A stretch of 55,575 nucleotides of DNA. It comes from Gemmatimonadaceae bacterium (GTDB taxonomy: Bacteria; Gemmatimonadota; Gemmatimonadetes; Gemmatimonadales; Gemmatimonadaceae). The stretch spans positions 1 through 55,575 of the forward strand of contig JBOHTH010000114.1 in NCBI GenBank assembly GCA_050733535.1, in the 5' to 3' direction. The notes beneath the pieces were generated by a model. That model had not been told where the DNA came from. It made no database searches and saw only the letters and a program-made list of their open reading frames with translations. The translations under genes and the position numbers were made by a program. Of this stretch, positions 1 through 55,575 are shown in pieces (within the stretch, counting starts at the first letter, position 1; the number at the start of each line of letters is the position of its first letter).

Positions 1-636
1 GTGCCGCTGCTGCACGACTTTGGCAGCGGCCTGATGCTCGACCTCTCGCCGTGGGGACTGACGGGCGAGCCGAGCGCGCGCGACGCAGTCCGGGCCGGTG
101 CGTCGCTCGTGATGATGAGCGGAGACAAGCTCCTCGGCGGTCCGCAGGCCGGGATCATGGTTGGCAGCGCCGCGTTGATCGGCGCGCTGCGCCGCAACCC
201 GCTCGCTCGCGCGCTCCGCGTGGACAAACTCACGCTTGCGGCGCTCGAGGCGACGCTGGCCTTGTATCGCGATCCGGCTCGTGCCGTTTCGGAGATCCCG
301 ACGCTGGCGATGCTCACCGCACCCGTGGCGGCGCTCGATGCGCGCGCCCGCCGCATCGTCGCGGCGCTCACCGCGAACGGCGTGCCCCCGGTGGTCGCGC
401 GCGTCGCGCGCACGAGTGCGACGGTCGGCGGCGGCGCGTTTCCGGGCGCGAGCATTCCCTCGGCCGCGGTGGCGCTCGAGGTGGCGTCACCGGAGTCGCT
501 CGAGGCGAAACTGCGCGGTGGCGCGGTGCCCGTCATCGGACGGATCTCCGACGGGAAGGTCGTGCTCGACCTGCGCAGCGTAGCCATCGGGCTGGACGAC
601 GAGCTCGGCGCGCTCGTCGCGAAGGCGCTCGCGTGA
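1..636 (+). CDS. selA: L-seryl-tRNA(Sec) selenium transferase, C-terminal part (5' end lies outside the window)
   Basis: The ORF is open from base 1. The segment SGDKLLGGPQAGIMVG...RRNPLARALRVDKLTLAALEATL is characteristic of the SelA PLP-enzyme C-terminal region. Confidence 0.75.
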   Translation: MPLLHDFGSGLMLDLSPWGLTGEPSARDAVRAGASLVMMSGDKLLGGPQAGIMVGSAALIGALRRNPLARALRVDKLTLAALEATLALYRDPARAVSEIPTLAMLTAPVAALDARARRIVAALTANGVPPVVARVARTSATVGGGAFPGASIPSAAVALEVASPESLEAKLRGGAVPVIGRISDGKVVLDLRSVAIGLDDELGALVAKALA

Positions 637-734
637 CCGGCGACCCGCTGCACGACCCGGACCTCGGCCACGCGGGCATCGGGCGGTTCACGGGCGAGCA
701 CCAGCGCGTGAGCCTTCGCGCGATCCGGTCCGCG

Positions 735-1262
735 ATGTTCATCGACCGCGACGGCACGCTCATCAGGGATGTCGGCTACATCAAGAATCCGGACGACGTC
801 GAACTCATCCCGCACGCAGCGAACGCGGTGCGGCGGATGAACTACGCGCTGCGGCCGGTGATCGTCGTGACGAACCAGTCCGGGATCGCCCGCGGCATGC
901 TGACGGAGGTCGACTACGAGCGCGTACGCGCACGGGTCGATGACCTGCTGGCCGAGCGCGGCGCATACATCGACGCGCACTACCACTGCCCCCACCACCC
1001 CGACTTCGGCGGCCCGTGCGATTGCCGGAAGCCGCGCCTGGCGCTGTTCGAGCGCGCCATTCACGAGCACGCGATCGACGCGGCGTCGTCGCTGTTCGTC
1101 GGCAACCGCTGGAGCGACGTCGAACCTGCGCTGCACTACGGCGCGCGCGGCGTGCTCGTGCCGAGCGACGAGACGCCGGCCGAAGAGATCGAGCGCGCGC
1201 GGCGCGAAGCCGAAGTCGCCCACACGCTCACGGACGTCGTGCACGTGATTCTCCCGGGATGA
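735..1262 (+). CDS. gmhB: D-glycero-D-manno-heptose 1,7-bisphosphate phosphatase-like HAD phosphatase
   Basis: Has HAD motif I FIDRDGTL, the VVTNQSG motif and the Zn-loop CPHHPDFGGPCDCRKP typical of GmhB. I chose the ATG at 735; an in-frame GTG at 633 overlapping the selA stop is an alternative start. Confidence 0.75.
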   Translation: MFIDRDGTLIRDVGYIKNPDDVELIPHAANAVRRMNYALRPVIVVTNQSGIARGMLTEVDYERVRARVDDLLAERGAYIDAHYHCPHHPDFGGPCDCRKPRLALFERAIHEHAIDAASSLFVGNRWSDVEPALHYGARGVLVPSDETPAEEIERARREAEVAHTLTDVVHVILPG

Positions 1263-1861
1263 CAGCGCGGATCCCGCCGCTTCGCGTGGCTGTCCTCGCA
1301 TCCGGCGGAGGAAGCAACCTGCAGGCGATTCTTGATCACGCGCGGCGCCTCGGCGCCGAGAGTGCAGCCGGTGTCGTGCTGGTGGCAGCCAATCGGGCCA
1401 GTGCCGGTGCGCTCGAGAGGGCGCGCGCGGCCGGCGTCGCGACGGCGATCATTGTGAATCCGGCGGACGGCGCCGCTCTCGTGGGGCTGCTCGAGTCGCA
1501 CCGCGTGGAGTTGGTGGCGCTCGCTGGATACCTGAAGCTGGTGCCGCCGGAGGTCACGGCGCGCTGGCGGGGGCGGATCGTGAACATTCACCCGGCGCTC
1601 CTTCCGAAGTTCGGCGGCGCGGGGATGTACGGACGCCGCGTGCACGAAGCCGTCCTCGCCGCGGGCGAAAGCGAAAGCGGGGCCACCGTGCACCAGGTGG
1701 ACGACGCGTTCGACCGCGGCGCGATCATCGCCCAGGAACGTGTAGCGGTCGAGCCGGGCGACACCCCAGATTCACTCGCCGCGCGGGTCCTCGCCGCCGA
1801 ACACCGTCTGTATCCGCGCACGCTCGACGCACTTGCGCGCCAACTCATCACCTCACGCTGA
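1259..1861 (+). CDS. purN: phosphoribosylglycinamide formyltransferase
   Basis: Contains VAVLASGGGSNLQAI, GYLKLV and NIHPALLPKFGG motifs. The ATG at 1259 forms an ATGA overlap with the gmhB stop. Confidence 0.9.
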   Translation: MTARIPPLRVAVLASGGGSNLQAILDHARRLGAESAAGVVLVAANRASAGALERARAAGVATAIIVNPADGAALVGLLESHRVELVALAGYLKLVPPEVTARWRGRIVNIHPALLPKFGGAGMYGRRVHEAVLAAGESESGATVHQVDDAFDRGAIIAQERVAVEPGDTPDSLAARVLAAEHRLYPRTLDALARQLITSR

Positions 1862-1871
1862 CAGGACCCTC

Positions 1872-3404
1872 GTGCCCCGCGCCCTCCTCTCCGTTTCGGA
1901 CAAGTCCGGCCTCGCCGATTTCGCCGCCGCCCTGCACGCACTCGGGTGGGAACTCCTCTCGACGGGCGGCACGGCGCGCGCGCTGCGTGACGCGGGACTT
2001 CCCTGCACCGATGTCAGCGCCATCACGCAGTTCCCCGAGATGCTCGACGGGCGCGTGAAGACGCTGCACCCGGCGATTCACGGGGGGCTGCTCGCGCGGC
2101 GCGACGTGCCGGCGCACATGGCGGCAATCGCCGAGTACGGCATCGCGCCGATCGACCTGGTGTGCGTGAATCTGTACCCGTTCCGGCGCACCGCACGCAG
2201 CGCCGGCGTCGCGGCGGACGAGGTGATCGAGCAGATCGATATCGGCGGGCCGTCGATGATTCGGTCTGCCGCGAAGAACTTTGCGGCAGTGACGGTGGTG
2301 GTGGACCCCGCGGACTATGGCGAGGTGCTCGCTGCGCTGCGCGGCACGGAGGATTTCACCGAGTTCCGCCGTTCGCTTGCGGAGAAAGTGTTCGCGCACA
2401 CGGCGGCGTACGACGCCGAAATCGCCGCGTGGTTTGCCGCGCAGCGCGGCGAGCGCTTTCCGGAGCGGCTGTCGCTCTCGTTCGAGCGGCAGCAGTCGCT
2501 GCGCTACGGCGAGAATCCCGGCCAGCTCGCCGCGTTTTACGTGGAGGAGCCCGGAGCCGGGCTGTCTTCGCTGACGCAGCACGGCGGCAAGGAACTCTCG
2601 TTCAACAACCTGCTTGACCTGGAGGGCGCGCTGCTCGCCACGGGGCAGTTCGCCGGCGAAACGTGCTGCGCGATCGTGAAGCACACAACTCCCTGCGGGC
2701 TCGCGACCGGCGCGACCGCGGTGGAGGCGTATCGCAAGGCGCTCGCCTGCGACCCGATGAGCGCATTCGGATCGGTGATCGCGTTCACGGTTCCGGTGGA
2801 CGAAGAGGCGGCGCGCGCGGTGGCGTCGCTGTTCGTCGAGTGCGTGGTCGCGCCTTCGTTCAGCGCGGATGCGCTGCGCGTGCTCAGCGAGAAGAAGAAC
2901 CTCCGCGTGCTCGAAGGCGACGCGCGCGAGCGCGTGGGCGCGCTGGACTTCAAGCGGGTGCGCGGCGGCATGCTGGTGCAGGAGCGCGCGAGTGCACCGC
3001 TCGACGAGACGGACTGGCAGGTCGTGTCTGAGCGAGCGCCGACCAAGGAAGAGCGCGCCGACCTGCTGTTCGCATGGCGCACCGTCGCGAGCGTGAAATC
3101 GAATGCGATCGTGCTGACCCGCGACGGCGCGACGATCGGGATCGGCGCGGGCCAGATGTCGCGGGTGGACGCCGCGTTCGTCGCGGTGCACAAGGCGCGC
3201 GGGGCGGGACACGACACAGCGGGCTCGGTGCTCGGGTCGGACGCCTTCTTCCCTTTCCGTGATGGGGTCGATCAGGCGGCGGAGGCGGGAGTGCGCGCGA
3301 TCGTGCAGCCGGGGGGATCAGTGAAGGATGCGGAAGTGATTGCGGCGGCGAACGAGCATGGGATGGCGATGATCTTTACCGGGCGTCGGACGTTCCGGCA
3401 CTAA
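1872..3404 (+). CDS. purH: bifunctional AICAR transformylase / IMP cyclohydrolase
   Basis: Contains [12 protein letters not shown] (MGS-like domain) and a C-terminal AICARFT region ending [10 protein letters not shown] preferred the GTG at 1872, which has AGGA upstream and lies just after the purN stop; a TTG at 1833 is an alternative. Confidence 0.9.
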
Positions 3405-3424
3405 CGGACGGGATGCACTGCGCC

Positions 3425-3775
3425 CTGCGCACTGCGGACTGCGGAACTCGACGCGCTGCGGGCTGCGGAACTCGACCCGCTGCGGACTGCGGGACTCGAT
3501 TCGCTGCGCACTGCGGGACTCGATTCGCCGCGCACTGCGGAACTCGCCTCACTGCGGTCTGCGGGACTGGTGCCGAGAGCTGAGTTTGAATATGAAATGC
3601 GCGGCCGAGGAGCGAGCGGCATATTTCGCGGCTCATCTCTCGGCCCCGCATGTCTCTATTCATGTCGCCACTCCTGCCCGCATTCCACAGTGGATCGAGT
3701 CCCGAAGTCCGCAGCGGGTCGAGTCCCGCAGTGCGCAGCGGGTCGAGTTCCGCAGCCCGCAGCGGGTTGGAAGCT
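3425..3775. repeat. composite inverted array: about 6 tandem ~24-nt units, a ~115-nt spacer, then about 3.5 units in inverted orientation
   Basis: The left arm (3425-3570) repeats CTGCG(G/C)ACTGCGG(G/A)ACTCGA(C/T)(C/T)CG. The right arm (3686-3775) carries the reverse complement, CGGGTCGAGTCCCGCAGTGCGCAG. The region lies between purH and the DUF2723 gene. Confidence 0.85.
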
Positions 3776-3833
3776 TCCACCCCGCCTCCCACAGAGTGAG
3801 ATTGTAGGGATGCCGGAACTCGCCTAACCTCCC

Positions 3834-6131
3834 ATGAGGCCCATGGCCAAGCCCACTCCCGCTCCTCAGCTCGACTACCGCCCGTCCTACACAGCCGCCG
3901 CCATCGCGGCCGGCCTCGTGTTTGCGCTGTACATCATCACCCTCTCGCCCGAGACGGCGATGTGGGACACGAGTGAGTACATCGCGGCGGCATATACACT
4001 TGGCATTCCGCATCCGCCGGGCAATCCGATGTTCGTGCTCATCGGCCGCGTATTCACGCTTCTGCCGATCGCACCGAACGTCGCCATGCGCGTGAACATT
4101 CTCGCGGCCCTCTCGAGCGCGGTCGCCGCGGGCATGTGGTTTCTCGTCACCGAGCGCGTCCTCGTCGGCTGGTTCAACGAGCGCTGGCAGCGCATCGTCG
4201 GCGGGGCGCTCGCCGCGCTGATCGGGTCGACGGCGTTCACCGTGTGGGCGCAGTCTGTCGTGAATGAGAAGGTCTACACAGTTTCGCTCTGCGGCCTCGC
4301 GATCGCGTCGTGGCTGATCGTACGCTGGTGCGATGAGCCCGACGGCCCGAAGGCGGACAAAACGCTCGTGCTCGTCTCGTACATCGTGGGTCTCGGCTAC
4401 GGCGTCCACATGGCCGGCCTGCTCGTGGCTCCCGCCGTCGTCGTTGCCGTGCTCGTCCGCCGGCCGCGCGTCTACCTCCGCTGGAAAATGTGGGCGGCGT
4501 GCCTCGGCGTCCTCGTCCTCGGCGGCTCCACGTTCGCAACGCAGCCGATTCGCGCCGCGCACTTCCCCGCCGTCAACGAAGGAGAGCCCACCGCGTGCCG
4601 CACCGCACTGCACGTGTCGTGCACGCTCTCCAAGGGCACGTATGACGCGTTCATGTACAACTTCAACCGCGGCCAGTACGGCAAGCCCGAACTCTCCCAG
4701 CGCCAGGCGCCGTTCAGCGCGCAGGTCGGCATGTGGTGGCTGTACTTCAAGTGGCAGTGGATGCGCGACGCACACATCCGGAATCCCGGCCTCCAGGGAA
4801 TGCTGGCGACGGTGTTCCTCGTGCTCGGCCTGATGGGAGGATGGGTTCACTGGCGACGCGATCCTCGAAGTTTTGCGTTCTTCGGGCCGCTGATGCTGAC
4901 GCTCACGCTCATCCTCATTATCTACCTGAACTTCAAGTACGGCGCCTCGCAGAGTCCAGAGCTCGGTGACACCGTCGAGCGCGAAGTCCGCGACCGCGAT
5001 TATTTCTTCCTGTGGAGCTTTTCGGCGTGGAGCGTGTGGGCCGCGCTCGGGTTCACGTACCTGTGGGAATCGCTCGGCGCCGTGCTCGGGCACGAGACGC
5101 AGAAAATCGGCAACGAGGTCGTCGACCTGCCGACCAAGCGCAGCTGGATGCTCACGTCACCGATCCTCCTGCTCGCGGTGGTTCCGCTCTTCACCAACTG
5201 GAAGGCGGCGTCGCGGTCCGGCCAGACGGACACGACGGACTTCGCGATCGACATGCTCAACTCCGTCGAACCGTACGGCGTGCTCGTGACCGTCGGCGAC
5301 AACGACACGTTCCCGCTCTGGTACGCGCAGGAAGTGCTCGGCGTGCGCAAGGACGTGATCGTTGCGAACACGTCGCTCATGAACACCGATTGGTACATGC
5401 GGCAGATGATCCGCCGCCCGACGTACGACTACGATGAGGCGAAGGGACCCGCCGCGTACCGCGGCAAGACGTGGGTGAAGCCGGTCGGCCCGCCGATCAA
5501 GATGACGATGGCCGAGGCCGACTCGATCCCGATCGGGACCGACATGCAGCAGCCGCAGCTGTTCGTGAAGGATCACATCCGCGCTGTCGTCTTTCCGCCG
5601 TCGCATTTCCTCGCGCGCGCGGACTGGTTCGTGCTCAAGATGATCCAGGACGGCGTCCGCACGGTGTACCTGAGCCGCACGTCGGGGGGCTACGCGAACG
5701 ATCTCGGACTCAGCGGCTACATGCTGACGCAGGGCCTCGCCCGGAAGCTCATGCCCGACTCGGTGCGCGCCGGGAAGGACACCGTCTCTGTCCCGGGCGA
5801 GGGGATGATCGACATGCCGCGCTCGCTCGAGCTGTGGAAGGATTTCCGCGCGCCCGCGTCGCTGATCCGGAAGGGCGACTGGGTCGACCGCCCGTCGGTG
5901 GGCATTCCGTATCTCTACGTCGCCACCGGCGTGCTGCTCTCCGAGGGACTGACCGAGCAGGGGAAGGCCGCGGAGGCGACGAGCGTCATGAACGAAGCGA
6001 AAAAGATCGCGAACGCTACACAGTTGCAGGAGTTCTTCTCGCCCGATCAAAGCGCGCCGCCGCCACCGCCTGTTCCGTCGGGTGACTCGGCGAGGAAGAC
6101 AACGGTGCCGCTGAAGAAGCCGGAAGGCTGA
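3834..6131 (+). CDS. DUF2723-type polytopic membrane protein (GT-C-like, TMEM260/PMT-like glycosyltransferase fold)
   Basis: The N-terminal motif WDTSEYIAAAYTLGIPHPPGNPMF, many predicted TM helices and a large C-terminal soluble part are typical of DUF2723 proteins. Confidence 0.65.
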   Translation: MRPMAKPTPAPQLDYRPSYTAAAIAAGLVFALYIITLSPETAMWDTSEYIAAAYTLGIPHPPGNPMFVLIGRVFTLLPIAPNVAMRVNILAALSSAVAAGMWFLVTERVLVGWFNERWQRIVGGALAALIGSTAFTVWAQSVVNEKVYTVSLCGLAIASWLIVRWCDEPDGPKADKTLVLVSYIVGLGYGVHMAGLLVAPAVVVAVLVRRPRVYLRWKMWAACLGVLVLGGSTFATQPIRAAHFPAVNEGEPTACRTALHVSCTLSKGTYDAFMYNFNRGQYGKPELSQRQAPFSAQVGMWWLYFKWQWMRDAHIRNPGLQGMLATVFLVLGLMGGWVHWRRDPRSFAFFGPLMLTLTLILIIYLNFKYGASQSPELGDTVEREVRDRDYFFLWSFSAWSVWAALGFTYLWESLGAVLGHETQKIGNEVVDLPTKRSWMLTSPILLLAVVPLFTNWKAASRSGQTDTTDFAIDMLNSVEPYGVLVTVGDNDTFPLWYAQEVLGVRKDVIVANTSLMNTDWYMRQMIRRPTYDYDEAKGPAAYRGKTWVKPVGPPIKMTMAEADSIPIGTDMQQPQLFVKDHIRAVVFPPSHFLARADWFVLKMIQDGVRTVYLSRTSGGYANDLGLSGYMLTQGLARKLMPDSVRAGKDTVSVPGEGMIDMPRSLELWKDFRAPASLIRKGDWVDRPSVGIPYLYVATGVLLSEGLTEQGKAAEATSVMNEAKKIANATQLQEFFSPDQSAPPPPPVPSGDSARKTTVPLKKPEG

Positions 6132-6148
6132 AGCCGGAAGCCGGAGGG

Positions 6149-6502
6149 CTAGGCTTCGCCGGCGAGAGACTGGAGCCACGGCTTTGCCGTGGCGAACTCG
6201 CGCTGGATGGCTTCCACGCCTTCCAGCGCGAGTTCCCTTTTACCCGCGTGCCCGGCCGCCTCGGTGACGGCGCAGGCCTCGCCAAGGGCGTGCGCGCCCA
6301 GCTGGCGGGCGCTCGACTTGAGGGAATGGGCAATGCTCGCGACTTCCGTGACGTTTCCGAGTTGTGCTTCCTCGACCATTTTTTCGAGACGCTCCTCGGC
6401 GAACTGGAGGAATGTCTGCATCATCATGGCGAGCATCTCGTCGCCGCCCACGCTGCGCAACATGTCGAGCGCGGGCTTGGCGTCCTCGGGAATCTGCGGC
6501 AT
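6149..6502 (-). CDS. stand-alone histidine phosphotransfer (Hpt) domain protein
   Basis: Has the canonical Hpt motif IAHSLKSSARQLGA with the phospho-accepting His in a helical ~115-aa protein. The start is ambiguous: ATG at 6502, 6523 or 6559. Confidence 0.6.
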   Translation of the reverse strand: MPQIPEDAKPALDMLRSVGGDEMLAMMMQTFLQFAEERLEKMVEEAQLGNVTEVASIAHSLKSSARQLGAHALGEACAVTEAAGHAGKRELALEGVEAIQREFATAKPWLQSLAGEA

Positions 6503-6605
6503 ATGCAGTAACTTACGGGGCATGCATATGCGTGCGCCACTTGGCTTTGTGGCGGGCAATGGACCAGTTTGGTGGTACTCGGTGGCTGGGTGAGAAATTG
6601 TAGAT

Positions 6606-6758
6606 CAGGTCAGCTCAAAGGTCGAAGGTCAAGCTCACAGATCATTGCTCGGGAGTGTCGAAGCTCCGCCGTTCAGAGCTTCAAGCGAGCTGATTGCTTT
6701 GAACAGCAGAGCTTTGACACTCCCGACCTGTGAGCACTGAGCTTGACCTGAGAGCTGG
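6606..6758. repeat. long imperfect palindrome (hairpin) built from GCTCA/GCTCACAG-type words
   Basis: The left-arm words TCAGGTCA, GGTCAAGCTCACAG and TCGGGAGTGTCGAAGCTC pair with the right arm GAGCTTTGACACTCCCGA, CTGTGAGC and TGAGCTTGACCTGA. It lies between the Hpt gene and tRNA-Ser. Confidence 0.75.
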
Positions 6759-6782
6759 AAGCCCCAGGGACGGAATTAGTTG

Positions 6783-6867
6783 GGAGGGCTGGCAGAATGG
6801 CTATTGCACCAGTCTTGAAAACTGGCGCGGCGAAAGCCGCTTACAGGTTCGAGTCCTGTGCCCTCCG
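6783..6867 (+). tRNA. tRNA-Ser (anticodon UGA)
   Basis: Manual fold: acceptor GGAGGGC/GCCCTCC, anticodon stem CCAGT/ACTGG with loop CTTGAAA, a long variable arm CGCGGCGAAAGCCGC, T arm ACAGG-TTCGAGT-CCTGT and discriminator G. No CCA is encoded. Confidence 0.9.
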
Positions 6868-6970
6868 TGAAATGTGTTTGTAGTCCGCTGCACCACGTCG
6901 CGCCGCCGCAACGCACCAGAGTGTTGCGGCGGTGCGCCAGCGAACCAACTCGGTGCGCACACCATACAGT

Positions 6971-7636
6971 TCACGGCGCGACGTTGACGGTGAGGCCGTT
7001 CGACGACACGCCGCCGGCGAGTGCCTGAATCTCGGTCGTCCCAACCAGGCCGGCCGTGATCAGACCGCTGCTCGAAACCGAAGCGGCACCGGTATTGGTC
7101 GATGCCCACGAGAACGTCACGCCGCCCAAGACGTTTCCTGCCGCGTCCCTCGCGACGGCCTGCGCTTGCATCGTGGAAAGCGACGTCATCGAAGACGAAG
7201 GGGCGGTCACGGTGATCGTCGCGACCGGCGCTGCGACGACTGAAAGCGCAAATGCGCTCGACGTGACGGCGTCCACTGCTGCTGTGATGTTCGCGTTGCC
7301 CGGGCCCACGCCGGTCACCATTCCGACGGCGTCGACCGTGGCGACGGAGGGATCGCTCGAGGTCCAGGCGAACGCCGCCTCACTGAGCGTGTCGCCCGCC
7401 GCGTCGAGTGCCACGGCCCGCAGGGGCAACGAGCCTGCCATCTCAACCTCAGCGGCGTCGGCGCTCACCACGATGCGTGAAAGCGTTCCCGGCGTGCCTG
7501 ATGTGCCCGTCGTTCCTGTTGTGTCCGTGGCGCCCGGTGTGCTCGGTGTGCCGGCGTCCGTCGGTCCGACGATCTTGGCGCCACCCGCCGCGCACCCCGC
7601 GAGGAGAAGCAGCACGACGACGGCGCCGGGCGGCAC
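6971..7636 (-). CDS. lipoprotein with two bacterial Ig-like (Big_2) domains
   Basis: Has a lipobox LLLLAGC after an in-frame GTG at 7636, a T/G/P-rich linker, then two repeats of the pattern L.A.A.DAAGN.L....F.W.SS....A.V...G.VT..G.G.A.ITA. The 313-aa track ORF extends upstream with no better start. Confidence 0.6.
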   Translation of the reverse strand: MPPGAVVVLLLLAGCAAGGAKIVGPTDAGTPSTPGATDTTGTTGTSGTPGTLSRIVVSADAAEVEMAGSLPLRAVALDAAGDTLSEAAFAWTSSDPSVATVDAVGMVTGVGPGNANITAAVDAVTSSAFALSVVAAPVATITVTAPSSSMTSLSTMQAQAVARDAAGNVLGGVTFSWASTNTGAASVSSSGLITAGLVGTTEIQALAGGVSSNGLTVNVAP

Positions 7637-7733
7637 GCGTTTCGCATGAGCAAAGGGCTTGATGTTGGTGGTAGAGTTCGTCTTCACGATGCTGTCTCCC
7701 GCGTCGACGTTCAACGCTCTCTGGAGGGAAACG

Positions 7734-8312
7734 ATGTCGTACACACGTCGAGCATGTGTCGCTGCGATCGGCCTGATCCTCTTCTGCACCGCGACCGCCG
7801 CGGCACAGTCCGCACAAGCCGTTTCATTGCAAGTCTCGGGCCTTGCTGGCGCAATCACGTTCAGGGATACGCTGCAGTTCGGAACCGGTGTCGAGGCACA
7901 GCTTCGGTTCAATCACGTGCTGGCGTCAGACGGAGGCGTACTTTCCATCGGAGTGGGTGCTCAATACACGCATCACTCGTTTGCCGAGGGCCAGAACTTC
8001 GATGTGGACGGCGCGTTCGTCGAACCCCGCTACGCGTTCGCGCTGTCGAGCGAACGATTGTTCCCGTACATCTCGGCGCGCTTCGCCATGCTGCGACAGT
8101 CGAGCAATGTCGTCGACGCCAGTTACGGCTACGCGGCCGGGGGAGGCGTTGGGATCGGCTATGCACTCGGCCGCAACCTGAACCTCGACATCGGCGCCGC
8201 AGTGCTTGTGCAACAGTTCGGGCACACGCGGATCACCGCGAGCAGCCAACCGTACGCCTTCGGCACGATGCCCGGCTACGCGCTCAAAATCGGCCTCAGC
8301 CTGGGCCTCTGA
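7734..8312 (+). CDS. small outer-membrane beta-barrel protein (OmpW/OmpA-barrel-like)
   Basis: GGAGGGAA sits 4 nt upstream of the ATG at 7734. The signal peptide ends TAAAQ. The sequence has alternating hydrophobic strands and ends in a C-terminal beta-signal-like stretch, YALKIGLSLGL. Confidence 0.55.
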   Translation: MSYTRRACVAAIGLILFCTATAAAQSAQAVSLQVSGLAGAITFRDTLQFGTGVEAQLRFNHVLASDGGVLSIGVGAQYTHHSFAEGQNFDVDGAFVEPRYAFALSSERLFPYISARFAMLRQSSNVVDASYGYAAGGGVGIGYALGRNLNLDIGAAVLVQQFGHTRITASSQPYAFGTMPGYALKIGLSLGL

Positions 8313-8322
8313 GGTTTGCCGC

Positions 8323-10338
8323 CTATGGAGCGAACGGCTGCGCCAATGACCAGCTGACGACCGCCGCCCCGCCTGCCGCCGCCCGCACGGCAACCACGAC
8401 CGTCGCGGTGCGGGAAGGGCGCGCTCCAGAAGCATGCGTCCAAGTGACCGGCACGACGTAGCGCACCTGCGCGCCCCCGTCGGGCGTCAGCGTGACACGC
8501 GGTGCGGTCGGTGTTCCCATCTCAAGATCGACCGGACGCCGGGCGAGCCAGTCGATGAAGGCTTGGTCCACGGGTGAGGAAATCATCGAGGCGCTGAGCG
8601 CGCGCACGTTTGAGGTTCGCAGTTGATCGACAACTATGCGGGCCGCCGTGGTGGCGTCGGCCGCGGAAAGGGGCGCTGGCGATGCGCGCGGCGCAGGCGG
8701 CGGCGGCGCGGCCGACAGCGTCGACGCGGTCGATACCGGCGTCGACGGGCTCGATGCCGGCGCCGACGGGCTCAATGCCGGCGTAGACGGGCTCGATCCT
8801 GGCGTCGACGGGCTCGATGCCGGCGCCGACGCGGGCGTCGCTGCCGGGGGCTCGCCAACTCGCGTCACGGCCGCTCCCACGGGCTGCGGCGGCGGGCTGC
8901 TCGGATTGGACGCTATGACGGGCCTCGGGCGAGCCTCGACGTTGAGCGTGTGCGTGGCGGCCGATTGTCCAGGGGACGGATCAGGCGGCACGATGACTTT
9001 CGGATGCTGACGGGTACGCGACGCCATCGCGCGTTGCTCCGCCCGCGGAGGAGGTATCACGAGCGCGTGGCGCACCACCGCCTCGCGCGCCGCTGGCTCG
9101 CGCGCCGCTGGCTCGCGCGCCGCAGGCTCGGCTGGCGCAGGCGGCAGTGACTCGACCGGCTGACGCGCGGCCGAAACCGGATCGGGCGGCGTGTTTGCCG
9201 GCGGTGCTACGGTTATCGGGGCATCGGAGGTTCGCGGGCTCTCCAGCTGCGACATTTCGAGCGCGACATCACCATGCAACCGATCAACCGTCGACGACGG
9301 AGTCCGCCACCACACCACGGCGCCAACCAGCACCGCGCACGCACCGACGGCGAGCGCGCGTCGGCGCAGACCGGCGGCGCGCGAAAGGATCCGCGGCGCT
9401 TGCCGGCGCACGGCGTCGCGGAGGCGCTCTTCCATCAAGTCCACGATCGGCGCGTTGATGGACGCGAACGGAGACCCGGCCGCTGCTGCATCCTGCGTGT
9501 CCTCCTCCAACGGCATGGCTCCCGACAGCTGCTGCTTCACGATCCAGCCGAGCGGCCCACGGAAGCGCTGGTCCTGGCCATCGCTCGCATGGGCGAAGAC
9601 CCGCACCGCGTCGGTGATCGACGGAAAGCGATTCGCGGGTCGTGCCTCGAGCATGCGCTTCACCGCGCGCGACCATTCCTCGGGCACGTCCCTCGATGAG
9701 AAGTCCGTCGCGTCCGGATGCCAGCGGAGCTGAATCCGGCGCAGCCACCCTGGCGATGTGTCGAGCGGACCGCGGTCCGCCAGCAGTTCGTACGCGAGCG
9801 CGCCGAGCGCATACTGGTCCGACGCGGGTGACGGATGTGCTCCGCGATGCAGCTCAGGGCTGGCGTACGCCGGCGGCGCAGAATCTCCGAAGTCGCCATG
9901 CACTCCCGCCGCGGCGACCGCGGCGGCTCTGCCGATGTCAGCAACCATCGCATCGCCGTTTTCGTCGACTATTATGCACGAGGAGCTGATCGCGCCGTGC
10001 GCCACTCCCGCCGCGTGCGCGTGCTCGAGCGCCATCCCCACCTGCGTGAGGATCGACGCGATTGCATTGATGGACTGCAGCGGCTCGGCGGCGAGAATCG
10101 ACTCGAGGGTGACGCCGGTCACATCCTCAGTGAGGATCACGACGGTATCGCCGCGTTCACGAACCGCGAGGACTCTCACCAGATTGGGATGGCGGAGCCC
10201 GAGCGCGGGCTGCATCGCCGCGATGAAGCGCTCTCTCGCGGCGGCGCTCCACCATCGTGAGGGCCCGAACACCTGCACCGACTCACGCGTATCCGTCTCC
10301 CGCATCGTGGCGTTCTGCATGCAATCCTCCGCGACCAT
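8323..10338 (-). CDS. membrane-anchored Ser/Thr-kinase-like pseudokinase with a Pro/Ser-rich repeat linker and an unknown C-terminal domain
   Basis: C-lobe kinase motifs are present (LRHPNLVRV, YASPE, DQYALGALAYELL). The HRDLKPxN position reads AHGAISSSC and DFG reads DIG. No Gly-rich loop or VAIK Lys is present. There is one TM helix (ALAVGACAVLVGAVVWW), plus repeats PAAREPAAREPAARE and SSPSTP. I placed the start at the ATG at 10338 because the track ORF's 5' extension runs into the tRNA-Ser gene. Confidence 0.6.
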   Translation of the reverse strand: MVAEDCMQNATMRETDTRESVQVFGPSRWWSAAARERFIAAMQPALGLRHPNLVRVLAVRERGDTVVILTEDVTGVTLESILAAEPLQSINAIASILTQVGMALEHAHAAGVAHGAISSSCIIVDENGDAMVADIGRAAAVAAAGVHGDFGDSAPPAYASPELHRGAHPSPASDQYALGALAYELLADRGPLDTSPGWLRRIQLRWHPDATDFSSRDVPEEWSRAVKRMLEARPANRFPSITDAVRVFAHASDGQDQRFRGPLGWIVKQQLSGAMPLEEDTQDAAAAGSPFASINAPIVDLMEERLRDAVRRQAPRILSRAAGLRRRALAVGACAVLVGAVVWWRTPSSTVDRLHGDVALEMSQLESPRTSDAPITVAPPANTPPDPVSAARQPVESLPPAPAEPAAREPAAREPAAREAVVRHALVIPPPRAEQRAMASRTRQHPKVIVPPDPSPGQSAATHTLNVEARPRPVIASNPSSPPPQPVGAAVTRVGEPPAATPASAPASSPSTPGSSPSTPALSPSAPASSPSTPVSTASTLSAAPPPPAPRASPAPLSAADATTAARIVVDQLRTSNVRALSASMISSPVDQAFIDWLARRPVDLEMGTPTAPRVTLTPDGGAQVRYVVPVTWTHASGARPSRTATVVVAVRAAAGGAAVVSWSLAQPFAP

Positions 10339-10484
10339 GCCGTGATCCTGATACCCGCGCGCACCCTCGCAGGTTCGGGAGGCGAGCGACCGGCGCGAAC
10401 TCCGGTCGAGGTTCGTCCACGTTGAGGTGCAGGATTCGGGCCACTGCGCTAAGTTACGCTCGTTCGAGATGGTACCAGATTCAG

Positions 10485-10574
10485 GGAGCGGTGGCCGAGA
10501 GGCTGAAGGCACCGGTTTGCTAAACCGGCATACGGGGTCAACCTGTATCGAGGGTTCGAATCCCTCCCGCTCCG
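10485..10574 (+). tRNA. tRNA-Ser (anticodon GCU)
   Basis: Manual fold: acceptor GGAGCGG/CCGCTCC, D arm GCC..GGC, anticodon stem CCGGT/ACCGG with loop TTGCTAA, a long variable arm and T arm GAGGG-TTCGAAT-CCCTC. Confidence 0.9.
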
Positions 10575-10580
10575 TAGCTG

Positions 10581-10620
10581 GACCAAAGGCCGAAGACCGA
10601 AGACCGAAGACGGAGACCGA
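10581..10620 (+). repeat. GACCGAA-type heptamer microsatellite (about 5 units)
   Basis: The sequence gaccaaaggccgaagaccgaagaccgaagacggagaccga follows directly after tRNA-Ser(GCU). Confidence 0.85.
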
Positions 10621-10624
10621 TCGG

Positions 10625-10649
10625 CGGGAGACGGTAGTTTCGTCTCCCG
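10625..10649 (+). terminator. stem-loop, possible terminator after tRNA-Ser(GCU)
   Basis: A perfect 9-bp stem CGGGAGACG / CGTCTCCCG with a 7-nt loop gtagttt is followed by TTTCCGTT. Confidence 0.5.
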
Positions 10650-10711
10650 TTTCCGTTCCCGCATCCCCTCAGCATTCCGCACTCCTCCTCCGCCCTCCGC
10701 ATCGCCCCGCC

Positions 10712-12151
10712 ATGCCAGTTCGAGTCCGATTCGCCCCCAGTCCTACAGGCTATCTCCACGTTGGCGGTGCCCGCACGGCACTGTTCAACTGGCTGTACGC
10801 CCGGCAGCACGGCGGCCAGTTCCTTCTGCGCATCGAGGACACCGACAAGGCGCGCAGCACGGACGAATCCACGCGCGCGATCTTCGACGGTCTCAACTGG
10901 CTCGGGCTGCACTGGGACGAAGAGGTCGTCTATCAAGGCGCCAACCTCCCACGCCACCAGGCCGACGCGCGGCGCCTGCTCGCTGCCGGCGCGGCGTACC
11001 GCTGCTTCTGCACGCCCGAAGAACTCGAGCAGCGGCGCAAGCTCGCCGCCGCGAGCAAAGATGCGTTCAAGTACGACCGCCGCTGCGACCGCCTCGCCAC
11101 CGATGAAATCGAGCGCCGCGTGGCCGCCGGAATGCCGTTCGTAATCCGCTTTCGGATTCCCGACGGCGACACGTCGTGGGATGACATCGTCCATGAGACG
11201 ATCAGTTTTCCCAACAAGGACATCGAGGATTTCGTCGTCCTCCGCTCGGACGGCACGCCGATCTACAACATGGCCGTCGTTTCGGACGACATCGCGATGC
11301 GCATCACCCACGTCATGCGCGGCGACGATCACATCTCCAACACTCCCAAGCAGATCCTTCTTTATCGCGCGCTCGGCGCAGAGCTCCCGCGCTTTGCGCA
11401 CTTCCCGATGATCCACGGACTCGACGGGAAGAAACTTTCGAAGCGCCACGGCGCGACCGCCGTCGCCGACTATCAGCACCTCGGCATCCTCCCGCAGGCG
11501 ATGAACAACTTCCTCGTCCTCCTCGGCTGGAGCCCGGGCGGCGACCGCGAAGTGATGTCGATGGACGAAATGATCCAGTTGTTCTCCGAGAAGGGCCTGC
11601 TCCGCAAGGCGGCGGTGTTCGACACCAAGAAACTCGACTGGATGAACGGCCAGCACCTCTCCCGGCTCTCGGGTGAAGCGCTCGCGCCGCTGGCTATTCC
11701 CACCTTCGCCCGCGAAGGCCTGCTCAACCCGGGCGACGCGTTCGCAGCGTCACCGGAGTTCTACAAGCTCCTCGACTTCGTGAAGGAGCGCTGTCGCACG
11801 CTGGACGATCTGGCGCGGCTCGCGCGCCCGTACTTCACGGCGCTTCCCTTCTCGATCGACCCGGCGCTCGTCGAGTCGCACCTGCGCAAGGACGCCGCCA
11901 CGACGAAGGTCGTGCTCGACGACGCGGCAGCAGCGCTCAAGGAGCTCCCCGCGTGGACGACGGACGCGATGGAGCCTGCCCTGCGTGCCGTAGCCGAGCG
12001 GCACGGCATCGCAGCCGGCAAAGTCTTTCAGCCGATGCGCGTCGCGCTCACGGCGAGCACGGTCAGCCCCGGCATATTCGAGGTGCTCGTGCAGCTCGGG
12101 CGCGAGGTGTCGATGAAACGTCTTGCCGAGGCGGCGGCGCTCGCCACGTGA
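10712..12151 (+). CDS. gltX: glutamate--tRNA ligase
   Basis: Contains RFAPSPTGYLHVGGARTAL (HIGH motif) and KLSKRHG (KMSKS motif). I used the ATG at 10712; the upstream part of the track ORF overlaps the tRNA and the repeats. Confidence 0.95.
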   Translation: MPVRVRFAPSPTGYLHVGGARTALFNWLYARQHGGQFLLRIEDTDKARSTDESTRAIFDGLNWLGLHWDEEVVYQGANLPRHQADARRLLAAGAAYRCFCTPEELEQRRKLAAASKDAFKYDRRCDRLATDEIERRVAAGMPFVIRFRIPDGDTSWDDIVHETISFPNKDIEDFVVLRSDGTPIYNMAVVSDDIAMRITHVMRGDDHISNTPKQILLYRALGAELPRFAHFPMIHGLDGKKLSKRHGATAVADYQHLGILPQAMNNFLVLLGWSPGGDREVMSMDEMIQLFSEKGLLRKAAVFDTKKLDWMNGQHLSRLSGEALAPLAIPTFAREGLLNPGDAFAASPEFYKLLDFVKERCRTLDDLARLARPYFTALPFSIDPALVESHLRKDAATTKVVLDDAAAALKELPAWTTDAMEPALRAVAERHGIAAGKVFQPMRVALTASTVSPGIFEVLVQLGREVSMKRLAEAAALAT

Positions 12152-12849
12152 ACCGCGCGCCGCTCTCGCCGGTCGAGCAGGAGGTGTACCACTTCCTGCT
12201 CGACTTCCTCTCGGAGCACACGTTCCAGCCAAGCGTGCGCGAGATTGCGAAGCAGCTGCGGATTCCCTCAACCAAGTCGGTCGCCGACCTGCTCGGCTCG
12301 CTCGAGAAGAAGGGATACGTGGAGCGTGAGGCGGGGCGATCGCGCGGCGTCACGATCATCGGATTCGCGGGCGGACCGGGCACGGTCCCGGTGCCGGTCA
12401 TGCACGTCGACGGCGCGCCGCCGGAACTCCGCACAACCGATCATCTCACGCTCGACCGCCGTCTCGTGGCCGCTGATGATTCATTCCTTGTTCGCGCCGC
12501 GTTCGAAGACGCGCCGGATCACGGCGTGCGCATCGGCGACTTCATGCTCGTCCAGCCTTCGGCGCGCGCGAGGGACGGCGATGTGGCGGTCGTGCGCACC
12601 GCAGGTGCCGTCGTCGTGCGCGCGATGACCCGCAAGGGGGCAACGCTCCACCTCGCCGCACCCGGCGTGGGCGGAGACCTCGAACTCGGCCCGGGCGACG
12701 ACTACGTTGTACTCGGCGTTCTCGCGGGCGTGCTGAGGACGGCCGAGGACCGAAGACCGACGACCGAAGACCGAGGACCGAAAGGACCGAGGACCGAAGA
12801 CCGAAGACCGAAAGGACCGGGACGGATTACTCCAATGGAATCGAGATGA
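12148..12849 (+). CDS. LexA-like repressor (winged-helix LexA DNA-binding domain plus S24-like domain), probably non-cleavable
   Basis: The N-terminus PSVREIAKQLRIPSTKSVADLLGSLEKKGYVER matches the LexA_DNA_bind pattern. The C-terminal S24-like fold is present, but the Ser and Lys dyad positions and the Ala-Gly cleavage site appear substituted. The GTG at 12148 forms a GTGA overlap with the gltX stop. The last ~30 codons read through the heptamer repeat. Confidence 0.65.
   Translation: MNRAPLSPVEQEVYHFLLDFLSEHTFQPSVREIAKQLRIPSTKSVADLLGSLEKKGYVEREAGRSRGVTIIGFAGGPGTVPVPVMHVDGAPPELRTTDHLTLDRRLVAADDSFLVRAAFEDAPDHGVRIGDFMLVQPSARARDGDVAVVRTAGAVVVRAMTRKGATLHLAAPGVGGDLELGPGDDYVVLGVLAGVLRTAEDRRPTTEDRGPKGPRTEDRRPKGPGRITPMESR
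12735..12825 (+). repeat. GACCGAR heptamer microsatellite (about 10 units, two of them 9-nt variants) inside the 3' end of the lexA-like CDS
   Basis: The run is gaccgaa gaccgac gaccgaa gaccgag gaccgaaag gaccgag gaccgaa gaccgaa gaccgaaag gaccggg. It translates as TAEDRRPTTEDRGPKGPRTEDRRPKGPG. Confidence 0.9.
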
Positions 12850-14783
12850 CGAACGCGAATCGCGCAGCGCTCCGCTTGTTCACACTCGGGTTTCTCGTTG
12901 GCGCGCCGCTGGCCGCGCAGTCGAACACGATCCCGGCCGATCCGCCGGGTGAATGGCACAACTACAACCGCGACCTCGGCAGTTCACGCTACTCGCCGCT
13001 GAGCCAGGTGGATCGCACCAACGTCGGCACGCTCGCGCTCGCATTTACCTGGCGCCCGGACAGTGGCGTCGCGCCGCGCGAATCGAAGAACGAGAGCACG
13101 CCGCTCATGGTGCACGGCACACTGTATTTTTCGACCTCGCTCAACCGCGACGTCGTCGCGGCCGATGCCGCGACCGGAAAGCAGAAGTGGCGCTGGCACC
13201 AGGATGAAGCCGTGCGCGCCGCGGTCGCGCCGCGCCGCGGATCAGGGCGCGGGGTCAGTTACTGGAGCGATGGAAAGGAAGAGCGGATTTTCGTCGTCAC
13301 CCCGGGCTACCGGCTTGTTGCGCTCGACGCGAAGACCGGCGCGATGATTCCGACCTTCGGCGCCGACGGTGTCGTGGATCTCAAGATGCAGATCGGCGCC
13401 CCGCTCGACCCCGATAAAGCCGTCATCGGGTCGAGCTCGCCGCCGCTCGTGTTCGGCGACATCCTGGTGATCGGACCTGCGCTCGAAGTCGGATCGCGCC
13501 CGGTATCCTATAGGAACGTCCCCGGCCGCGTCCTCGCGATCGACGCGCGCACCGGAAAACTGCGCTGGCGCTTCAACACAATCCCCACGGCCGGCGAGTT
13601 CGGCTCCGATACGTGGGAGAATGGTTCCGCGGAGTATACCGGCAACGCGGGTGCGTGGGCGCCGCTCACGCTCGATGCCAAACGCGGGTGGCTCTACCTC
13701 CCGGTTGAAGCCGCGACCGGCGACTACTACGGCGGCCACCGTCTCGGCAACAATCTCTTTTCAACTTCGCTCGTGTGCGTGGACATCCGCACCGGCAAGC
13801 GCATCTGGCACTATCAGATCGTCCACCACGATATCTGGGATTACGACCCGCCCACCGCGCCGATCCTCGCGGACATCACCGTTGACGGAAAGAAGATCGA
13901 GGCTGTCGTCCAGCTCACCAAGCAGTCGTTCGCGTACGTGTTCGACCGTGTGACCGGCACGCCGGTGTGGCCAATGGTCGAGAAGCCTGTGCCGCCCTCG
14001 GACATCCCGGGCGAGCGCACCGCGCTGACGCAGCCCTTCCCCACCAAGCCGCCGGCGTACGACCGTCAGGGCATTTCAGCAGACGACCTCATCGACTTCA
14101 CGCCTGAACTGCGCGCAGCGGCGCTCGAGGCGATCAAGCAGTACCACATCGGTCCGCTCTTCACGCCAGCGACACTCCAGCACGCGGCGGACGGCACCAA
14201 GGGACTGCTCTCGCTGCCGGGCTCGCTTGGCGGCGCAGACTGGGAAGGCGGGGCCGTGGACCCCGAAACCGGCGTCGTGTATGTGGGGTCGCACACCGCG
14301 CCAAGCGTGCTCGCGATGGCGCGCGACTCCGCACACTCGGACATGAACGTCGTCAACCTCGGCGGCGGCCCGCCGAACGTGCAGGGGCTTCCGCTCCTCA
14401 AGCCGCCTTACAGCCGGATCACCGCGATCGACCTCAACCGCGGCGATTTCCTCTGGCAGATTCCGAGCGGAGGCACGCCGGACCGCGTGAAGAACAATCC
14501 GGCACTCACTGGGTTGACGATTCCTCCCACGGGCGGGTTTGGTCGTCCAGTGGTGCTGGTGACCAAGACGCTGCTGTTCGCCGCAGAGGGCTGGGGAGGC
14601 GCGCCGGTGTTACGCGCGATCGACAAGAAGACCGGCGAGGTGCTATGGTCGGGTGCGCTGCCGGGGTCGGTGAGCAGTGTGCCGATGACTTACGAGGTCG
14701 GCGGCAAGCAGTACATCGCGTTTTGGGTTGATGACGCGAGAACGCGCTTGCCGTCGGAGCTGGTAGCGTTCGCCCTTCCCTAG
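12846..14783 (+). CDS. secreted PQQ-dependent dehydrogenase (quinoprotein, 8-bladed beta-propeller family)
   Basis: Has a signal peptide (LVGAPLAAQ), WHNYNRDLGSSRYSPLSQV, STPLMVHGTLYF and repeated A.DA.TGK..W propeller motifs typical of glucose/alcohol quinoprotein dehydrogenases. The start forms an ATGA overlap with the upstream stop. Confidence 0.75.
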   Translation: MTNANRAALRLFTLGFLVGAPLAAQSNTIPADPPGEWHNYNRDLGSSRYSPLSQVDRTNVGTLALAFTWRPDSGVAPRESKNESTPLMVHGTLYFSTSLNRDVVAADAATGKQKWRWHQDEAVRAAVAPRRGSGRGVSYWSDGKEERIFVVTPGYRLVALDAKTGAMIPTFGADGVVDLKMQIGAPLDPDKAVIGSSSPPLVFGDILVIGPALEVGSRPVSYRNVPGRVLAIDARTGKLRWRFNTIPTAGEFGSDTWENGSAEYTGNAGAWAPLTLDAKRGWLYLPVEAATGDYYGGHRLGNNLFSTSLVCVDIRTGKRIWHYQIVHHDIWDYDPPTAPILADITVDGKKIEAVVQLTKQSFAYVFDRVTGTPVWPMVEKPVPPSDIPGERTALTQPFPTKPPAYDRQGISADDLIDFTPELRAAALEAIKQYHIGPLFTPATLQHAADGTKGLLSLPGSLGGADWEGGAVDPETGVVYVGSHTAPSVLAMARDSAHSDMNVVNLGGGPPNVQGLPLLKPPYSRITAIDLNRGDFLWQIPSGGTPDRVKNNPALTGLTIPPTGGFGRPVVLVTKTLLFAAEGWGGAPVLRAIDKKTGEVLWSGALPGSVSSVPMTYEVGGKQYIAFWVDDARTRLPSELVAFALP

Positions 14784-15680
14784 CTAAGGCACGATCCTCG
14801 GCGGCGGCGGCGCGAGCGGGAGCGTCGCATCCTCCTTCGCCTTCTCCGCTCTCTGCTCCTGCATCCTGTGGCGCAGTTCCTTCACCGCCGAGTTGAAATC
14901 TTCGTCCCGCGCGGACCGCGCCTCCTGCTCGATAATTTCCGCCCGCATCGCCCCTATGCGCCTCGACTCGCCGTACGTGGCTGGATTCCCCTGCACGTTC
15001 AGCGGCAACAGCGCGAGCAACGCGGTCGGAATCGAGAAGTTGCCCAGATGGATGTATCGCTGGTCGATGCCGTATTGCTTGCCATCCTTCCCCTTCACCG
15101 TCCAGTCTCCGGCCGCGCGCTGCGGGCCGAGCGCGTTGAGCGAGTCCTGCACGTGGTGCACGCCCGACGCGATGGCGCTGTCGAGCCGTTCGGTTGACGT
15201 TTTGGGTTTGACCGGCGCCGGATCCGTCGGCGCCCAGAGGCGCGGGTCAAGGAACTGCGGCGTCACGCCACGCGTAGGCCCCCCGCCATCGATGACTGCG
15301 CCGGTGCCTCCTTCCGATGGCGCGGCAGGTACGGCGGGTGTGGCACTCTTGGACGGCTCGGGCGGCAACTCCGACGGCACTTCCGTCGGTGTCACGAGCG
15401 GTGCCGGCGCGACTTTACTCGTGACGCGCCGGTTGTCACCTCCGGCCTTTCGATGCGATCCCGAATCGGCGGGGACGCGCACGTAGTCGACATGCGTTTG
15501 CATGGGCTCCGGTGGGCGCGAGCCGTCGATCCAGTGGAGCGGCACGATCGCCACGCGCACGAGCACGGCGATCACGACCACGTGGATGGCGACCGAGGCG
15601 GCAATCGTCCACGGGCCGCGGCGCGCGGGGTCCGCCCGCTCGCCCGGCGTGCTGATGGCTCGGCGTCGGTCCGCGCTCAC
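14784..15680 (-). CDS. hypothetical membrane-anchored protein (one N-terminal TM helix, Pro-rich linker)
   Basis: Contains the TM segment WTIAASVAIHVVVIAVLVRVAIV followed by a Pro-rich stretch. The architecture vaguely resembles TonB, but I recognise no domain. Confidence 0.4.
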   Translation of the reverse strand: MSADRRRAISTPGERADPARRGPWTIAASVAIHVVVIAVLVRVAIVPLHWIDGSRPPEPMQTHVDYVRVPADSGSHRKAGGDNRRVTSKVAPAPLVTPTEVPSELPPEPSKSATPAVPAAPSEGGTGAVIDGGGPTRGVTPQFLDPRLWAPTDPAPVKPKTSTERLDSAIASGVHHVQDSLNALGPQRAAGDWTVKGKDGKQYGIDQRYIHLGNFSIPTALLALLPLNVQGNPATYGESRRIGAMRAEIIEQEARSARDEDFNSAVKELRHRMQEQRAEKAKEDATLPLAPPPPRIVP

Positions 15681-15693
15681 TGCGGCGGCACGA

Positions 15694-16308
15694 TCAAGTC
15701 AGGGCCACCACGGGGCTGCGCACCTGCGAATGCCCCACGATCTCAACCTCCACCACATCGTTCGCTGCAAGCGGCCCCACTCCGGCCGGCGTTCCCGTCA
15801 GGACCACGTCGTTCGGGTTCAACGTAATATATCGCGAAATGAACGACAGGAGGACCGGGATTGGGAACACCAGATCGGCCGTCGTCGCCCGCTGGCGCTC
15901 CACCCCGTTCACCCGTGTCACGAGCGTCAGCGCGCCGAGATCATGCGCTTTGCGCGACTCTTCGCCCAGCGGAAGAAACGTATCCGAGCCCTTCGCACGC
16001 GCCCACTGGCCGTCGTTCTTCTGCCAGTCGCGAGCGGAAACATCATTGGCCGCGATAATACCCCGCACCGCCGCGGCGCATTGCGCCTCACTCGCCTTCG
16101 TCAGCTTCGCGCCGATCACCACGCCGACTTCACCCTCGTAGTCCACGCGCCCCGCACCCGCCGGCAGCTCGATGGCCGCGCCGCTGGCAACGACGCATGA
16201 CGCCGGCTTGAGGAACAGGAGCGGCTCGGCCGGCACCTCGTTCCCCATTTCCTTGGCGTGCTCGCGATAGTTCCGCCCTACACAAACGATCTTTCCCGGA
16301 CGTTCCAT
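15694..16308 (-). CDS. fumarylacetoacetate hydrolase (FAH) family protein
   Basis: Contains KIVCVGRNYREHAKEMG, DYEGEVGVVIG and VLTGTPAGVGP motifs. Confidence 0.85.
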   Translation of the reverse strand: MERPGKIVCVGRNYREHAKEMGNEVPAEPLLFLKPASCVVASGAAIELPAGAGRVDYEGEVGVVIGAKLTKASEAQCAAAVRGIIAANDVSARDWQKNDGQWARAKGSDTFLPLGEESRKAHDLGALTLVTRVNGVERQRATTADLVFPIPVLLSFISRYITLNPNDVVLTGTPAGVGPLAANDVVEVEIVGHSQVRSPVVALT

Positions 16309-16316
16309 GCCAGAGT

Positions 16317-18806
16317 TTACCCCGTTGAGTGTGAAACGGACGCTTCATAAAATCGTGACAGTTCTGCCTTCAGCGCCGACCAAGGCCCCTCCAGACGCCG
16401 CGCCGGCGGCAGGCCCGCGAGCAAGGCGCGCCCGTACGATTTCCGCAGGACTCGCGGATCACAGAGCACGACTGCACCACGGTCCGTCGCCGTTCGGATC
16501 AGCCTGCCGAACCCCTGCTTGAGCCGGAGCGCGGCATGCGGAACCATGTAATCCGCGAACGCATCACCGCCCGCCGCCTCGATCGCCTCGCATTGCGCGG
16601 CCGTGACGGGCTCCGTTGGCACGCGAAACGGAATCCTCGAGAGCAACAATCCGCGCAACGCCCGGCCCGGCACGTCGACCCCCTCCCAAAACGATGCGGT
16701 GCCGATGAGGACGGCGTCGCCCTGCTCCCGAAACCGGCGCAGCAGGATGTCACGCGGCGACTCGCCGTGCACCAGCAGCGGCCACCGCCCCTCCGACCCG
16801 AGCGCGCGCAGCACCTGCGCGGCTTCGCGCACGTCGCGGTGACTCGTGAACAGGAGAAATACGCCGCCCCCAGCCGCTTCGATGAGATCGGCCCCCGCCT
16901 GCACCGTCCTCCGGAAGTGCAGCGCCCCATCCTCGTTCGGCGCCGGAAAATCCGACGGAATCGCGAGCACCGCCTGTCGCGCATAGTCGAACGGCGACGG
17001 GAGCACCGCCGTCACCGCCTCGACATCCTCCCGATCCAGGCCGAGGCGCCCCTCGATGAACGAGAAGCCGTCGCCGACCGCAAGCGTCGCGCTCGTCACA
17101 ACGCACGTCTCGAGTTTCCGGAACAGGTCGTCGCGCAGAATCGGCGCGAGGTCGAGCGGCACCGACGCCACGGTGACGTTCCGAGCCTCCGCACCCGCGT
17201 CGCGACTGCCCCCCGCCTCGATCCAACGCACGCGGCTGCTCGCGTCGATCCCCGGGCGCAGCGCGCCGCGCAGGGCATCCGCGGCGTTCGCGAGGCGCCT
17301 TGATACGCCGCTCACCTCGTTAAGCAGCGGCGCCAGTTCTTCGGCGCGGCGGGTGTCGGTCTCGAGGCGATCGCGCACCGTTCGAAGCCCCTCGGCAATA
17401 AGCTCAACCTCGCGGAGCAGATCGTCGAGCGTCGGGCCCAAACCTGCCGCCCACACCGGCGCGTCGTCGAACGAATCCGAGAGACGCACCTGACTGTCCG
17501 ACTGCACGGCGAGCCACTCGTCGAGCAGGCTGAAGAGCTGCTCGCCGAGGCGCCGCGCGGTGCCGGTCGACGGGACGAGCCGCGCGTTGACGAGATCGAG
17601 GCTCGCGACGCTGAGCAGGTCCTTGGCCGATCCCAGCCGCCGTTGCAGCGCGGGCAACAGCCCTTTTCCGCGGCGCTCAAGACGTCCAAACAGCCGCTGC
17701 AGCCCGCGTCGGGTGACCGTCTGACCCAGGTGCGCGGATGCGGCCGACTCGAGATGGTGTCCTTCGTCGATCACCAGCCGCGTGTACGCCGGGAGCACGG
17801 CCGATTCGCTCCAGTTCTGCGACGCGCGTCGGACCGCGATGTCGGCCATCAGCAGGTGATGGTTGACCACCACCACATCCGCCTGCGCTGCACGGCGCCG
17901 CGCGACGAACACGAAGCACTTGTCGAAATGCGGGCAGCGGAGGCGCGTGCAGAGGTCGGGCTCGGCCGCGACTTCATCCCACACGTCTGGCCGCGGCGGA
18001 GCCGTGAGGTCGGCGGTTGACCCATCGGTCGTGCGCTGCGCCCACTCCGACAACGCGGTGAGCTGCGCCTCGGCGCCGTCGTCGAACAGCGTGTGCCCGC
18101 CGCTCCGCGCCTGATCGAGGCGCTGGAGGCACAAATAATTCCGCCACCCTTTCAAGAGCGCGAACCGCACCTGCTGGCCCGCGAGCGCCTCCTCGAGAAA
18201 CGGGAGGTCTTTCCCGACGAGCTGCTCCTGAAGCGTGATCGTATTCGTCGACACCACGGTGCGCTCGCCGTTGGCCGCCGCCCAGCGGAGCGCGGGAATC
18301 AGGTATCCGAGCGACTTCCCGACGCCGGTCCCGGCCTCGATCAGTCCAATGCCGCCGAGCGTATACAGGCGCGCGATGCGCGCGGCCATCTCGCGCTGAC
18401 TGGGACGGTCCTCATAGCGGCCCGAGGCGGCGAGCTGCGCCGCGACGGGCCCGTCCGGTCCGAGCATCGCGCCGATCTCCGCGGGATCGAGCGCCACCCG
18501 CTCCTTCTCGCGTGGAACTTCCACGACGACGTACATGCGGCTTGCGGCATTGTCGATGATCCCGAACCCGATGCCATCGCCATGCACGCGCGCCGCGATC
18601 TCCATGTCCGGACCCGAGGGCTCGAGCACGCCGCTCGGATGGTTGTGCACCAGCATCTCGCCGCGCTGCGCGAAGCCCGGGAGCGCGAGCACGCTGCTGA
18701 CGTCGCCGCGCGCGACGGTCCGCGCGCCGGTGATCGCACCGTCGGGGCCGACCTGGCAGGCGAAGCAGACTTCATTGCCGCCGGCGAGCGCGATCGTCGT
18801 GCGCAT
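16317..18806 (-). CDS. DinG/XPD-family Fe-S ATP-dependent DNA helicase with an N-terminal JAMM/MPN (RadC/Mov34-like) metalloprotease domain
   Basis: The N-terminal ~130 aa carry GNEVCF plus HNHPSGVLEPSGPD, which fits the JAMM pattern E...HxHx7SxxD. The helicase part has Walker A EAGTGVGKS, four Cys (NYLC, CTRLRCPHFDKC), DEGHHLE and a helicase C-terminal domain. I chose the ATG at 18806 because the 214-codon upstream extension of the track ORF overlaps the preceding gene. Confidence 0.75.
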   Translation of the reverse strand: MRTTIALAGGNEVCFACQVGPDGAITGARTVARGDVSSVLALPGFAQRGEMLVHNHPSGVLEPSGPDMEIAARVHGDGIGFGIIDNAASRMYVVVEVPREKERVALDPAEIGAMLGPDGPVAAQLAASGRYEDRPSQREMAARIARLYTLGGIGLIEAGTGVGKSLGYLIPALRWAAANGERTVVSTNTITLQEQLVGKDLPFLEEALAGQQVRFALLKGWRNYLCLQRLDQARSGGHTLFDDGAEAQLTALSEWAQRTTDGSTADLTAPPRPDVWDEVAAEPDLCTRLRCPHFDKCFVFVARRRAAQADVVVVNHHLLMADIAVRRASQNWSESAVLPAYTRLVIDEGHHLESAASAHLGQTVTRRGLQRLFGRLERRGKGLLPALQRRLGSAKDLLSVASLDLVNARLVPSTGTARRLGEQLFSLLDEWLAVQSDSQVRLSDSFDDAPVWAAGLGPTLDDLLREVELIAEGLRTVRDRLETDTRRAEELAPLLNEVSGVSRRLANAADALRGALRPGIDASSRVRWIEAGGSRDAGAEARNVTVASVPLDLAPILRDDLFRKLETCVVTSATLAVGDGFSFIEGRLGLDREDVEAVTAVLPSPFDYARQAVLAIPSDFPAPNEDGALHFRRTVQAGADLIEAAGGGVFLLFTSHRDVREAAQVLRALGSEGRWPLLVHGESPRDILLRRFREQGDAVLIGTASFWEGVDVPGRALRGLLLSRIPFRVPTEPVTAAQCEAIEAAGGDAFADYMVPHAALRLKQGFGRLIRTATDRGAVVLCDPRVLRKSYGRALLAGLPPARRLEGPWSALKAELSRFYEASVSHSTG

Positions 18807-18859
18807 CGCCTTCGCCGGTCCCGTTCCGATCCGTTTTTCTTCGGCGGTGCCGGCCGCGC

Positions 18860-20131
18860 TCACGTCTTGAGCGGCTTCTTCTTCGCGGCCGGAAAGAGCA
18901 CGTTGTTGAGGATCAACCGGTAGCCGGGCGAGTTCGGGTGCAGCGACAAATCGGTCGGCAGCGCCCCGATGTTGTGCTGCGGGTCCTCGGGATCGTGACC
19001 GCCGAGATACGTCCAGGATCCCTTGCCATAGTCGCCGTGAATGTATTTCACCCAGGGCGCGCCGTCCTCGGTGGCGAGAATCACGTCGCCGGGCTTGAGC
19101 ACGGCCTTGTTGAACGACGTCGTCACGCCGTAGAAATCCGGAATCACCTGGCGGTGGTCCTGCACGAGCATCGACGCGACCGTGTCGAACTTCGCGGAGA
19201 AGTTGAACAGGGTGAACTGGCCGAGCGGCTGGCGGCGCGTGGGGACGTTCACCTGATGGCCGTCGATATCGCTCATGGAATTCACGCCCGGCGACATTTC
19301 GAGGTGCGCGCCCTGGAACGCAAACGTGTGCACCCAGTCCATCTTCGAATCCGCGTCGGGATCCATGGGCGTTCCGTCGAAGAACGGGCCGGCGATGTCC
19401 ACGTTCTGCGCGGCCATCGCGAGCTCGAGCGTCTCGGTTGCGCCGCACATCGCGAAAAGAAATCCGCCCTTGTCCACGAAGTCGCGCAGCCGCGCGGCGA
19501 CGGCCTTCTTCAGCGCCGGTATGTTGGAGAAGCCGTTGCGCTGGGCCGCCGCGAGATCATTGTCGCGCTGCTCTATAAACCAGGGCGCATCGCGGAAGCC
19601 GAGCTGGAGCTTGTTCTCCTGGCCCGTGAAATCCTCGTGGTGCAGGTGGATCCAGTCGAACTTCGAGAGATCGCTCTTGAGGATCTCGTCGTCCCATATC
19701 CGGGTGTACTCGATGCCGGCGTACTGAAGCGCGAGCGTGACCGCGTCGTCCCATGGCGGCGCTTTGGCCGGCGCGTAGATCGCGATGTGCGGCGCCTTCT
19801 CGAGCGTGATCGCGTCCATGTTGGCGGCGGCGATTTCCTTGCGCACAGCGACGAGTGAGGGGTCATCCATTGGCGAGACGGTCACGCCGTCGAGCGCCGC
19901 CTTGCGCCGCAGTGCCGGATCGTCAGGCAGCAGGAAGCTGCCGCCCCGGTAATTCAGGAACCACTCGGCCCTGTCGCCGGCCTTGAGCGCGAAGTACGTG
20001 AGGCCGTACGCCTTGAGGTGGTTCTGCTGTGCGTCGTCCATCGGGACGAGCAGGTGCTGCGCAGCGAGCGGGGCCGCCGCGATCAACAGCCCCGCGACCC
20101 CCGCGACTGCCCGGCGTATCACACTTTTCAT
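18860..20131 (-). CDS. secreted conserved hypothetical protein, last gene of the DUF4159 envelope operon
   Basis: The signal peptide ends PLAAQ. The N-terminal motif LLVPMDDAQQNHLKAYGLTYFAL resembles a family often auto-annotated as asparagine synthetase B-like or GATase1-like. The start forms an ATGA overlap with the upstream gene. Confidence 0.45.
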   Translation of the reverse strand: MKSVIRRAVAGVAGLLIAAAPLAAQHLLVPMDDAQQNHLKAYGLTYFALKAGDRAEWFLNYRGGSFLLPDDPALRRKAALDGVTVSPMDDPSLVAVRKEIAAANMDAITLEKAPHIAIYAPAKAPPWDDAVTLALQYAGIEYTRIWDDEILKSDLSKFDWIHLHHEDFTGQENKLQLGFRDAPWFIEQRDNDLAAAQRNGFSNIPALKKAVAARLRDFVDKGGFLFAMCGATETLELAMAAQNVDIAGPFFDGTPMDPDADSKMDWVHTFAFQGAHLEMSPGVNSMSDIDGHQVNVPTRRQPLGQFTLFNFSAKFDTVASMLVQDHRQVIPDFYGVTTSFNKAVLKPGDVILATEDGAPWVKYIHGDYGKGSWTYLGGHDPEDPQHNIGALPTDLSLHPNSPGYRLILNNVLFPAAKKKPLKT

Positions 20132-21873
20132 GTCGCGTTCCCTGCGTGCACGGCGTCGAGCTCGCGCCGGGCCTGCGGCACGAGAGCGCTCTGCGGATAG
20201 GTGAGGATCAAGTGCTCGAGGTGGTCGACGGCGCCCTGCACGTCGCCCTTGCGGCGCAGCGTGCGCGCCCAGTCGAGGTCGGACTCGGCCGCTTCGGGCG
20301 CGGTGGCGTACTGCGTGAGGATTCTCTGCCAGATCGCGATCGCGGGACCGTCCTGATGGCGTGCGCTCTGCACGCGCGCTGCGAGCGCGAGCAGCAGCGG
20401 GGCCGCGTCGGGGAGCTCATCGGCGGCGCGCTCGAAGCGCATGGCGGCTTGGGCGCTGTCACCGCGCGCGAGCGCCAAGAACGCCGCACCGGCGGCGCGC
20501 GAGCTGTCGGCCTTCGTGCGGCTGAGGAGCGCCATCGCGGTGACGACGTCGGCCGTGATGTCCGTGGGATGGCGCAAGCCGGCGCGCGCCTTGGCGAGAT
20601 CGCCGTCGTACAGCGCGAGCCACGCCCCGACTTCGTCCTCGTCGTCGAGGCTCGCACCGGCAAGGGCGGCACGCGCCTTGTCCACCTGGCCGGCACGGAT
20701 CCATCCCCAGGCGATCTGCCGCGCATAGGCGCGCTTGGTCCCCTCATCGAGCTCCGCACTGTCGTGCGCGACGAGCGTTTCCGCCTCCGCCGCACGGCCG
20801 AGTTGCGTGAGCGCCCGCACCTGCAGGGGAAGCACCTGCGTGCGGATCGCGGCCGGCTTCAGTTGCGCGCGCGCCGAAACGATCAGGTCGAGCGCCGGCG
20901 CAGGTTCTCCTCCTGAGATCGAGCAGGACGCCGCAAGGAGCGCTGTCGCCGCCGAGGGGCGCATGTGATTCATCGCCGCGAACGCGTCGCGCGCGGCGAG
21001 CCACGCGCCCTCGCGTGCCGCCTCCTGCGCGAAATCGTTCCAGGTATCGAAGGCCGAATCGGCGACAGTGAGCGTCGAGATCGCGCGCCATCCGTCCCGC
21101 GCCGCACCCCATTGGAGCTCGAGCGACCCGAGCACCTTCTTTGACGACGCCGCCGGCGAGGTGCGGAGGACCGCGCGCACCGAGTCGCGCTGCGCGATCG
21201 GCGTCCCTTGCAGCGAATACACGACCGTTTGCTCGAGGTATTCCTCGGTGACCATTGCCTCCTGCCAGGCGGCGGCGGCGCCGGGCCAGAGGCCGAGCGC
21301 CGCGCGAAGCTGTGCGACTTCGATCGTCAGTGCTTTCGTCGACCCGAGCGACGCCGTTGCCTGCTGGAGCACGGTGTCCGCCGCGCCGGCGCGCCCGTCG
21401 TTGAGCAAGTCGCCGGCGTATTCGCGGTACGGGACCGGATCGTGCGGCGAAAGCTTCACCCATGTGTCGAACGCGGCGCGCGCGTCGCCCTCGCGCCCGA
21501 GCGAGCGCAGCACGCGCAGCTGAACGCCGCGGAGCGTCTTGTCCGTGGGCGCCAGCGCGAGCAGCGAGTCGAGCGTCGGCAACACGGAGTCGTCCTGCGC
21601 GAGCTGGGAAAAAATCCGCTCGAGGCCGAGCACGCCCTGCGCCGCCTGCCCCGCCGCGATGACCTCACGCCACGCCGCGATCGCCTCCCGCGCCCGTCCC
21701 GCCTGCTCGAGGTCGAGCGCATGGTTCACCGTGACACTTTGCGCCTGCGCGAGCAATGGCGTCGCCGGCGCGAACACGCCGACCGCCAGCAAGATGCCAC
21801 ACGCGCGAACGTGGAAGTACCTAATGAGCTCCCCCCTCGCCCTCCCCGCTCCCCCCTCCCCCCTCTTAGTCAC
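20128..21873 (-). CDS. TPR-repeat protein with signal peptide
   Basis: The sequence is Ala/Leu-rich helical-repeat throughout, with 34-aa TPR-like periodicity. GTGA and ATGA overlaps occur at its two ends. Confidence 0.55.
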   Translation of the reverse strand: MTKRGEGGAGRARGELIRYFHVRACGILLAVGVFAPATPLLAQAQSVTVNHALDLEQAGRAREAIAAWREVIAAGQAAQGVLGLERIFSQLAQDDSVLPTLDSLLALAPTDKTLRGVQLRVLRSLGREGDARAAFDTWVKLSPHDPVPYREYAGDLLNDGRAGAADTVLQQATASLGSTKALTIEVAQLRAALGLWPGAAAAWQEAMVTEEYLEQTVVYSLQGTPIAQRDSVRAVLRTSPAASSKKVLGSLELQWGAARDGWRAISTLTVADSAFDTWNDFAQEAAREGAWLAARDAFAAMNHMRPSAATALLAASCSISGGEPAPALDLIVSARAQLKPAAIRTQVLPLQVRALTQLGRAAEAETLVAHDSAELDEGTKRAYARQIAWGWIRAGQVDKARAALAGASLDDEDEVGAWLALYDGDLAKARAGLRHPTDITADVVTAMALLSRTKADSSRAAGAAFLALARGDSAQAAMRFERAADELPDAAPLLLALAARVQSARHQDGPAIAIWQRILTQYATAPEAAESDLDWARTLRRKGDVQGAVDHLEHLILTYPQSALVPQARRELDAVHAGNAT

Positions 21874-24800
21874 GGTTTATCGCCATTGAGCCTGCGGAAA
21901 TATTCGATTACCAACCGCCGTTCATCCGTGCTCATCCCGCGCAGCTCATTCCACTCGGGCACCCGATACTTGAGCGCTTCCTTGCCGGTCGCGGTTGAAC
22001 CCGGCGGGAGGAACGGATTGCTCTGATCGCCGGGCCGCGACTCGCGCTTTCCCGATTCTTCCTTCTGGTCGTTCTCGAGCGTCTGTCCCGCATCGAGCAT
22101 GCGGCGGAACAGGCGCTGCTGGCGCGCGAGGACCGTCGGGTCCACCGCGCCCTGGTCGAGCGTCTGCGCGAGCTGGCGCGCCTCGCGTGCGAGTTCCGCG
22201 GCGCGACCGCTCGCGTCGGCGTCGCCGACGTCATCGAGCTGGTTCGCGACGTCGCGCTGCGCCTTGGCCAGCGATCGCGCGCTCGACTGCATGTCGGGCG
22301 ACACGCCCTGACCGCCTTTCTCGGCGCCGGCGCGCTGCACGAGTGTCTGCATCTGCCCATTCAGCGATCCCTGCTGCTGCGCGAGCTGCTGCAGCTGCGC
22401 GAGAAGCTCCGGGAGCCCGGACGCCGATTGCGACGCGCCGGCCCGCTCACGATCGCGCGCGAGCGCCGCCGCCGTTTCGCGCAACGCAGATGCAGCGTCG
22501 GTCATCGATTGCGGGGCCTGCGACGCCGTTCGCGGATCGCCAGCGTCGCGCGCCGCCTGCGCAACTTTCTGCTCCGCGTCGCTCATCGCCCGCGTCGAAC
22601 GCGGCGAGACAAGCGCGGACCGCTTGGCCTGCGAGGCGAGCCGCTCCGACGCCTTCTCCACGCCCTGCTGGAGCGCGCTCTCTTCTCCGCGGAGGTTGGG
22701 CTCCGTGGGATTCTTCCTTGCCTTCTCCGCGAGGCCGTCCTGTTCGCGCGCCAGCTGCTGCATTTCCTGGAGCGACTGGTCGAGCTCGCCGGTCAGTTCC
22801 TGCTTCCACTCGTCAACTTGCTGCTTGCGTCCTTCGCCGAGCGCCTGCGACGCGCGCTCCATCGCGTCGGCGGCCTGATTCGCGGACTGCGTGCCGCCCT
22901 GCTGGCCGCCTTGCTGGTTACCCTGCTGCGCGCCTTGCTGCTGGCCGCCCTGCTTGCTCCCCTGCTGTCCGGACTGCTTCCCACCTTGCTGGCCTGTCTG
23001 CTGCTGTCCGCCGGCTTTGCCGGTCTGCTGGCTCTGCTGACCGTTTTGCTGCTGTCCCTGTGCGCCGGGAGCTGGCGGCTTTCCGTCGAGTGCGTCCTTT
23101 GCCTGTTCCGCGTCCTTGAGCGCCTCGTCGGCCTTCTTGGCTGCCGGATCCGCATTCTCCCGCTTGAGCCGTTCCTTGAGCCCCTCGAGATCCTTGGCGA
23201 GCTGGTCCGTGCGCTGCTGGAGGCGCTGCGCCTCGTCCGGCTGCTGTGCCTGGGACTTCGCGCCGTCCGCGCGCGCACGCTCGGCCTTGGCAAGCTCCGT
23301 CGCTTCATCCTTCAGCGTCTGCATCGAACCCTCGAGCGCCGCACGCTTGAGGATTTCGGCGCTTTTCTCGAGCGCCTCGCGCATTTTCTTCTGCTGGTCA
23401 GCCAGCTGCTGCAGCGACTGTTTCGCCTGATCACCCGACAGCTGCTGCGTGGAATTGTCGAGCTTCTTGAGCGCCTCGAGCATCTCCGGCGTCAGCGCTT
23501 CCTGCAGCAGCTTCTGCGCTTCGCGAAGCTTCGCGGAGAGGTTGGTGTCGAGCGCGCCGGCAGCGCGCAGCCGGTCTTCGAGCGCCTTGGACGCCTGCTG
23601 GAGCTGCTGCACGCGCGCGGCCATGTCTTTCTGCTCGCCCGCGAGCGCCTTGGCTTTCTGCGCCGCGTCGTACTTCATAGGATCGCCGGGCTGTGCGCCG
23701 GGTGCCTGGGCCGCGGTTTGGGCGGCGCGCGCAGCGGCGCTCGTCCGTTGCTCGAGTCCGGCTTGCGCCTTCGCCGCGGCCTCCGCACGGGCTGCGGCGG
23801 AGTCGCCGGCGGCGCGCGCTGCCGCGCGCTGCTCGTCGGTTGCGGGAACGCGCAGGATGAGTTCGCGGCTCATCCCCTCCTGTCCGGCGGGCGATTCATC
23901 GCGCGCCATCAGCTGCACATGCACCGCGTCGCCCGGATCGAGTGGCCACGCGCCGAGGTCGAGCGACACCACACCGGCCCAGTCAGGGATCCCGCCGCCG
24001 GCAAGCTTCTGCGCGTTGGGCGGCTGCGGCTTTCCGTCGCGTGTCACACGCCACGTCTTGAGCGTCACCGACTGGAGCCCATGATCGTCGCTCGCCACGA
24101 GCTGCATTTCGATTTTCGCCGTCGGGAGCACGAGGCTGTCCGACGCCGGCTGGAGGATCTCCGCGCTCGGCGCGGAATCCGGCACGACTTCAATTGAAAG
24201 TGGCGGCGGGACGTCGGCGATCGCCGCGCTCGCGCCGCGCGCACTCCAGGTCCAGTTTCCGCTCGCCGCAGGTGTGAAGTGCCCGCTGAAGCGCCGTTCC
24301 TGCGGCGCGAGCCGGATGCTGTCGCGCTCCTGTACGAGCCAGATTGAGGCGAGCGCCTCTGACGCGTGCCCTTCGATCGCGAGCTCGGTGCCCTTCGGCA
24401 CGCGGATCGGGGCATCACCGGGCAGTGCCTCGACCGCTCGGTGGAGGTACGCCGGATAGGTCGCGCGCACCGCGACGTCACCGACGAACGGCCGGTCCAC
24501 GACTCGCACGACCACCGAATCGCTCACCGCGCGTCCATCGCTCGCCACGAGCGTGAGGTCGGCATCGAGCGGACCGAGTTCGGTGGTCACCGTGCCGTTC
24601 GACACCGCCAGAGCGGTCTCGACCCACGCGTTCCCTGTCGTTCGGCGCCGCAGCGACACGGTCGAGCGTCCGGTCGCGCGGACCGTGAGCGAGAGCGTCG
24701 ACCCGCGGAGTGCGCGCGTCGGCGCGTCGATGATCTGCAGGCGCGGGAGGAGCGCGCCGCGCCAGGCATCGACCGGGTGCGCGAGCGCGCGAAACCCGTC

Positions 24801-25307
24801 GGGACGCCGCGCGGCGACAAAGCTGGCGATCAGCACCACGGGGACGAGGGTTGCGCCCGCGATGAGAGCCGCGCGCCGCAGCCGGCGCTGCAGCTCGGGG
24901 GCGAGCGCCGCGCCGCGCTGCACCGAACCGCCGAGCGTGTCGCCCAGCCGCTGCGCGGCGCGCGCGACGAACGCGCTGGTGTCGTCCGAGAGCTCGACGA
25001 TGCCGCGCACGGCGCCGCGGCGCATGTTCTGCTCGCGCTCGACTTGATCGGCGATCGCCTCGCTCGCCGCCATGCTGCCCAGCGCCTTGCCGCCGCGCCG
25101 GATCAGGTACGCGGCGCCGCCGATTGCCGCAGCCCACACGACGAACGGCACCGCGCGCGGCAGTTCAATCCAGCGTGAGCCGCCGAGCAGCAGCGCCCCC
25201 AGCGTGAGCGCAGCGACGAGCATCGCCAGCGCGCGCGTCCACGTCCCCGCGCGCATGAGGCGCGCAACGCGCGAGCGCTCCCGCGCGATCAGCTCGAAGA
25301 TGCTCAT
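21870..25307 (-). CDS. giant membrane protein with N-terminal TM helices, a beta-rich middle and a long coiled-coil / Gln-Gly-rich low-complexity C-terminal half (DUF4175-like)
   Basis: There are three predicted TM segments in the first 170 aa, a coiled-coil K/E/A/Q-rich region, the run QQQNGQQSQQTGKAGGQQQTGQQGGKQSGQQGSKQGGQQQGAQQGNQQGGQQGG, and a conserved-looking tail LKYRVPEWNELRGMSTDERRLVIEYFRRLNG. Confidence 0.5.
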   Translation of the reverse strand: MSIFELIARERSRVARLMRAGTWTRALAMLVAALTLGALLLGGSRWIELPRAVPFVVWAAAIGGAAYLIRRGGKALGSMAASEAIADQVEREQNMRRGAVRGIVELSDDTSAFVARAAQRLGDTLGGSVQRGAALAPELQRRLRRAALIAGATLVPVVLIASFVAARRPDGFRALAHPVDAWRGALLPRLQIIDAPTRALRGSTLSLTVRATGRSTVSLRRRTTGNAWVETALAVSNGTVTTELGPLDADLTLVASDGRAVSDSVVVRVVDRPFVGDVAVRATYPAYLHRAVEALPGDAPIRVPKGTELAIEGHASEALASIWLVQERDSIRLAPQERRFSGHFTPAASGNWTWSARGASAAIADVPPPLSIEVVPDSAPSAEILQPASDSLVLPTAKIEMQLVASDDHGLQSVTLKTWRVTRDGKPQPPNAQKLAGGGIPDWAGVVSLDLGAWPLDPGDAVHVQLMARDESPAGQEGMSRELILRVPATDEQRAAARAAGDSAAARAEAAAKAQAGLEQRTSAAARAAQTAAQAPGAQPGDPMKYDAAQKAKALAGEQKDMAARVQQLQQASKALEDRLRAAGALDTNLSAKLREAQKLLQEALTPEMLEALKKLDNSTQQLSGDQAKQSLQQLADQQKKMREALEKSAEILKRAALEGSMQTLKDEATELAKAERARADGAKSQAQQPDEAQRLQQRTDQLAKDLEGLKERLKRENADPAAKKADEALKDAEQAKDALDGKPPAPGAQGQQQNGQQSQQTGKAGGQQQTGQQGGKQSGQQGSKQGGQQQGAQQGNQQGGQQGGTQSANQAADAMERASQALGEGRKQQVDEWKQELTGELDQSLQEMQQLAREQDGLAEKARKNPTEPNLRGEESALQQGVEKASERLASQAKRSALVSPRSTRAMSDAEQKVAQAARDAGDPRTASQAPQSMTDAASALRETAAALARDRERAGASQSASGLPELLAQLQQLAQQQGSLNGQMQTLVQRAGAEKGGQGVSPDMQSSARSLAKAQRDVANQLDDVGDADASGRAAELAREARQLAQTLDQGAVDPTVLARQQRLFRRMLDAGQTLENDQKEESGKRESRPGDQSNPFLPPGSTATGKEALKYRVPEWNELRGMSTDERRLVIEYFRRLNGDKP

Positions 25308-25314
25308 GGTCTGG

Positions 25315-25977
25315 TCACGGCGCGGGCCGGCTCGTGATCGCGTACACGAAAAGGTTCACGCCCATGCGGAGCGCGGCCTCGTGCAGTTCGGGCGGGTCGT
25401 TGTACGTCCCCACGTCTTCCCAGCCATTTCCGAGGTCGCTCTCCCAGCTGTAGTAGACGGCGAGACGGTTGCCGAGGAATATCCCGAACCCGCGCGCGGG
25501 GTGGCCGTCGTGCTCGTGGATCTTCGGAATGCCCTTGGGAAAATCATACACGATATGGTAGATCGGGTGCGAGAGCGGCACGTCGACGAGCTCGTGGTCT
25601 GGAAAGACGCGTTTGATCTCGCGACGGAAGCTCTCGTCGATGCCGTAGTTGTCGTCGACGTGCAGGAATCCTCCGCGCGCGAGGTATTCGCGAAGCCGCA
25701 CCACTTCCGCGTCGCTGAACTTGATGTTGCCGTGACCCGTCACGTGCAGGAACGGATAATCCCAGATGCGATCGTCCATGAGCGTGACGCGCGCCTCGGT
25801 CTGCTCGACCGGAAACGACGTGCGCTCGCGGATCGCGCGCAACAGGTTTGGGAGACTCGACGGGTTCGCGTACCAGTCGCCGCCGCCGTCGTATTGAAGG
25901 CGGGCAATCGTCAGCCGTGGCGCCGGCATCGTGGCCGCGACGGCGTACATGACAACGGAAAGCAGCAGCTGTATCAC
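25315..25977 (-). CDS. DUF4159 domain-containing protein
   Basis: Contains ARLQYDGGGDWYANPSSLPNL, YPFLHVTGHG.I.FSD.E...LR.YL..GGFLHVDDNYG and NLFVYAI, which matches my memory of the DUF4159 pattern. Confidence 0.65.
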   Translation of the reverse strand: MIQLLLSVVMYAVAATMPAPRLTIARLQYDGGGDWYANPSSLPNLLRAIRERTSFPVEQTEARVTLMDDRIWDYPFLHVTGHGNIKFSDAEVVRLREYLARGGFLHVDDNYGIDESFRREIKRVFPDHELVDVPLSHPIYHIVYDFPKGIPKIHEHDGHPARGFGIFLGNRLAVYYSWESDLGNGWEDVGTYNDPPELHEAALRMGVNLFVYAITSRPAP

Positions 25978-26837
25978 TCGTGGGCCAGTCGGTATGCCAG
26001 GTTGCGCGGCGCGTGCGACTCCTCAGTGAGTACGCGCGCCACCTCGCGTGCGCTCAACCCCTGCGCGCGCAGGTCGCGCGCCAGCCCACGGAGCGCGGTT
26101 TCATCGGGCGCCGCCGCCGTCGCGCCCTCGACGACGAGTACGACCTCGCCGCGCGGTGCCGCCTCCTGGTATGACTCCGCCAGCGACCGGACGGTTCCCC
26201 GGCGGAACTCCTCGAACTGCTTGGTGAGTTCGCGCGCGACCACCGCGCGGCGCTCGCCCGCACCCGCCGCCGCGAGCGCCCCGAGCGTGTCGCCCACGCG
26301 CGCCGGCGCTTCGTAGACCACCGCCGTATGGGTCAGCGCGACAATCTCCGCGATCGCCGCCGACCGCTCCCTGCCCTTGCGCGCGAGGAAGCCAAAAAAC
26401 GTGAAGCGGTCGGCGGAGATCCCCGAGGCGACGAGCGCCGCGAGCAGTGCCGACGCCCCTGGAACCGGCGAGACGGTGATCCCTGCATCGATCGCCGCGC
26501 GCACAAGCCGCGCCCCCGGATCGGAAAGGAGCGGCGTCCCCGCGTCCGAAATCAGCGCGAGCGATTCGCCCGCCACGAGGCGCGCAACCAGCCGCGGCGT
26601 CGTCTTCGCCTCGTTGTGCTCGTGGTGCGCGACCAGCGGCGTCGCGATCCCGTGGCGCTCGAGCAGCGGACGCGAATGCCGCGTGTCTTCGGCGAGCACC
26701 GCGGCCACGGCGCCGAGCGTTTCCACCGCGCGCACGCTCAGGTCCGACAGGTGTCCGATCGGCGTGCTCACGATGTAAAGCACGGCCGGTCGAATTTCCC
26801 GCCCTCCGCCCGTTTGGCCGTCCTCCTCACTCCTCAC
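25974..26837 (-). CDS. rsmI: 16S rRNA (cytidine1402-2'-O)-methyltransferase
   Basis: Contains LYIVSTPIGHLSDLS.RA...L, LAEDTRHS and LISDAGTPLLSDPG motifs. I chose the GTG at 26837 (GTGA overlap with the upstream stop); the track ORF's 75-codon extension overlaps the upstream gene. Confidence 0.85.
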   Translation of the reverse strand: MRSEEDGQTGGGREIRPAVLYIVSTPIGHLSDLSVRAVETLGAVAAVLAEDTRHSRPLLERHGIATPLVAHHEHNEAKTTPRLVARLVAGESLALISDAGTPLLSDPGARLVRAAIDAGITVSPVPGASALLAALVASGISADRFTFFGFLARKGRERSAAIAEIVALTHTAVVYEAPARVGDTLGALAAAGAGERRAVVARELTKQFEEFRRGTVRSLAESYQEAAPRGEVVLVVEGATAAAPDETALRGLARDLRAQGLSAREVARVLTEESHAPRNLAYRLAHE

Positions 26838-27820
26838 CACTCGACCTTCCACGGGAGCGCGTCGAAGAGCCCCGCGGACTGGAACATGTGCCGTCGCTCG
26901 CGGGCGAGTTCGCCGATCAGGTGCGCCGGCGTCGCGCCGTCCTCCGGCGCGACCGTCCAGAGCACCTCGCCGATCCACGCGCCAATCGCGGCGCTCAGCT
27001 CCGGCGTCTCGGTGACCGGGTCGCGCGGGTGGGGGTGCAAGAGCGAAAACCGGTCGAGGCACGGGTGGCGATCGACGAGCTGCAGCCGGGCATGCTCCGT
27101 GACCGAGGGCGCGCCGTCCACGCCGCCGTCCACGAGGCGCTTCACGATCGCGGTCACCAGGTCGCGATACGCCTGAATCATCGCGGGTGGCGCCTGCACC
27201 GGCAGCGGCGGCGGCACCGGCCAGAGGCGCGTCTTCTTTCGTTCCGTGGGGCGGCCGCCGGCAAGCAGCGTGGTGACCATCGCCTCCGCGTTCGCGGGAC
27301 CCGCGTCGGCAAAAAAACCGCGGGTAACGCTGCCGCCGCGCACCATGCCATAGTTGACGCTGCCGCTCTCCGCGTGCACCTCGACCACGCCGTCGTGCAT
27401 CGTCGCGTGGAGGTATGCGAACACCGCGGCGGGATCGTGCACGTCGAGCTCGGCCGGCCAGGCGAGCGGATCGACCACCTGCGACCAGTACATCGTCGCG
27501 AGCTGTTCGTCGTGCGCTTCGCAGAAACAGATCTCGCCGAACTCTGCCGCCGACGGCACCATCGCCACCGCCTCGGCGATCGACAGCGCGCGAAACTGAA
27601 GGCCGTCGAGCGTCGCCGTGGCGTTCACGACCTCACCCTCCTGCAGGTAGAGCAGCAGGAGTTCCTCCGGCAGCCAGACTTCGACGTATCCGTACACCTT
27701 CGCCGCGCGGTCTCGCTTGGCGTCGGTCAGCAGGTTGCGGAGATGGACGTACGCCAGACGCGTGCGTGAAAGCAGCACGCGGTCATGCGGGTAGTGCAGC
27801 GTCGCGGCGGGAAGGGGCAT
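26834..27820 (-). CDS. hypothetical protein
   Basis: A 328-aa ORF translationally coupled to rsmI. Its N-terminus (YGYVEVWLPEELLLLYLQEGEVVNA) loosely resembles the DUF4388 pattern. I recognise no catalytic motif. Confidence 0.4.
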   Translation of the reverse strand: MPLPAATLHYPHDRVLLSRTRLAYVHLRNLLTDAKRDRAAKVYGYVEVWLPEELLLLYLQEGEVVNATATLDGLQFRALSIAEAVAMVPSAAEFGEICFCEAHDEQLATMYWSQVVDPLAWPAELDVHDPAAVFAYLHATMHDGVVEVHAESGSVNYGMVRGGSVTRGFFADAGPANAEAMVTTLLAGGRPTERKKTRLWPVPPPLPVQAPPAMIQAYRDLVTAIVKRLVDGGVDGAPSVTEHARLQLVDRHPCLDRFSLLHPHPRDPVTETPELSAAIGAWIGEVLWTVAPEDGATPAHLIGELARERRHMFQSAGLFDALPWKVEW

Positions 27821-27849
27821 GAGGTAGCGCTACCTTCCCGCCGACGTGT

Positions 27850-28176
27850 TTACGCTGCGTGCTGGTCGAACTTTGCCGCCAGCTGCGCCTTGGGAACCGC
27901 GCCGACGACCTGATCGACGAGCTTGCCGTCCTTGAAGAACAGCAGCGTCGGGATCGAACGCACGTTGAAACGCATTCCCGTTTTCTGATTGTTGTCCACG
28001 TCCAGCTTGGTCACCTTGACCTTGCCCTCATATTCCACGGCCAGCTGTTCGAGAATAGGGGCGATCATTCTGCATGGGCCACACCACGTCGCCCAGAAAT
28101 CCACGACCACCACACCGGTGTGCTTCTCGACCTGCGACTCGAAGTCGGAGTCGGTTACCGCAATTGCATTCGCCAT
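27850..28176 (-). CDS. trxA: thioredoxin
   Basis: A 108-aa protein with the WCGPC active site and the FKDGK motif. The ATG is at 28176; the upstream part of the 259-aa track ORF is spurious. Confidence 0.95.
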   Translation of the reverse strand: MANAIAVTDSDFESQVEKHTGVVVVDFWATWCGPCRMIAPILEQLAVEYEGKVKVTKLDVDNNQKTGMRFNVRSIPTLLFFKDGKLVDQVVGAVPKAQLAAKFDQHAA

Positions 28177-28221
28177 TGTGCTGCTTTCTCCCACGGTGAG
28201 ACTTTCGCTAACCTTAGCTGC

Positions 28222-28617
28222 ATGAGACCAACCCGTATCGCCCACGTCGGCATCGCGGCGGCGAGCGTCGACGCGCTGATTCCTTTCTATCGCGACGTCC
28301 TCGGACTGCCCGAGACACCGCTCGATGACAGCGACGGCGCCCGCATTGCCGGACTCGCCGCCGGTGACTCGCTCATCGAACTCCTTGAACCCGCGGATGC
28401 CGCATCGCCAATCGCGAAGTATCTCGCCAAGCGCGGACCCGGCATCCACCACATCTGCTTCACCGTCGACGACCTCGACGCCACGCTCGCCCGCTGCCGC
28501 CGCTCGGGGATCACACTGATCGACGAGACACCGCGCGTCGGCGCCGAAGGCAAGCGCATCGCCTTCCTGCATCCGAAATCCACCGGCGGAGTGCTCGTCG
28601 AACTGTCTGAATACTAA
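28222..28617 (+). CDS. mce: methylmalonyl-CoA epimerase (VOC/glyoxalase family)
   Basis: Contains IAHVGIAAASVDALIPFYRDVLGL, GPGIHHICFTVDDLD, AFLHPKSTGGVLVEL. The ATG is at 28222. Confidence 0.8.
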   Translation: MRPTRIAHVGIAAASVDALIPFYRDVLGLPETPLDDSDGARIAGLAAGDSLIELLEPADAASPIAKYLAKRGPGIHHICFTVDDLDATLARCRRSGITLIDETPRVGAEGKRIAFLHPKSTGGVLVELSEY

Positions 28618-28649
28618 CCGGCCGGGCAAGTGCCGTGTTCGTGCCCAGC

Positions 28650-29093
28650 TCAGCCGATCGGCTTGGAACAGAATCCCTTGTTCTGCAGTTCGACTATCTC
28701 GAAGACTTCCACATACCAGCGGCTCGATGGCCCCTGCACCACGGTGAAATGCGGCGACGCGGTCAGCGTCCCTTGCGTGAGGTCCACGGTGAAGATTTCG
28801 GATCCGCCGGCGCCGCGCACGGGACCCGAGACGACCGATTTGTCATGGCGCAGGCATTGGGCCTGGATGAGTAGCTGGCGCTCGACCATCGCACGGTCGG
28901 CGTGCTCGCGGAGCGGGCCCTGATTGTTGCCGAAGACGGCGCCGAGCGCCTGGATGTCCTGCGCGCGGGCCCCGGCGAGGAATCGGTCGATCGCGTCCCG
29001 CGGAGTTGCGCCGCCGGTCATGGCAGACTCGCGGACGGGGACTGTCCGGCACGCGGAGGCGACGAGCACGAGCACAAATGCGATTCGCTTCAC
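28650..29093 (-). CDS. hypothetical lipoprotein
   Basis: The GTG at 29093 is preceded by GGAG. The lipobox is VLVASAC. No known domain recognised. Confidence 0.45.
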   Translation of the reverse strand: MKRIAFVLVLVASACRTVPVRESAMTGGATPRDAIDRFLAGARAQDIQALGAVFGNNQGPLREHADRAMVERQLLIQAQCLRHDKSVVSGPVRGAGGSEIFTVDLTQGTLTASPHFTVVQGPSSRWYVEVFEIVELQNKGFCSKPIG

Positions 29094-29182
29094 TCTCGGC
29101 TCCGATTTCGGTGGATGAAGCGAACCTAATCGGACACGTGAATGCCAGCAAGCACTGACCATCCACAATAGATTTCACCGCC

Positions 29183-29899
29183 ATGTTCCTCCGCCTCTGC
29201 ATCAACATCGATCACGTCGCCACGCTCCGGCAGGCGCGCAAGACCGACGAGCCGGACCCGGTCGCTGCGGCGCGCATCTGCGAGGAGGCCGGCGCGGACG
29301 GGATCACCGCGCACCTCCGTGAGGATCGGCGGCACATCCAGGACGCCGACGTCGAAGGGCTGATCCGCACGCTCCGCACGCCGTTCAACCTCGAGATGGC
29401 GCGCACGGAGGAAATGCTCGGCATCGCCGAGCGGCTGAAGCCGCATCAGGTGACGCTCGTGCCGGAAAAACGGGAGGAGATCACCACCGAAGGCGGCCTC
29501 GACGTCACGCGCGAACCCGAGTTGCTGTCCGCGGCCATCGCGCGCCTCAAGAAGGCCGGAATCCGCACGAGCCTGTTCATCGACCCCGTACCGGTAATGA
29601 TCGAACGCTCCGCCTTGCTCGGCGCCGACGCGATCGAGATGCACACCGGCACCTACGCGCACCACCCCGGTGACGCGCGCGCGATCAACGCCCTGCGAGA
29701 CGGAGCGCGGCAGGCCGCGTCGCTGCGGCTCGCCGTGCACGCCGGCCATGGTCTCACCGCGAGGAATGTCGGCAAGGTGGCCGCGATCCCTGAAATCGAG
29801 GAACTCAACATCGGGCACTCGATCGTCTCGAACGCGGTGTTTGTTGGGCTGGCGGCCGCGCTGAAGGCCATGCGGCAGGCGATGGATGCCGCAAGATGA
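29183..29899 (+). CDS. pdxJ: pyridoxine 5'-phosphate synthase
   Basis: Contains [27 protein letters not shown] and NIGHSIV motifs. Confidence 0.95.
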
Positions 29900-29921
29900 T
29901 GGGCGATCGAAGTCAGTCATC

Positions 29922-29954
29922 CTTCGGTCTTCGGTCTTCGGTCTTCGGTCTTCG
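29922..29954 (-). repeat. GACCGAA heptamer microsatellite, inverted orientation (about 4.7 units of CTTCGGT)
   Basis: The sequence cttcggtcttcggtcttcggtcttcggtcttcg follows directly after the pdxJ stop. Confidence 0.9.
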
Positions 29955-30032
29955 TTACCTGTTCCGCCCCATGCCGCTCAATCGTCTTATAAGTTGCCGC
30001 CCCTGCATCACAACCTTAGTGTTTGAGTTCTC

Positions 30033-31547
30033 ATGAGCACCGGCTTGCTGGATTTTTTCGTCCTCGAGGGCAGTGAGTGCGTTGAGCAGCTCGACGCGCT
30101 CCTGGCACGCACGGCGCCGGGCTCGCCGGACATCGACGCGTTCGCCCGAACCGCCCGTGCGCTGCGCGGCAGCTCCACCATGGCGAGAGTCCAGGGAATC
30201 ACGGATATCGCCAACGCGCTCGAGCGCATCGCGCGCGGCCTGCGCGACGGCAGCCTCCAGTGGACACCACAACTCCGCGCCGCGCTCGTCGCCTCGGTGG
30301 ACGACCTCAAGATCCTGATGCGCGGCGCCCGCTCCTGGGGGAGCACCGAAGGCGCGCGCGCCTCGCAATGCACGAAAGAGCTGAGCACGTTCGCGCCGGC
30401 GCAGCGCCGCGCGGCGCCCACCCCCGTGGCCATCGCCGGCAGCGCGAGCTTCCTCGCCGTGCAGACCGCCGACGTCGCCGCCGGCCTCCAGCAGTTCGCG
30501 GACCTGCCGACCCCGGCCGCGGCGTTCGCGGACACCCTCGCGCGCATCCGCGCGCTCCGCGGCGTGGCCGCGCTGCTCGACCTCCCTCCGCTCGCCGAAG
30601 TGGTCGCGGTCGTCGACGACGCGGCGAAAGGACTCGAAATAGGAACCGCCACAGCAACCGACGCACTGCGCGGCCTCTTTCGCGCCGCCGCGATCGTGCT
30701 GCGCGAAGGATCAGTCGCCCTCAAAGCCGGCGGACGACCCGACGCGGGCACGGACGCGGTCTTCGCCTTCACTGTTGCGGCAAAGGGCTTCGTCCCTGGC
30801 CAGGGCGACGACGAGCAGGTCGTCCCGATTCACACGCTGTTTCCCGACGACGCCGGCAATCATGTCGTCCACGCAGAGCCGAACCCGCCGACGACGCCCG
30901 CCGCGCGCTTCAAGCTCGAGGTGGTGAGCCAGGCCGAACACCTGCGCCGGCTCGTTGGCGACGCGCGACTCGCCGTTGACGCGCCGTCACGCCAGCGTCT
31001 CGGTCACGAACTGCGCAGCGCGGTGCGCACGCTCGCACGCTCCGCGGCGAGCTTCGGTGAAACGCAAGTCGCGCACGCGCTTGACGCGCTCATCGAGGGC
31101 GCGGTGCACCTCGATCCGCTCGCCCTCACCGGCCTCGACGAGGCGGGCGTGCTGCTCGCGTCGCGTGTCGACACGCCGCTCGCGCCGCAAATCGCCGATA
31201 TCGTCGCGCGCGCGACTCCGGTCCGCTCCGCCACGCCCGTGCCGTCCGCTACGCCCGTGCCGTCCGCTGCGCCACCGTCCTCTGTCGCTCCATCCGGCCC
31301 CGCACTGCACGAACTGCTTGGCACCGGAATCAGCGGACTCGCTGCACTGGAGAGCACGCCGCTCGCCGAACCAACGGAAGTCGAAGACGACGGAGTCGTG
31401 CCGATCCAGGATCTGCTCTACCGGGGCCGCGCGGCGCTGCGCCGTGCCGCGCAGCTCGGGCAGGAGTTCCGTCGCGCCGCATCTGCACCGAGCGCCGACG
31501 ACCTCGCCGAACTGTACGACCTGCTCGAACTCGCCGAGGCAGAGTAG
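30033..31547 (+). CDS. hypothetical protein with three Hpt-like helical repeats that lack the phospho-accepting His
   Basis: Three segments resemble the Hpt core H-x-L-K-G-S-A but carry Arg at the His position: TARALRGSSTMA, RIRALRGVAALL, AVRTLARSAASF. Also has a Pro/Ser/Ala-rich linker (ATPVRSATPVPSATPVPSA). Confidence 0.4.
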   Translation: MSTGLLDFFVLEGSECVEQLDALLARTAPGSPDIDAFARTARALRGSSTMARVQGITDIANALERIARGLRDGSLQWTPQLRAALVASVDDLKILMRGARSWGSTEGARASQCTKELSTFAPAQRRAAPTPVAIAGSASFLAVQTADVAAGLQQFADLPTPAAAFADTLARIRALRGVAALLDLPPLAEVVAVVDDAAKGLEIGTATATDALRGLFRAAAIVLREGSVALKAGGRPDAGTDAVFAFTVAAKGFVPGQGDDEQVVPIHTLFPDDAGNHVVHAEPNPPTTPAARFKLEVVSQAEHLRRLVGDARLAVDAPSRQRLGHELRSAVRTLARSAASFGETQVAHALDALIEGAVHLDPLALTGLDEAGVLLASRVDTPLAPQIADIVARATPVRSATPVPSATPVPSAAPPSSVAPSGPALHELLGTGISGLAALESTPLAEPTEVEDDGVVPIQDLLYRGRAALRRAAQLGQEFRRAASAPSADDLAELYDLLELAEAE

Positions 31548-31553
31548 CGCGGA

Positions 31554-32576
31554 ATGAAGAACGGCATCCGCGGCGCACTGGGGTTTATCCTGAGTGCGCT
31601 GCTCCTCTGGTGGACCATGAAGGACACCAGTGTGCCCGCCGTGTGGGACGTGCTCACCAAGTCGAACCTGCCGCTGTGGCTCGCTTGCATGGTGTTCGCG
31701 ACGGCGATATTCCCGCTGCGTGCGCGGCGATGGCAGGCGCTGCTTGCGCCCGTCTATGGCCGCCTTCCGTTTCGCTCGCTCTGGCAGTCGACCGCGATCG
31801 GCATGATGGCGACGAACGTGCTCCCGCTGCGCGCCGGCGAGTTCGCGCGCGCATTCGCACTCTCGCGCGCGGAGCCGCAGGTGAAGTTCACCGCCGCATT
31901 CGCGTCCGTAGCGGTCGACCGGCTTTTCGACGGCACAGTCGTTCTCCTGCTGATGCTGCTCGCGACGCTCGATCCCGCGTTTCCATCGCAACAGGCCATC
32001 GGCGATCACACGCTCGCATTCTATCTGAAGCCGACGGCAATTTTTCTCGCGGTCGTGCTCGCCGGTCTGGTGGCGTTCGTGGTCGCACCGGATCGGGTAT
32101 TCGCGATTTCCGACGCGATCATGCGGCGTATCGCGCCGCGCCTTGAGCCGAAGGTGCGCGGGATGCTGGAGGGATTCGTGTCCGGCTTACATGTACTGCG
32201 CAGCCCGATCCTGATCGCCGAGGTTTTCTTTTGGACTGTGCTGCACTGGCTGTGCAACGCGTTCGCCTTCTGGCTCGGATTCCGCGCCATGGGGCTTGGC
32301 ACCCCGTTCTCGGCCGGCCTGCTGATTCAGGGATTGGTCGCGATTGGCGTATCGGTTCCCTCCACGCCCGGGTTTTTTGGCCCGTTTGAGTTCTTCGGCA
32401 AGGCAGGGCTCGCCGTGTACGGGGTGAGCAGCGCCACCGCAGTCGGCTGGGTGCTTGGCTTCCACGTCCTCTCATTCATTCCGATCACCATCATGGGCGT
32501 GTGGTACCTGACGCGCATGAAACTCCATTTCCGCGATTTCAGCGGCGCGGCTGGCGCGCCGACCGCAACGGCGTGA
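31554..32576 (+). CDS. UPF0104 / lysylphosphatidylglycerol-synthase-TM-region family membrane protein (flippase-like)
   Basis: About 8 predicted TM helices. The N-terminus (ALLLWWTMKD...V...L...N..W....V........LRA.RW..LL) is typical of this family. Confidence 0.65.
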   Translation: MKNGIRGALGFILSALLLWWTMKDTSVPAVWDVLTKSNLPLWLACMVFATAIFPLRARRWQALLAPVYGRLPFRSLWQSTAIGMMATNVLPLRAGEFARAFALSRAEPQVKFTAAFASVAVDRLFDGTVVLLLMLLATLDPAFPSQQAIGDHTLAFYLKPTAIFLAVVLAGLVAFVVAPDRVFAISDAIMRRIAPRLEPKVRGMLEGFVSGLHVLRSPILIAEVFFWTVLHWLCNAFAFWLGFRAMGLGTPFSAGLLIQGLVAIGVSVPSTPGFFGPFEFFGKAGLAVYGVSSATAVGWVLGFHVLSFIPITIMGVWYLTRMKLHFRDFSGAAGAPTATA

Positions 32577-33457
32577 CGGTGGGAGCGCCCGGTTCGCGCA
32601 CCGCGCGCGTTGAGGCGCAGGCCAAGATCAACCTGTTCCTGCGGATTCTTTCGCGGGAACCAAGCGGGTACCATCAGCTCGAGACGCTGTTCCAGCGCAT
32701 CGCGCTCGCCGACGCGGTAACCGTGCGGACGGGAGGCAGTGGACGGTCGCTGGACTGCCGTGGCGCGGGCACGGGGCCAGTGGAGAACAACTTGGCGTGG
32801 CGTGCGGCCGTGGCGTATGCCGAGGCGGCGGGCGGGCCGGCGAACTTCCAGATCGAGATCGAGAAGCGGATTCCGGTCGGCGGCGGCCTCGGCGGAGGGA
32901 GCGCAGATGCCGCCGCGGTGCTGCGCGCGCTCAATGCACTCGCGGAGCGCCCGCTCGACGACAGCACGCTTGCCGCACTCGCGTTCTCGCTCGGCGCCGA
33001 CGTGCCGTATCTGCTCTCCACGCACGCGCTCGCGCTCGGCTCGGGGCGCGGCGAGAAGCTGTTTCCGCTCGGCGCACTGCCCGCCCGGAAGGTGCTGCTC
33101 GCGGTGCCACAGTTTGGCGTGTCGAGCGCCGACGCATTCGGGTGGTATGACGCGCAGAAGACCTCGCGCCACTCCGGCACGCGCGCGACGCTCCCGGTGG
33201 GGCGCAAGCTCGAGTGGAGGACGATCGCCGCGCTTGCAGCGAACGACCTCGAGAGCGTGGTGGCCGAACATCATCCTGAGATTTCCGCGCTCCGCGACGC
33301 ACTTCGTCGCGAGGGGGCGATCATGGCGCACATGAGCGGATCCGGATCGGTGGTGTTCGGGGTATTCGAGTCGGCCGTTCCACAGCGCGCGGCGACCGGC
33401 GCTCAGATCATTGAGACATCGACGGTCGAGCGGGTAGCCGAAATCGAAACGGGTTGA
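32573..33457 (+). CDS. ispE: 4-diphosphocytidyl-2-C-methyl-D-erythritol kinase
   Basis: Contains AKINLFLRIL and the GHMP kinase motif IPVGGGLGGGSADAAA. The GTG at 32573 forms a GTGA overlap with the upstream stop. Confidence 0.9.
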   Translation: MTVGAPGSRTARVEAQAKINLFLRILSREPSGYHQLETLFQRIALADAVTVRTGGSGRSLDCRGAGTGPVENNLAWRAAVAYAEAAGGPANFQIEIEKRIPVGGGLGGGSADAAAVLRALNALAERPLDDSTLAALAFSLGADVPYLLSTHALALGSGRGEKLFPLGALPARKVLLAVPQFGVSSADAFGWYDAQKTSRHSGTRATLPVGRKLEWRTIAALAANDLESVVAEHHPEISALRDALRREGAIMAHMSGSGSVVFGVFESAVPQRAATGAQIIETSTVERVAEIETG

Positions 33458-33883
33458 CGGTGGGCGGTCCGCAGCGCCGCGGCACCGACCGCGCCAAGAA
33501 AGAAAGAAAAGACCTTTGTTGCAGTTCCCTCTTGGACCATTCTTCCTGGTCAAGCAGCACGGCGTGCTCACGGGAATCTCCATCGCAGCCGTCCCGGTTG
33601 GACCGCACGCTCGCCGACTCAGGCTCGACCATCTTGGGGGCAGCGACTATCCAATGATCGATCAGCCTCATCATCAGCAGTCCCGACTTTGCAATCGTTG
33701 ATTCGCGCGTGTCCTCCTTGATGTTAGAGAAACAAGGTCTTTTGCCACGGGTCTTCACGGGTACACACGGGTCTACGGCGCGCACCGAAGATCCGTGCAA
33801 TCCGTGAAATCTGCGGCAAAGCTGTTGTTCAACCCGCCGTCCGCAGTTCTCTAAGCCGTCCATTCACGTTAGGTTTGTCGTGC

Positions 33884-33954
33884 TGCCCCCTCGTCCAACG
33901 GCAGGACAGCGGACTTTGGATCCGCGAATGGTGGTTCGAATCCACCGGGGGCAA
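33884..33954 (+). tRNA. tRNA-Gln (anticodon UUG)
   Basis: Manual fold: acceptor TGCCCCC/GGGGGCA, D arm GTCC/GGAC, anticodon stem GCGGA/TCCGC with loop CTTTGGA, and T arm GGTGG-TTCGAAT-CCACC. Confidence 0.9.
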
Positions 33955-34011
33955 CTCGGGTCTTCCGGCTTCACTCTTCCGGCTTCGTCACTTAGCTTAC
34001 AAGGCTGGGCC

Positions 34012-34965
34012 ATGGACGGTTTGTCGGTCCCAATGCACGGATTCCGCGTCCTTACGGGGACGGGGAACCCCGCGCTCGCGGCAGAAATCGCGGGACAGCT
34101 CGGCGTCGAGCTGTGCAAAGCGACGACCAGTCGCTTTGCAGACGGCGAGGTGTTCGTTCGCATCGATGAAAATGTCCGCGGTGCGGACGTCTTCATCGTT
34201 CAGCCAACGAATCCGCCCGCTGAGAATATCATGGAGCTGTTGCTCCTGATCGACGCGGTGCGGCGGGCGTCGGCGGCGCGCATCACCTGTGTGATGCCGT
34301 ACTTCGGCTACGGACGGCAGGACAGAAAGGATCAGCCGCGAGTTGCCATCGGCGCGAAGCTCATGGCGCGGATGATCGAAACAGCCGGTGCGGATCGCGT
34401 TCTCGGACTCGACCTGCACGCGCACCAGTTGCAGGGGTTTTTCGACCTTCCGGTCGATCACCTGTATGCGGCACCGGTGTTCACGGCGCACTACCGCAAG
34501 AAGCAGCTGCAGAACCTGGTTGTGGTTGCACCGGACGTCGGCAGCGCGAAGATGGCGCGCGGGTTCGCGAAACGGCTGAACGGCTCGCTCGCAATCATCG
34601 ACAAGCGGCGCCCGAAGGCGAATGTGGCGGAAGTCGTGAACGTGGTGGGTGAAGTCGAGGGAATGGATTGCCTCATTCCCGACGACATGATCGATACGGC
34701 GGGAACGGTGAGCGAGGCGGCGCGCGCGCTAAAGGCGTTGGGCGCCAAGGACATCTACGTCTGCGCAACGCATGCGCTGTTGTCGGGACCGGCGCGCGAC
34801 CGCCTCGCGGATGCGCCGATCACCGAGGTGGCGGTCACGAATTCGATTTTGATTCCCGACGAGCGGACGTTTCCAACGCTCTGCGTGCTGAGCGTCGGGG
34901 AGCTGCTGGCAAAAGCGATTCGATTCACTCACGCGGATCAGAGTGTGTCATCGTTGTTCGAATGA
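34012..34965 (+). CDS. prs: ribose-phosphate pyrophosphokinase
   Basis: Contains FADGEVFVRI, YFGYGRQDRK, DLHAHQLQGFF and DDMIDTAGT motifs. I chose the ATG at 34012; the ATG at 34033 is an alternative. Confidence 0.95.
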   Translation: MDGLSVPMHGFRVLTGTGNPALAAEIAGQLGVELCKATTSRFADGEVFVRIDENVRGADVFIVQPTNPPAENIMELLLLIDAVRRASAARITCVMPYFGYGRQDRKDQPRVAIGAKLMARMIETAGADRVLGLDLHAHQLQGFFDLPVDHLYAAPVFTAHYRKKQLQNLVVVAPDVGSAKMARGFAKRLNGSLAIIDKRRPKANVAEVVNVVGEVEGMDCLIPDDMIDTAGTVSEAARALKALGAKDIYVCATHALLSGPARDRLADAPITEVAVTNSILIPDERTFPTLCVLSVGELLAKAIRFTHADQSVSSLFE

Positions 34966-34984
34966 TGATGGAAGGTCGCAGTTG

Positions 34985-35033
34985 GAAGATGGAGGATGAC
35001 GGAAGTCACGAACATCTTCGGTCCTCCATCTTC
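34985..35033 (+). terminator. stem-loop after prs (contains a degenerate GACCGAAG word)
   Basis: A perfect 12-bp stem GAAGATGGAGGA / TCCTCCATCTTC is extended by GACGGAAG / CTTCGGTC. No clear U-tract follows. Confidence 0.5.
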
Positions 35034-35123
35034 GGTCGTAGTTGCAGTTTATTGCGCCGCCGGGCCGGCGAATGACCGGGCACCCACGTTGCGCACGATG
35101 TTCGATCAAGAAGGTGGATTGAT

Positions 35124-35834
35124 ATGGCAACCGCGAATCTCGCTGCGAAGGTCCGCAGCACCGCTGGCAAAGGCGCAGCCCGCAAGCTCCGTGCAGTTGG
35201 CGCAGTTCCGGCCGTCGTCTATGGCCACGGCCGCGAGCCGCAGTCGCTCGCCATCGACACATACACGCTCGAGCGCATGCTCGAGAAGGTCTCGTACAAG
35301 ACCACGGTCATCGAGCTGGAGATCGCCGGCGCGGCGAACGCAAAGACGCTGATCCGCGAGATCCAGCGCCATCCGTACAAGCGCCACATCCTCCATGTCG
35401 ATTTCCAGGAGCTGGTCGCCGGCGAGAAGGTCACCGTGCGTGTTCCGCTCGTCTTCGTCGGCACGCCGGAGGGCGTCCGGACCGGCGGCGGCATTCTCGA
35501 CCAGGTGATGCACGAGATGGAGATCACCGTCGACCCGCTGAATATCCCGAACCACGTCGATGTGGACGTCAGCAACCTGCTGATCGGGCATTCGATCCAT
35601 GTCGGCGAAATCAAGGTGCCGGATGGCGTCGAGGTGCTCGACGATGCGTCCGCGACGGTCTGCGTCTGCTCGATTCCGAAGGCAGTGGTCGAGGAAGTCC
35701 CGTCGGCCGATGCGGCGGCGGCGCCCGCAGAGCCGGAGCTCATCCGCAAGACGAAGGAGGGTGAGGAAGGCGCCGAGGCCGAAGGCGGAGCCCCCGCGGC
35801 CGAGAAAGCCGAGAAGAGCGAGAAGAAGAAGTAA
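35124..35834 (+). CDS. rplY: 50S ribosomal protein L25 / general stress protein Ctc
   Basis: Contains GKGAARKLRAVGAVPAVVYGHG, REIQRHPYKRHILHVDF and an acidic/Lys-rich tail. Confidence 0.9.
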   Translation: MATANLAAKVRSTAGKGAARKLRAVGAVPAVVYGHGREPQSLAIDTYTLERMLEKVSYKTTVIELEIAGAANAKTLIREIQRHPYKRHILHVDFQELVAGEKVTVRVPLVFVGTPEGVRTGGGILDQVMHEMEITVDPLNIPNHVDVDVSNLLIGHSIHVGEIKVPDGVEVLDDASATVCVCSIPKAVVEEVPSADAAAAPAEPELIRKTKEGEEGAEAEGGAPAAEKAEKSEKKK

Positions 35835-35869
35835 GGCGCGCGCTCGCGAAACGCTGAGCACGGGTTCCG

Positions 35870-36466
35870 GTGAAAGTCATCGTCGGACTGGGAAATCCAG
35901 GTCGCGAGTACGCCGGAACCCGCCACAACGTCGGCTGGTGGGTTGCAGACCACCTGGCCGACGTTTGGCGTTTCGACGGCTGGAAAAAAGACGGCGAGGC
36001 ACTCGTCACAACCGGCACAGTGGGCGGAAAGCGAGTGCGCCTGGTCAAGCCGCAGACATACATGAACCTCAGTGGCAACGCACTCGTGCGCTACGCACGG
36101 CGCCCGTTCTGGTCAGCGGCGCAGGACCTCATGGTGATCTCGGACGAAGTCCAGCTGCCGGTCGGGCGCTACCGGTTCCGCGCGAAGGGATCTGCGGGTG
36201 GACACAACGGGCTGAAGAGCGTGGAGGGGCAGCTCGGGACGCAGGAGTATGCGCGGCTGAGGATTGGAGTTGGGCCGGCGGAATCCGAGCGGAAGGTGGC
36301 GGTGATGAAGGATTATGTGCTTGGAAACTTCGGGAAGATGGAAGCGGTTGCGGTTCGGGAGTTGATGCCGGGGTTCGTCAAAGCGCTGGAGTTGTGGGTG
36401 AGTGAGGGGATACTGGCGGTGATGAACAAGTTCTCAGGCAAAGACGAACAGCCCAAGGGCGAGTAG
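35870..36466 (+). CDS. pth: peptidyl-tRNA hydrolase
   Basis: Contains KVIVGLGNPGREYAGTRHNVGW and GGHNGLKS motifs. Confidence 0.95.
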   Translation: MKVIVGLGNPGREYAGTRHNVGWWVADHLADVWRFDGWKKDGEALVTTGTVGGKRVRLVKPQTYMNLSGNALVRYARRPFWSAAQDLMVISDEVQLPVGRYRFRAKGSAGGHNGLKSVEGQLGTQEYARLRIGVGPAESERKVAVMKDYVLGNFGKMEAVAVRELMPGFVKALELWVSEGILAVMNKFSGKDEQPKGE

Positions 36467-36494
36467 ACGCGTCAAACTGCCAACTGTCCCTTGG

Positions 36495-36905
36495 CTAACT
36501 GAGGTTCTTCGTTAGCTGCGACGGCTTTGCTCTGGGGCCGCGAAGGTCGGCGGCGTGGCGAACCCTCGAGTGAAGCGAGCTCAGCATTCGCATAACCAAG
36601 TCCGTGCGGGCATCCAGTCTCGCGTAATCCGACTTGGACAGCACTCCGAGGTCGACGGCGAGTTGCAGATGGTACGTGAGTTCGAACGCGGACGCGAGCG
36701 CGATTCCGAGGAAGCGCGAAAGTTCACGCGAGCCGGCGTGACCGCAGCCTTCGGCAATGTTCGCGGGAATCGAGGCCGCGGCTCTGCGAATCTGTGAGGT
36801 CAGTCCCGGAAACTTCCTCTCCGGCACGTTTACCGTCGCCGCGTAGATGAGCAGCACGAGTTGATGCGATTTGTTCCAAACAGTGAGTTTCCGAAAATCC
36901 TGCAT
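36495..36905 (-). CDS. four-helix-bundle protein (TIGR02436; formerly called 23S rRNA intervening-sequence protein)
   Basis: Contains F.KL.VW.K.H.L...IY, QIRRAA.SIPANIAEG..... and F...A..S..EL...L.LA.DLG, which is the classic pattern. Local GC is visibly lower than in the neighbouring genes. Confidence 0.8.
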   Translation of the reverse strand: MQDFRKLTVWNKSHQLVLLIYAATVNVPERKFPGLTSQIRRAAASIPANIAEGCGHAGSRELSRFLGIALASAFELTYHLQLAVDLGVLSKSDYARLDARTDLVMRMLSSLHSRVRHAADLRGPRAKPSQLTKNLS

Positions 36906-37072
36906 AGCCGCCTCCGTTGCGCTGCATAGTGCGGCTAAGCGAGGAGGAATGCGTCACCATTTCCCTGCGCGCAGTTACCTTTCCGCGCACTCGGTATCGT
37001 CGGCTTCTCGTTCCGACCAGATACCTCAGTTAACCAACCAACGAGAAACGTGTTAACTCGTCGTAACTGAGC

Positions 37073-38162
<1,090 letters not shown>

Positions 38163-38173
<11 letters not shown>

Positions 38174-39350
38174 CCGCCGGCGCGCGCAGCCGGTGGGCCG
38201 CAGCGCGTGCAAGGCGAACCGGCTGCAGCGCGAGCACGCGCAGGAGGCGGATCGGGTAATACAGCACGACGAGCCACGCCGGCAGCCTCACGAGTTCCCA
38301 CTCACGCGGGGTCGGCGCCAGCACGCTCAGCGCGATGTACCGGGCGCGATCGCTCGCATGGTCCATCATTCCCATGTTGAACCGGTAGGGCTGGCCGGTC
38401 GACACCACGCCGGCTTCGAGAGCCCTCACGACCTGCGCCGCGCGTGCCGCCGTGCGATCTTCGTCCGCGAGCGCCGCGAGGCGCGCGGAGAGCGGTGCCC
38501 CAAGCACATCATGCGCGAGTCGCAGCGCCAGGCTCAGCGCACGCGCCGATCCGTTCGCGTTCGCGCGCTCGATGAGCAGCTCCTCGTCGGCGCCCACCCG
38601 CGTCAGCAGCTGCGCGAACGCCACGAGCCATTCCAGCCGTTCCCACTGGTGGCGGGCGCCGTGCATCGCCTGAAGCAGAAGCTGATCTGCATTGTCCGGG
38701 CTCAGCGCGGCAAATCCTGCGAGCTCAATGCGTATCGCGCGTGCGAACACTTCTTCGGCTGGAATCGACCACGGATATCGCGGCGCCGCGAACCGCCAAT
38801 GCAGCTCCACGGGCACTCCGGCGTCCCGCGGCGAATACACGAAGTGGCCGAAGCTCCGCTGGAGCGCGCGCTCCTGTGCCGGCGACATCGCCGACGCCGG
38901 TGCGTAGCCCGCACGCACGAGCGTCTCGCGCGCGCGCTCGATGTCGTCCGGACGTACGACCACGTCGAGATCGACCGAGTCGCGCACGCCAAGCTCGCCG
39001 TACGCCGCCAGCGAGAGCGCCGGTCCCTTGAACGGGAGCGCCCGAACACCGTCCTCGTCCAGCGCACGCAGAAGCTGCGCAAGCTGCTGCGTGCGCGCGA
39101 GTGCGCGCGCCGCAATCGTGACCGTCTCCTGCATCACGCGCCCGGCGCAGTCGGGGGGTGACGGCGCGCGCGCGGCGCCGAGCACGCGCTGCGCGTGCGG
39201 GATGAGCCGGTGCCAGCGCGCGAGTTCAAGCCATTCGGTCCAGTCCACCGCGGCGGCCGCGCGCGCGCGAACCATGTCGAGTTCGCCGTTCGATGCGTCC
39301 CACGTGGCGCAGGCGAGCAGCAGGCCGTACGCGGGGCGCGAAACGCTCAC
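38163..39350 (-). CDS. PF14907-type (NTP_transf_5) uncharacterised nucleotidyltransferase; lasso-cluster tailoring candidate
   Basis: Contains LLLACA....DW.EWLELARWHRL.P and ALPFKGPALSLAAYGELGVRDSVDLDVVVRPDD...A...L...GY, the pattern of the nucleotidyltransferases that accompany HPr-kinase-like genes in RiPP clusters. The GTG at 39350 forms a GTGA overlap with the kinase stop. The 3' end overlaps the ychF 3' end by 11 nt (convergent). Confidence 0.7.
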
Positions 39351-40306
39351 CCGCGCACGACTCCGGCGATCGCGCGCACGAGATCGCCGATGCGCACAGG
39401 ATTGGTGTGCGGCGTGGCGCGCGCGACCTGCACACCCTGCAGCAGGTGAGCGATCGCCGCGAATTCCTCCGCACGCATGCGATCGTCGAGCAGGTAATTC
39501 GCGTAGCTGTTGGCCGCAATTTCGACGAACGCCTCTCCGGGCGGCACTCGCTCCATTCGCGGCGCGTCGGGCGCGTCGCTCCGCGGGGCGAGCAGCACCA
39601 CGGCGCCCAGCCGGGCAGCCTGCTGGCACCACGTCCACCCGTGGGCGCGGACCCGGAGGGCGCGCTTGTCCCATGTGGGCGTCAGTCGTGGCAGCGCACC
39701 GTTCGTGCCGAGGAGGATTTCCTCCGCATCGCGCCAGACGCGCAGGTGATCGTACCCGGGCATCGCCATGGCCGCGCCGTCGTGCACGCGGACTGCCGTC
39801 ATGTCGTCAGCGAGTACGCCGAAGCCCGCGGAGGCGAACGCGCCGGCTGTGGTGCTTTTCCCCGCTTCGGCGGGTCCGCACAGTGCGATCGCAATGCCAT
39901 CCACCACGACCGCGCTCGCGTGAAGGCACAGCACGCCCATCAGGCGCTGCGCGAACCCCAGCACGGGGCCGAGCAGGTAGGTCTCAGTGTCCGCGAGCGT
40001 CGACGACGGCGCCCACGTCGCCCACAGCTCGCGCCCATCGCGCGCAATGTGAAACTCCGTCGCGTCGGCGTAGCGCAGCCGGAATCCCTTGGCGCACTCA
40101 TGCACGACCAGTGTCTCGTCCGGCGTTGATTCGGCTGGCGGCGTGCGATATCTCACCGCGGCGCCATCGGCCGCAGCGTGGTGCCATGGGGGCACGTCGT
40201 CGAGCGCGATCGTGACGTCGGGCACGGCAAACGGCGGCGCGTCGGGCAGTCCGAAGAGCGCGAGGTTGGACGCGAACGTCAGCCCGTAAATCGAATAGGC
40301 GGGAAT
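39347..40306 (-). CDS. HPr-kinase/phosphorylase-like (HprK C-terminal-like) peptide kinase; lasso-cluster tailoring candidate
   Basis: Contains LHASAVVVDGIAIALCGPAEAGKSTTAGAF (P-loop in the HprK-like context). The first canonical start is the GTG at 40225. The in-frame upstream sequence IPAYSIYGLTFASNLALFGLPDAPPFA looks like the conserved N-terminus of this family and is preceded by GGAGG-7nt-ATT at 40306. The 5' end is therefore given as 40306, provisionally. Confidence 0.65.
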   Translation of the reverse strand: MPAYSIYGLTFASNLALFGLPDAPPFAVPDVTIALDDVPPWHHAAADGAAVRYRTPPAESTPDETLVVHECAKGFRLRYADATEFHIARDGRELWATWAPSSTLADTETYLLGPVLGFAQRLMGVLCLHASAVVVDGIAIALCGPAEAGKSTTAGAFASAGFGVLADDMTAVRVHDGAAMAMPGYDHLRVWRDAEEILLGTNGALPRLTPTWDKRALRVRAHGWTWCQQAARLGAVVLLAPRSDAPDAPRMERVPPGEAFVEIAANSYANYLLDDRMRAEEFAAIAHLLQGVQVARATPHTNPVRIGDLVRAIAGVVRG

Positions 40307-40346
40307 GCCGCGCCCTCCCTGTCGACGGACGACCCCGCCCTCCCGC

Positions 40347-41336
40347 TCACCTGCGCGCCCCGGCGCGCTCCGCTGCGCTCAGCTCGCGCAGGCGCTCGAG
40401 CGAGACGAGATGTGAAGCGAGAGTCGACTGGCGGAACGAGACGGAGTCCGTGCGCGGCGCGCCTCGAGTCAGTGTCGAATCCCAGCCCCAGAGGTACTCG
40501 CCGTTGATGCAGGTGGCGGTAAGCGCCACTGTGAGGCGATCTCCCGGGATCGTGCGTAACGGACGCTCGAACGGAAAAAAGGCCTGTCCATACAGCGCGC
40601 GCGGCGCTAACGGCGAGTTCGAGAGCGTCACGCCGAATCCGAAATCGGCCTCGAACCAGATCGCGAGGCCGTCCGCGACGCTGTCGTGCGCAAAGGTCCA
40701 CTCGGCATGTCCCACGGCGTTCGGCGAGTCGATCGTCGCGTAGTCCAGTGTCGTCCAGTGCACGCCTGCGCCGATCAGGTCGCCGGCGCTGACGCGGCCG
40801 CCATACCACTCCGAACGAACGCGCGCGGCAATGGCGCGCCGGTCGATACCGTGTGGACTGTCACCCATATCGGCATGATCGCGACGCCAGTTCTCGGGCG
40901 CCGTACACGGCGCAGCCCACAGTGCGTCACTCTGGGGCACCAGCGTCGCACCCGGCCGCACGAGGCGCGTGCGCGCGTCCACGAGCGTCGGGATGTGTGC
41001 CTCGAACAGCGGCAGTACTCCGCGCAGGTCGCTCAGGAGCACGTCGCCTTGCTCGGGCAGCGTGACGCGGCGCGAGTCGTCGCGGATGAACGTGATGCGA
41101 TCGGCGCAGCCGTTGTCGGCGGCGAGTTGCGCGGCGAGTTCGACCGCGGGATTCAGCTCGATCGCGTACACATGCCGCGCGCCAGCGCGGCACGCGGCCA
41201 CCGCGAAATAGCCGACACCGGTGCCGATCTCGACCACGGCGTTCCCCGGCCGGACGGCCAGCTGGATTGCCGAGAGGTACGCCGCGGTTCGCGCCGGATC
41301 GGCGAACATCGAGTCGTAGTCCGGAACATCATACAC
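40347..41336 (-). CDS. class I SAM-dependent methyltransferase, PRMT-like architecture (Rossmann domain plus C-terminal beta-barrel-like domain)
   Basis: Has motif I VVEIGTGVGYFAVAACRAGARHVYAIELNP, a post-I acidic residue and a ~200-aa C-terminal extension. The GTG start at 41336 lies 34 nt after the precursor stop. Confidence 0.7.
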   Translation of the reverse strand: MYDVPDYDSMFADPARTAAYLSAIQLAVRPGNAVVEIGTGVGYFAVAACRAGARHVYAIELNPAVELAAQLAADNGCADRITFIRDDSRRVTLPEQGDVLLSDLRGVLPLFEAHIPTLVDARTRLVRPGATLVPQSDALWAAPCTAPENWRRDHADMGDSPHGIDRRAIAARVRSEWYGGRVSAGDLIGAGVHWTTLDYATIDSPNAVGHAEWTFAHDSVADGLAIWFEADFGFGVTLSNSPLAPRALYGQAFFPFERPLRTIPGDRLTVALTATCINGEYLWGWDSTLTRGAPRTDSVSFRQSTLASHLVSLERLRELSAAERAGARR

Positions 41337-41370
41337 GACGCGGTACCTGCCGGATCAATCCTCGCGCGCC

Positions 41371-41556
41371 TCAGCCCGTCTTGGAGGTCATCATGCTGCC
41401 GCCATCGGCTTTCATGCTCATGTTGCCGACGGTGCGCGTGAGCGCCGCGACGTTGCCATAGACGTGCAAGCGCGGGGGAACGTAGGGCTTTCGCGCCGCG
41501 GCATTCGACGGCGGCACCCGATCCGTCTCCATCCTGTCGTCCTCTCGGCGTTCCAT
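41371..41556 (-). CDS. lasso peptide precursor (61 aa): MERREDDRMETDRVPPSNAAARKPYVPPRLHVYGNVAALTRTV / GNMSMKADGGSMMTSKTG
   Basis: The ATG at 41556 is preceded by GGGGAGGG at 8-nt spacing and lies 5 nt after the cyclase stop. The leader carries Y-V-P-P-R-L-HVY-G (YxxPxLx3G, the RRE-binding motif) and a Thr at -2. The core starts with Gly and has Asp at position 8. Confidence 0.7.
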   Translation of the reverse strand: MERREDDRMETDRVPPSNAAARKPYVPPRLHVYGNVAALTRTVGNMSMKADGGSMMTSKTG

Positions 41557-41560
41557 GGTT

Positions 41561-43252
41561 TCACCCTCCCCTGATTGACCGCGCTGCGGGCGATCGTTCG
41601 AGATTCCGCAGCCACTGATCGAGGACGAATACGCGGCGCACGGCAAGGACCTCGTCCACCGACCCTGTTTTCAATGTATCCGCGACGCTTCGAGTGTCAA
41701 CGAACTCGCGCACGGCGTCGCCGAGCGTCGGCTGATGCGCAGCAGCGCTCCAGCGCGCCGCCTGTTCCTCAAAAAATCCGCGGAGCGGTTCCTTCGGCCG
41801 CGTCAGCACTTCGTCAGGCAGTTCACCGCGAAACGCGCGGCGTACGAGCTCCTTCCGCTGGCACCACGGCACCGGTGGTATGGAGAAGACGAACTCCATG
41901 ACCCGCACGTCGAGAAATGGCCAGACAATTTCCAGCGGCACCCCCGTGTACGCGGGCTGCGCGGACTCGAGCATACCCTGCCATATCGGGTCCGCCAGGT
42001 ACCGGACCGCGTCGGGCCGGGTTGCGTGCGGCACCGTGCTCGGCAGCGCAGGCAGCCGCGCGCGGGCGTCCCGCCGAATCCAGCGCCAAACCCTGTCCGC
42101 TCGCGGTACGAATGGCGCCAGAAGTCGGCGGCGCAGCCAGAGGCCCAGATGGGGATGATGACGATGAGAAATGGTGTAGCTCAGCACGCGGCGCAGGATG
42201 TCGTGCACGGGCCAGCTGCGCAGCATTGTCAGCAGTCCCGGCGGACGAAAGAGCGCGTCACCGTCTTCGCCGCTCAGCAGCACCGGCGCGACGGACGAAA
42301 TCTGCCCGAGTTGCCGCACCCAGTCACGCCATTCCGGCTCGTCGAGCGGTTCTGGCGTTCGAAACGCCGTGTCGTCCGGGTCCATGAACGGCGCGGGCTC
42401 TGCGCGAACCACCTCATGCGCGATGCCGAGCGTCGCCGCGACCGCGGCCGCAAGCCGGTTTTCATCCGGAGGCTGCGCCGCCCCTGCATCGTTCGTCCAC
42501 GCGCTCAGCCGGGTTGCCGGCGCCACGCGGCGCGCCGTCGCCGCGATGCTCGTCGAGTCGAGCCCGCCGCTGAGCAGGATCGCAGCACGATCCGTCCGCA
42601 GGCGGTCGCGCACCGCCTCGCCAAGTACATCGCGAAAACGCTCGACGTACTCGTCGTCATGCCCGACGCGGAGCCGTGCCGGGACCGGAAACGACCAGTA
42701 CTTCCGCGGCAAAATCGAACTCGAGTCGTCGCGAACGACAAACTGATGCCCCGGCGGAAGCCGCCGGACGTCGGCGAACGACGTCGTTGATGTGTCGGCG
42801 TTGTACCCGTGCTGCAGGAACGAGACGATCGCCGGTGCGTGCAGTCGCGACGAAACGCGCGCGCGTGCCCGCACTTCATCGAGCACGTTGCTGCACACGA
42901 ACGTGCGTCCTATCTCTGCCCAATATAGGGGGCGCACGCCGAGCGCGTCGCGCGCGCAGAAGAGCGTGCGCTGGCGATGGTCCCAGAGCGCAAAGCTGTA
43001 GTCGCCGATGAGCCGTTCGGTGGCGGTCTCGCGCCAGGCGGTCCAAGCGGCGAGCACCAGTTCCGCGTCGGTGGCGCTGTTGCCTGTGGCGACGCCTGCT
43101 CCGCCAAGCGCGTCGCGGAGCGCGTCACGCCCGTCGAGCCGCACGTGACCGACAATCCAGCTCCCGGCGCGCACGTCGGCTATGCTGCTTGCGGCTGTGC
43201 TGGCACTCACGGGCCCGTCGCCGCGGAGCAGTTCGGCGACGAACGTGCTCAC
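41561..43252 (-). CDS. lasso peptide isopeptide-bond-forming cyclase (asparagine synthetase B-like, McjC family)
   Basis: Has the PP-loop AILLSGGLDSTSIAA, an AsnB-like N-domain without the Cys1 nucleophile (GDYSFALWD, FCARDALGVRPLYW). The GTG at 43252 forms a GTGA overlap with the B2 stop. Confidence 0.85.
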   Translation of the reverse strand: MSTFVAELLRGDGPVSASTAASSIADVRAGSWIVGHVRLDGRDALRDALGGAGVATGNSATDAELVLAAWTAWRETATERLIGDYSFALWDHRQRTLFCARDALGVRPLYWAEIGRTFVCSNVLDEVRARARVSSRLHAPAIVSFLQHGYNADTSTTSFADVRRLPPGHQFVVRDDSSSILPRKYWSFPVPARLRVGHDDEYVERFRDVLGEAVRDRLRTDRAAILLSGGLDSTSIAATARRVAPATRLSAWTNDAGAAQPPDENRLAAAVAATLGIAHEVVRAEPAPFMDPDDTAFRTPEPLDEPEWRDWVRQLGQISSVAPVLLSGEDGDALFRPPGLLTMLRSWPVHDILRRVLSYTISHRHHPHLGLWLRRRLLAPFVPRADRVWRWIRRDARARLPALPSTVPHATRPDAVRYLADPIWQGMLESAQPAYTGVPLEIVWPFLDVRVMEFVFSIPPVPWCQRKELVRRAFRGELPDEVLTRPKEPLRGFFEEQAARWSAAAHQPTLGDAVREFVDTRSVADTLKTGSVDEVLAVRRVFVLDQWLRNLERSPAARSIRGG

Positions 43253-43695
43253 TCCGACCCGAACGTCGCGAGCACGCGGTATCGGTCGTGCGGATCGTCG
43301 CCGGTGACGAGCACGCCGCCGCTCTCCACCCATGCATGCGCGTCGAGCGTGACGTGAGATACGCCATCCGCCCGCGCATGAGCGACGCCTATGCTCAGGC
43401 GCGCCCGTGCTCCGCCGTGCAGCAACAGACGCTCGGCCACCAGCGACTGCGCGAGGCAGCTGCTTCCCGGCAGCGACCTCGACGCACGGAGCACCGCGCG
43501 GCGGACGGTGCGCGGCCACGCGTCATCCGCGTGCGCGTCCGTTGGCACACGGCCGACGACCATCGCATGGAGGCGGTCGAACGGGAGCAGTCGGAGCCCC
43601 GTGCGCGTCAGGGCAAGCCAGGCGACGGCACGCATCGCGAGCATCTTTTCCGCGGCAGGAAGCCGCGCAAAGTTACGGAGCCGCGCCGGGAACAA
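43249..43695 (-). CDS. lasso peptide biosynthesis B2 protein (transglutaminase-like Cys protease, leader peptidase)
   Basis: Contains LLPFDRL, SCLAQSLVAERLL (the Cys), L.IGV and DAHAWVE (the His). The start is uncertain: TTG at 43695, ATG at 43644, or ATG at 43758/43770 with a long overlap of B1. Confidence 0.8.
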   Translation of the reverse strand: MFPARLRNFARLPAAEKMLAMRAVAWLALTRTGLRLLPFDRLHAMVVGRVPTDAHADDAWPRTVRRAVLRASRSLPGSSCLAQSLVAERLLLHGGARARLSIGVAHARADGVSHVTLDAHAWVESGGVLVTGDDPHDRYRVLATFGSE

Positions 43696-43984
43696 CTTCG
43701 AGCAACTCGCGGGAGAGGAGATCGCCGGTGAGCGCGAGCAGATCGTCGAGCGCGACATCCCGCCCAACATCGAATTCGCGGCTCACGGTGTCGGCGAGAT
43801 CGCCGAGCGCCGTCGGCTGCTGCACGAGTTCCCAGATCCGCGCGCCGGTCCCGGCGAGGCCGTAATAGACGCTGTCCTTCAGGCCGAGGATAACCGCTTC
43901 CCCGGCGAGCTGGGTCGAGAGCTGGCTCCGGGATGCGACGACCCGCGTGTGCTCAGTGATGGTTGATCTCTCGAGTCCGGCCAT
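43673..43984 (-). CDS. PqqD-family RiPP recognition element (lasso B1 protein)
   Basis: Contains GEAVILGLKDSVYYGLAGTGARIWELV and DLLSRELLEV, the PqqD/RRE pattern. I chose the ATG at 43984; the track ORF's extension to 44065 runs into the palindrome. Confidence 0.8.
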   Translation of the reverse strand: MAGLERSTITEHTRVVASRSQLSTQLAGEAVILGLKDSVYYGLAGTGARIWELVQQPTALGDLADTVSREFDVGRDVALDDLLALTGDLLSRELLEVVPGAAP

Positions 43985-44050
43985 AGGGGGCAGTTTACCA
44001 ACAAGAGGGAAGAACAACCAGCGGCGGCAGGACGTAGGGGAAACCCATGA

Positions 44051-44179
44051 CCCCGAGCACACCACCCCTAGCCCAACACGCCGTCGCTGTTACCCATGAC
44101 GCTCAAGCCCAAACAGTTCCGCGTTCGGGGATATGGGTAACGGCAAAGGCGTGTTGGGCTAGGGGTTCTGCGCTCGGGG
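44051..44179. repeat. long imperfect palindrome (two ~47-nt arms, 35-nt centre) between the lasso operon and rpsF
   Basis: The left arm is ccccgagcacaccacccctagcccaacacgccgtcgctgttacccat. The right arm is atgggtaacggcaaaggcgtgttgggctaggggttctgcgctcgggg. The arms are roughly 85% complementary. Confidence 0.8.
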
Positions 44180-44201
44180 TTGTGGGTCTCTCCAACCATT
44201 C

Positions 44202-44230
44202 TTGACCCGCGGCTCGCTGTGAGCTAACTT
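44202..44230 (+). promoter_or_regulatory. candidate sigma70-type promoter of the rpsF-rpsR operon
   Basis: TTGACC (44202-44207), a 17-nt spacer, then TAACTT (44225-44230). This would give a ~110-nt leader before the AGGAGG-TTG start of rpsF. Confidence 0.4.
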
Positions 44231-44346
44231 CATTTGCTGTCAGGAAATAGTGGCCTTGTCCGACTGGGCGCCTGCCCGGCTGGAGCCACCCTCCTCCCGC
44301 GCTGGCAACCCGCGGGGGGCTATACGACCAAAGGAGGATTGCCGCA

Positions 44347-44709
44347 TTGTCTCGTGAATACGAGGCGGTGTACATCTTCGACTCTGCGCTCGAAGACGCC
44401 GCCATCAACGACAAGATCGCGAAGTTTCATGGGCTTCTGGGTTCAACTCAGGAGATCAAGCTCGACCACTGGGGTCGCCGCCAGCTCGCGTACAAGATCG
44501 GAACGCGCGAGACAGGCTACTACGTGGTCGCCCGCTTTCACGCCGAGTCGAAGACGCTTCCCGAGTTCGAGCGCGCGCTCAAGCTCGATGACGGCGTCGT
44601 TCGCTATCTGATCTCGGTGCACGAGCACGAGCTCGGTGCGCCGCCAATGACCGAAGAGCAGCTGGCCGCTCGCAAACAGGGAGACGATGACGATGACGAT
44701 GAGGACTGA
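44347..44709 (+). CDS. rpsF: 30S ribosomal protein S6
   Basis: Contains [18 protein letters not shown] and an acidic D-rich tail. The TTG start is preceded by AGGAGG. Confidence 0.9.
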
Positions 44710-44713
44710 CACG

Positions 44714-44935
44714 ATGCGGCGGACCAAGAAGTCGTGTCCGATCACCGAGGCGGGGATCCGCTTCGTGGACTACAAGGACGAACGCCTTCTCGCCCGCTTT
44801 ATCACGGACAACGGCAAGATCCTTCCCAGCCGCCTGAGCGGCGTGGATGCCCGTCACCAGCGCCAGCTCGCCAAGGCCATCAAGAAGGCCCGCTATCTGG
44901 CACTGCTGCCGTACACCCGCGGGGCTCAGACGTAA
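44714..44935 (+). CDS. rpsR: 30S ribosomal protein S18
   Basis: Contains [20 protein letters not shown]...GKILP.R..G.....QR.L..AIK.AR..ALLPY. I chose the ATG at 44714, just after the rpsF stop. Confidence 0.9.
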
Positions 44936-44953
44936 GCTGGACAACCAAGTACG

Positions 44954-45991
44954 ATGACCCACGTCGCCTCCGAGTCACCCACTCCGGCGGATCGCGAGCG
45001 GGGATGGTGGCGCCTGGGGCTGGCCACGCTGCTGTTCCTGTTCGCGCCGGCGATCCCGATGCTGCGGATCCTTCTGCCGGTGGATCAGGTGGTGGTGCTC
45101 ATCGCGCCGGCGATCGCAGCGTGTGCGGTGGCGGGATGGTGGGCCGGCGGGCGCCTGCCGCTGGCGCTCGCGTGGGTCGCGATCGCGGGCTGGGTGCTGG
45201 TGATGTTCAGCGCGTCGGCGGGATCGTTTGGCTACCTCGTGTGCGGGTGGTCGGTGCTGCTTGCGGCAACGTTCGCGGCGCAAGTGATCTTCACCCGGCG
45301 CGAGGGAGCGCGGCCGTTATCGCCGCAAGCGTTCGCGACGATCGCGGTGACGCTCGTGCTCGCCGCGGGTGCGACGTTCGCGACCAAGCAGGGACCGGCT
45401 ACGATCGTGCAGATGGTGTCGACCGAAGCATCGAAGCGCAGTGAGCAATCGATCGCTGAGTGGCATCAGGCCACGTCATCGAAGGAGTGGATGGATTTCT
45501 TCGCGAGCAAGCCGGATGCGAAGACGATCATCGACGGGATGGAGTCGCAGTTCGAAGCGGCTCCCGCTGTGGCCGCGACCCTCTTTCCGTCGCTCGTCGC
45601 ACTCGAGTCGCTGATTGCGCTCGCCATCGCGTGGGCGCTGTACCATCGGATGGGACGCGAAAGGCTGGGACCGCCGCTCGCAAGGCTGAGGGATTTCCGG
45701 TTCAGCGATCAGTTCGTATGGGGGCTGGTTGCGGGACTGGCGCTGGTCGTGGTGCCGGGGTTCGCGCCGATCAGTGCGGTCGGGGCGAACCTGTTGGTGT
45801 TCTTCGGCGCGCTGTACGCGCTGCGCGGCGTCGGCGTGGGTCTCTGGTTCTTGTCACCGGGCCCCATCATGATGACGTTTTTGATCGTGTTCGCGCTGGT
45901 GTTTCCCCCCGTGCTGGGCGTGCTGGGCGTGGGGCTTGGAGTCGGGGATACGTGGATCAACTGGCGCGCCCGGGCCAGGCCGAAAACCTAA
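44954..45991 (+). CDS. polytopic membrane protein, DUF2232 (YybS)-like
   Basis: About 8 TM helices. Its position between rpsR and rplI mirrors yybS in Firmicutes. The C-terminal segment is GVLGVGLGVGDTWINWR. Confidence 0.45.
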   Translation: MTHVASESPTPADRERGWWRLGLATLLFLFAPAIPMLRILLPVDQVVVLIAPAIAACAVAGWWAGGRLPLALAWVAIAGWVLVMFSASAGSFGYLVCGWSVLLAATFAAQVIFTRREGARPLSPQAFATIAVTLVLAAGATFATKQGPATIVQMVSTEASKRSEQSIAEWHQATSSKEWMDFFASKPDAKTIIDGMESQFEAAPAVAATLFPSLVALESLIALAIAWALYHRMGRERLGPPLARLRDFRFSDQFVWGLVAGLALVVVPGFAPISAVGANLLVFFGALYALRGVGVGLWFLSPGPIMMTFLIVFALVFPPVLGVLGVGLGVGDTWINWRARARPKT

Positions 45992-46006
45992 CGATCGAGG
46001 ATTACA

Positions 46007-46450
46007 ATGGAAGTCATTCTGCGGCAGGCGGTCGACAAGCTCGGACATCCGGGCGATATCGTGAAAGTCTCAGCGGGATATGCGCGCAACTTCCTGCTGC
46101 CGCGCGGCGTCGCGTACGAGGCGACGGCGGGCAACAAGAAGCGCATTGCGCAGGAGAAGGATCGGCTCCAGGCGGCCGAGAATGCCCGCGTCGCGTCGGC
46201 GCAGGAATTCGCCGCGAAGCTCGAGCAGGTCTCGCTGACCTTCTCGGCGCGCGTCGGTGACGAGGGCAAACTCTTCGGCTCCGTCACACCGGCGGATATC
46301 GCCGAGCAGCTCAAGGCCCAGGGCCTCGACGTCGAGAAGCGGATGATCGACCTGCACGAGCCGATCCGCGCGCTCGGGGTGTACAAGGTGCCGATCAAGC
46401 TCCACGCCGATGTGAAGCCCGAGATCAAGGTCTGGGTCATCAAGGCGTAG
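46007..46450 (+). CDS. rplI: 50S ribosomal protein L9
   Basis: Contains MEVILRQAVDKLGHPGDIVKVSAGYARNFLLPRG. Confidence 0.95.
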   Translation: MEVILRQAVDKLGHPGDIVKVSAGYARNFLLPRGVAYEATAGNKKRIAQEKDRLQAAENARVASAQEFAAKLEQVSLTFSARVGDEGKLFGSVTPADIAEQLKAQGLDVEKRMIDLHEPIRALGVYKVPIKLHADVKPEIKVWVIKA

Positions 46451-46457
46451 CCAGTCA

Positions 46458-46601
46458 GGCTCACAGCTTGCCGCTCACGGCTTGCTGCTCACAGCTTGAA
46501 TCCACAAAGCCTGCAGCTCAAAGCTTCCTCGCGGAAGCCATGGGCTGCAGGCTTTGTGGACTAAGCTGTGAGCGGCAACCTGTGAGCGGTTAGCCGTGAG
46601 C
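46458..46601. repeat. long imperfect palindrome (~58-nt arms) built from GCTCACAGCTT/GCTCACGGCTT words
   Basis: The left arm is gctcacagcttgccgctcacggcttgctgctcacagcttgaatccacaaagcctgcagc. The reverse complement of the right arm is gctcacggctaaccgctcacaggttgccgctcacagcttagtccacaaagcctgcagc. There is an inner hairpin gcttcc-tcgc-ggaagc. It begins 8 nt after the rplI stop. Confidence 0.85.
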
Positions 46602-46706
46602 TGAACTCACCATCCGGCGGCTAAACCGTTATTGTTGCACTCGACGGAACTTTCGCTGTTAGCGCGTCTACTATCTGACAAGTCCAAGAGTCATCCCCCG
46701 CCCCAC

Positions 46707-47072
46707 ATGGAGTCGACTCCGGTTAATAACGACGTGACCACTCTCGCCCGCCGCGCCGCGGCGATCTGCGCCGACAACAAAGCCAGCGATGTCGTATTGC
46801 TCGACCTGCATGGCGTGACGGACATGACCGACTACTTCATCGTCGCTTCCGGAACGTCGGACACGCATGTTCGCAGCGTCGCCCAGCACGTCGTCGAGAC
46901 GCTCGCGAAAGACGGCGTTCGCGCGCATTCGGTCGAGGGATTGTCGCAAGGGCGCTGGGTATTGCTCGACTACGTCGATTTCGTCGTGCACGTGTTTCAT
47001 CCGTCGCTGCGCTCGTTCTACCAACTCGAGCGGCTCTGGGGCGATGCCCCGGCCCTCGCCGTCTCGCCCTGA
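46707..47072 (+). CDS. rsfS: ribosome silencing factor RsfS (iojap)
   Basis: Contains DVVLLDL....DMTDYFIVASGTSDTHVRS, W.LLDY.DFVVHVF and R.FY.LE.LW motifs. Confidence 0.9.
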   Translation: MESTPVNNDVTTLARRAAAICADNKASDVVLLDLHGVTDMTDYFIVASGTSDTHVRSVAQHVVETLAKDGVRAHSVEGLSQGRWVLLDYVDFVVHVFHPSLRSFYQLERLWGDAPALAVSP

Positions 47073-47085
47073 GGGGGCTCTGCTG

Positions 47086-50000
47086 ATGCGCACGCGTCGC
47101 GATCTTCTCCGCTCGCTCTCCGCCGCCGTCTTTGCTGGCGCCCTGCTGTTCGGCGCGTCTGTCGCCGGCGCGCAGGGTTACTACGGACAGAATCAGGTGC
47201 AGTACCAGCAGTTCGACTGGCGTGTCCTGCGCACCGAGCACTTCGACGTGCACTACTACCCGCAAGAGGCCGCCGGCGCGAAGATCGCCGCGCGCATGGC
47301 CGAACGCTCGTACGCCCGCCTCTCGCGCGTGCTCAACTACACGTTCAAGGAGCGCAAGCCGATCGTCATCTTCGCGTCGCGCGGGGACTTTGCGCAGAGC
47401 AATGTCTTCGGCGATCTCGGCGAGGGCACCGGCGGCGTCACCGACTTCCTGCACCAGAGCGCCACGTTCTTCCTCGAGATGGATCTCTCGGAGACCGAGC
47501 ACGTGATGACGCACGAAATGGTGCACCAGTTCCAGTATGATGTCTTCTCGCGCGGTCACGCCGGCAACGGCATCGAGTCGCTCGCGCAGACGCAGCCGCC
47601 GGGATGGTACATGGAAGGCATGGCCGAGTACCTCTCCATCGGCCCAAATCACCCGGCGGACGAAGCGATTATCCGGGACGCAGCGCTGAACGGCAACCTT
47701 CCCGCCATCAAGGCGACCGAGAACGGACCCGTCCAGTACCTGGATTACCGCTTCGGAGAATCGTTCTGGCGCTTCATCGGCCAGCGCTGGGGCGACGAGA
47801 TCATCGGCGAGATCCTCGCGTCGACGCCGACGCTCGGCATCGACCGCGCCTTCAAGCGCCATACCGGCTTCGACCTCTCCGAGCTCAACGACGAGTGGAA
47901 GGAGACGATGCAGACCACGTACCTGCCGGGCATCGCCAACCTCGACCGGCCGCGCAAGGTGGCGCAGCCGCTGCTCAATGAGAAGCGCACCGGCGGCGTC
48001 ATCCCCGTCTACGTCGCGCCGGCGTTCTCCCCCAACGGCCGGCAGATCGCCTACATCTCGAGTGGCAGCCTGCTGCGCGCGGAGGTCTTCCTCGACCTGT
48101 ACCTCGCCGACGCGACCACCGGCAAGCGGATCAAGCGCCTCACCCACAGCGCGCTCAATCCGGAGTTCGAAGAACTCCGCTACGCATATTCGCAAAGCGC
48201 GTTCTCACCGGACGGCCGGATCCTCGCGTTCACCGCACAGACCGGCGGCAAGGACGTCATCTATCTCGAGAACGTGAAAAATCTCGACATCGAACGCCGC
48301 CTCGACACGGGCCTCGACGGGATGATCGGACCGACGTTCTCACCCGACGGTAAGCAGATAATTTTCAGCGGTGCGAAGGGCGGGTTCACGAACCTGTACA
48401 AGATCGACGCCGACGGCCGGAACTTGCAGCAGATCACCACGGGAGACTGGGCCGCGTTGATGCCGGCATGGTCCCCCGACGGGCGCCGCGTCGCGTTCGT
48501 GAGCGATCGCGGGCCGAACACCGATTTCCAGACGCTCAAGTTCGGCAAGTGGGAGATCAACGTCCTCGACCTGCAAACCGGCAACATCGACGTCATCCCC
48601 GGCCAGGGCGGAAAGAACATCAATCCGCAGTGGGCGCCCGACGGCAAGTCGCTCGCCTACGTCAGCGACCGCACCGGGATCGCGCAGCTCTTCATCTATG
48701 ACTTCGACGCCAAGGAGCACTACCAGATCACGAAGTTCATCGGCGGCGTGCAGTCGATGACGGAGAACTCGCCGGCCATCACGTGGGCGCGGCAAGCCGA
48801 CAAGATCGCGTTCACCTTCATGGACGACGGCCAGTACACCATCTGGACGCTGTCCAATCCGCGGCAGCTCAAGAAAGAGCCGTACCGCGAGCCGCCCAAG
48901 GTCACCGTCGTCGCGCAGATGACGCCGGCCGATTCGGCCGTGCAGCGCGCATCACAGGCCGCCGCAGCGATCGACGCAATCGCGCGCGAGCAGGAGGCAA
49001 AGGCCAATCCGCCCGCCGCTGCGCAGCCGGACAGCATGCGGGGGCGTCGCGTCTCGGTGTATCGCGGGCCATCCGGACTCCGCGCGTCGGATGAACTCCC
49101 TGCGGCGGGTCAGCCGGGCTCCGAGTCCCCGGTCTCCGTCGCGGCGCTGCTCGACAGCACCGCGCTGGCACTCCCGAATCCGGCAACGTTCACCGATGAG
49201 CCGTACAAAGCAACGCTCAAGCCGATCGGCGTCCAGCGCCCATCCATCGGATACGCCCAGGACAACTATGGCCAGGGCATATTTGGAGGGACGGGCATCA
49301 TCTTCGGCGACCTGCTCGGCAATCGTCAACTCACCACGGCGGCGGCGATCAACGGACGCGTCGACGAGGCGCAGCTGCTCGTCGACTATGTCAGCCTCTC
49401 GCACCGCCTGAGCTGGTCGGCAGGCTTTCAGCAGCAGCCCTACTTCTTCCTCGCGGGCGCTGCGCAGGGCGCGCTGCCCTCCAATGAGTATCAGGTTTCC
49501 GAGGAGCTCGACCGCTTCATCATTCGGTCGGCGTTCTTCACCTCGATCTACCCACGCAACCGCTTCCAGCGATTCGAAATCGGTGCGTCTGCCACCAACA
49601 TCGACCGGTCTGCCGAGTTCGTGAGCGAGATCGCCGATCTCAACTCGGGGTACACCACCGGCTTCTACGTCGACAGCATCAAGGGAACCGGCGCGTTCGA
49701 CTTCGCGTCGCCATACGTCGCGTACGTGTCGGACAACGCCCTGTTCAACGGCACCGGCACCGGCATCTACGGCCACCGTTATCGCTACCAGGTCGGGACA
49801 AACCTCGGCACGCAGAACTGGATGAGCTACATGGCCGACCTCAGGCGCTACGACGCCATCATCTTCAGCTACCTGACGATCGCCACACATCTGTACGCGA
49901 ACGTGAACGTCGGCAGCGGCGAGACGCTCTTCCCGCAGTACCTCGCCAACCCCTATGCCCCCAGCTACGTGCGAGGGTACGATCGCGAACAGTATTTGCA

Positions 50001-50397
50001 GTCGAATTGCGGTGCGGCGGGCACCACCACGGTCGGCGTGACGTCCGCGTGCTCGTCGCAGCAACTGCTCGGCAGCAGGACGGTCGCCGCCAGCGTGGAA
50101 CTCCGAGTCCCGCTCATCCGGCGCTTCGACCTCGGGTTCATCCCGCTCTCGATGCCGCCGATCGACGGAGAAGTCTTCTACGACGCCGGAATGGCGTGGT
50201 CGGGGGGCCAGTCGATCTCGCTCACGCGACCGGGGAACTATGACCCGAGCACGATGCGCTATCCGCTGCGCAGCTTCGGCTACGGAATCCGGATCAACGT
50301 GTTCAACATCGCGCTCGTGAAACTCGACTACGCCATTCCCCATGACTCGTTCGACAGCAAGGGCTACTGGTGGTGGTCGATCGGGCAAGCGTTCTGA
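47086..50397 (+). CDS. large outer-membrane protein: HExxH metallopeptidase-like domain, PD40/TolB-like beta-propeller and C-terminal Omp85/surface-antigen-like beta-barrel
   Basis: The signal peptide ends VAGAQG. Contains HVMTHEMVHQF (HExxH). At least four PD40 repeats are present (FSPNGRQIAY, FSPDGRILAF, FSPDGKQIIF, WSPDGRRVAF, WAPDGKSLAY). The C-terminal barrel ends SIGQAF, with a terminal aromatic residue. The ATG is at 47086. Confidence 0.65.
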   Translation: MRTRRDLLRSLSAAVFAGALLFGASVAGAQGYYGQNQVQYQQFDWRVLRTEHFDVHYYPQEAAGAKIAARMAERSYARLSRVLNYTFKERKPIVIFASRGDFAQSNVFGDLGEGTGGVTDFLHQSATFFLEMDLSETEHVMTHEMVHQFQYDVFSRGHAGNGIESLAQTQPPGWYMEGMAEYLSIGPNHPADEAIIRDAALNGNLPAIKATENGPVQYLDYRFGESFWRFIGQRWGDEIIGEILASTPTLGIDRAFKRHTGFDLSELNDEWKETMQTTYLPGIANLDRPRKVAQPLLNEKRTGGVIPVYVAPAFSPNGRQIAYISSGSLLRAEVFLDLYLADATTGKRIKRLTHSALNPEFEELRYAYSQSAFSPDGRILAFTAQTGGKDVIYLENVKNLDIERRLDTGLDGMIGPTFSPDGKQIIFSGAKGGFTNLYKIDADGRNLQQITTGDWAALMPAWSPDGRRVAFVSDRGPNTDFQTLKFGKWEINVLDLQTGNIDVIPGQGGKNINPQWAPDGKSLAYVSDRTGIAQLFIYDFDAKEHYQITKFIGGVQSMTENSPAITWARQADKIAFTFMDDGQYTIWTLSNPRQLKKEPYREPPKVTVVAQMTPADSAVQRASQAAAAIDAIAREQEAKANPPAAAQPDSMRGRRVSVYRGPSGLRASDELPAAGQPGSESPVSVAALLDSTALALPNPATFTDEPYKATLKPIGVQRPSIGYAQDNYGQGIFGGTGIIFGDLLGNRQLTTAAAINGRVDEAQLLVDYVSLSHRLSWSAGFQQQPYFFLAGAAQGALPSNEYQVSEELDRFIIRSAFFTSIYPRNRFQRFEIGASATNIDRSAEFVSEIADLNSGYTTGFYVDSIKGTGAFDFASPYVAYVSDNALFNGTGTGIYGHRYRYQVGTNLGTQNWMSYMADLRRYDAIIFSYLTIATHLYANVNVGSGETLFPQYLANPYAPSYVRGYDREQYLQSNCGAAGTTTVGVTSACSSQQLLGSRTVAASVELRVPLIRRFDLGFIPLSMPPIDGEVFYDAGMAWSGGQSISLTRPGNYDPSTMRYPLRSFGYGIRINVFNIALVKLDYAIPHDSFDSKGYWWWSIGQAF

Positions 50398-50416
50398 CGG
50401 CCCGTTAGTTTGCGGG

Positions 50417-51940
50417 GTGCGCTACCCGCTCATTCTCGCCCTTGCCGCCACGCTCGGCGCGTGCTCTCACGGCACGCCGGGCTCGCACCCTCCGCTCCCG
50501 GGCGGCACCAACGGGCCTGACGCCATCCTGCTCAGGCTCGTGAGCGGCGGCGGGACCGCGAAGGCGTACCGCTGGAACTCCGACTCCGTTCTCTGGTCGT
50601 CACCGCAGCGCGTGCCCGCGGTCTCGGAGGCGCTTGCGTTCGACGACGGGCAGGGCTCGCTCGCCTACGTTGACTCGCGCGGTGAACCCGGCCGCCTCGA
50701 CCTGCGCGTCGGAAGCGCGTCAGCGGCGGCGACCACCCCGCTGACCGATCTCACGAGCGTGGACGGGTGGGCGATCTACGGGATCACCCCCAAGCACGAA
50801 GTGAGCCGCCTGACGCCGAGCGGCACCTGGACGTTCAGTCCAAGTCCACGTGCGCGCGGGCTCCTTCCGCTCCCTGACGGATCGCTCGTGCTGTTGACTG
50901 ACGCCGGCAACCGGCACGACCTTCGCCGCCTGCACCCGCCGGAGCCACGCATCACCGAGACGACGTCGGTCCCTCACGCGGACCTCGTCGTGCGGACCGA
51001 TCTCGGCGACCGGCTCTTTTTCATCGGCGACTCCGGCGTCACGGGCGTGCGCACACGCGACCTGACGCGTACCAAGAACATCCGTCTCTCCGGCCACGCC
51101 GTGGACGCGGTGGCCACGCCGAGCGGCGACCGGATTTTCGTCGCGCTCAAGGGCAAGAAGTCGGTCACCGTGATCGACCGATTCAAAGAGGCGGTCGACG
51201 GCACGATCGACACCGACGAGCCCGTCATCGCGCTCCGCATGGACCCTGACGGCCGCTACCTGCTTGCGCGGACCAGTGATGGCGACTCGATCCGCATTAT
51301 CGCGATCGGCACCGCACGCACGATCGGCGCGGTCCGCTCGCGCTGGCGCGCCGACCTTCCGCTCGTCGGGCCGGACGGCGGGATCGCGGTGCTCCAGGAC
51401 AGCGACGTGGTAATCCTGGACGCCGAATCGCATCGGGAGCGGACGCGCTTCCTCGGCGGCGCGTCGGATCTCTGGGCGCTCGTTCGCTGGAACGGATTCC
51501 GGCCGCGCGCCAAGGGACTCGACGTGCCGGTGGTCTTCGACGCGGACTCCGATTCCACCGCGATCGACAGCATTGCCGCGGACAGCGCGCGCGCGGCGCT
51601 CGCCGCCGCGGCATCCGCAGCGGCAGGCTCGGCAGTGCGTCCGCCTGCAGCATCGTCGGCCGCGCCGCCGGCGGGGAACCCGGCGCAGCGACCGATCATC
51701 GGCGCTCCCGTCCACGGCACCTTCACGCTTTCGTTCGCCGCGCTCCTGTCCCCGGACCGTGCGCGGACACTCGCGGCTTCGATTACCGTGGACGGACACA
51801 CCGCGCGCGTCGTGCCCGGCGTCAGCGGCGGCGTTCCGATTTACCGTGTGGTGTACGGGCCGTACGACACCAAGGAGGACGCCGATCGCGCCGGCAAGCG
51901 CACAGGCCTTCCCTATTGGGTGTACGAGGGCGCGCCGTGA
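50417..51940 (+). CDS. lipoprotein with a beta-propeller-like body and a C-terminal SPOR (septal peptidoglycan-binding) domain
   Basis: The GTG at 50417 gives MRYPLILALAATLGAC (lipobox). The C-terminus FTLSFAALLSPDRARTLAASITVDGHTARVV....GGVPIYRVVYGPYDTKEDADRA fits the SPOR pattern. Confidence 0.55.
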   Translation: MRYPLILALAATLGACSHGTPGSHPPLPGGTNGPDAILLRLVSGGGTAKAYRWNSDSVLWSSPQRVPAVSEALAFDDGQGSLAYVDSRGEPGRLDLRVGSASAAATTPLTDLTSVDGWAIYGITPKHEVSRLTPSGTWTFSPSPRARGLLPLPDGSLVLLTDAGNRHDLRRLHPPEPRITETTSVPHADLVVRTDLGDRLFFIGDSGVTGVRTRDLTRTKNIRLSGHAVDAVATPSGDRIFVALKGKKSVTVIDRFKEAVDGTIDTDEPVIALRMDPDGRYLLARTSDGDSIRIIAIGTARTIGAVRSRWRADLPLVGPDGGIAVLQDSDVVILDAESHRERTRFLGGASDLWALVRWNGFRPRAKGLDVPVVFDADSDSTAIDSIAADSARAALAAAASAAAGSAVRPPAASSAAPPAGNPAQRPIIGAPVHGTFTLSFAALLSPDRARTLAASITVDGHTARVVPGVSGGVPIYRVVYGPYDTKEDADRAGKRTGLPYWVYEGAP

Positions 51941-53229
51941 CAGCTCCGCGCCACCCGCGGCAGTCGGCGACGACGTGGTGGGAAGACGAAGGGCGCAGGA
52001 TCGCTGGGCAGCTGCACGAGGTGTCCGCCGCGCTGGTCGTCGGACCAAACGCAGACCATTCGGCGCGCGTCGCACTGGGCATCGCTCGCGCGGAAAGTGA
52101 GCGCCGGCACGTCGCGCTCGGCGATCTCGTCGGCGACCTCGCGCCGCTGTACGCCGTCGCCGGCGGTGAGGACGCGTTCGGCCTGTCCGATTGCCTCCGC
52201 CAGGGGCTTCCGCTCAACGATATTGCGCGGCCGGCGCCGGATCGCGACTCGCTGTTCATTCTCCCGGCAGGCTCACCACCCGTCGCGTGCGAGGAAATCC
52301 TCGGGCACGAACGCTGGCGCAAGCTCGTGAACGGCTTCGCCAAGACCGGCGCGCTCCTCCTGTTGGTCGCGGCGCCGGGAGGGCCGGGATTCGACGCGCT
52401 CGCCGAGGCGACAGGCGGCATCGTGCTGGTCGATGCACAGGCCGCCCGCACCAGGGATCCGCGCGTGCTCGCGGCGGTCTCCGCCGCGCCCGAGGCACGG
52501 CCGACTCCGCGCGCCCCCACGGCTCGCGGCAGCCGCCGCACGATGGCCGTCATCGGCGGCGCCGCGCTTGTCGCAGTCGCCGTCGTGGCGGCGGCGTGGT
52601 CGGCGCGGCACCGCGTGCGGGTCGTGCCGGCTCCGGCGCCGCGTGCCGCGGCACCGGCAGGCGCGCGCACCACTTCGCCGGTCGCACCGCTGCGCGCGGA
52701 CACCGTGCGGCTCGCCGATCCTGTCAACCCCGCGGATACATCCGGCACGACGCCTTTCGCCGTGGAAGTGATGGCGGCAAACACCCTCGCGGGTGCAAAT
52801 TCATATCTCGCCGACCACGCGCGGAGCGCGGTGCTCCGCGGCGCGTCGGTGTCGCCGGTGATCGTCGGCGGATCTGCGAGTCTGTGGTACAGAGTTGTCG
52901 TCGGCGCGTGGCACGTTCGCGCGGGCGCCGACTCGCTCCTCGCCGCGCTGCGGCACGACGGGCTGGTGCGCGGCGACGAGGGACGCGTAGTGCGGGTGCC
53001 GTACGCGCTGTTGATCGCGGACAAGCTGGACAAAACGAAGGCGCTCAGCCTCCACGACGCGTGGCGGCAGCGCGGATTCAACTCATACTTGCTGGTGCAG
53101 GACGACGGAACGATACGCCTGTTCGCGGGCGCGTTCGAGACAGCGGCCCAGGCCGCGTCGCTGGCCGCTGCGCTCCGCGCGGCGCGAGTGGCGCCGGTCC
53201 TCGCATACAGAACCGGGAGAACGTACTAA
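51937..53229 (+). CDS. SPOR-domain protein with a degenerate P-loop (ParA/BY-kinase-like) N-terminal domain
   Basis: The GTG at 51937 forms a GTGA overlap with the upstream stop. The N-domain resembles an ATPase fold without an intact GxxxxGK(S/T) motif. There is one TM helix (AVIGGAALVAVAVVAAAW). The C-terminus has SPOR-like segments (YRVVVGAWHVRAGADSLLAALR; IRLFAGAFETAAQAASLAAALR). Confidence 0.45.
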   Translation: MTAPRHPRQSATTWWEDEGRRIAGQLHEVSAALVVGPNADHSARVALGIARAESERRHVALGDLVGDLAPLYAVAGGEDAFGLSDCLRQGLPLNDIARPAPDRDSLFILPAGSPPVACEEILGHERWRKLVNGFAKTGALLLLVAAPGGPGFDALAEATGGIVLVDAQAARTRDPRVLAAVSAAPEARPTPRAPTARGSRRTMAVIGGAALVAVAVVAAAWSARHRVRVVPAPAPRAAAPAGARTTSPVAPLRADTVRLADPVNPADTSGTTPFAVEVMAANTLAGANSYLADHARSAVLRGASVSPVIVGGSASLWYRVVVGAWHVRAGADSLLAALRHDGLVRGDEGRVVRVPYALLIADKLDKTKALSLHDAWRQRGFNSYLLVQDDGTIRLFAGAFETAAQAASLAAALRAARVAPVLAYRTGRTY

Positions 53230-55575
53230 GTGCGGTTGACGAAACTCGAGTTGCACGGATTCAAGTCGTTTGCGGACGAAACCGAGATGCTCTTCAACAC
53301 GGGCGTCACGGCCGTCGTCGGCCCGAACGGCTGCGGCAAGTCGAACGTGTCGGACGCCGTCCGCTGGGTGCTCGGCGAGCAGCGCGCGCGCATGCTGCGC
53401 GGCGCAAAGATGGAAGAAGTGATCTTTCAGGGATCGTCCGCGCGAAAGCCGGTGAATCTCGCCGAAGTCTCGCTGCACTTCTCCAACGAGGACGGCGGAC
53501 TGCCGGTACCGTTCCAGGAAGTCGTCATCACTCGCCGGCTGTCGCGCGCCGGCGAGAGCGAGTATTTCCTGAACCGCGCGCCCTGCCGGCTGCGCGACAT
53601 TCACGACCTCGTGCGCGGCACTGGCCTCGGCGCGGACAGCGGCGTAGTGATCGAGAGCCGCATGATCGACGCGCTCCTCTCCGATCGCCCGGACGACCGG
53701 CGTGAGCTGTTTGAAGAGGCTGCGGGCGTCGGGCTGTATCGCGACCGCCGCCGCAGCACCGAGCGCAGCCTCGAGCAGACCACCGCCGATCTCTCGCGCC
53801 TGGACGATCTCGTCAACGAGGTCACGAGCCAGGTGCGCTCGCTGGCGCGCCAGCGCAAGCGCGCCGAGCGCCACGGCGAGATTACCACGCGCCGGTTCGC
53901 CGTCGAGCTCACGCTCGCGTCGCGCGAAATGGCCGCGTGGAAGGACGAACTCGGCCGCCTCGATGCGACACTCGAAGAACTTCGCGCGAAGGCGCCCGAC
54001 TCGCACGCGGTCGTGCTCGCAGCCGAGCAGGCCCGCGACTCCGCGCACGCCGCGCGTGCCGCCGCCGAAGCGCGGCGCCACGAGCGCGACAAAGTGGTGG
54101 GCGAGGCGCGTGGAGCGCTCCTCACGCTGCAGGGCGAGATTGCCGTCGCCGAAGAACGCCACCGGAATGCTCTCGCGCGCCGCACGCGCGCCGAACACGA
54201 GCGCAGCGAGGGTGCGGCGCTGGGTGAACGCGTCGTGGCAGAGTACGCCTCCGCACGGGAAGAAGAAGAGCGCACCGAAGCTTCGCTCGGCGAGGCCGTC
54301 ACGGCGCTGCAGCACCATGTGGGCGCCGAGGAGGAGGCCCGGGGCGCCGTGGCCGTAGGACGCGATGCACTCGAGCGCGCCGACCGCCTCGTGCGCGAAC
54401 TCCGCGACCGGCTGCGCCGGCTCGAGCTGGAGCGCGAAGGCGCAGAGCGCGAACTCGCGGACGTCGCGCAACGCTCGCACCAGCTTGCCGGCGAGCACGA
54501 ACAGCTCGCCGCGCAACAGCGCCTCGCGCAGCGCGAACTGGAGATCGCCAGCGACCAGCTCGCCGTCACGACCGCTGCCGCCACCGAAGCCGACGCCGCG
54601 CTCGCCGCCGCCCACGAGGCCGCGCGCGACTGGCGTGAGCGCGATGCGGGCGCGCGTGCGGAGGTCCGCCGCGTGGAGGAAGAGCACGCCGGAATGCACG
54701 GCAAGCTGAGCGCGCTGGAAGGCCTCGAGCGCGAACGCGTCGGCCTCGCCCCCGCGGCGGCTCGCCTCCTGCGCGACCGCGAGCAGTTCGGAGCCGGCGC
54801 CGTGCTCGGGCCGCTCTCGGATTTCATCGGCGCCGACGCGGCGACCGCGCTGCTCGTCGAGCGATTCCTTGGTCCATCGGTCCACGCTGTGGTCGTGCGC
54901 GACCGTGCCGCGGCGGACGCTGTGCGTCAGTGGCATGCGCAGGCCAACCCGGGCCCGCTGCTGCTCCTCCCGCTCGACGCCAGGGCTGCCGCGCCGGGCG
55001 CCGACTCCGACATCCACGGCCTCTCGACGCTCGTGCAAACGGATGGCCCCGTGCGCGCATGGGTGAGCGCGCTGCTCGGTCACGTGCATGCGGACGACTC
55101 CGGGAACACGTTCATCGACGCGCGCGGCGCGGTCTGGCTCCCGGGCACGCAGGCCGGCGCGGGGCCGCTGCGCCGCCGCGCGGAACTCACCGAGCTCCGG
55201 GCCGCATCGGCGGCGATGGACGCGATTCGCGCGGCAGCCGCGGCGGCGCTCCAGACCACCCACGCGAGCCTCGAACACGCCGAAGCAGCCGCGAGTGCAG
55301 CGGCCGACGCGGCCACGCGCGCGCACCGCGTGATGCAGGAGAGCGCGCAGGCCCGCGCCGAGCGCGAACGCAACAACCTGCGCACGACGCGGGAACTCGC
55401 CGACGCCGTCGCGCTTTCCGAGCGCCTCGGCGGACGTCGTGACGAACTCACCGCCCGTGTATCCGAGGGGATCGCGACGCAGGACCGCGAAGCCGTTGCG
55501 CTCGCCGCCGCCGACGTCGCCGCCGTCGCGGCGCGCGAGGCGCTGACCGGGGCCGACCAACTCCAGGACGCGGCG
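53230..55575 (+). CDS. smc: chromosome partition protein Smc, N-terminal 782 codons (3' end lies outside the window)
   Basis: The GTG at 53230 gives VRLTKLELHGFKSFADETEMLFNTGVTAVVGPNGCGKSNVSDAVRWVLGEQ (Walker A), followed by a long Ala/Arg/Glu coiled coil. The frame stays open to base 55575, which is why the ORF track does not list it. Confidence 0.9.
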   Translation, partial: MRLTKLELHGFKSFADETEMLFNTGVTAVVGPNGCGKSNVSDAVRWVLGEQRARMLRGAKMEEVIFQGSSARKPVNLAEVSLHFSNEDGGLPVPFQEVVITRRLSRAGESEYFLNRAPCRLRDIHDLVRGTGLGADSGVVIESRMIDALLSDRPDDRRELFEEAAGVGLYRDRRRSTERSLEQTTADLSRLDDLVNEVTSQVRSLARQRKRAERHGEITTRRFAVELTLASREMAAWKDELGRLDATLEELRAKAPDSHAVVLAAEQARDSAHAARAAAEARRHERDKVVGEARGALLTLQGEIAVAEERHRNALARRTRAEHERSEGAALGERVVAEYASAREEEERTEASLGEAVTALQHHVGAEEEARGAVAVGRDALERADRLVRELRDRLRRLELEREGAERELADVAQRSHQLAGEHEQLAAQQRLAQRELEIASDQLAVTTAAATEADAALAAAHEAARDWRERDAGARAEVRRVEEEHAGMHGKLSALEGLERERVGLAPAAARLLRDREQFGAGAVLGPLSDFIGADAATALLVERFLGPSVHAVVVRDRAAADAVRQWHAQANPGPLLLLPLDARAAAPGADSDIHGLSTLVQTDGPVRAWVSALLGHVHADDSGNTFIDARGAVWLPGTQAGAGPLRRRAELTELRAASAAMDAIRAAAAAALQTTHASLEHAEAAASAAADAATRAHRVMQESAQARAERERNNLRTTRELADAVALSERLGGRRDELTARVSEGIATQDREAVALAAADVAAVAAREALTGADQLQDAA

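Follow-up and report, generated by a model that had tools for sequence, protein, structure and literature searches.

The 55,575-nt stretch of DNA analysed here (the window) carries, judged from its sequence, a real and intact lasso-peptide gene cluster in a Gemmatimonadota genome. The locus is likely to be a functional class-II split-B lasso operon of the phosphate-modified type, following the 18-mer pathway proposed below. Its product would most likely be an 18-mer closed between G1 and D8, with a phosphate and probably a sugar on Thr17 and with a methyl group as well; the topology, the cleavage site and the modification sites are what we infer for this product. The seven co-directional genes lie on the minus strand between 38163 and 43984, flanked by ychF and rpsF, and all of their reading frames are intact (Table 1).

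Table 1. Features of the lasso-peptide cluster, in window coordinates.
Feature	Assignment	Position	Strand	Remarks
-10-like hexamer TAAACT	candidate leaderless promoter	43992..43997	-	7 nt before the B1 ATG at 43984, no Shine-Dalgarno between
B1	PqqD-like RiPP recognition element	43673..43984	-	103 aa, ATG start
B2	transglutaminase-like Cys leader peptidase	43249..43695	-	probable TTG start
C	Asn-synthetase-like macrolactam cyclase	41561..43252	-	563 aa, GTG start overlapping B2 stop (GTGA)
A	61-aa precursor MERREDDRMETDRVPPSNAAARKPYVPPRLHVYGNVAALTRTVGNMSMKADGGSMMTSKTG	41371..41556	-	4 nt past C stop, preceded by GGGAGGG
Core of A	favoured core GNMSMKADGGSMMTSKTG	41374-41427	-	
MT	SAM-dependent methyltransferase, PRMT fold	40347..41336	-	329 aa, GTG start
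K	HprK-like peptide kinase	39347..40306	-	about 319 aa, probable ATT start
N	PF14907 nucleotidyltransferase (PsmN/BsfN type)	38163..39350	-	395 aa, GTG start overlapping kinase stop (GTGA)

The sequence-only reading had proposed a complete split-B lasso cluster between ychF and rpsF, and both the profile matches and the leader motif agree with it: HMM searches placed the core reading frames in the PqqD, lasso B2 and Asn-synthetase/lasso-cyclase families. B1, taken earlier for a PqqD-like RRE, scored well above the cutoff with PF05402 (PqqD; 52.5 bits, cutoff 23.4) and matched NF033536 (lasso_PqqD) with an E value of 4.6e-13; orthologues are found in four related loci (L001, L009, L012 and L013). 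For B2, two models, PF13471 (66.2 bits, cutoff 26) and NF033537 (lasso_biosyn_B2; 74.2 bits, cutoff 33), agree with the catalytic motifs visible in the sequence, the Cys in SCLAQS and the His in HAWVE, as expected of the transglutaminase-like Cys protease that had been suggested. The description of C as an AsnB-like cyclase holds as well. It matched PF00733 with 109.9 bits and also GATase_7, and its best NCBIfam match is the lasso cyclase NF033535 with 211.8 bits, below the 525-bit 'exception' cutoff of that model; the SGGLDS PP-loop is present, and the N-terminus reads VSTF, without Cys1.

The arrangement of the genes recurs elsewhere. The synteny comparison recovered B1-B2-C-A-MT-K-N flanked by rpsF and ychF in L012, B1-B2-C-A-MT-K adjoining rpsF in L009, B1-B2-C adjoining rpsF in L001, and C-A-MT-K-N in L002. 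The rpsF/ychF site is kept for the cluster in other Gemmatimonadota contigs, where C-protein identity ranges from 79 % down to 47 %. With dN/dS values of 0.18-0.41 for every enzyme gene, the cluster genes are, by this sequence measure, under purifying selection. The cluster is far beyond chance, since the seven-gene block recurs in independent contigs with these dN/dS values. Both GTGA overlaps, at B2/C (43252-43249) and at the kinase/nucleotidyltransferase junction (39350-39347), are as first described; A starts 4 nt (AACC) past the C stop, where 5 nt had been given before. The B1-B2-C-A order had been described as not the most common layout, but in this cluster family it is usual for A to come after C. 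The 3' end of N overlaps the convergent ychF stop by 11 nt.

A family survey added 80 further loci, usually in the order C-A-K-MT-NT, with 80 unique precursors. By sequence, the cluster is part of a large family from uncultured soil bacteria; every member has the kinase, whereas MT and N are modules that some members lack. The earlier remark that an ABC exporter is absent was borne out by tblastn across the 55-kb window, where a search with an L014-type ABC ATPase and permease (E <= 1e-3) found none; relatives in other phyla carry ABC exporter genes. The only Rfam matches across the window were three tRNAs, all of them away from the cluster.

The most likely start of B2 in the sequence is the TTG at 43695, overlapping B1 by 23 nt, as TTG-TTC is kept at this point in L009 and the N-terminal segment encoded from it (RLRNF) in L003. 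The kinase is probably translated from AUU, its start being the ATT at 40306, 6 nt past a GGGAGGG. An ATT or ATC stands at the kinase N-terminus in five loci, where the upstream GGAG is also kept, and in L013 a stop codon lies just 4 codons upstream of it. The only canonical start, the GTG at 40225, was rejected, as it would remove a conserved N-terminal segment. Upstream of B1, the hexamer TAAACT was confirmed at 43997-43992. The idea of a leaderless transcript, to which the sequence-only reading had given low confidence, gains comparative support, as TA(A/G)ACT stands 5-7 nt before the B1 ATG in the window and in L001, L009, L012 and L013, with differing neighbouring bases. Transcription from this putative -10 box would probably yield a leaderless operon mRNA. 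A scan with the sigma-70 consensus did not pick up the candidate B1 promoter, for want of a good -35. An attenuator hairpin between A and MT was considered and discarded; the predicted structures differ among the window, L002, L009, L012 and L013.

The short reading frame A had been taken for a lasso precursor, and its leader motif, Y25-x-x-P28-x-L30, and an annotated homologue speak for this. Among six close homologues, one that is 77 % identical carries the NCBI annotation 'lasso RiPP family leader peptide-containing protein'. Matches to lasso_cyano and lasso_leader_L3 are weak, and NF033521 scored 16.7 bits, just below its cutoff of 19. Placing T42 at position -2 yields a core with an 8-residue ring from G44 to D51. 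This favoured core, GNMSMKADGGSMMTSKTG, has 18 residues and a predicted monoisotopic lasso mass of 1771.74; the 18-mer, which had been proposed before, is the better-supported reading of the predicted register. All 80 unique family precursors share the arrangement Y..P.L, nine residues, Thr, and an Asp 9 or 10 residues further on. Position 2 past the invariant Thr (T40 in the window) is rich in Thr and Ser and position 4 is mostly Gly, as one would expect if these were positions -2 and +1. If the core begins with Gly44, YxxPxL stands at -19/-16/-14, two residues beyond any family that we could document, and T40 falls at -4, not at -2. In the same type of register, the ring of L050 has only 6 residues.

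The precursor C-termini bear on the kinase. A Thr or Ser occurs within the last three residues of all 80 precursors, and in 74 of them the sequence ends in [KR][TS] and 0-3 further residues. This near-C-terminal residue is itself the C-terminal one in 15 members, as in the paeninodin type. Only 4 of the 80 precursors end in Ser; the window precursor, which ends in SKTG, is not among them. To judge from these sequences, the kinase acceptor seems to have shifted from the C-terminal Ser to a (K/R)-Thr close to the C-terminus. Lasso precursors are phosphorylated by HprK-like kinases ahead of leader cleavage (PMC9266682), and BsfB1 assists its kinase (PMC10368454). K itself matched TIGR04352 (HprK_rel_A) with an E value of 1.8e-11 and PF07475 with 2e-3, both below the curated cutoffs, so that we based its assignment on motifs and on its context in more than 80 loci. 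It has the LHASAV, GxxGAGKST P-loop and ADD motifs, with H129, K150 and D168 invariant in alignment A2, and the earlier naming of an HprK-like kinase is upheld by the invariant His-Lys-Asp-Asp motif together with the context. A PDB sequence search with the kinase for a solved relative returned no match. The assignment of N as a PF14907 nucleotidyltransferase stands on a score of 166.7 bits, far above the cutoff of 31.2; a DLD metal-binding motif of the DxD type was noted in its sequence, and orthologues occur in L002, L012 and L014.

The methyltransferase had been described as PRMT-like, which is correct for its overall fold and not for its arginine-binding active site. A phmmer search of the PDB found PRMT6 and PRMT1 structures (PRMT6 with an E value of 1.6e-21 over residues 3-260). 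The AlphaFold model (pLDDT 93) aligned in Foldseek to PRMT2, PRMT6 and PRMT1 with TM scores of about 0.8, and according to this model MT is a complete PRMT fold with a Rossmann domain and a beta-barrel. The GxGxG motif and the acidic post-I residue are kept. In the window copy, SDLRG...E replaces the active-site loop SEWMG...E, and ALY replaces the THW loop. Of 143 family members, 140 have Asp in place of the first Glu; the second Glu position is occupied by G, Q or E, the loop contains a conserved Arg (SDLRG), and THW is exchanged for x-x-Y-G-x-x-F-F-P. Compared with the known lasso methyltransferase families, MT reached only 20.7 bits with the PIMT model (cutoff 188), a Rossmann-level similarity, and matched no O-MT family. 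The MT family comprises 923 representative clusters at E <= 1e-30. Most members are extended at the C-terminus by some 55 aa, an extension missing from the window copy; when it was compared with RREs, Pfam PqqD gave an E value of 0.059 and hhalign against a B1 profile a probability of 35 % over 24 columns. Clusters with MT are somewhat richer in K-T and those lacking it in R-T. A search for the methyl acceptor by co-variation gave no candidate: no single core residue tracks MT, because L004 has MT and a precursor ending in NMVS, and L012 and L013 have MT and no ring Lys.

These observations have to be weighed against other readings of the same locus. In the canonical Y(-17)/P(-14)/L(-12)/T(-2) register, B2 would cut after T40-R41 and release the 20-mer TVGNMSMKADGGSMMTSKTG with a Thr1-Asp10 ring. 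The spacing of exactly +15 from Y25 to T40, the only fully invariant Thr across the 80 precursors, fits this register, which is also the only one giving L050 an allowed ring (8 residues), and the same rule placed the BsfA cleavage site, which was then confirmed in vitro (Duan et al., PMC10368454). However, the aromatic leader residue is documented at -15 in paeninodin-like leaders, at -16 for LPP and at -17 elsewhere (PMC13381572), so the distance to the cleavage site varies between families; the Gly at +4 and the Thr or Ser at +2 past T40 suit a cut two residues later, and the rings of the family would have 9 residues in about half of the members, 10 in about another half, or 11. To our knowledge, lasso macrolactam rings range from 7 to 9 residues, and rings of 10 or 11 have never been observed. 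We regard the canonical register in the window as unlikely. Its extension to the whole family, with 9-, 10- and 11-residue rings (Thr1-Asp10 in the window) and with small-residue tails that a phospho-glycosyl-Thr and a methyl group, the latter added by a PRMT-fold enzyme rebuilt for a non-arginine acceptor, would lock in place of bulky side chains, seems quite improbable to us. A comparably slim chance is left for a kinase acting on a ring or loop Ser (e.g. Ser47 or Ser54), with (K/R)-T serving otherwise, for instance in recognition by MT or N. BsfK, which phosphorylates Ser3 and shares <21 % identity with the C-terminal-Ser kinases, sets the precedent that such kinases need not act C-terminally (PMC10368454), and the window kinase is likewise remote from the curated HprK models. 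Against this, no ring or loop Ser/Thr position is kept across the 80 precursors, whereas the C-terminal candidate is universal, mostly preceded by K or R, and in the paeninodin-like members is the last residue.

It is still less probable that MT is a genuine protein arginine methyltransferase, acting on a precursor Arg such as R41 of the leader or on an unrelated cellular protein. The full fold with its similarity to PRMT2, PRMT6 and PRMT1, the second Glu (E112) retained in the window copy and the source annotations 'protein arginine N-methyltransferase 1' or 'L11 methyltransferase' would suit such an enzyme, but the double-E and THW motifs are replaced throughout the 143 members and the favoured core GNMSMKADGGSMMTSKTG has no Arg. 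Moreover, the MT family gene was inside a lasso cluster in three of three context look-ups, and in most metagenome loci that extend past it, it sits directly beside the kinase gene. Finally, we give hardly any credence to a silent or decaying remnant without a product. Such a reading could draw on the missing exporter, on the lack of a canonical kinase start and on the decayed Acidoferrales relatives (L006 and L007, with truncated cyclase). It is opposed by seven intact frames with dN/dS well below 1, by the retention of the block at one site across C identities down to 47 %, and by the conservation of the kinase ATT/ATC and its upstream GGAG.

In the favoured 18-mer pathway, B1 would bind the leader at Y25-x-x-P28-x-L30, and the kinase would phosphorylate the near-C-terminal Thr60 of the (K/R)-T motif on the linear precursor. 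B2 would then cut after T42-V43, and the ATP-dependent C would link Gly44 to Asp51, closing an 8-residue ring in the 18-residue lasso. The nucleotidyltransferase could subsequently put one or more hexoses on the phosphate, as PsmN does, and MT would methylate an acceptor that is probably not arginine. Bulky C-terminal groups were proposed as a lock by the authors of the pseudomycoidin study (PMC6993621). Here, too, bulky C-terminal modifications may form a steric lock below the ring, a role suggested by family tails that are rich in small residues.

Speculatively, a conserved chromosomal position, a missing exporter, a first gene that would be leaderless and a kinase probably initiated at AUU might point to a housekeeping or regulatory function and away from an antibiotic one. 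The interest in lasso peptides lies in their high stability as scaffolds, on which every further tailoring enzyme allows more to be built. The locus is one clean and complete example of a large, apparently uncharacterised soil family of Acidobacteriota and Gemmatimonadota. Knowing the target of its methyltransferase would extend the range of lasso modifications by a new one, and knowing where its leader is cut would show whether the 7-9 ring-size rule holds generally.

Paeninodin, pseudomycoidin and Bsf already provide cases of tailoring by a kinase and a nucleotidyltransferase (PMC9266682, PMC6993621, PMC10368454). Just like the window, the pseudomycoidin cluster psmCAKB1B2ND of Bacillus pseudomycoides has split B1/B2, a cyclase gene followed at once by A, a kinase of the HprK-like kind and an 'NTP transferase' of the PF14907 type. 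Its kinase phosphorylates the precursor, and PsmN, which needs a DxD motif, attaches one or two hexoses to that phosphate. The window N has DLD. PsmA, however, ends in Ser and has the WxxP leader of Bacillota instead of SKTG and YxxPxL, and an ABC exporter is encoded in the psm cluster but a methyltransferase is not, whereas the window has a PRMT-fold MT and no exporter (PMC6993621). The paeninodin kinases PadeK, ThcoK and SyanK share the His-Lys-Asp-Asp motif and act on the linear precursor before cleavage, but their acceptor is an 'extremely conserved' C-terminal Ser, in place of which the present family has (K/R)-Thr followed by 0-3 residues (PMC9266682). The Bsf cluster from Bradymonas sediminis, of Gram-negative type, resembles the window in its B1, B2, C, A, K and N, in the ribosomal-protein genes on one side, in a precursor not ending in Ser and in a predicted G1-D8 ring; it differs in that BsfK targets Ser3, in the leader Ile at -2, in an ABC transporter and in having no methyltransferase (PMC10368454). 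SAM-dependent lasso tailoring is likewise known from StspM/LasF, which O-methylate the C-terminal carboxyl, and from the PIMT homologues of cellulonodin-2 and lihuanodin. Those enzymes are mitomycin O-MT relatives or of the PIMT type, whereas the window MT has a two-domain PRMT fold (PMC9266682). It has this fold and the GxGxG motif in common with the eukaryotic type I enzymes PRMT1, PRMT2 and PRMT6, from which it departs by a double-E loop that now reads D...x, by the absent THW loop and by its RiPP operon context. What sets the locus apart from the known systems is the non-Ser precursor ends of its family, a PRMT-fold methyltransferase with replaced arginine-binding motifs, and a window free of an exporter.

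Seven co-directional, closely packed ORFs occupy the minus strand between ychF and rpsF. Profile searches assigned B1, B2 and C to the PqqD, lasso_biosyn_B2 and Asn_synthase/lasso cyclase families, as proposed in an earlier sequence-only reading, and the PF14907 assignment of the last gene was borne out. The motifs quoted in that reading (SCLAQS, HAWVE and SGGLDS), the absence of Cys1 from C, the two GTGA overlaps and, 7 nt ahead of the B1 ATG, the TAAACT hexamer were all confirmed in the sequence, with the gap between the C stop and the start of the precursor gene A corrected from 5 to 4 nt. The cluster had also been described as lacking an ABC exporter, and our search of the 55-kb window for the ABC exporter of related clusters found no homologue. 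B2 most likely starts at a TTG codon, giving a 23-nt overlap with B1, because the TTG-TTC start is kept in L009, a locus found through a precursor homologue, and the RLRNF... N-terminal segment is kept in the Acidobacteriota homologue L003.

Positions of genes and sequence signals (in the window unless another locus is named)
Feature	Position	Strand	Assignment or description
136-aa ORF	36495-36905	-	between pth and ychF
ychF	37073-38173	+	PF06071 and PF01926
N (last gene)	39350-38163	-	PF14907, 166.7 bits
Apparent kinase Ile start codon	40304-40306; L002 ~1990; L009 ~3994; L012 ~7948; L013 ~8171	- (window)	ATT/ATC
MT	40347-41336	-	329 aa, PRMT-fold
C	43252-41561	-	Asn_synthase 109.9 bits + GATase domain; top NCBIfam match lasso cyclase NF033535
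TTGACA-16-TACATT	41673-41700	-	promoter-like, 10/12 matches
B2	start TTG 43695 (most likely)	-	Transglut_core3 66.2 bits; NCBIfam lasso_biosyn_B2 74.2 bits (cutoff 33)
B1	43984-43673	-	PqqD, 52.5 bits (cutoff 23.4)
TA(A/G)ACT hexamer	43992-43997		TAAACT in the window
rpsF upstream region	44100-44346; L009 1-130		near-identical in the two loci
rpsF	44347-44709	+	PF01250
Broken precursor, L004	9732-9956	-	frameshift
Apparent cluster remnants, L006 and L007	L006 7363-10619; L007 ~7087-8270		Acidoferrales MAGs
MT homologues	L006 8455-9402; L014 7001-8143
Extra genes, L013	10258-12865		MBOAT family; 313 aa

The precursor A (MERREDDRMETDRVPPSNAAARKPYVPPRLHVYGNVAALTRTVGNMSMKADGGSMMTSKTG) is encoded by a 61-aa ORF with GGGAGGG ahead of its start. 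With two of the NCBIfam models for lasso precursors, its score fell slightly under the cutoff, and a protein search returned six close homologues, one of which is annotated by NCBI as a lasso leader-containing protein. A wider family of 80 loci, chiefly from soil, was collected by scanning metagenomes with an alignment of seven kinases and annotated by tblastn together with a seven-precursor HMM; the kinase K is present in every locus because it was the query. The precursor lies immediately upstream of the kinase in nearly all of these loci, and the commonest gene order is (ABC) B1 B2 C A K MT N. The position of the precursor after the cyclase, previously described as not the most common layout, is instead the rule in this cluster family, and the window differs from the usual order solely in having the methyltransferase gene MT ahead of K. 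MT and N are each found in some of the 80 clusters and missing in others, independently of one another.

Common to the 80 unique precursors is an invariant Y-x-x-P-x-(L/V/I) followed by nine residues and a Thr, and, counted on from this Thr, an invariant Asp 9 (42 precursors), 10 (35), 11 (one) or 8 residues (one) further along, usually with Gly-Gly next. Near the C-terminus, 74 of the 80 carry [KR][TS] and then zero to three further residues (KT 47, RT 21, KS 5, RS 1); the remaining six all have Thr or Ser among their last three residues, and only four of the 80 end in Ser. In the gammaproteobacterial locus L004, the precursor is broken by a frameshift (...LTQTNTINDES*, with a second frame ...SMMKADGGPTMGGMNMVS), while in its relative L005 the frame reads through to ...MNMIS. 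K, C and A were seen in both loci, B1 and B2 were absent within 8 kb, and MT is present in L004 and absent in L005.

The 18-mer GNMSMKADGGSMMTSKTG, with a ring closed between G44 and D51, is probably the core peptide. This register gives a ring of eight residues in the window and of seven to nine in every family member except L050 (six). The residue two positions after the invariant T40, which would become -2, is T/S-rich across the family, and the residue four positions after it, which would become +1, is Gly in ~55 % of the members and mostly A, T or S in the rest. Positions flanking lasso cleavage sites normally look like this, T/S-rich at -2 and Gly-rich at +1, and the cut two residues past T40 is favoured. 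A possible alternative takes T40 itself as the canonical -2 residue, placing YxxPxL at -17/-14/-12. This rule was applied to BsfA by Duan et al., who went on to verify it (PMC10368454), and L050 fits only this register; however, it would require a ring of 10 residues in the window and of 9-11 across the family. Moreover, the spacing of the aromatic leader residue differs between lasso families, being -15 for the paeninodin-like type and -16 for LPP leaders (PMC13381572), which argues that leader spacing is family-specific. The calculated monoisotopic mass of the lasso starting at G44 is 1771.74, rising to 1851.70 with phosphate, 2013.76 with a hexose added and 2027.77 with a methyl group as well; the corresponding series for a core starting at T42 is 1971.85, 2051.82, 2213.87 and 2227.89.

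With the core beginning at G44, Thr60 corresponds to core Thr17 and is the best candidate for the phosphate acceptor, because the sole conserved hydroxyl residue in the core across the family is the near-C-terminal Thr, which is the last residue in 15 members. In published lasso kinases, the acceptor is the C-terminal Ser, called 'extremely conserved' (PMC9266682), with the exception of BsfK, which phosphorylates Ser3 (PMC10368454). The window kinase fell under the cutoff on every HprK model searched, and a search for relatives with solved structures found none. It keeps the residues proven essential in lasso kinases (PMC9266682), namely His in LHASAV, the P-loop Lys in GAGKST and the Asp-Asp pair. 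N, the PF14907 protein, appears to belong with PsmN and BsfN. In PsmN, which attaches one or two hexoses to the phosphate, a DxD motif is required (PMC6993621); the window protein has DLD.

The kinase gene itself appears to begin with an ATT/ATC codon. The sole canonical start in the window is GTG 40225, and the frame stays open 5' of it, encoding I-P-A-Y-S-I-Y-G-L-T-F-A-S-N-L..., a segment that aligns with the N-termini of homologues from other phyla. All five Gemmatimonadota loci have ATT or ATC four codons ahead of the conserved Y-x-x-Y-G-L and lack a canonical start in that frame there, whereas homologues from other phyla have ATG, GTG or TTG at the matching position. In L013, a locus found through an MT homologue, the ATT has a stop just four codons ahead of it, excluding any canonical alternative. 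The conserved ATT/ATC, the open upstream frame and the stop codon in L013 point to ATT 40306 as the start in the window; GGGAGGG lies 6 nt ahead of the codon in the window and in L002, a close Gemmatimonadota relative.

The methyltransferase MT matched the structures of PRMT6, PRMT1 and CARM1 over both domains (E 1.6e-21), and its AlphaFold model (pLDDT 93) superposed on PRMT2, PRMT6 and PRMT1 with a TM of ~0.8. The family comprises 923 representative clusters at E <= 1e-30, many of whose members carry the annotation 'protein arginine N-methyltransferase 1' or 'L11 methyltransferase'. Among 143 family members, the double-E loop has an invariant Asp, within S-D-L-R-G, in place of its first Glu; its second Glu is unconserved, and THW is swapped for x-x-Y-G-x-x-F-F-P. 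MT has the PRMT fold but lacks the defining features of arginine methyltransferases. Most homologues (proteins P0008-P0157 and those of L006 and L014) are ~380 aa long, including a C-terminal extension of ~55 aa with a faint resemblance to PqqD/RRE (Pfam E 0.059; hhalign 35 %), which may be RRE-like. The window protein lacks this extension, which was lost in the Gemmatimonadales clade to which it belongs (329-337 aa). The substrate loop holds a conserved Arg and the gene has a fixed place beside the kinase, so an attractive guess, though no more than a guess, is that methylation takes place on an anionic group close to or at the phospho-Thr C-terminus.

Scanning species-representative genomes with the cyclase identified the Gemmatimonadota relatives L002 (~80 % identity, order C-A-MT-K-N) and L001 (47 % identity, order rpsF-B1-B2-C), and more distant clusters in Acidoferrales and one Haliea-like gammaproteobacterium. 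Through the context of MT homologues, we found L012, arranged exactly as rpsR-rpsF, B1 B2 C A MT K N, ychF; L013, with the same arrangement plus additional genes; and L014, with C-A-K-MT and with N, B2, B1 and an ABC transporter on the opposite strand. The cluster of L009 also adjoins rpsF. Compared with L002 or L012, every enzyme gene of the window has a dN/dS of 0.18-0.41. The shared rpsF/ychF synteny and these ratios show the cluster to be an old, vertically kept and selected trait of this Gemmatimonadales lineage rather than a chance run of ORFs.

Several observations were made in the same loci. L006 and L007 resemble decayed clusters with the cyclase cut to its first ~115 residues; in L006, this remnant adjoins a methyltransferase without its SAM-binding N-terminus, B2 and N are kept, and the precursor and kinase are absent. 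Between the lasso cluster and ychF, the latter called as two pieces, L013 carries an MBOAT-family gene and a gene for a 313-aa protein without a Pfam match, which could be extra tailoring genes or unrelated cargo. At the position of the 136-aa ORF of the window, L012 has a PF05635 (23S rRNA intervening-sequence protein) gene. The sequence preceding rpsF is near-identical in the window and L009, whereas the adjacent region upstream of B1 has diverged; the former could be a conserved r-protein leader, and it matched no Rfam family at the gathering threshold.

In the window, L001, L009, L012 and L013, TA(A/G)ACT precedes the B1 ATG by 5-7 nt, although the surrounding bases differ, and none of the five has a Shine-Dalgarno sequence between the hexamer and the ATG. 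This spacing suggests that the first gene is read from a leaderless mRNA, an idea previously held with low confidence and strengthened by the five-locus conservation. TGG precedes the hexamer, as in an extended -10 element, in the window and L009 only, and a promoter consensus scan did not call the TAAACT site before B1. The same scan flagged the promoter-like TTGACA-16-TACATT within the 3'-terminal part of C. This site, 117 nt ahead of the precursor ATG, may serve as an internal promoter boosting precursor expression; as it lies within coding sequence, its conservation is inseparable from protein constraint.

We would expect antiSMASH, RODEO and PGAP to flag the locus as a lasso cluster. A limited literature check turned up no earlier description of the product or its ring register, of Thr as the acceptor or of the methylation chemistry. 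The same limited search found this type of methyltransferase unmentioned in two lasso reviews (PMC9266682, PMC8498205), and a recent description is possible. Judged from its genes, the cluster has all the checkable defining features of a split-B lasso BGC and, by analogy, would work like the phosphate-modified subfamilies of paeninodin, pseudomycoidin and Bsf. It differs from these subfamilies in lacking their C-terminal-Ser and exporter features and in adding a methyltransferase.

Follow-up and report, generated by a model that had tools for sequence, protein, structure and literature searches.

A methyltransferase of the PRMT fold beside an HprK-like kinase and a PF14907 nucleotidyltransferase in a lasso peptide cluster of a Gemmatimonadaceae bacterium

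Introduction

Several clusters for phosphorylated or phospho-glycosylated lasso peptides have been described, among them those of PadeK (paeninodin), ThcoK/SyanK, PsmK/PsmN (pseudomycoidin) and BsfK/BsfN (Bradymonas), and in these, as in the cluster studied here, an HprK-like kinase and a PF14907-type nucleotidyltransferase are encoded beside split B1/B2 genes and a C gene. The published methyltransferases of lasso clusters that were found comprise O-methyltransferases, homologues of PIMT and a single putative S-methyltransferase of Met. StspM, whose substrate is the linear precursor, is similar to mitomycin 7-O-methyltransferase, the homologues of PIMT are like PCMT, and for LopH the similarity is to a PF00145-annotated protein and the SAM-binding domain of MTHFR (PMC9266682; PMC10664482). 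A PRMT-like methyltransferase has not been reported in the known phosphorylated lasso clusters (PMC9266682, PMC8498205), and no description of a lasso module combining methyltransferase, kinase and nucleotidyltransferase was found in the literature searched, although published genome-mining figures may mention one in passing.

The window analysed here is the whole 55,575-nt stretch of a Gemmatimonadaceae contig. It contains such a module, a variant on the known phosphorylated lasso clusters to which a PRMT-fold methyltransferase (MT) has been added.

Results

Organization of the cluster

An intact seven-gene lasso peptide cluster occupies positions 38163 to 44065 of the minus strand in the order B1-B2-C-A-MT-K-N, and the region initially singled out (38163 to 41336) is its tailoring half; the three tailoring genes reported there, MT, kinase (K) and nucleotidyltransferase (N), are all present on that strand where they had been placed. 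The enzymes by which a lasso cluster is recognized, i.e., a PqqD-like RiPP recognition element (RRE; B1), a transglutaminase-like leader peptidase (B2) and an asparagine synthetase-like lasso cyclase (C), are all encoded. B1 (43673 to 44065, minus strand) matched Pfam PqqD (E 6.2e-14) and the lasso PqqD chaperone model NF033536 (E 9.3e-13); its coordinates are those of the maximal ORF, and the alternative start at ATG 43984 would give 103 aa. B2 (43249 to 43770, minus strand) matched Transglut_core3 (E 3.2e-18) and, with 74.2 bits against a cutoff of 33, NF033537 lasso_biosyn_B2. C (41561 to 43252, minus strand) matched Asn_synthase (E 2.9e-31) and GATase_7, and its top NCBIfam match was the lasso cyclase NF033535 (E 3.3e-62, under the cutoff of that model). 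The ORF of C extends to 43519, and the likely start is GTG 43252, which overlaps the B2 stop and gives 563 aa, orthologues having 553-623 aa.

A weak sigma-70-like promoter match (TTGACA-16-TACATT; 41673 to 41700, minus strand), a consensus match only, falls within the 3' end of C and precedes the precursor ATG by about 117 nt; one such site was found versus 0.5 expected by chance. The cluster of Gemmatimonadales has rpsF-rpsR-rplI on one side and ychF-pth-rplY on the other and, unlike the described phosphorylated lasso clusters, contains no transporter gene. Ribosomal protein genes flank the bsf cluster as well (PMC10368454).

Precursor and core peptides

The precursor A (61 aa; 41371 to 41556, minus strand), most likely started by the ATG behind GGGGAGGG, matched NF033528 lasso_cyano (E 0.0018) and carries the YxxPxL...T-x leader motif with canonical spacing. 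The canonical rule, with YxxPxL at -17 to -12 and Thr at -2, divides it into the leader MERREDDRMETDRVPPSNAAARKPYVPPRLHVYGNVAALTR and the 20-residue core TVGNMSMKADGGSMMTSKTG, which has six Ser/Thr, a single Asp and a C-terminal K-T-G. The composition given in the initial annotation (no Arg, two Lys, five Ser/Thr) applies to an 18-aa core, GNMSMKADGGSMMTSKTG, and misses one Ser/Thr of the canonical 20-mer. The sole Asp is core position 10 by the canonical rule, as in 25 of 55 family cores, and position 8 if cleavage falls two residues later. Described lasso rings have 7-9 residues, and the Gemmatimonadales product might contain an unprecedented ring of 10.

The window core and 54 homologous cores from other loci made up the set of 55. 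Lys occurs in 54 of these and Ser or Thr in all 55, while K[TS] is found within the last seven residues of 46 and is absent from nine. The conserved candidate phospho-acceptor is the Thr of a K-T(-x) motif, usually the penultimate residue. Arg occurs in only 16 cores, with Arg-rich examples such as that of locus L006 (AVGRRGVVADGGGGRRSKTS), and the window core is among the 39 without it; no conserved Arg position was found in the 55 cores or in the leaders of the homologous precursors. The core of locus L040 (AMQNGSFADAAQMQMMMPGMMA) contains Ser but no Lys, Arg or Thr, and the MT of that locus keeps every family-invariant residue. Met makes up 6% of core residues and is present in 33 of the 55 cores, four times in that of the window.

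Kinase and nucleotidyltransferase

The predicted lasso precursor kinase (292 aa; 39347 to 40225, minus strand) matched TIGR04352 HprK_rel_A at E 1.8e-11, under the cutoff, and the characterized lasso kinase BsfK in BLASTP with 31% identity (E 5e-11); its homologues carry PF27840 ScmC, and its relatives in the PDB were marginal by sequence. It has the Walker A sequence GPAEAGKST as well as H101 and D140-D141, and seven of the eight residues of the BsfK motif H...G..G.GKS...DD are kept, BsfK G166 being replaced by Glu (motif from PMC10368454). H101, G116, G121-K122-S123 and D140-D141 align with BsfK H148, G163, G168-K169-S170 and D186-D187. Both the motif and the location in a lasso cluster thus identify the predicted enzyme as an HprK-like lasso kinase.

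The nucleotidyltransferase was initially read as a 503-aa ORF (38163 to 39674), which is over-extended. The likely start is GTG 39350 on the kinase stop (GTGA), a translationally coupled arrangement that gives 395 aa (38163 to 39350, minus strand), in line with orthologues of 384-416 aa. PF14907 was matched at E 9.3e-49 over profile positions 2-249 of 249 (166.7 bits, the cutoff being 31.2), and the protein carries the motif KGPALS...DLDVVV. Its assignment as a lasso-cluster PF14907 enzyme is one of domain (above the gathering threshold) and context (beside a lasso kinase); no relative was found in the PDB by sequence. As judged from these residues, the catalytic motifs of both predicted enzymes are intact.

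Fold and family placement of the methyltransferase

The MT (329 aa; 40347 to 41336, minus strand; motif I VVEIGTGVGYFAV) is a full-length homologue of type I PRMTs. In phmmer searches of the PDB, PRMT6, PRMT1, PRMT2 and CARM1 matched it over both domains at E 1e-21 to 1e-15, with PRMT6 at E 1.6e-21 over aa 3-260, and PRMT_C exceeded the Pfam cutoff in the homologues P0104 and P0109. The AlphaFold model (pLDDT 92.8, pTM 0.88) shows the complete PRMT architecture of a GxGxG Rossmann domain, an N-terminal alpha-Y helix and a C-terminal beta-barrel, and the best 50 Foldseek matches listed from the PDB were all PRMTs (TM 0.75-0.83; PRMT2 0.82). The PRMT-like architecture proposed in the initial annotation is therefore borne out by sequence and structure alike, as is the placement outside the PIMT and O-methyltransferase families of lasso clusters. 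The resemblance to PrmA that was offered along with it is not sustained: the bit scores were 23.7 for TIGR00406 (cutoff 183.15) and 23.9 for NF001790 (cutoff 269), and the Pfam PrmA match covered the Rossmann part only (profile positions 148-233). Similarly, the match to the PIMT model NF001453 reached 20.7 bits (cutoff 188) and spanned only some 50 residues, those of the Rossmann motif, and no Methyltransf_2 family, as would be expected for an O-methyltransferase of the lassomycin/StspM type, was among the Pfam and NCBIfam matches, the top structures again being PRMTs. Relatives of the MT are named '50S ribosomal protein L11 methyltransferase' at NCBI and PRMT1 in the JGI annotation. Both names are probably wrong for this family.

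Active-site residues and C-terminal extension

Residue conservation was counted over 87 members of the MT family. The SAM-site residues M10, D13, R16, Y20, G38/G40/G42 and E60 are invariant or nearly so; we take them to correspond to M48, D51, R54, Y58 and E100 of PRMT1, glycines aside. The residues by which PRMTs clamp arginine are, on the other hand, lost from the family. In the alignment with PRMT6, neither the double-E loop with its two invariant Glu nor the THW loop was found across the 87 members. At the first Glu site (position 103) 84 members have D and three have E; at the second (position 112) 30 have G, 22 have Q and 20 have E, the window MT itself retaining E112; and the THW loop reads A-L-Y in the window MT and [LTA]-[IV]-Y in the family consensus (Y249 in 84 of 87). 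R105 (74 of 87) and H114 (65 of 87) occur in the former double-E loop.

Of the 87 proteins, 76 end in a C-terminal extension of some 60 aa, the window MT being a short form without it. Comparison of a model of the extension with the PDB gave the lasso B1 RREs 5V1U and 6JX3 as best Foldseek matches, which were non-significant (TM 0.55-0.57, E ~1); weak PqqD Pfam matches occurred in four of 12 members (best E 0.0038), and hhalign against B1 returned a probability of 15%. The modelled extension of the long forms is thus suggestive of an RRE-like three-helix element.

Co-conservation and distribution of the module

The K-MT pair, usually with N, is co-conserved beside lasso cyclases in several phyla. 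Seventeen loci had 4 kb or more of flank on both sides; of these, 16 contain C, 16 contain K and 13 contain N, so that the co-conservation of the three genes with B and C, on which the initial annotation depended, holds in related and distant genomes. Where the flank was 1.5 kb or longer, K accompanied the MT in 27 of 30 loci, and three of 30 well-flanked MT loci were orphans without lasso genes nearby. Both genes were present in 60 loci, in the order K-MT in 47 and MT-K in 11, and the gap between them had a median of about 50 nt. The cluster was found in Gemmatimonadota, Gammaproteobacteria, Acidobacteriota and the cyanobacterium Argonema galeatum, and the module takes differing gene orders in a Gammaproteobacteria MAG (L003), L008, A. 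galeatum (L092) and Blastocatellia (L093). Genomic context places the module in four phyla or more, and source names add another two. A profile search gave at least 150 clusters at 50% identity, all with E <1e-111 among the matches listed, and a scan of genome contigs gave only four loci. The trio is unusual, as had been supposed, only relative to characterized lasso peptides; in sequence space it is a common architecture. In a plasmid search only distant PRMT-like genes were found (25-39% identity, on Pantoea and Tistrella plasmids in biosynthetic-looking contexts), and no kinase homologue.

Discussion

Proposed pathway and the methyl acceptor

With no conserved Arg in the cores and the Arg-binding residues of PRMTs lost, the acceptors are, as the initial annotation had held, not obvious. 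On balance it is probable, judging from the sequences, that K places a phosphate on the conserved Thr, that N decorates this phosphate and that the MT is an N-methyltransferase with an acceptor other than arginine. Like known lasso kinases, the three enzymes would use the linear precursor with its leader still attached. K would phosphorylate the Thr of the C-terminal K-T motif, N, if PsmN-like, would add a group onto that phosphate, and the MT would transfer the methyl group of SAM to its non-arginine acceptor. Leader removal and macrolactam closure at the single Asp, by B1, B2 and C, would follow. The RRE-like extension on 76 of the 87 MTs is suggestive of action on the precursor.

As the acceptor we favour, tentatively and at somewhat less than an even chance, the epsilon-amine of the Lys that is conserved beside the phospho-Thr. 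The invariant Asp103 could fill the role of the first PRMT Glu, and an acidic residue at this position would favour an N-nucleophile over an anionic O-nucleophile; Arg105 and His114, which are specific to the family, may possibly read the neighbouring phosphate. However, Lys cannot be the universal acceptor, since the L040 core has none while its MT residues are intact, and the nine cores without K[TS], the short-form MT of the window and the three orphan MT loci count against the proposed pathway, as does the Ser3 target of BsfK for a kinase acting on the C-terminal Thr. The conserved Lys could also be merely a recognition determinant of the kinase.

Another reading is that the MT is an O-methyltransferase which caps the phosphate installed by the kinase, forming a methyl phosphodiester, or esterifies the C-terminal carboxylate, and so converges functionally with the lassomycin/StspM enzymes. 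The gain of R105 and H114 in the former double-E loop would equally fit such an anionic acceptor, as would the loss of the second Glu and the tight linkage of K and MT. Moreover, every core, including that of L040, offers Ser/Thr and a C-terminus, and lasso peptides with a C-terminal methyl ester have been described (PMC9266682). We nevertheless regard O-methylation as unlikely, if a serious contender. The acidic position 103, at the nucleophile site of PRMTs, would be unfavourable beside an anionic acceptor, N and MT would compete if they shared one phosphate, and the presence of Lys in nearly every core would go unexplained unless it serves the kinase. The PRMT fold is, to our knowledge, used for N-methylation only.

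It is quite improbable that the MT is a genuine arginine methyltransferase, acting on a leader Arg, on the Arg-containing cores or on some other cellular protein. The full PRMT fold and homology, the JGI naming of relatives, Arg-rich cores such as that of L006 and the E112 kept by the window MT speak for it; against it, most cores including that of the window lack Arg, the leaders have no conserved Arg position, and neither the second Glu nor the His and Trp of THW is conserved in the family. Arginine was rejected as the general acceptor on the Arg-poor cores and the lost Arg-site residues; the arginine-bearing substrate expected of a type I PRMT was, by this indirect measure, available in only 16 of 55 cognate cores. 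A housekeeping, PrmA-like ribosomal-protein methyltransferase that lies beside lasso genes through the ribosomal-gene location of the Gemmatimonadales cluster, as the NCBI naming of relatives might suggest, is very improbable, given equivalog scores of 21-24 bits against cutoffs of 183-269, a Pfam PrmA match limited to the Rossmann part and the flanking of the Gammaproteobacteria, L008, Argonema and Blastocatellia MTs by K, C and N away from ribosomal genes.

Two further routes were considered and rejected. An aspartimide route via a conserved D-G motif is unlikely because the window core has one acidic residue, the Asp needed for the ring, and S-methylation of Met was set aside with Met present in only 33 of the 55 cores.

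A more general proposal, regarded as less likely than not, is that a bacterial branch of the PRMT fold, having lost the second Glu and THW and gained Arg105, His114 and an RRE-like tail, methylates a RiPP precursor either on the phosphate or on the Lys beside the phospho-Thr at the C-terminus, and does so in obligate partnership with an HprK-like kinase. The product would be a lasso peptide in which a multiply decorated C-terminus replaces the missing bulky plug residues. The Gemmatimonadales product might have an intracellular role, given the missing exporter and the ribosomal-gene neighbourhood. A PRMT-fold enzyme apparently independent of arginine would add a modification new to lasso peptides and, to a much-studied fold, a new class of substrate. 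Lasso peptides are scaffolds for antibiotics and peptide engineering, and new tailoring enzymes widen their chemistry. The module is present in an isolate genome (A. galeatum GCA_023333595.1), and the question is therefore directly testable.

Comparison with known systems

The cluster shares with the phosphorylated and phospho-glycosylated lasso clusters the YxxPxL leader motif and the kinase motif, at the 31% identity to BsfK given above. The known phospho-acceptors are a C-terminal Ser or, for BsfK, which phosphorylates no C-terminal residue, Ser3 (PMC10368454), whereas the candidate in the present family is the Thr of K-T(-x).

With LasF/StspM, the PIMT homologues of cellulonodin-2 and lihuanodin, and LopH (longipeptin), the MT has in common that it is a SAM-dependent methyltransferase inside a lasso cluster. 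It differs from the PIMT type in that its PCMT match is confined to motif I, with a score far below the cutoff, and the cellulonodin-2/lihuanodin type needs a spare core Asp, whereas the window core has a single one.

The whole architecture of alpha-Y helix, Rossmann domain and beta-barrel is that of PRMT1, 2, 3, 6, 8 and CARM1 (TM 0.75-0.83, E to 1e-21). Compared with the eukaryotic type I PRMTs, however, the double-E loop has D...x in place of E...E, the THW loop is replaced by x-[IV]-Y, a conserved Arg is absent from the cognate peptides, most members carry the RRE-like extension, and the genes are bacterial and embedded in RiPP clusters. SznE/StzE, which is PRMT-like, methylates free L-arginine in streptozotocin biosynthesis, and bacterial enzymes of this kind are likewise cases of a PRMT-like fold recruited to natural-product biosynthesis; they are distant relatives with free arginine as actual or predicted substrate and are unlinked to lasso genes or kinases, whereas the MT described here is encoded beside both.

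Gene cluster in the window

Seven co-directional minus-strand genes were found in the window (G+C content ~67%) between ychF (37073-38173, plus strand) and rpsF (44347-44709, plus strand). Starting from the rpsF side, they encode a PqqD-like RRE, B1 (43673-44065; PqqD, E 6e-14), a transglutaminase-like leader peptidase, B2 (43249-43770; Transglut_core3, E 3e-18; NF033537 above its cutoff), the lasso cyclase C (41561-43252; Asn_synthase, E 3e-31; best NCBIfam match, the lasso cyclase model), the precursor peptide A (41371-41556), a 329-aa methyltransferase (40347-41336), an HprK-like kinase (39347-40225; TIGR04352 HprK_rel_A, E 1.8e-11) and a nucleotidyltransferase (38163-39350; PF14907, E 9.3e-49). 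The likely GTG start of the cyclase gene at 43252 overlaps the B2 stop, and the open reading frame itself extends to 43519. The three tailoring genes proposed in the initial annotation are real, each being present on the minus strand, but the nucleotidyltransferase should not be read as a maximal ORF of 503 aa; its most likely start is the GTG at 39350, which overlaps the kinase stop codon (GTGA) and gives a protein of 395 aa.

A sigma-70-like match, TTGACA-16-TACATT (10/12; 41673-41700, minus strand), is located within the cyclase gene near its 3' end, with ~117 nt separating it from the precursor start downstream, and might serve the precursor as a promoter of its own; chance alone would give 0.5 such matches, and one was seen. 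Between pth and ychF there is a gene of the 23S rRNA intervening-sequence protein family (36495-36905, minus strand; PF05635, E 2e-32), a four-helix bundle, which is kept at the same position in related genomes.

Distribution and co-conservation

In Gemmatimonadales MAGs the cluster occupies one shared chromosomal site, with rpsF-rpsR-rplI on one side, ychF-pth-rplY-prs on the other, and B1-B2-C-A (1-4 copies)-methyltransferase-kinase-nucleotidyltransferase between them, and identity among the methyltransferases of these loci goes down to ~50%. The cluster looks like an old, vertically inherited one that behaves like core genome. In the window (~30000-50400) and in four related loci (L005, L006, L090 and L091) it sits amid translation genes, from rpsF-rpsR-rplI-rsfS to ychF-pth-rplY-prs, and no transporter gene was present in these clusters. 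The bsf lasso cluster of Bradymonas has likewise been reported as flanked by ribosomal protein genes.

Other gene orders and neighbourhoods were found as well. A gammaproteobacterial MAG (L003) has C-A-kinase-methyltransferase-nucleotidyltransferase, and another locus (L008) has C-A-kinase-methyltransferase followed by TPR, ABC and ABC genes and then, on the opposite strand, by those for the nucleotidyltransferase, B2 and B1. The isolate genome of the cyanobacterium Argonema galeatum (GCA_023333595.1) carries B1-B2-C-A-kinase-methyltransferase-ABC-nucleotidyltransferase, and in a Blastocatellia MAG (L093) an extra 2OG-Fe(II) oxygenase gene (8449-8970) stands between the kinase and methyltransferase genes. 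This last locus also has a second PF14907 gene (14012-15100) beside a peptidase C25 gene.

Co-occurrence was counted over the genome and metagenome loci L001-L089, and the association of the three tailoring genes with lasso genes, which the initial annotation had set as a test of its reading, was borne out: among 17 non-redundant loci flanked by 4 kb or more in each direction, the cyclase was present in 16, the kinase in 16 and the nucleotidyltransferase in 13. When the required flank was lowered to 1.5 kb in each direction, the kinase was found in 27 of 30 loci, and the kinase and methyltransferase genes were adjacent and co-directional in 58 of the 60 loci having both (median gap ~50 nt). 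Three methyltransferases, all of the long form described below (L082, 9989-11146; L088, 2989-4119; L089, 3634-4830), are orphans: in as much flanking sequence as was available, neither lasso genes nor a kinase or nucleotidyltransferase gene was seen, the flanks of L088 being examined by tblastn only. In a Pfam scan the neighbours in L082 and L089 included a biopterin-dependent hydroxylase, a 5'-nucleotidase, a P-type ATPase and a large Ser/Thr kinase with TPR repeats. A search of 1.84 billion cluster representatives with the methyltransferase profile gave 3,551 matches at E 1e-30 or better, whose source names extend the range to KSB1 and Anaerolineae; the best 150 of the 3,551 all had E <1e-111, and nearly all were ~380 aa and covered the full profile length.

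A PRMT fold with an altered active site

Pfam gave only generic Rossmann matches for the window methyltransferase (TRM5/TYW2 and PrmA, residues 17-103). Against PDB sequences, PRMT6, PRMT1, PRMT2 and CARM1 were matched at E 1e-21 to 1e-15 over residues 3-275, i.e., the Rossmann domain plus the beta-barrel, and homologues of the enzyme exceeded the PRMT_C Pfam cutoff. In a Foldseek comparison of its AlphaFold2 model (30-sequence alignment; pLDDT 92.8, pTM 0.88) with the PDB, all of the 50 best matches were type I PRMTs (PRMT2, TMq 0.82, E ~1e-28). The PRMT-like reading made in the initial annotation is therefore upheld by both sequence and structure. With the PIMT model, whose cutoff is 188 bits, the protein scored 20.7 over ~50 residues, and the PrmA equivalogs scored 21-24 bits against cutoffs of 183-269; family and structure comparison found no O-methyltransferase (Methyltransf_2) signal. 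Since these placements fail, the enzyme does not belong to the PIMT and O-methyltransferase families already described for lasso clusters, and the NCBI name of its family, 'L11 methyltransferase', is unfounded. Distant PRMT-like genes (25-39% identity) in small-molecule biosynthetic contexts carry this name too. One on a Pantoea dispersa plasmid (NZ_CP082345.1, 20018-20983) neighbours genes for an iron-containing redox enzyme, a Rieske protein, an MFS transporter and an ATP-grasp enzyme, and the neighbours of another, on Tistrella mobilis pTM2, are an AMP-binding enzyme and an oxidoreductase.

In PRMTs the arginine guanidinium is held by the double-E loop and the THW motif. Conservation was read from alignments of 30 and 87 members, in which the SAM-binding residues M10, D13, R16, Y20, G38/G40/G42 and E60 (window numbering) were invariant or nearly so. 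In the 87-member alignment Asp103 stands in place of the first double-E Glu (84 D, 3 E), and the second position varies (30 G, 22 Q, 20 E; E112 in the window enzyme). The THW counterpart is A-L-Y in the window, with the family consensus [LTA]-[IV]-Y, and the former double-E loop has gained the family-specific residues Arg105 (74/87) and His114 (65/87). The arginine clamp is thus lost and the SAM site intact; the enzyme has the fold of a PRMT but not its active site.

Most of the methyltransferases (76/87; e.g., P0065-P0119, L008 7343-8485 and that of A. galeatum, L092 9001-10149) are ~380 aa long owing to a C-terminal extension of ~60 residues, which is missing from the short form in the window and its close Gemmatimonadales relatives. 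For the extension, four of 12 members gave PqqD Pfam matches, the strongest at E 0.0038, and hhalign aligned it with helices of the cluster's own B1 at a probability of only 15%. The AlphaFold model has three helices (pLDDT 78), and its four best PDB matches are the leader-bound lasso B1 proteins TbiB1 (5V1U) and TfuB1 (6JX3), at TM 0.55-0.57 and with non-significant E-values. As modelled, the extension appears to resemble the helical part of PqqD-type or lasso B1 RREs, and this likeness suggests that the methyltransferase acts on the linear precursor in a leader-dependent manner.

Precursors and their cores

All of the 55 precursors from the window and loci L001-L089 have the leader pattern [YFW]xxPx[LIVM]xxx[GAS]xxxxxT-x, with the same spacing as the YxxPxL(-17..-12)/residue(-2) rule validated for BsfA, the Bradymonas precursor (PMC10368454). 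If the cores are numbered by the canonical rule, with YxxPxL at -17..-12 and Thr at -2, the sole acidic residue of the window core is at position 10 (TVGNMSMKAD), and the first acidic residue at or after position 7 is at position 10 in 25 of the 55 cores, 9 in 19 and 8 in 7. Described lasso rings have 7-9 residues; canonical cleavage of the window precursor would give a 10-residue macrolactam. Alternatively, leader removal could take place two residues further on, behind T-x-x-[VIA], and the ring would then be G1-D8. Canonical cleavage, behind T-R, would leave a 20-residue core in which the K-T-G end supplies Lys18 and Thr19; the monoisotopic masses predicted for the window product are 1971.852 Da as a 20-residue lasso, 1771.736 Da as an 18-residue one and 2065.834 Da for the 20-mer carrying a phosphate and a single methyl, and the value for the A. 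galeatum product before modification is 1894.938 Da. In some Gemmatimonadales loci the precursor gene is present in two to four tandem copies whose cores diverge (L006, 9000-9952; L002, 9600-9962), and one copy in L006 has Val where the ring Asp is expected (RVGKKGANAVGG...).

The cores are hydrophilic and rich in Gly (21%) and Met (6%; four in the window core), with no Cys in any of the 55. Aromatic residues are almost absent, as are other bulky residues able to plug a threaded lasso, and C-terminal modifications might supply the steric plug instead. Lys is present in 54 of the 55 cores, and a K-[TS] dipeptide lies within 7 residues of the core end in 46 (K-T in 42), in most cases with 0-2 residues after it. 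Only 16 cores contain Arg, and the window core has none. These frequencies point to the C-terminal Lys-Thr, and not Arg, as the predicted conserved modification target. One clear exception is L040, in which the sole precursor between the cyclase and kinase genes (8800-9007) has the core AMQNGSFADAAQMQMMMPGMMA, with seven Met and without Lys, Arg or Thr, and the adjacent methyltransferase retains all family-invariant residues.

Proposed chemistry

The kinase is 31% identical to BsfK, a biochemically characterised lasso precursor kinase (PMC10368454), over 153 residues (E 5e-11), and keeps seven of its eight motif residues (H101, G116, G121-K122-S123 and D140-D141); at the eighth, G166, substitution is tolerated in BsfK (PMC10368454). 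The match of the nucleotidyltransferase to PF14907 runs over the full profile, and the protein has the KGPALS...DLDVVV pattern. Judged from these residues, the motifs of both enzymes are intact. The only studied PF14907 member from a lasso cluster, PsmN of the pseudomycoidin cluster, adds one or two hexoses onto the phospho-Ser of pseudomycoidin in E. coli (PMC9266682, PMC8498205). We propose that the kinase would phosphorylate the conserved Thr of the K-T motif, the nucleotidyltransferase would elaborate the phosphate, and the methyltransferase would methylate a non-arginine acceptor.

The N-epsilon of the Lys adjacent to this Thr is tentatively favoured as the acceptor, because the fold is known for N-methylation, because an invariant carboxylate, D103, remains at the nucleophile-holding site, and because no other nucleophile of the cores is as conserved as Lys. 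The main rival, O-methylation of the phosphate or of the C-terminal carboxylate, is a lesser though real possibility, and would accommodate both the Lys-free core of L040 and the basic residues gained in the former double-E loop. With the clamp lost and arginine scarce in the cores, true arginine methylation is unlikely, and a ribosomal housekeeping role, considered beside both the ribosomal protein genes at the Gemmatimonadales site and the recurrent company of lasso genes elsewhere, is more improbable still.

Comparison with known lasso systems

A full-text literature search for lasso peptides with a PRMT-like methyltransferase or related terms returned nothing relevant, and a passing bioinformatic mention elsewhere is possible. 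That an enzyme of the PRMT fold should be widespread, without its arginine clamp and hard-wired to a peptide kinase, would be moderately surprising to specialists in RiPPs or methyltransferases, and the cluster in the isolate genome of A. galeatum makes direct testing feasible. The pairing of kinase and nucleotidyltransferase is of the type found in the paeninodin, pseudomycoidin and bsf clusters, whereas the methyltransferases described from lasso clusters, i.e., the lassomycin/StspM O-methyltransferases, the PIMT homologues and LopH, belong to other families than the one studied here; the present lasso cluster has a tailoring enzyme class not characterised before.
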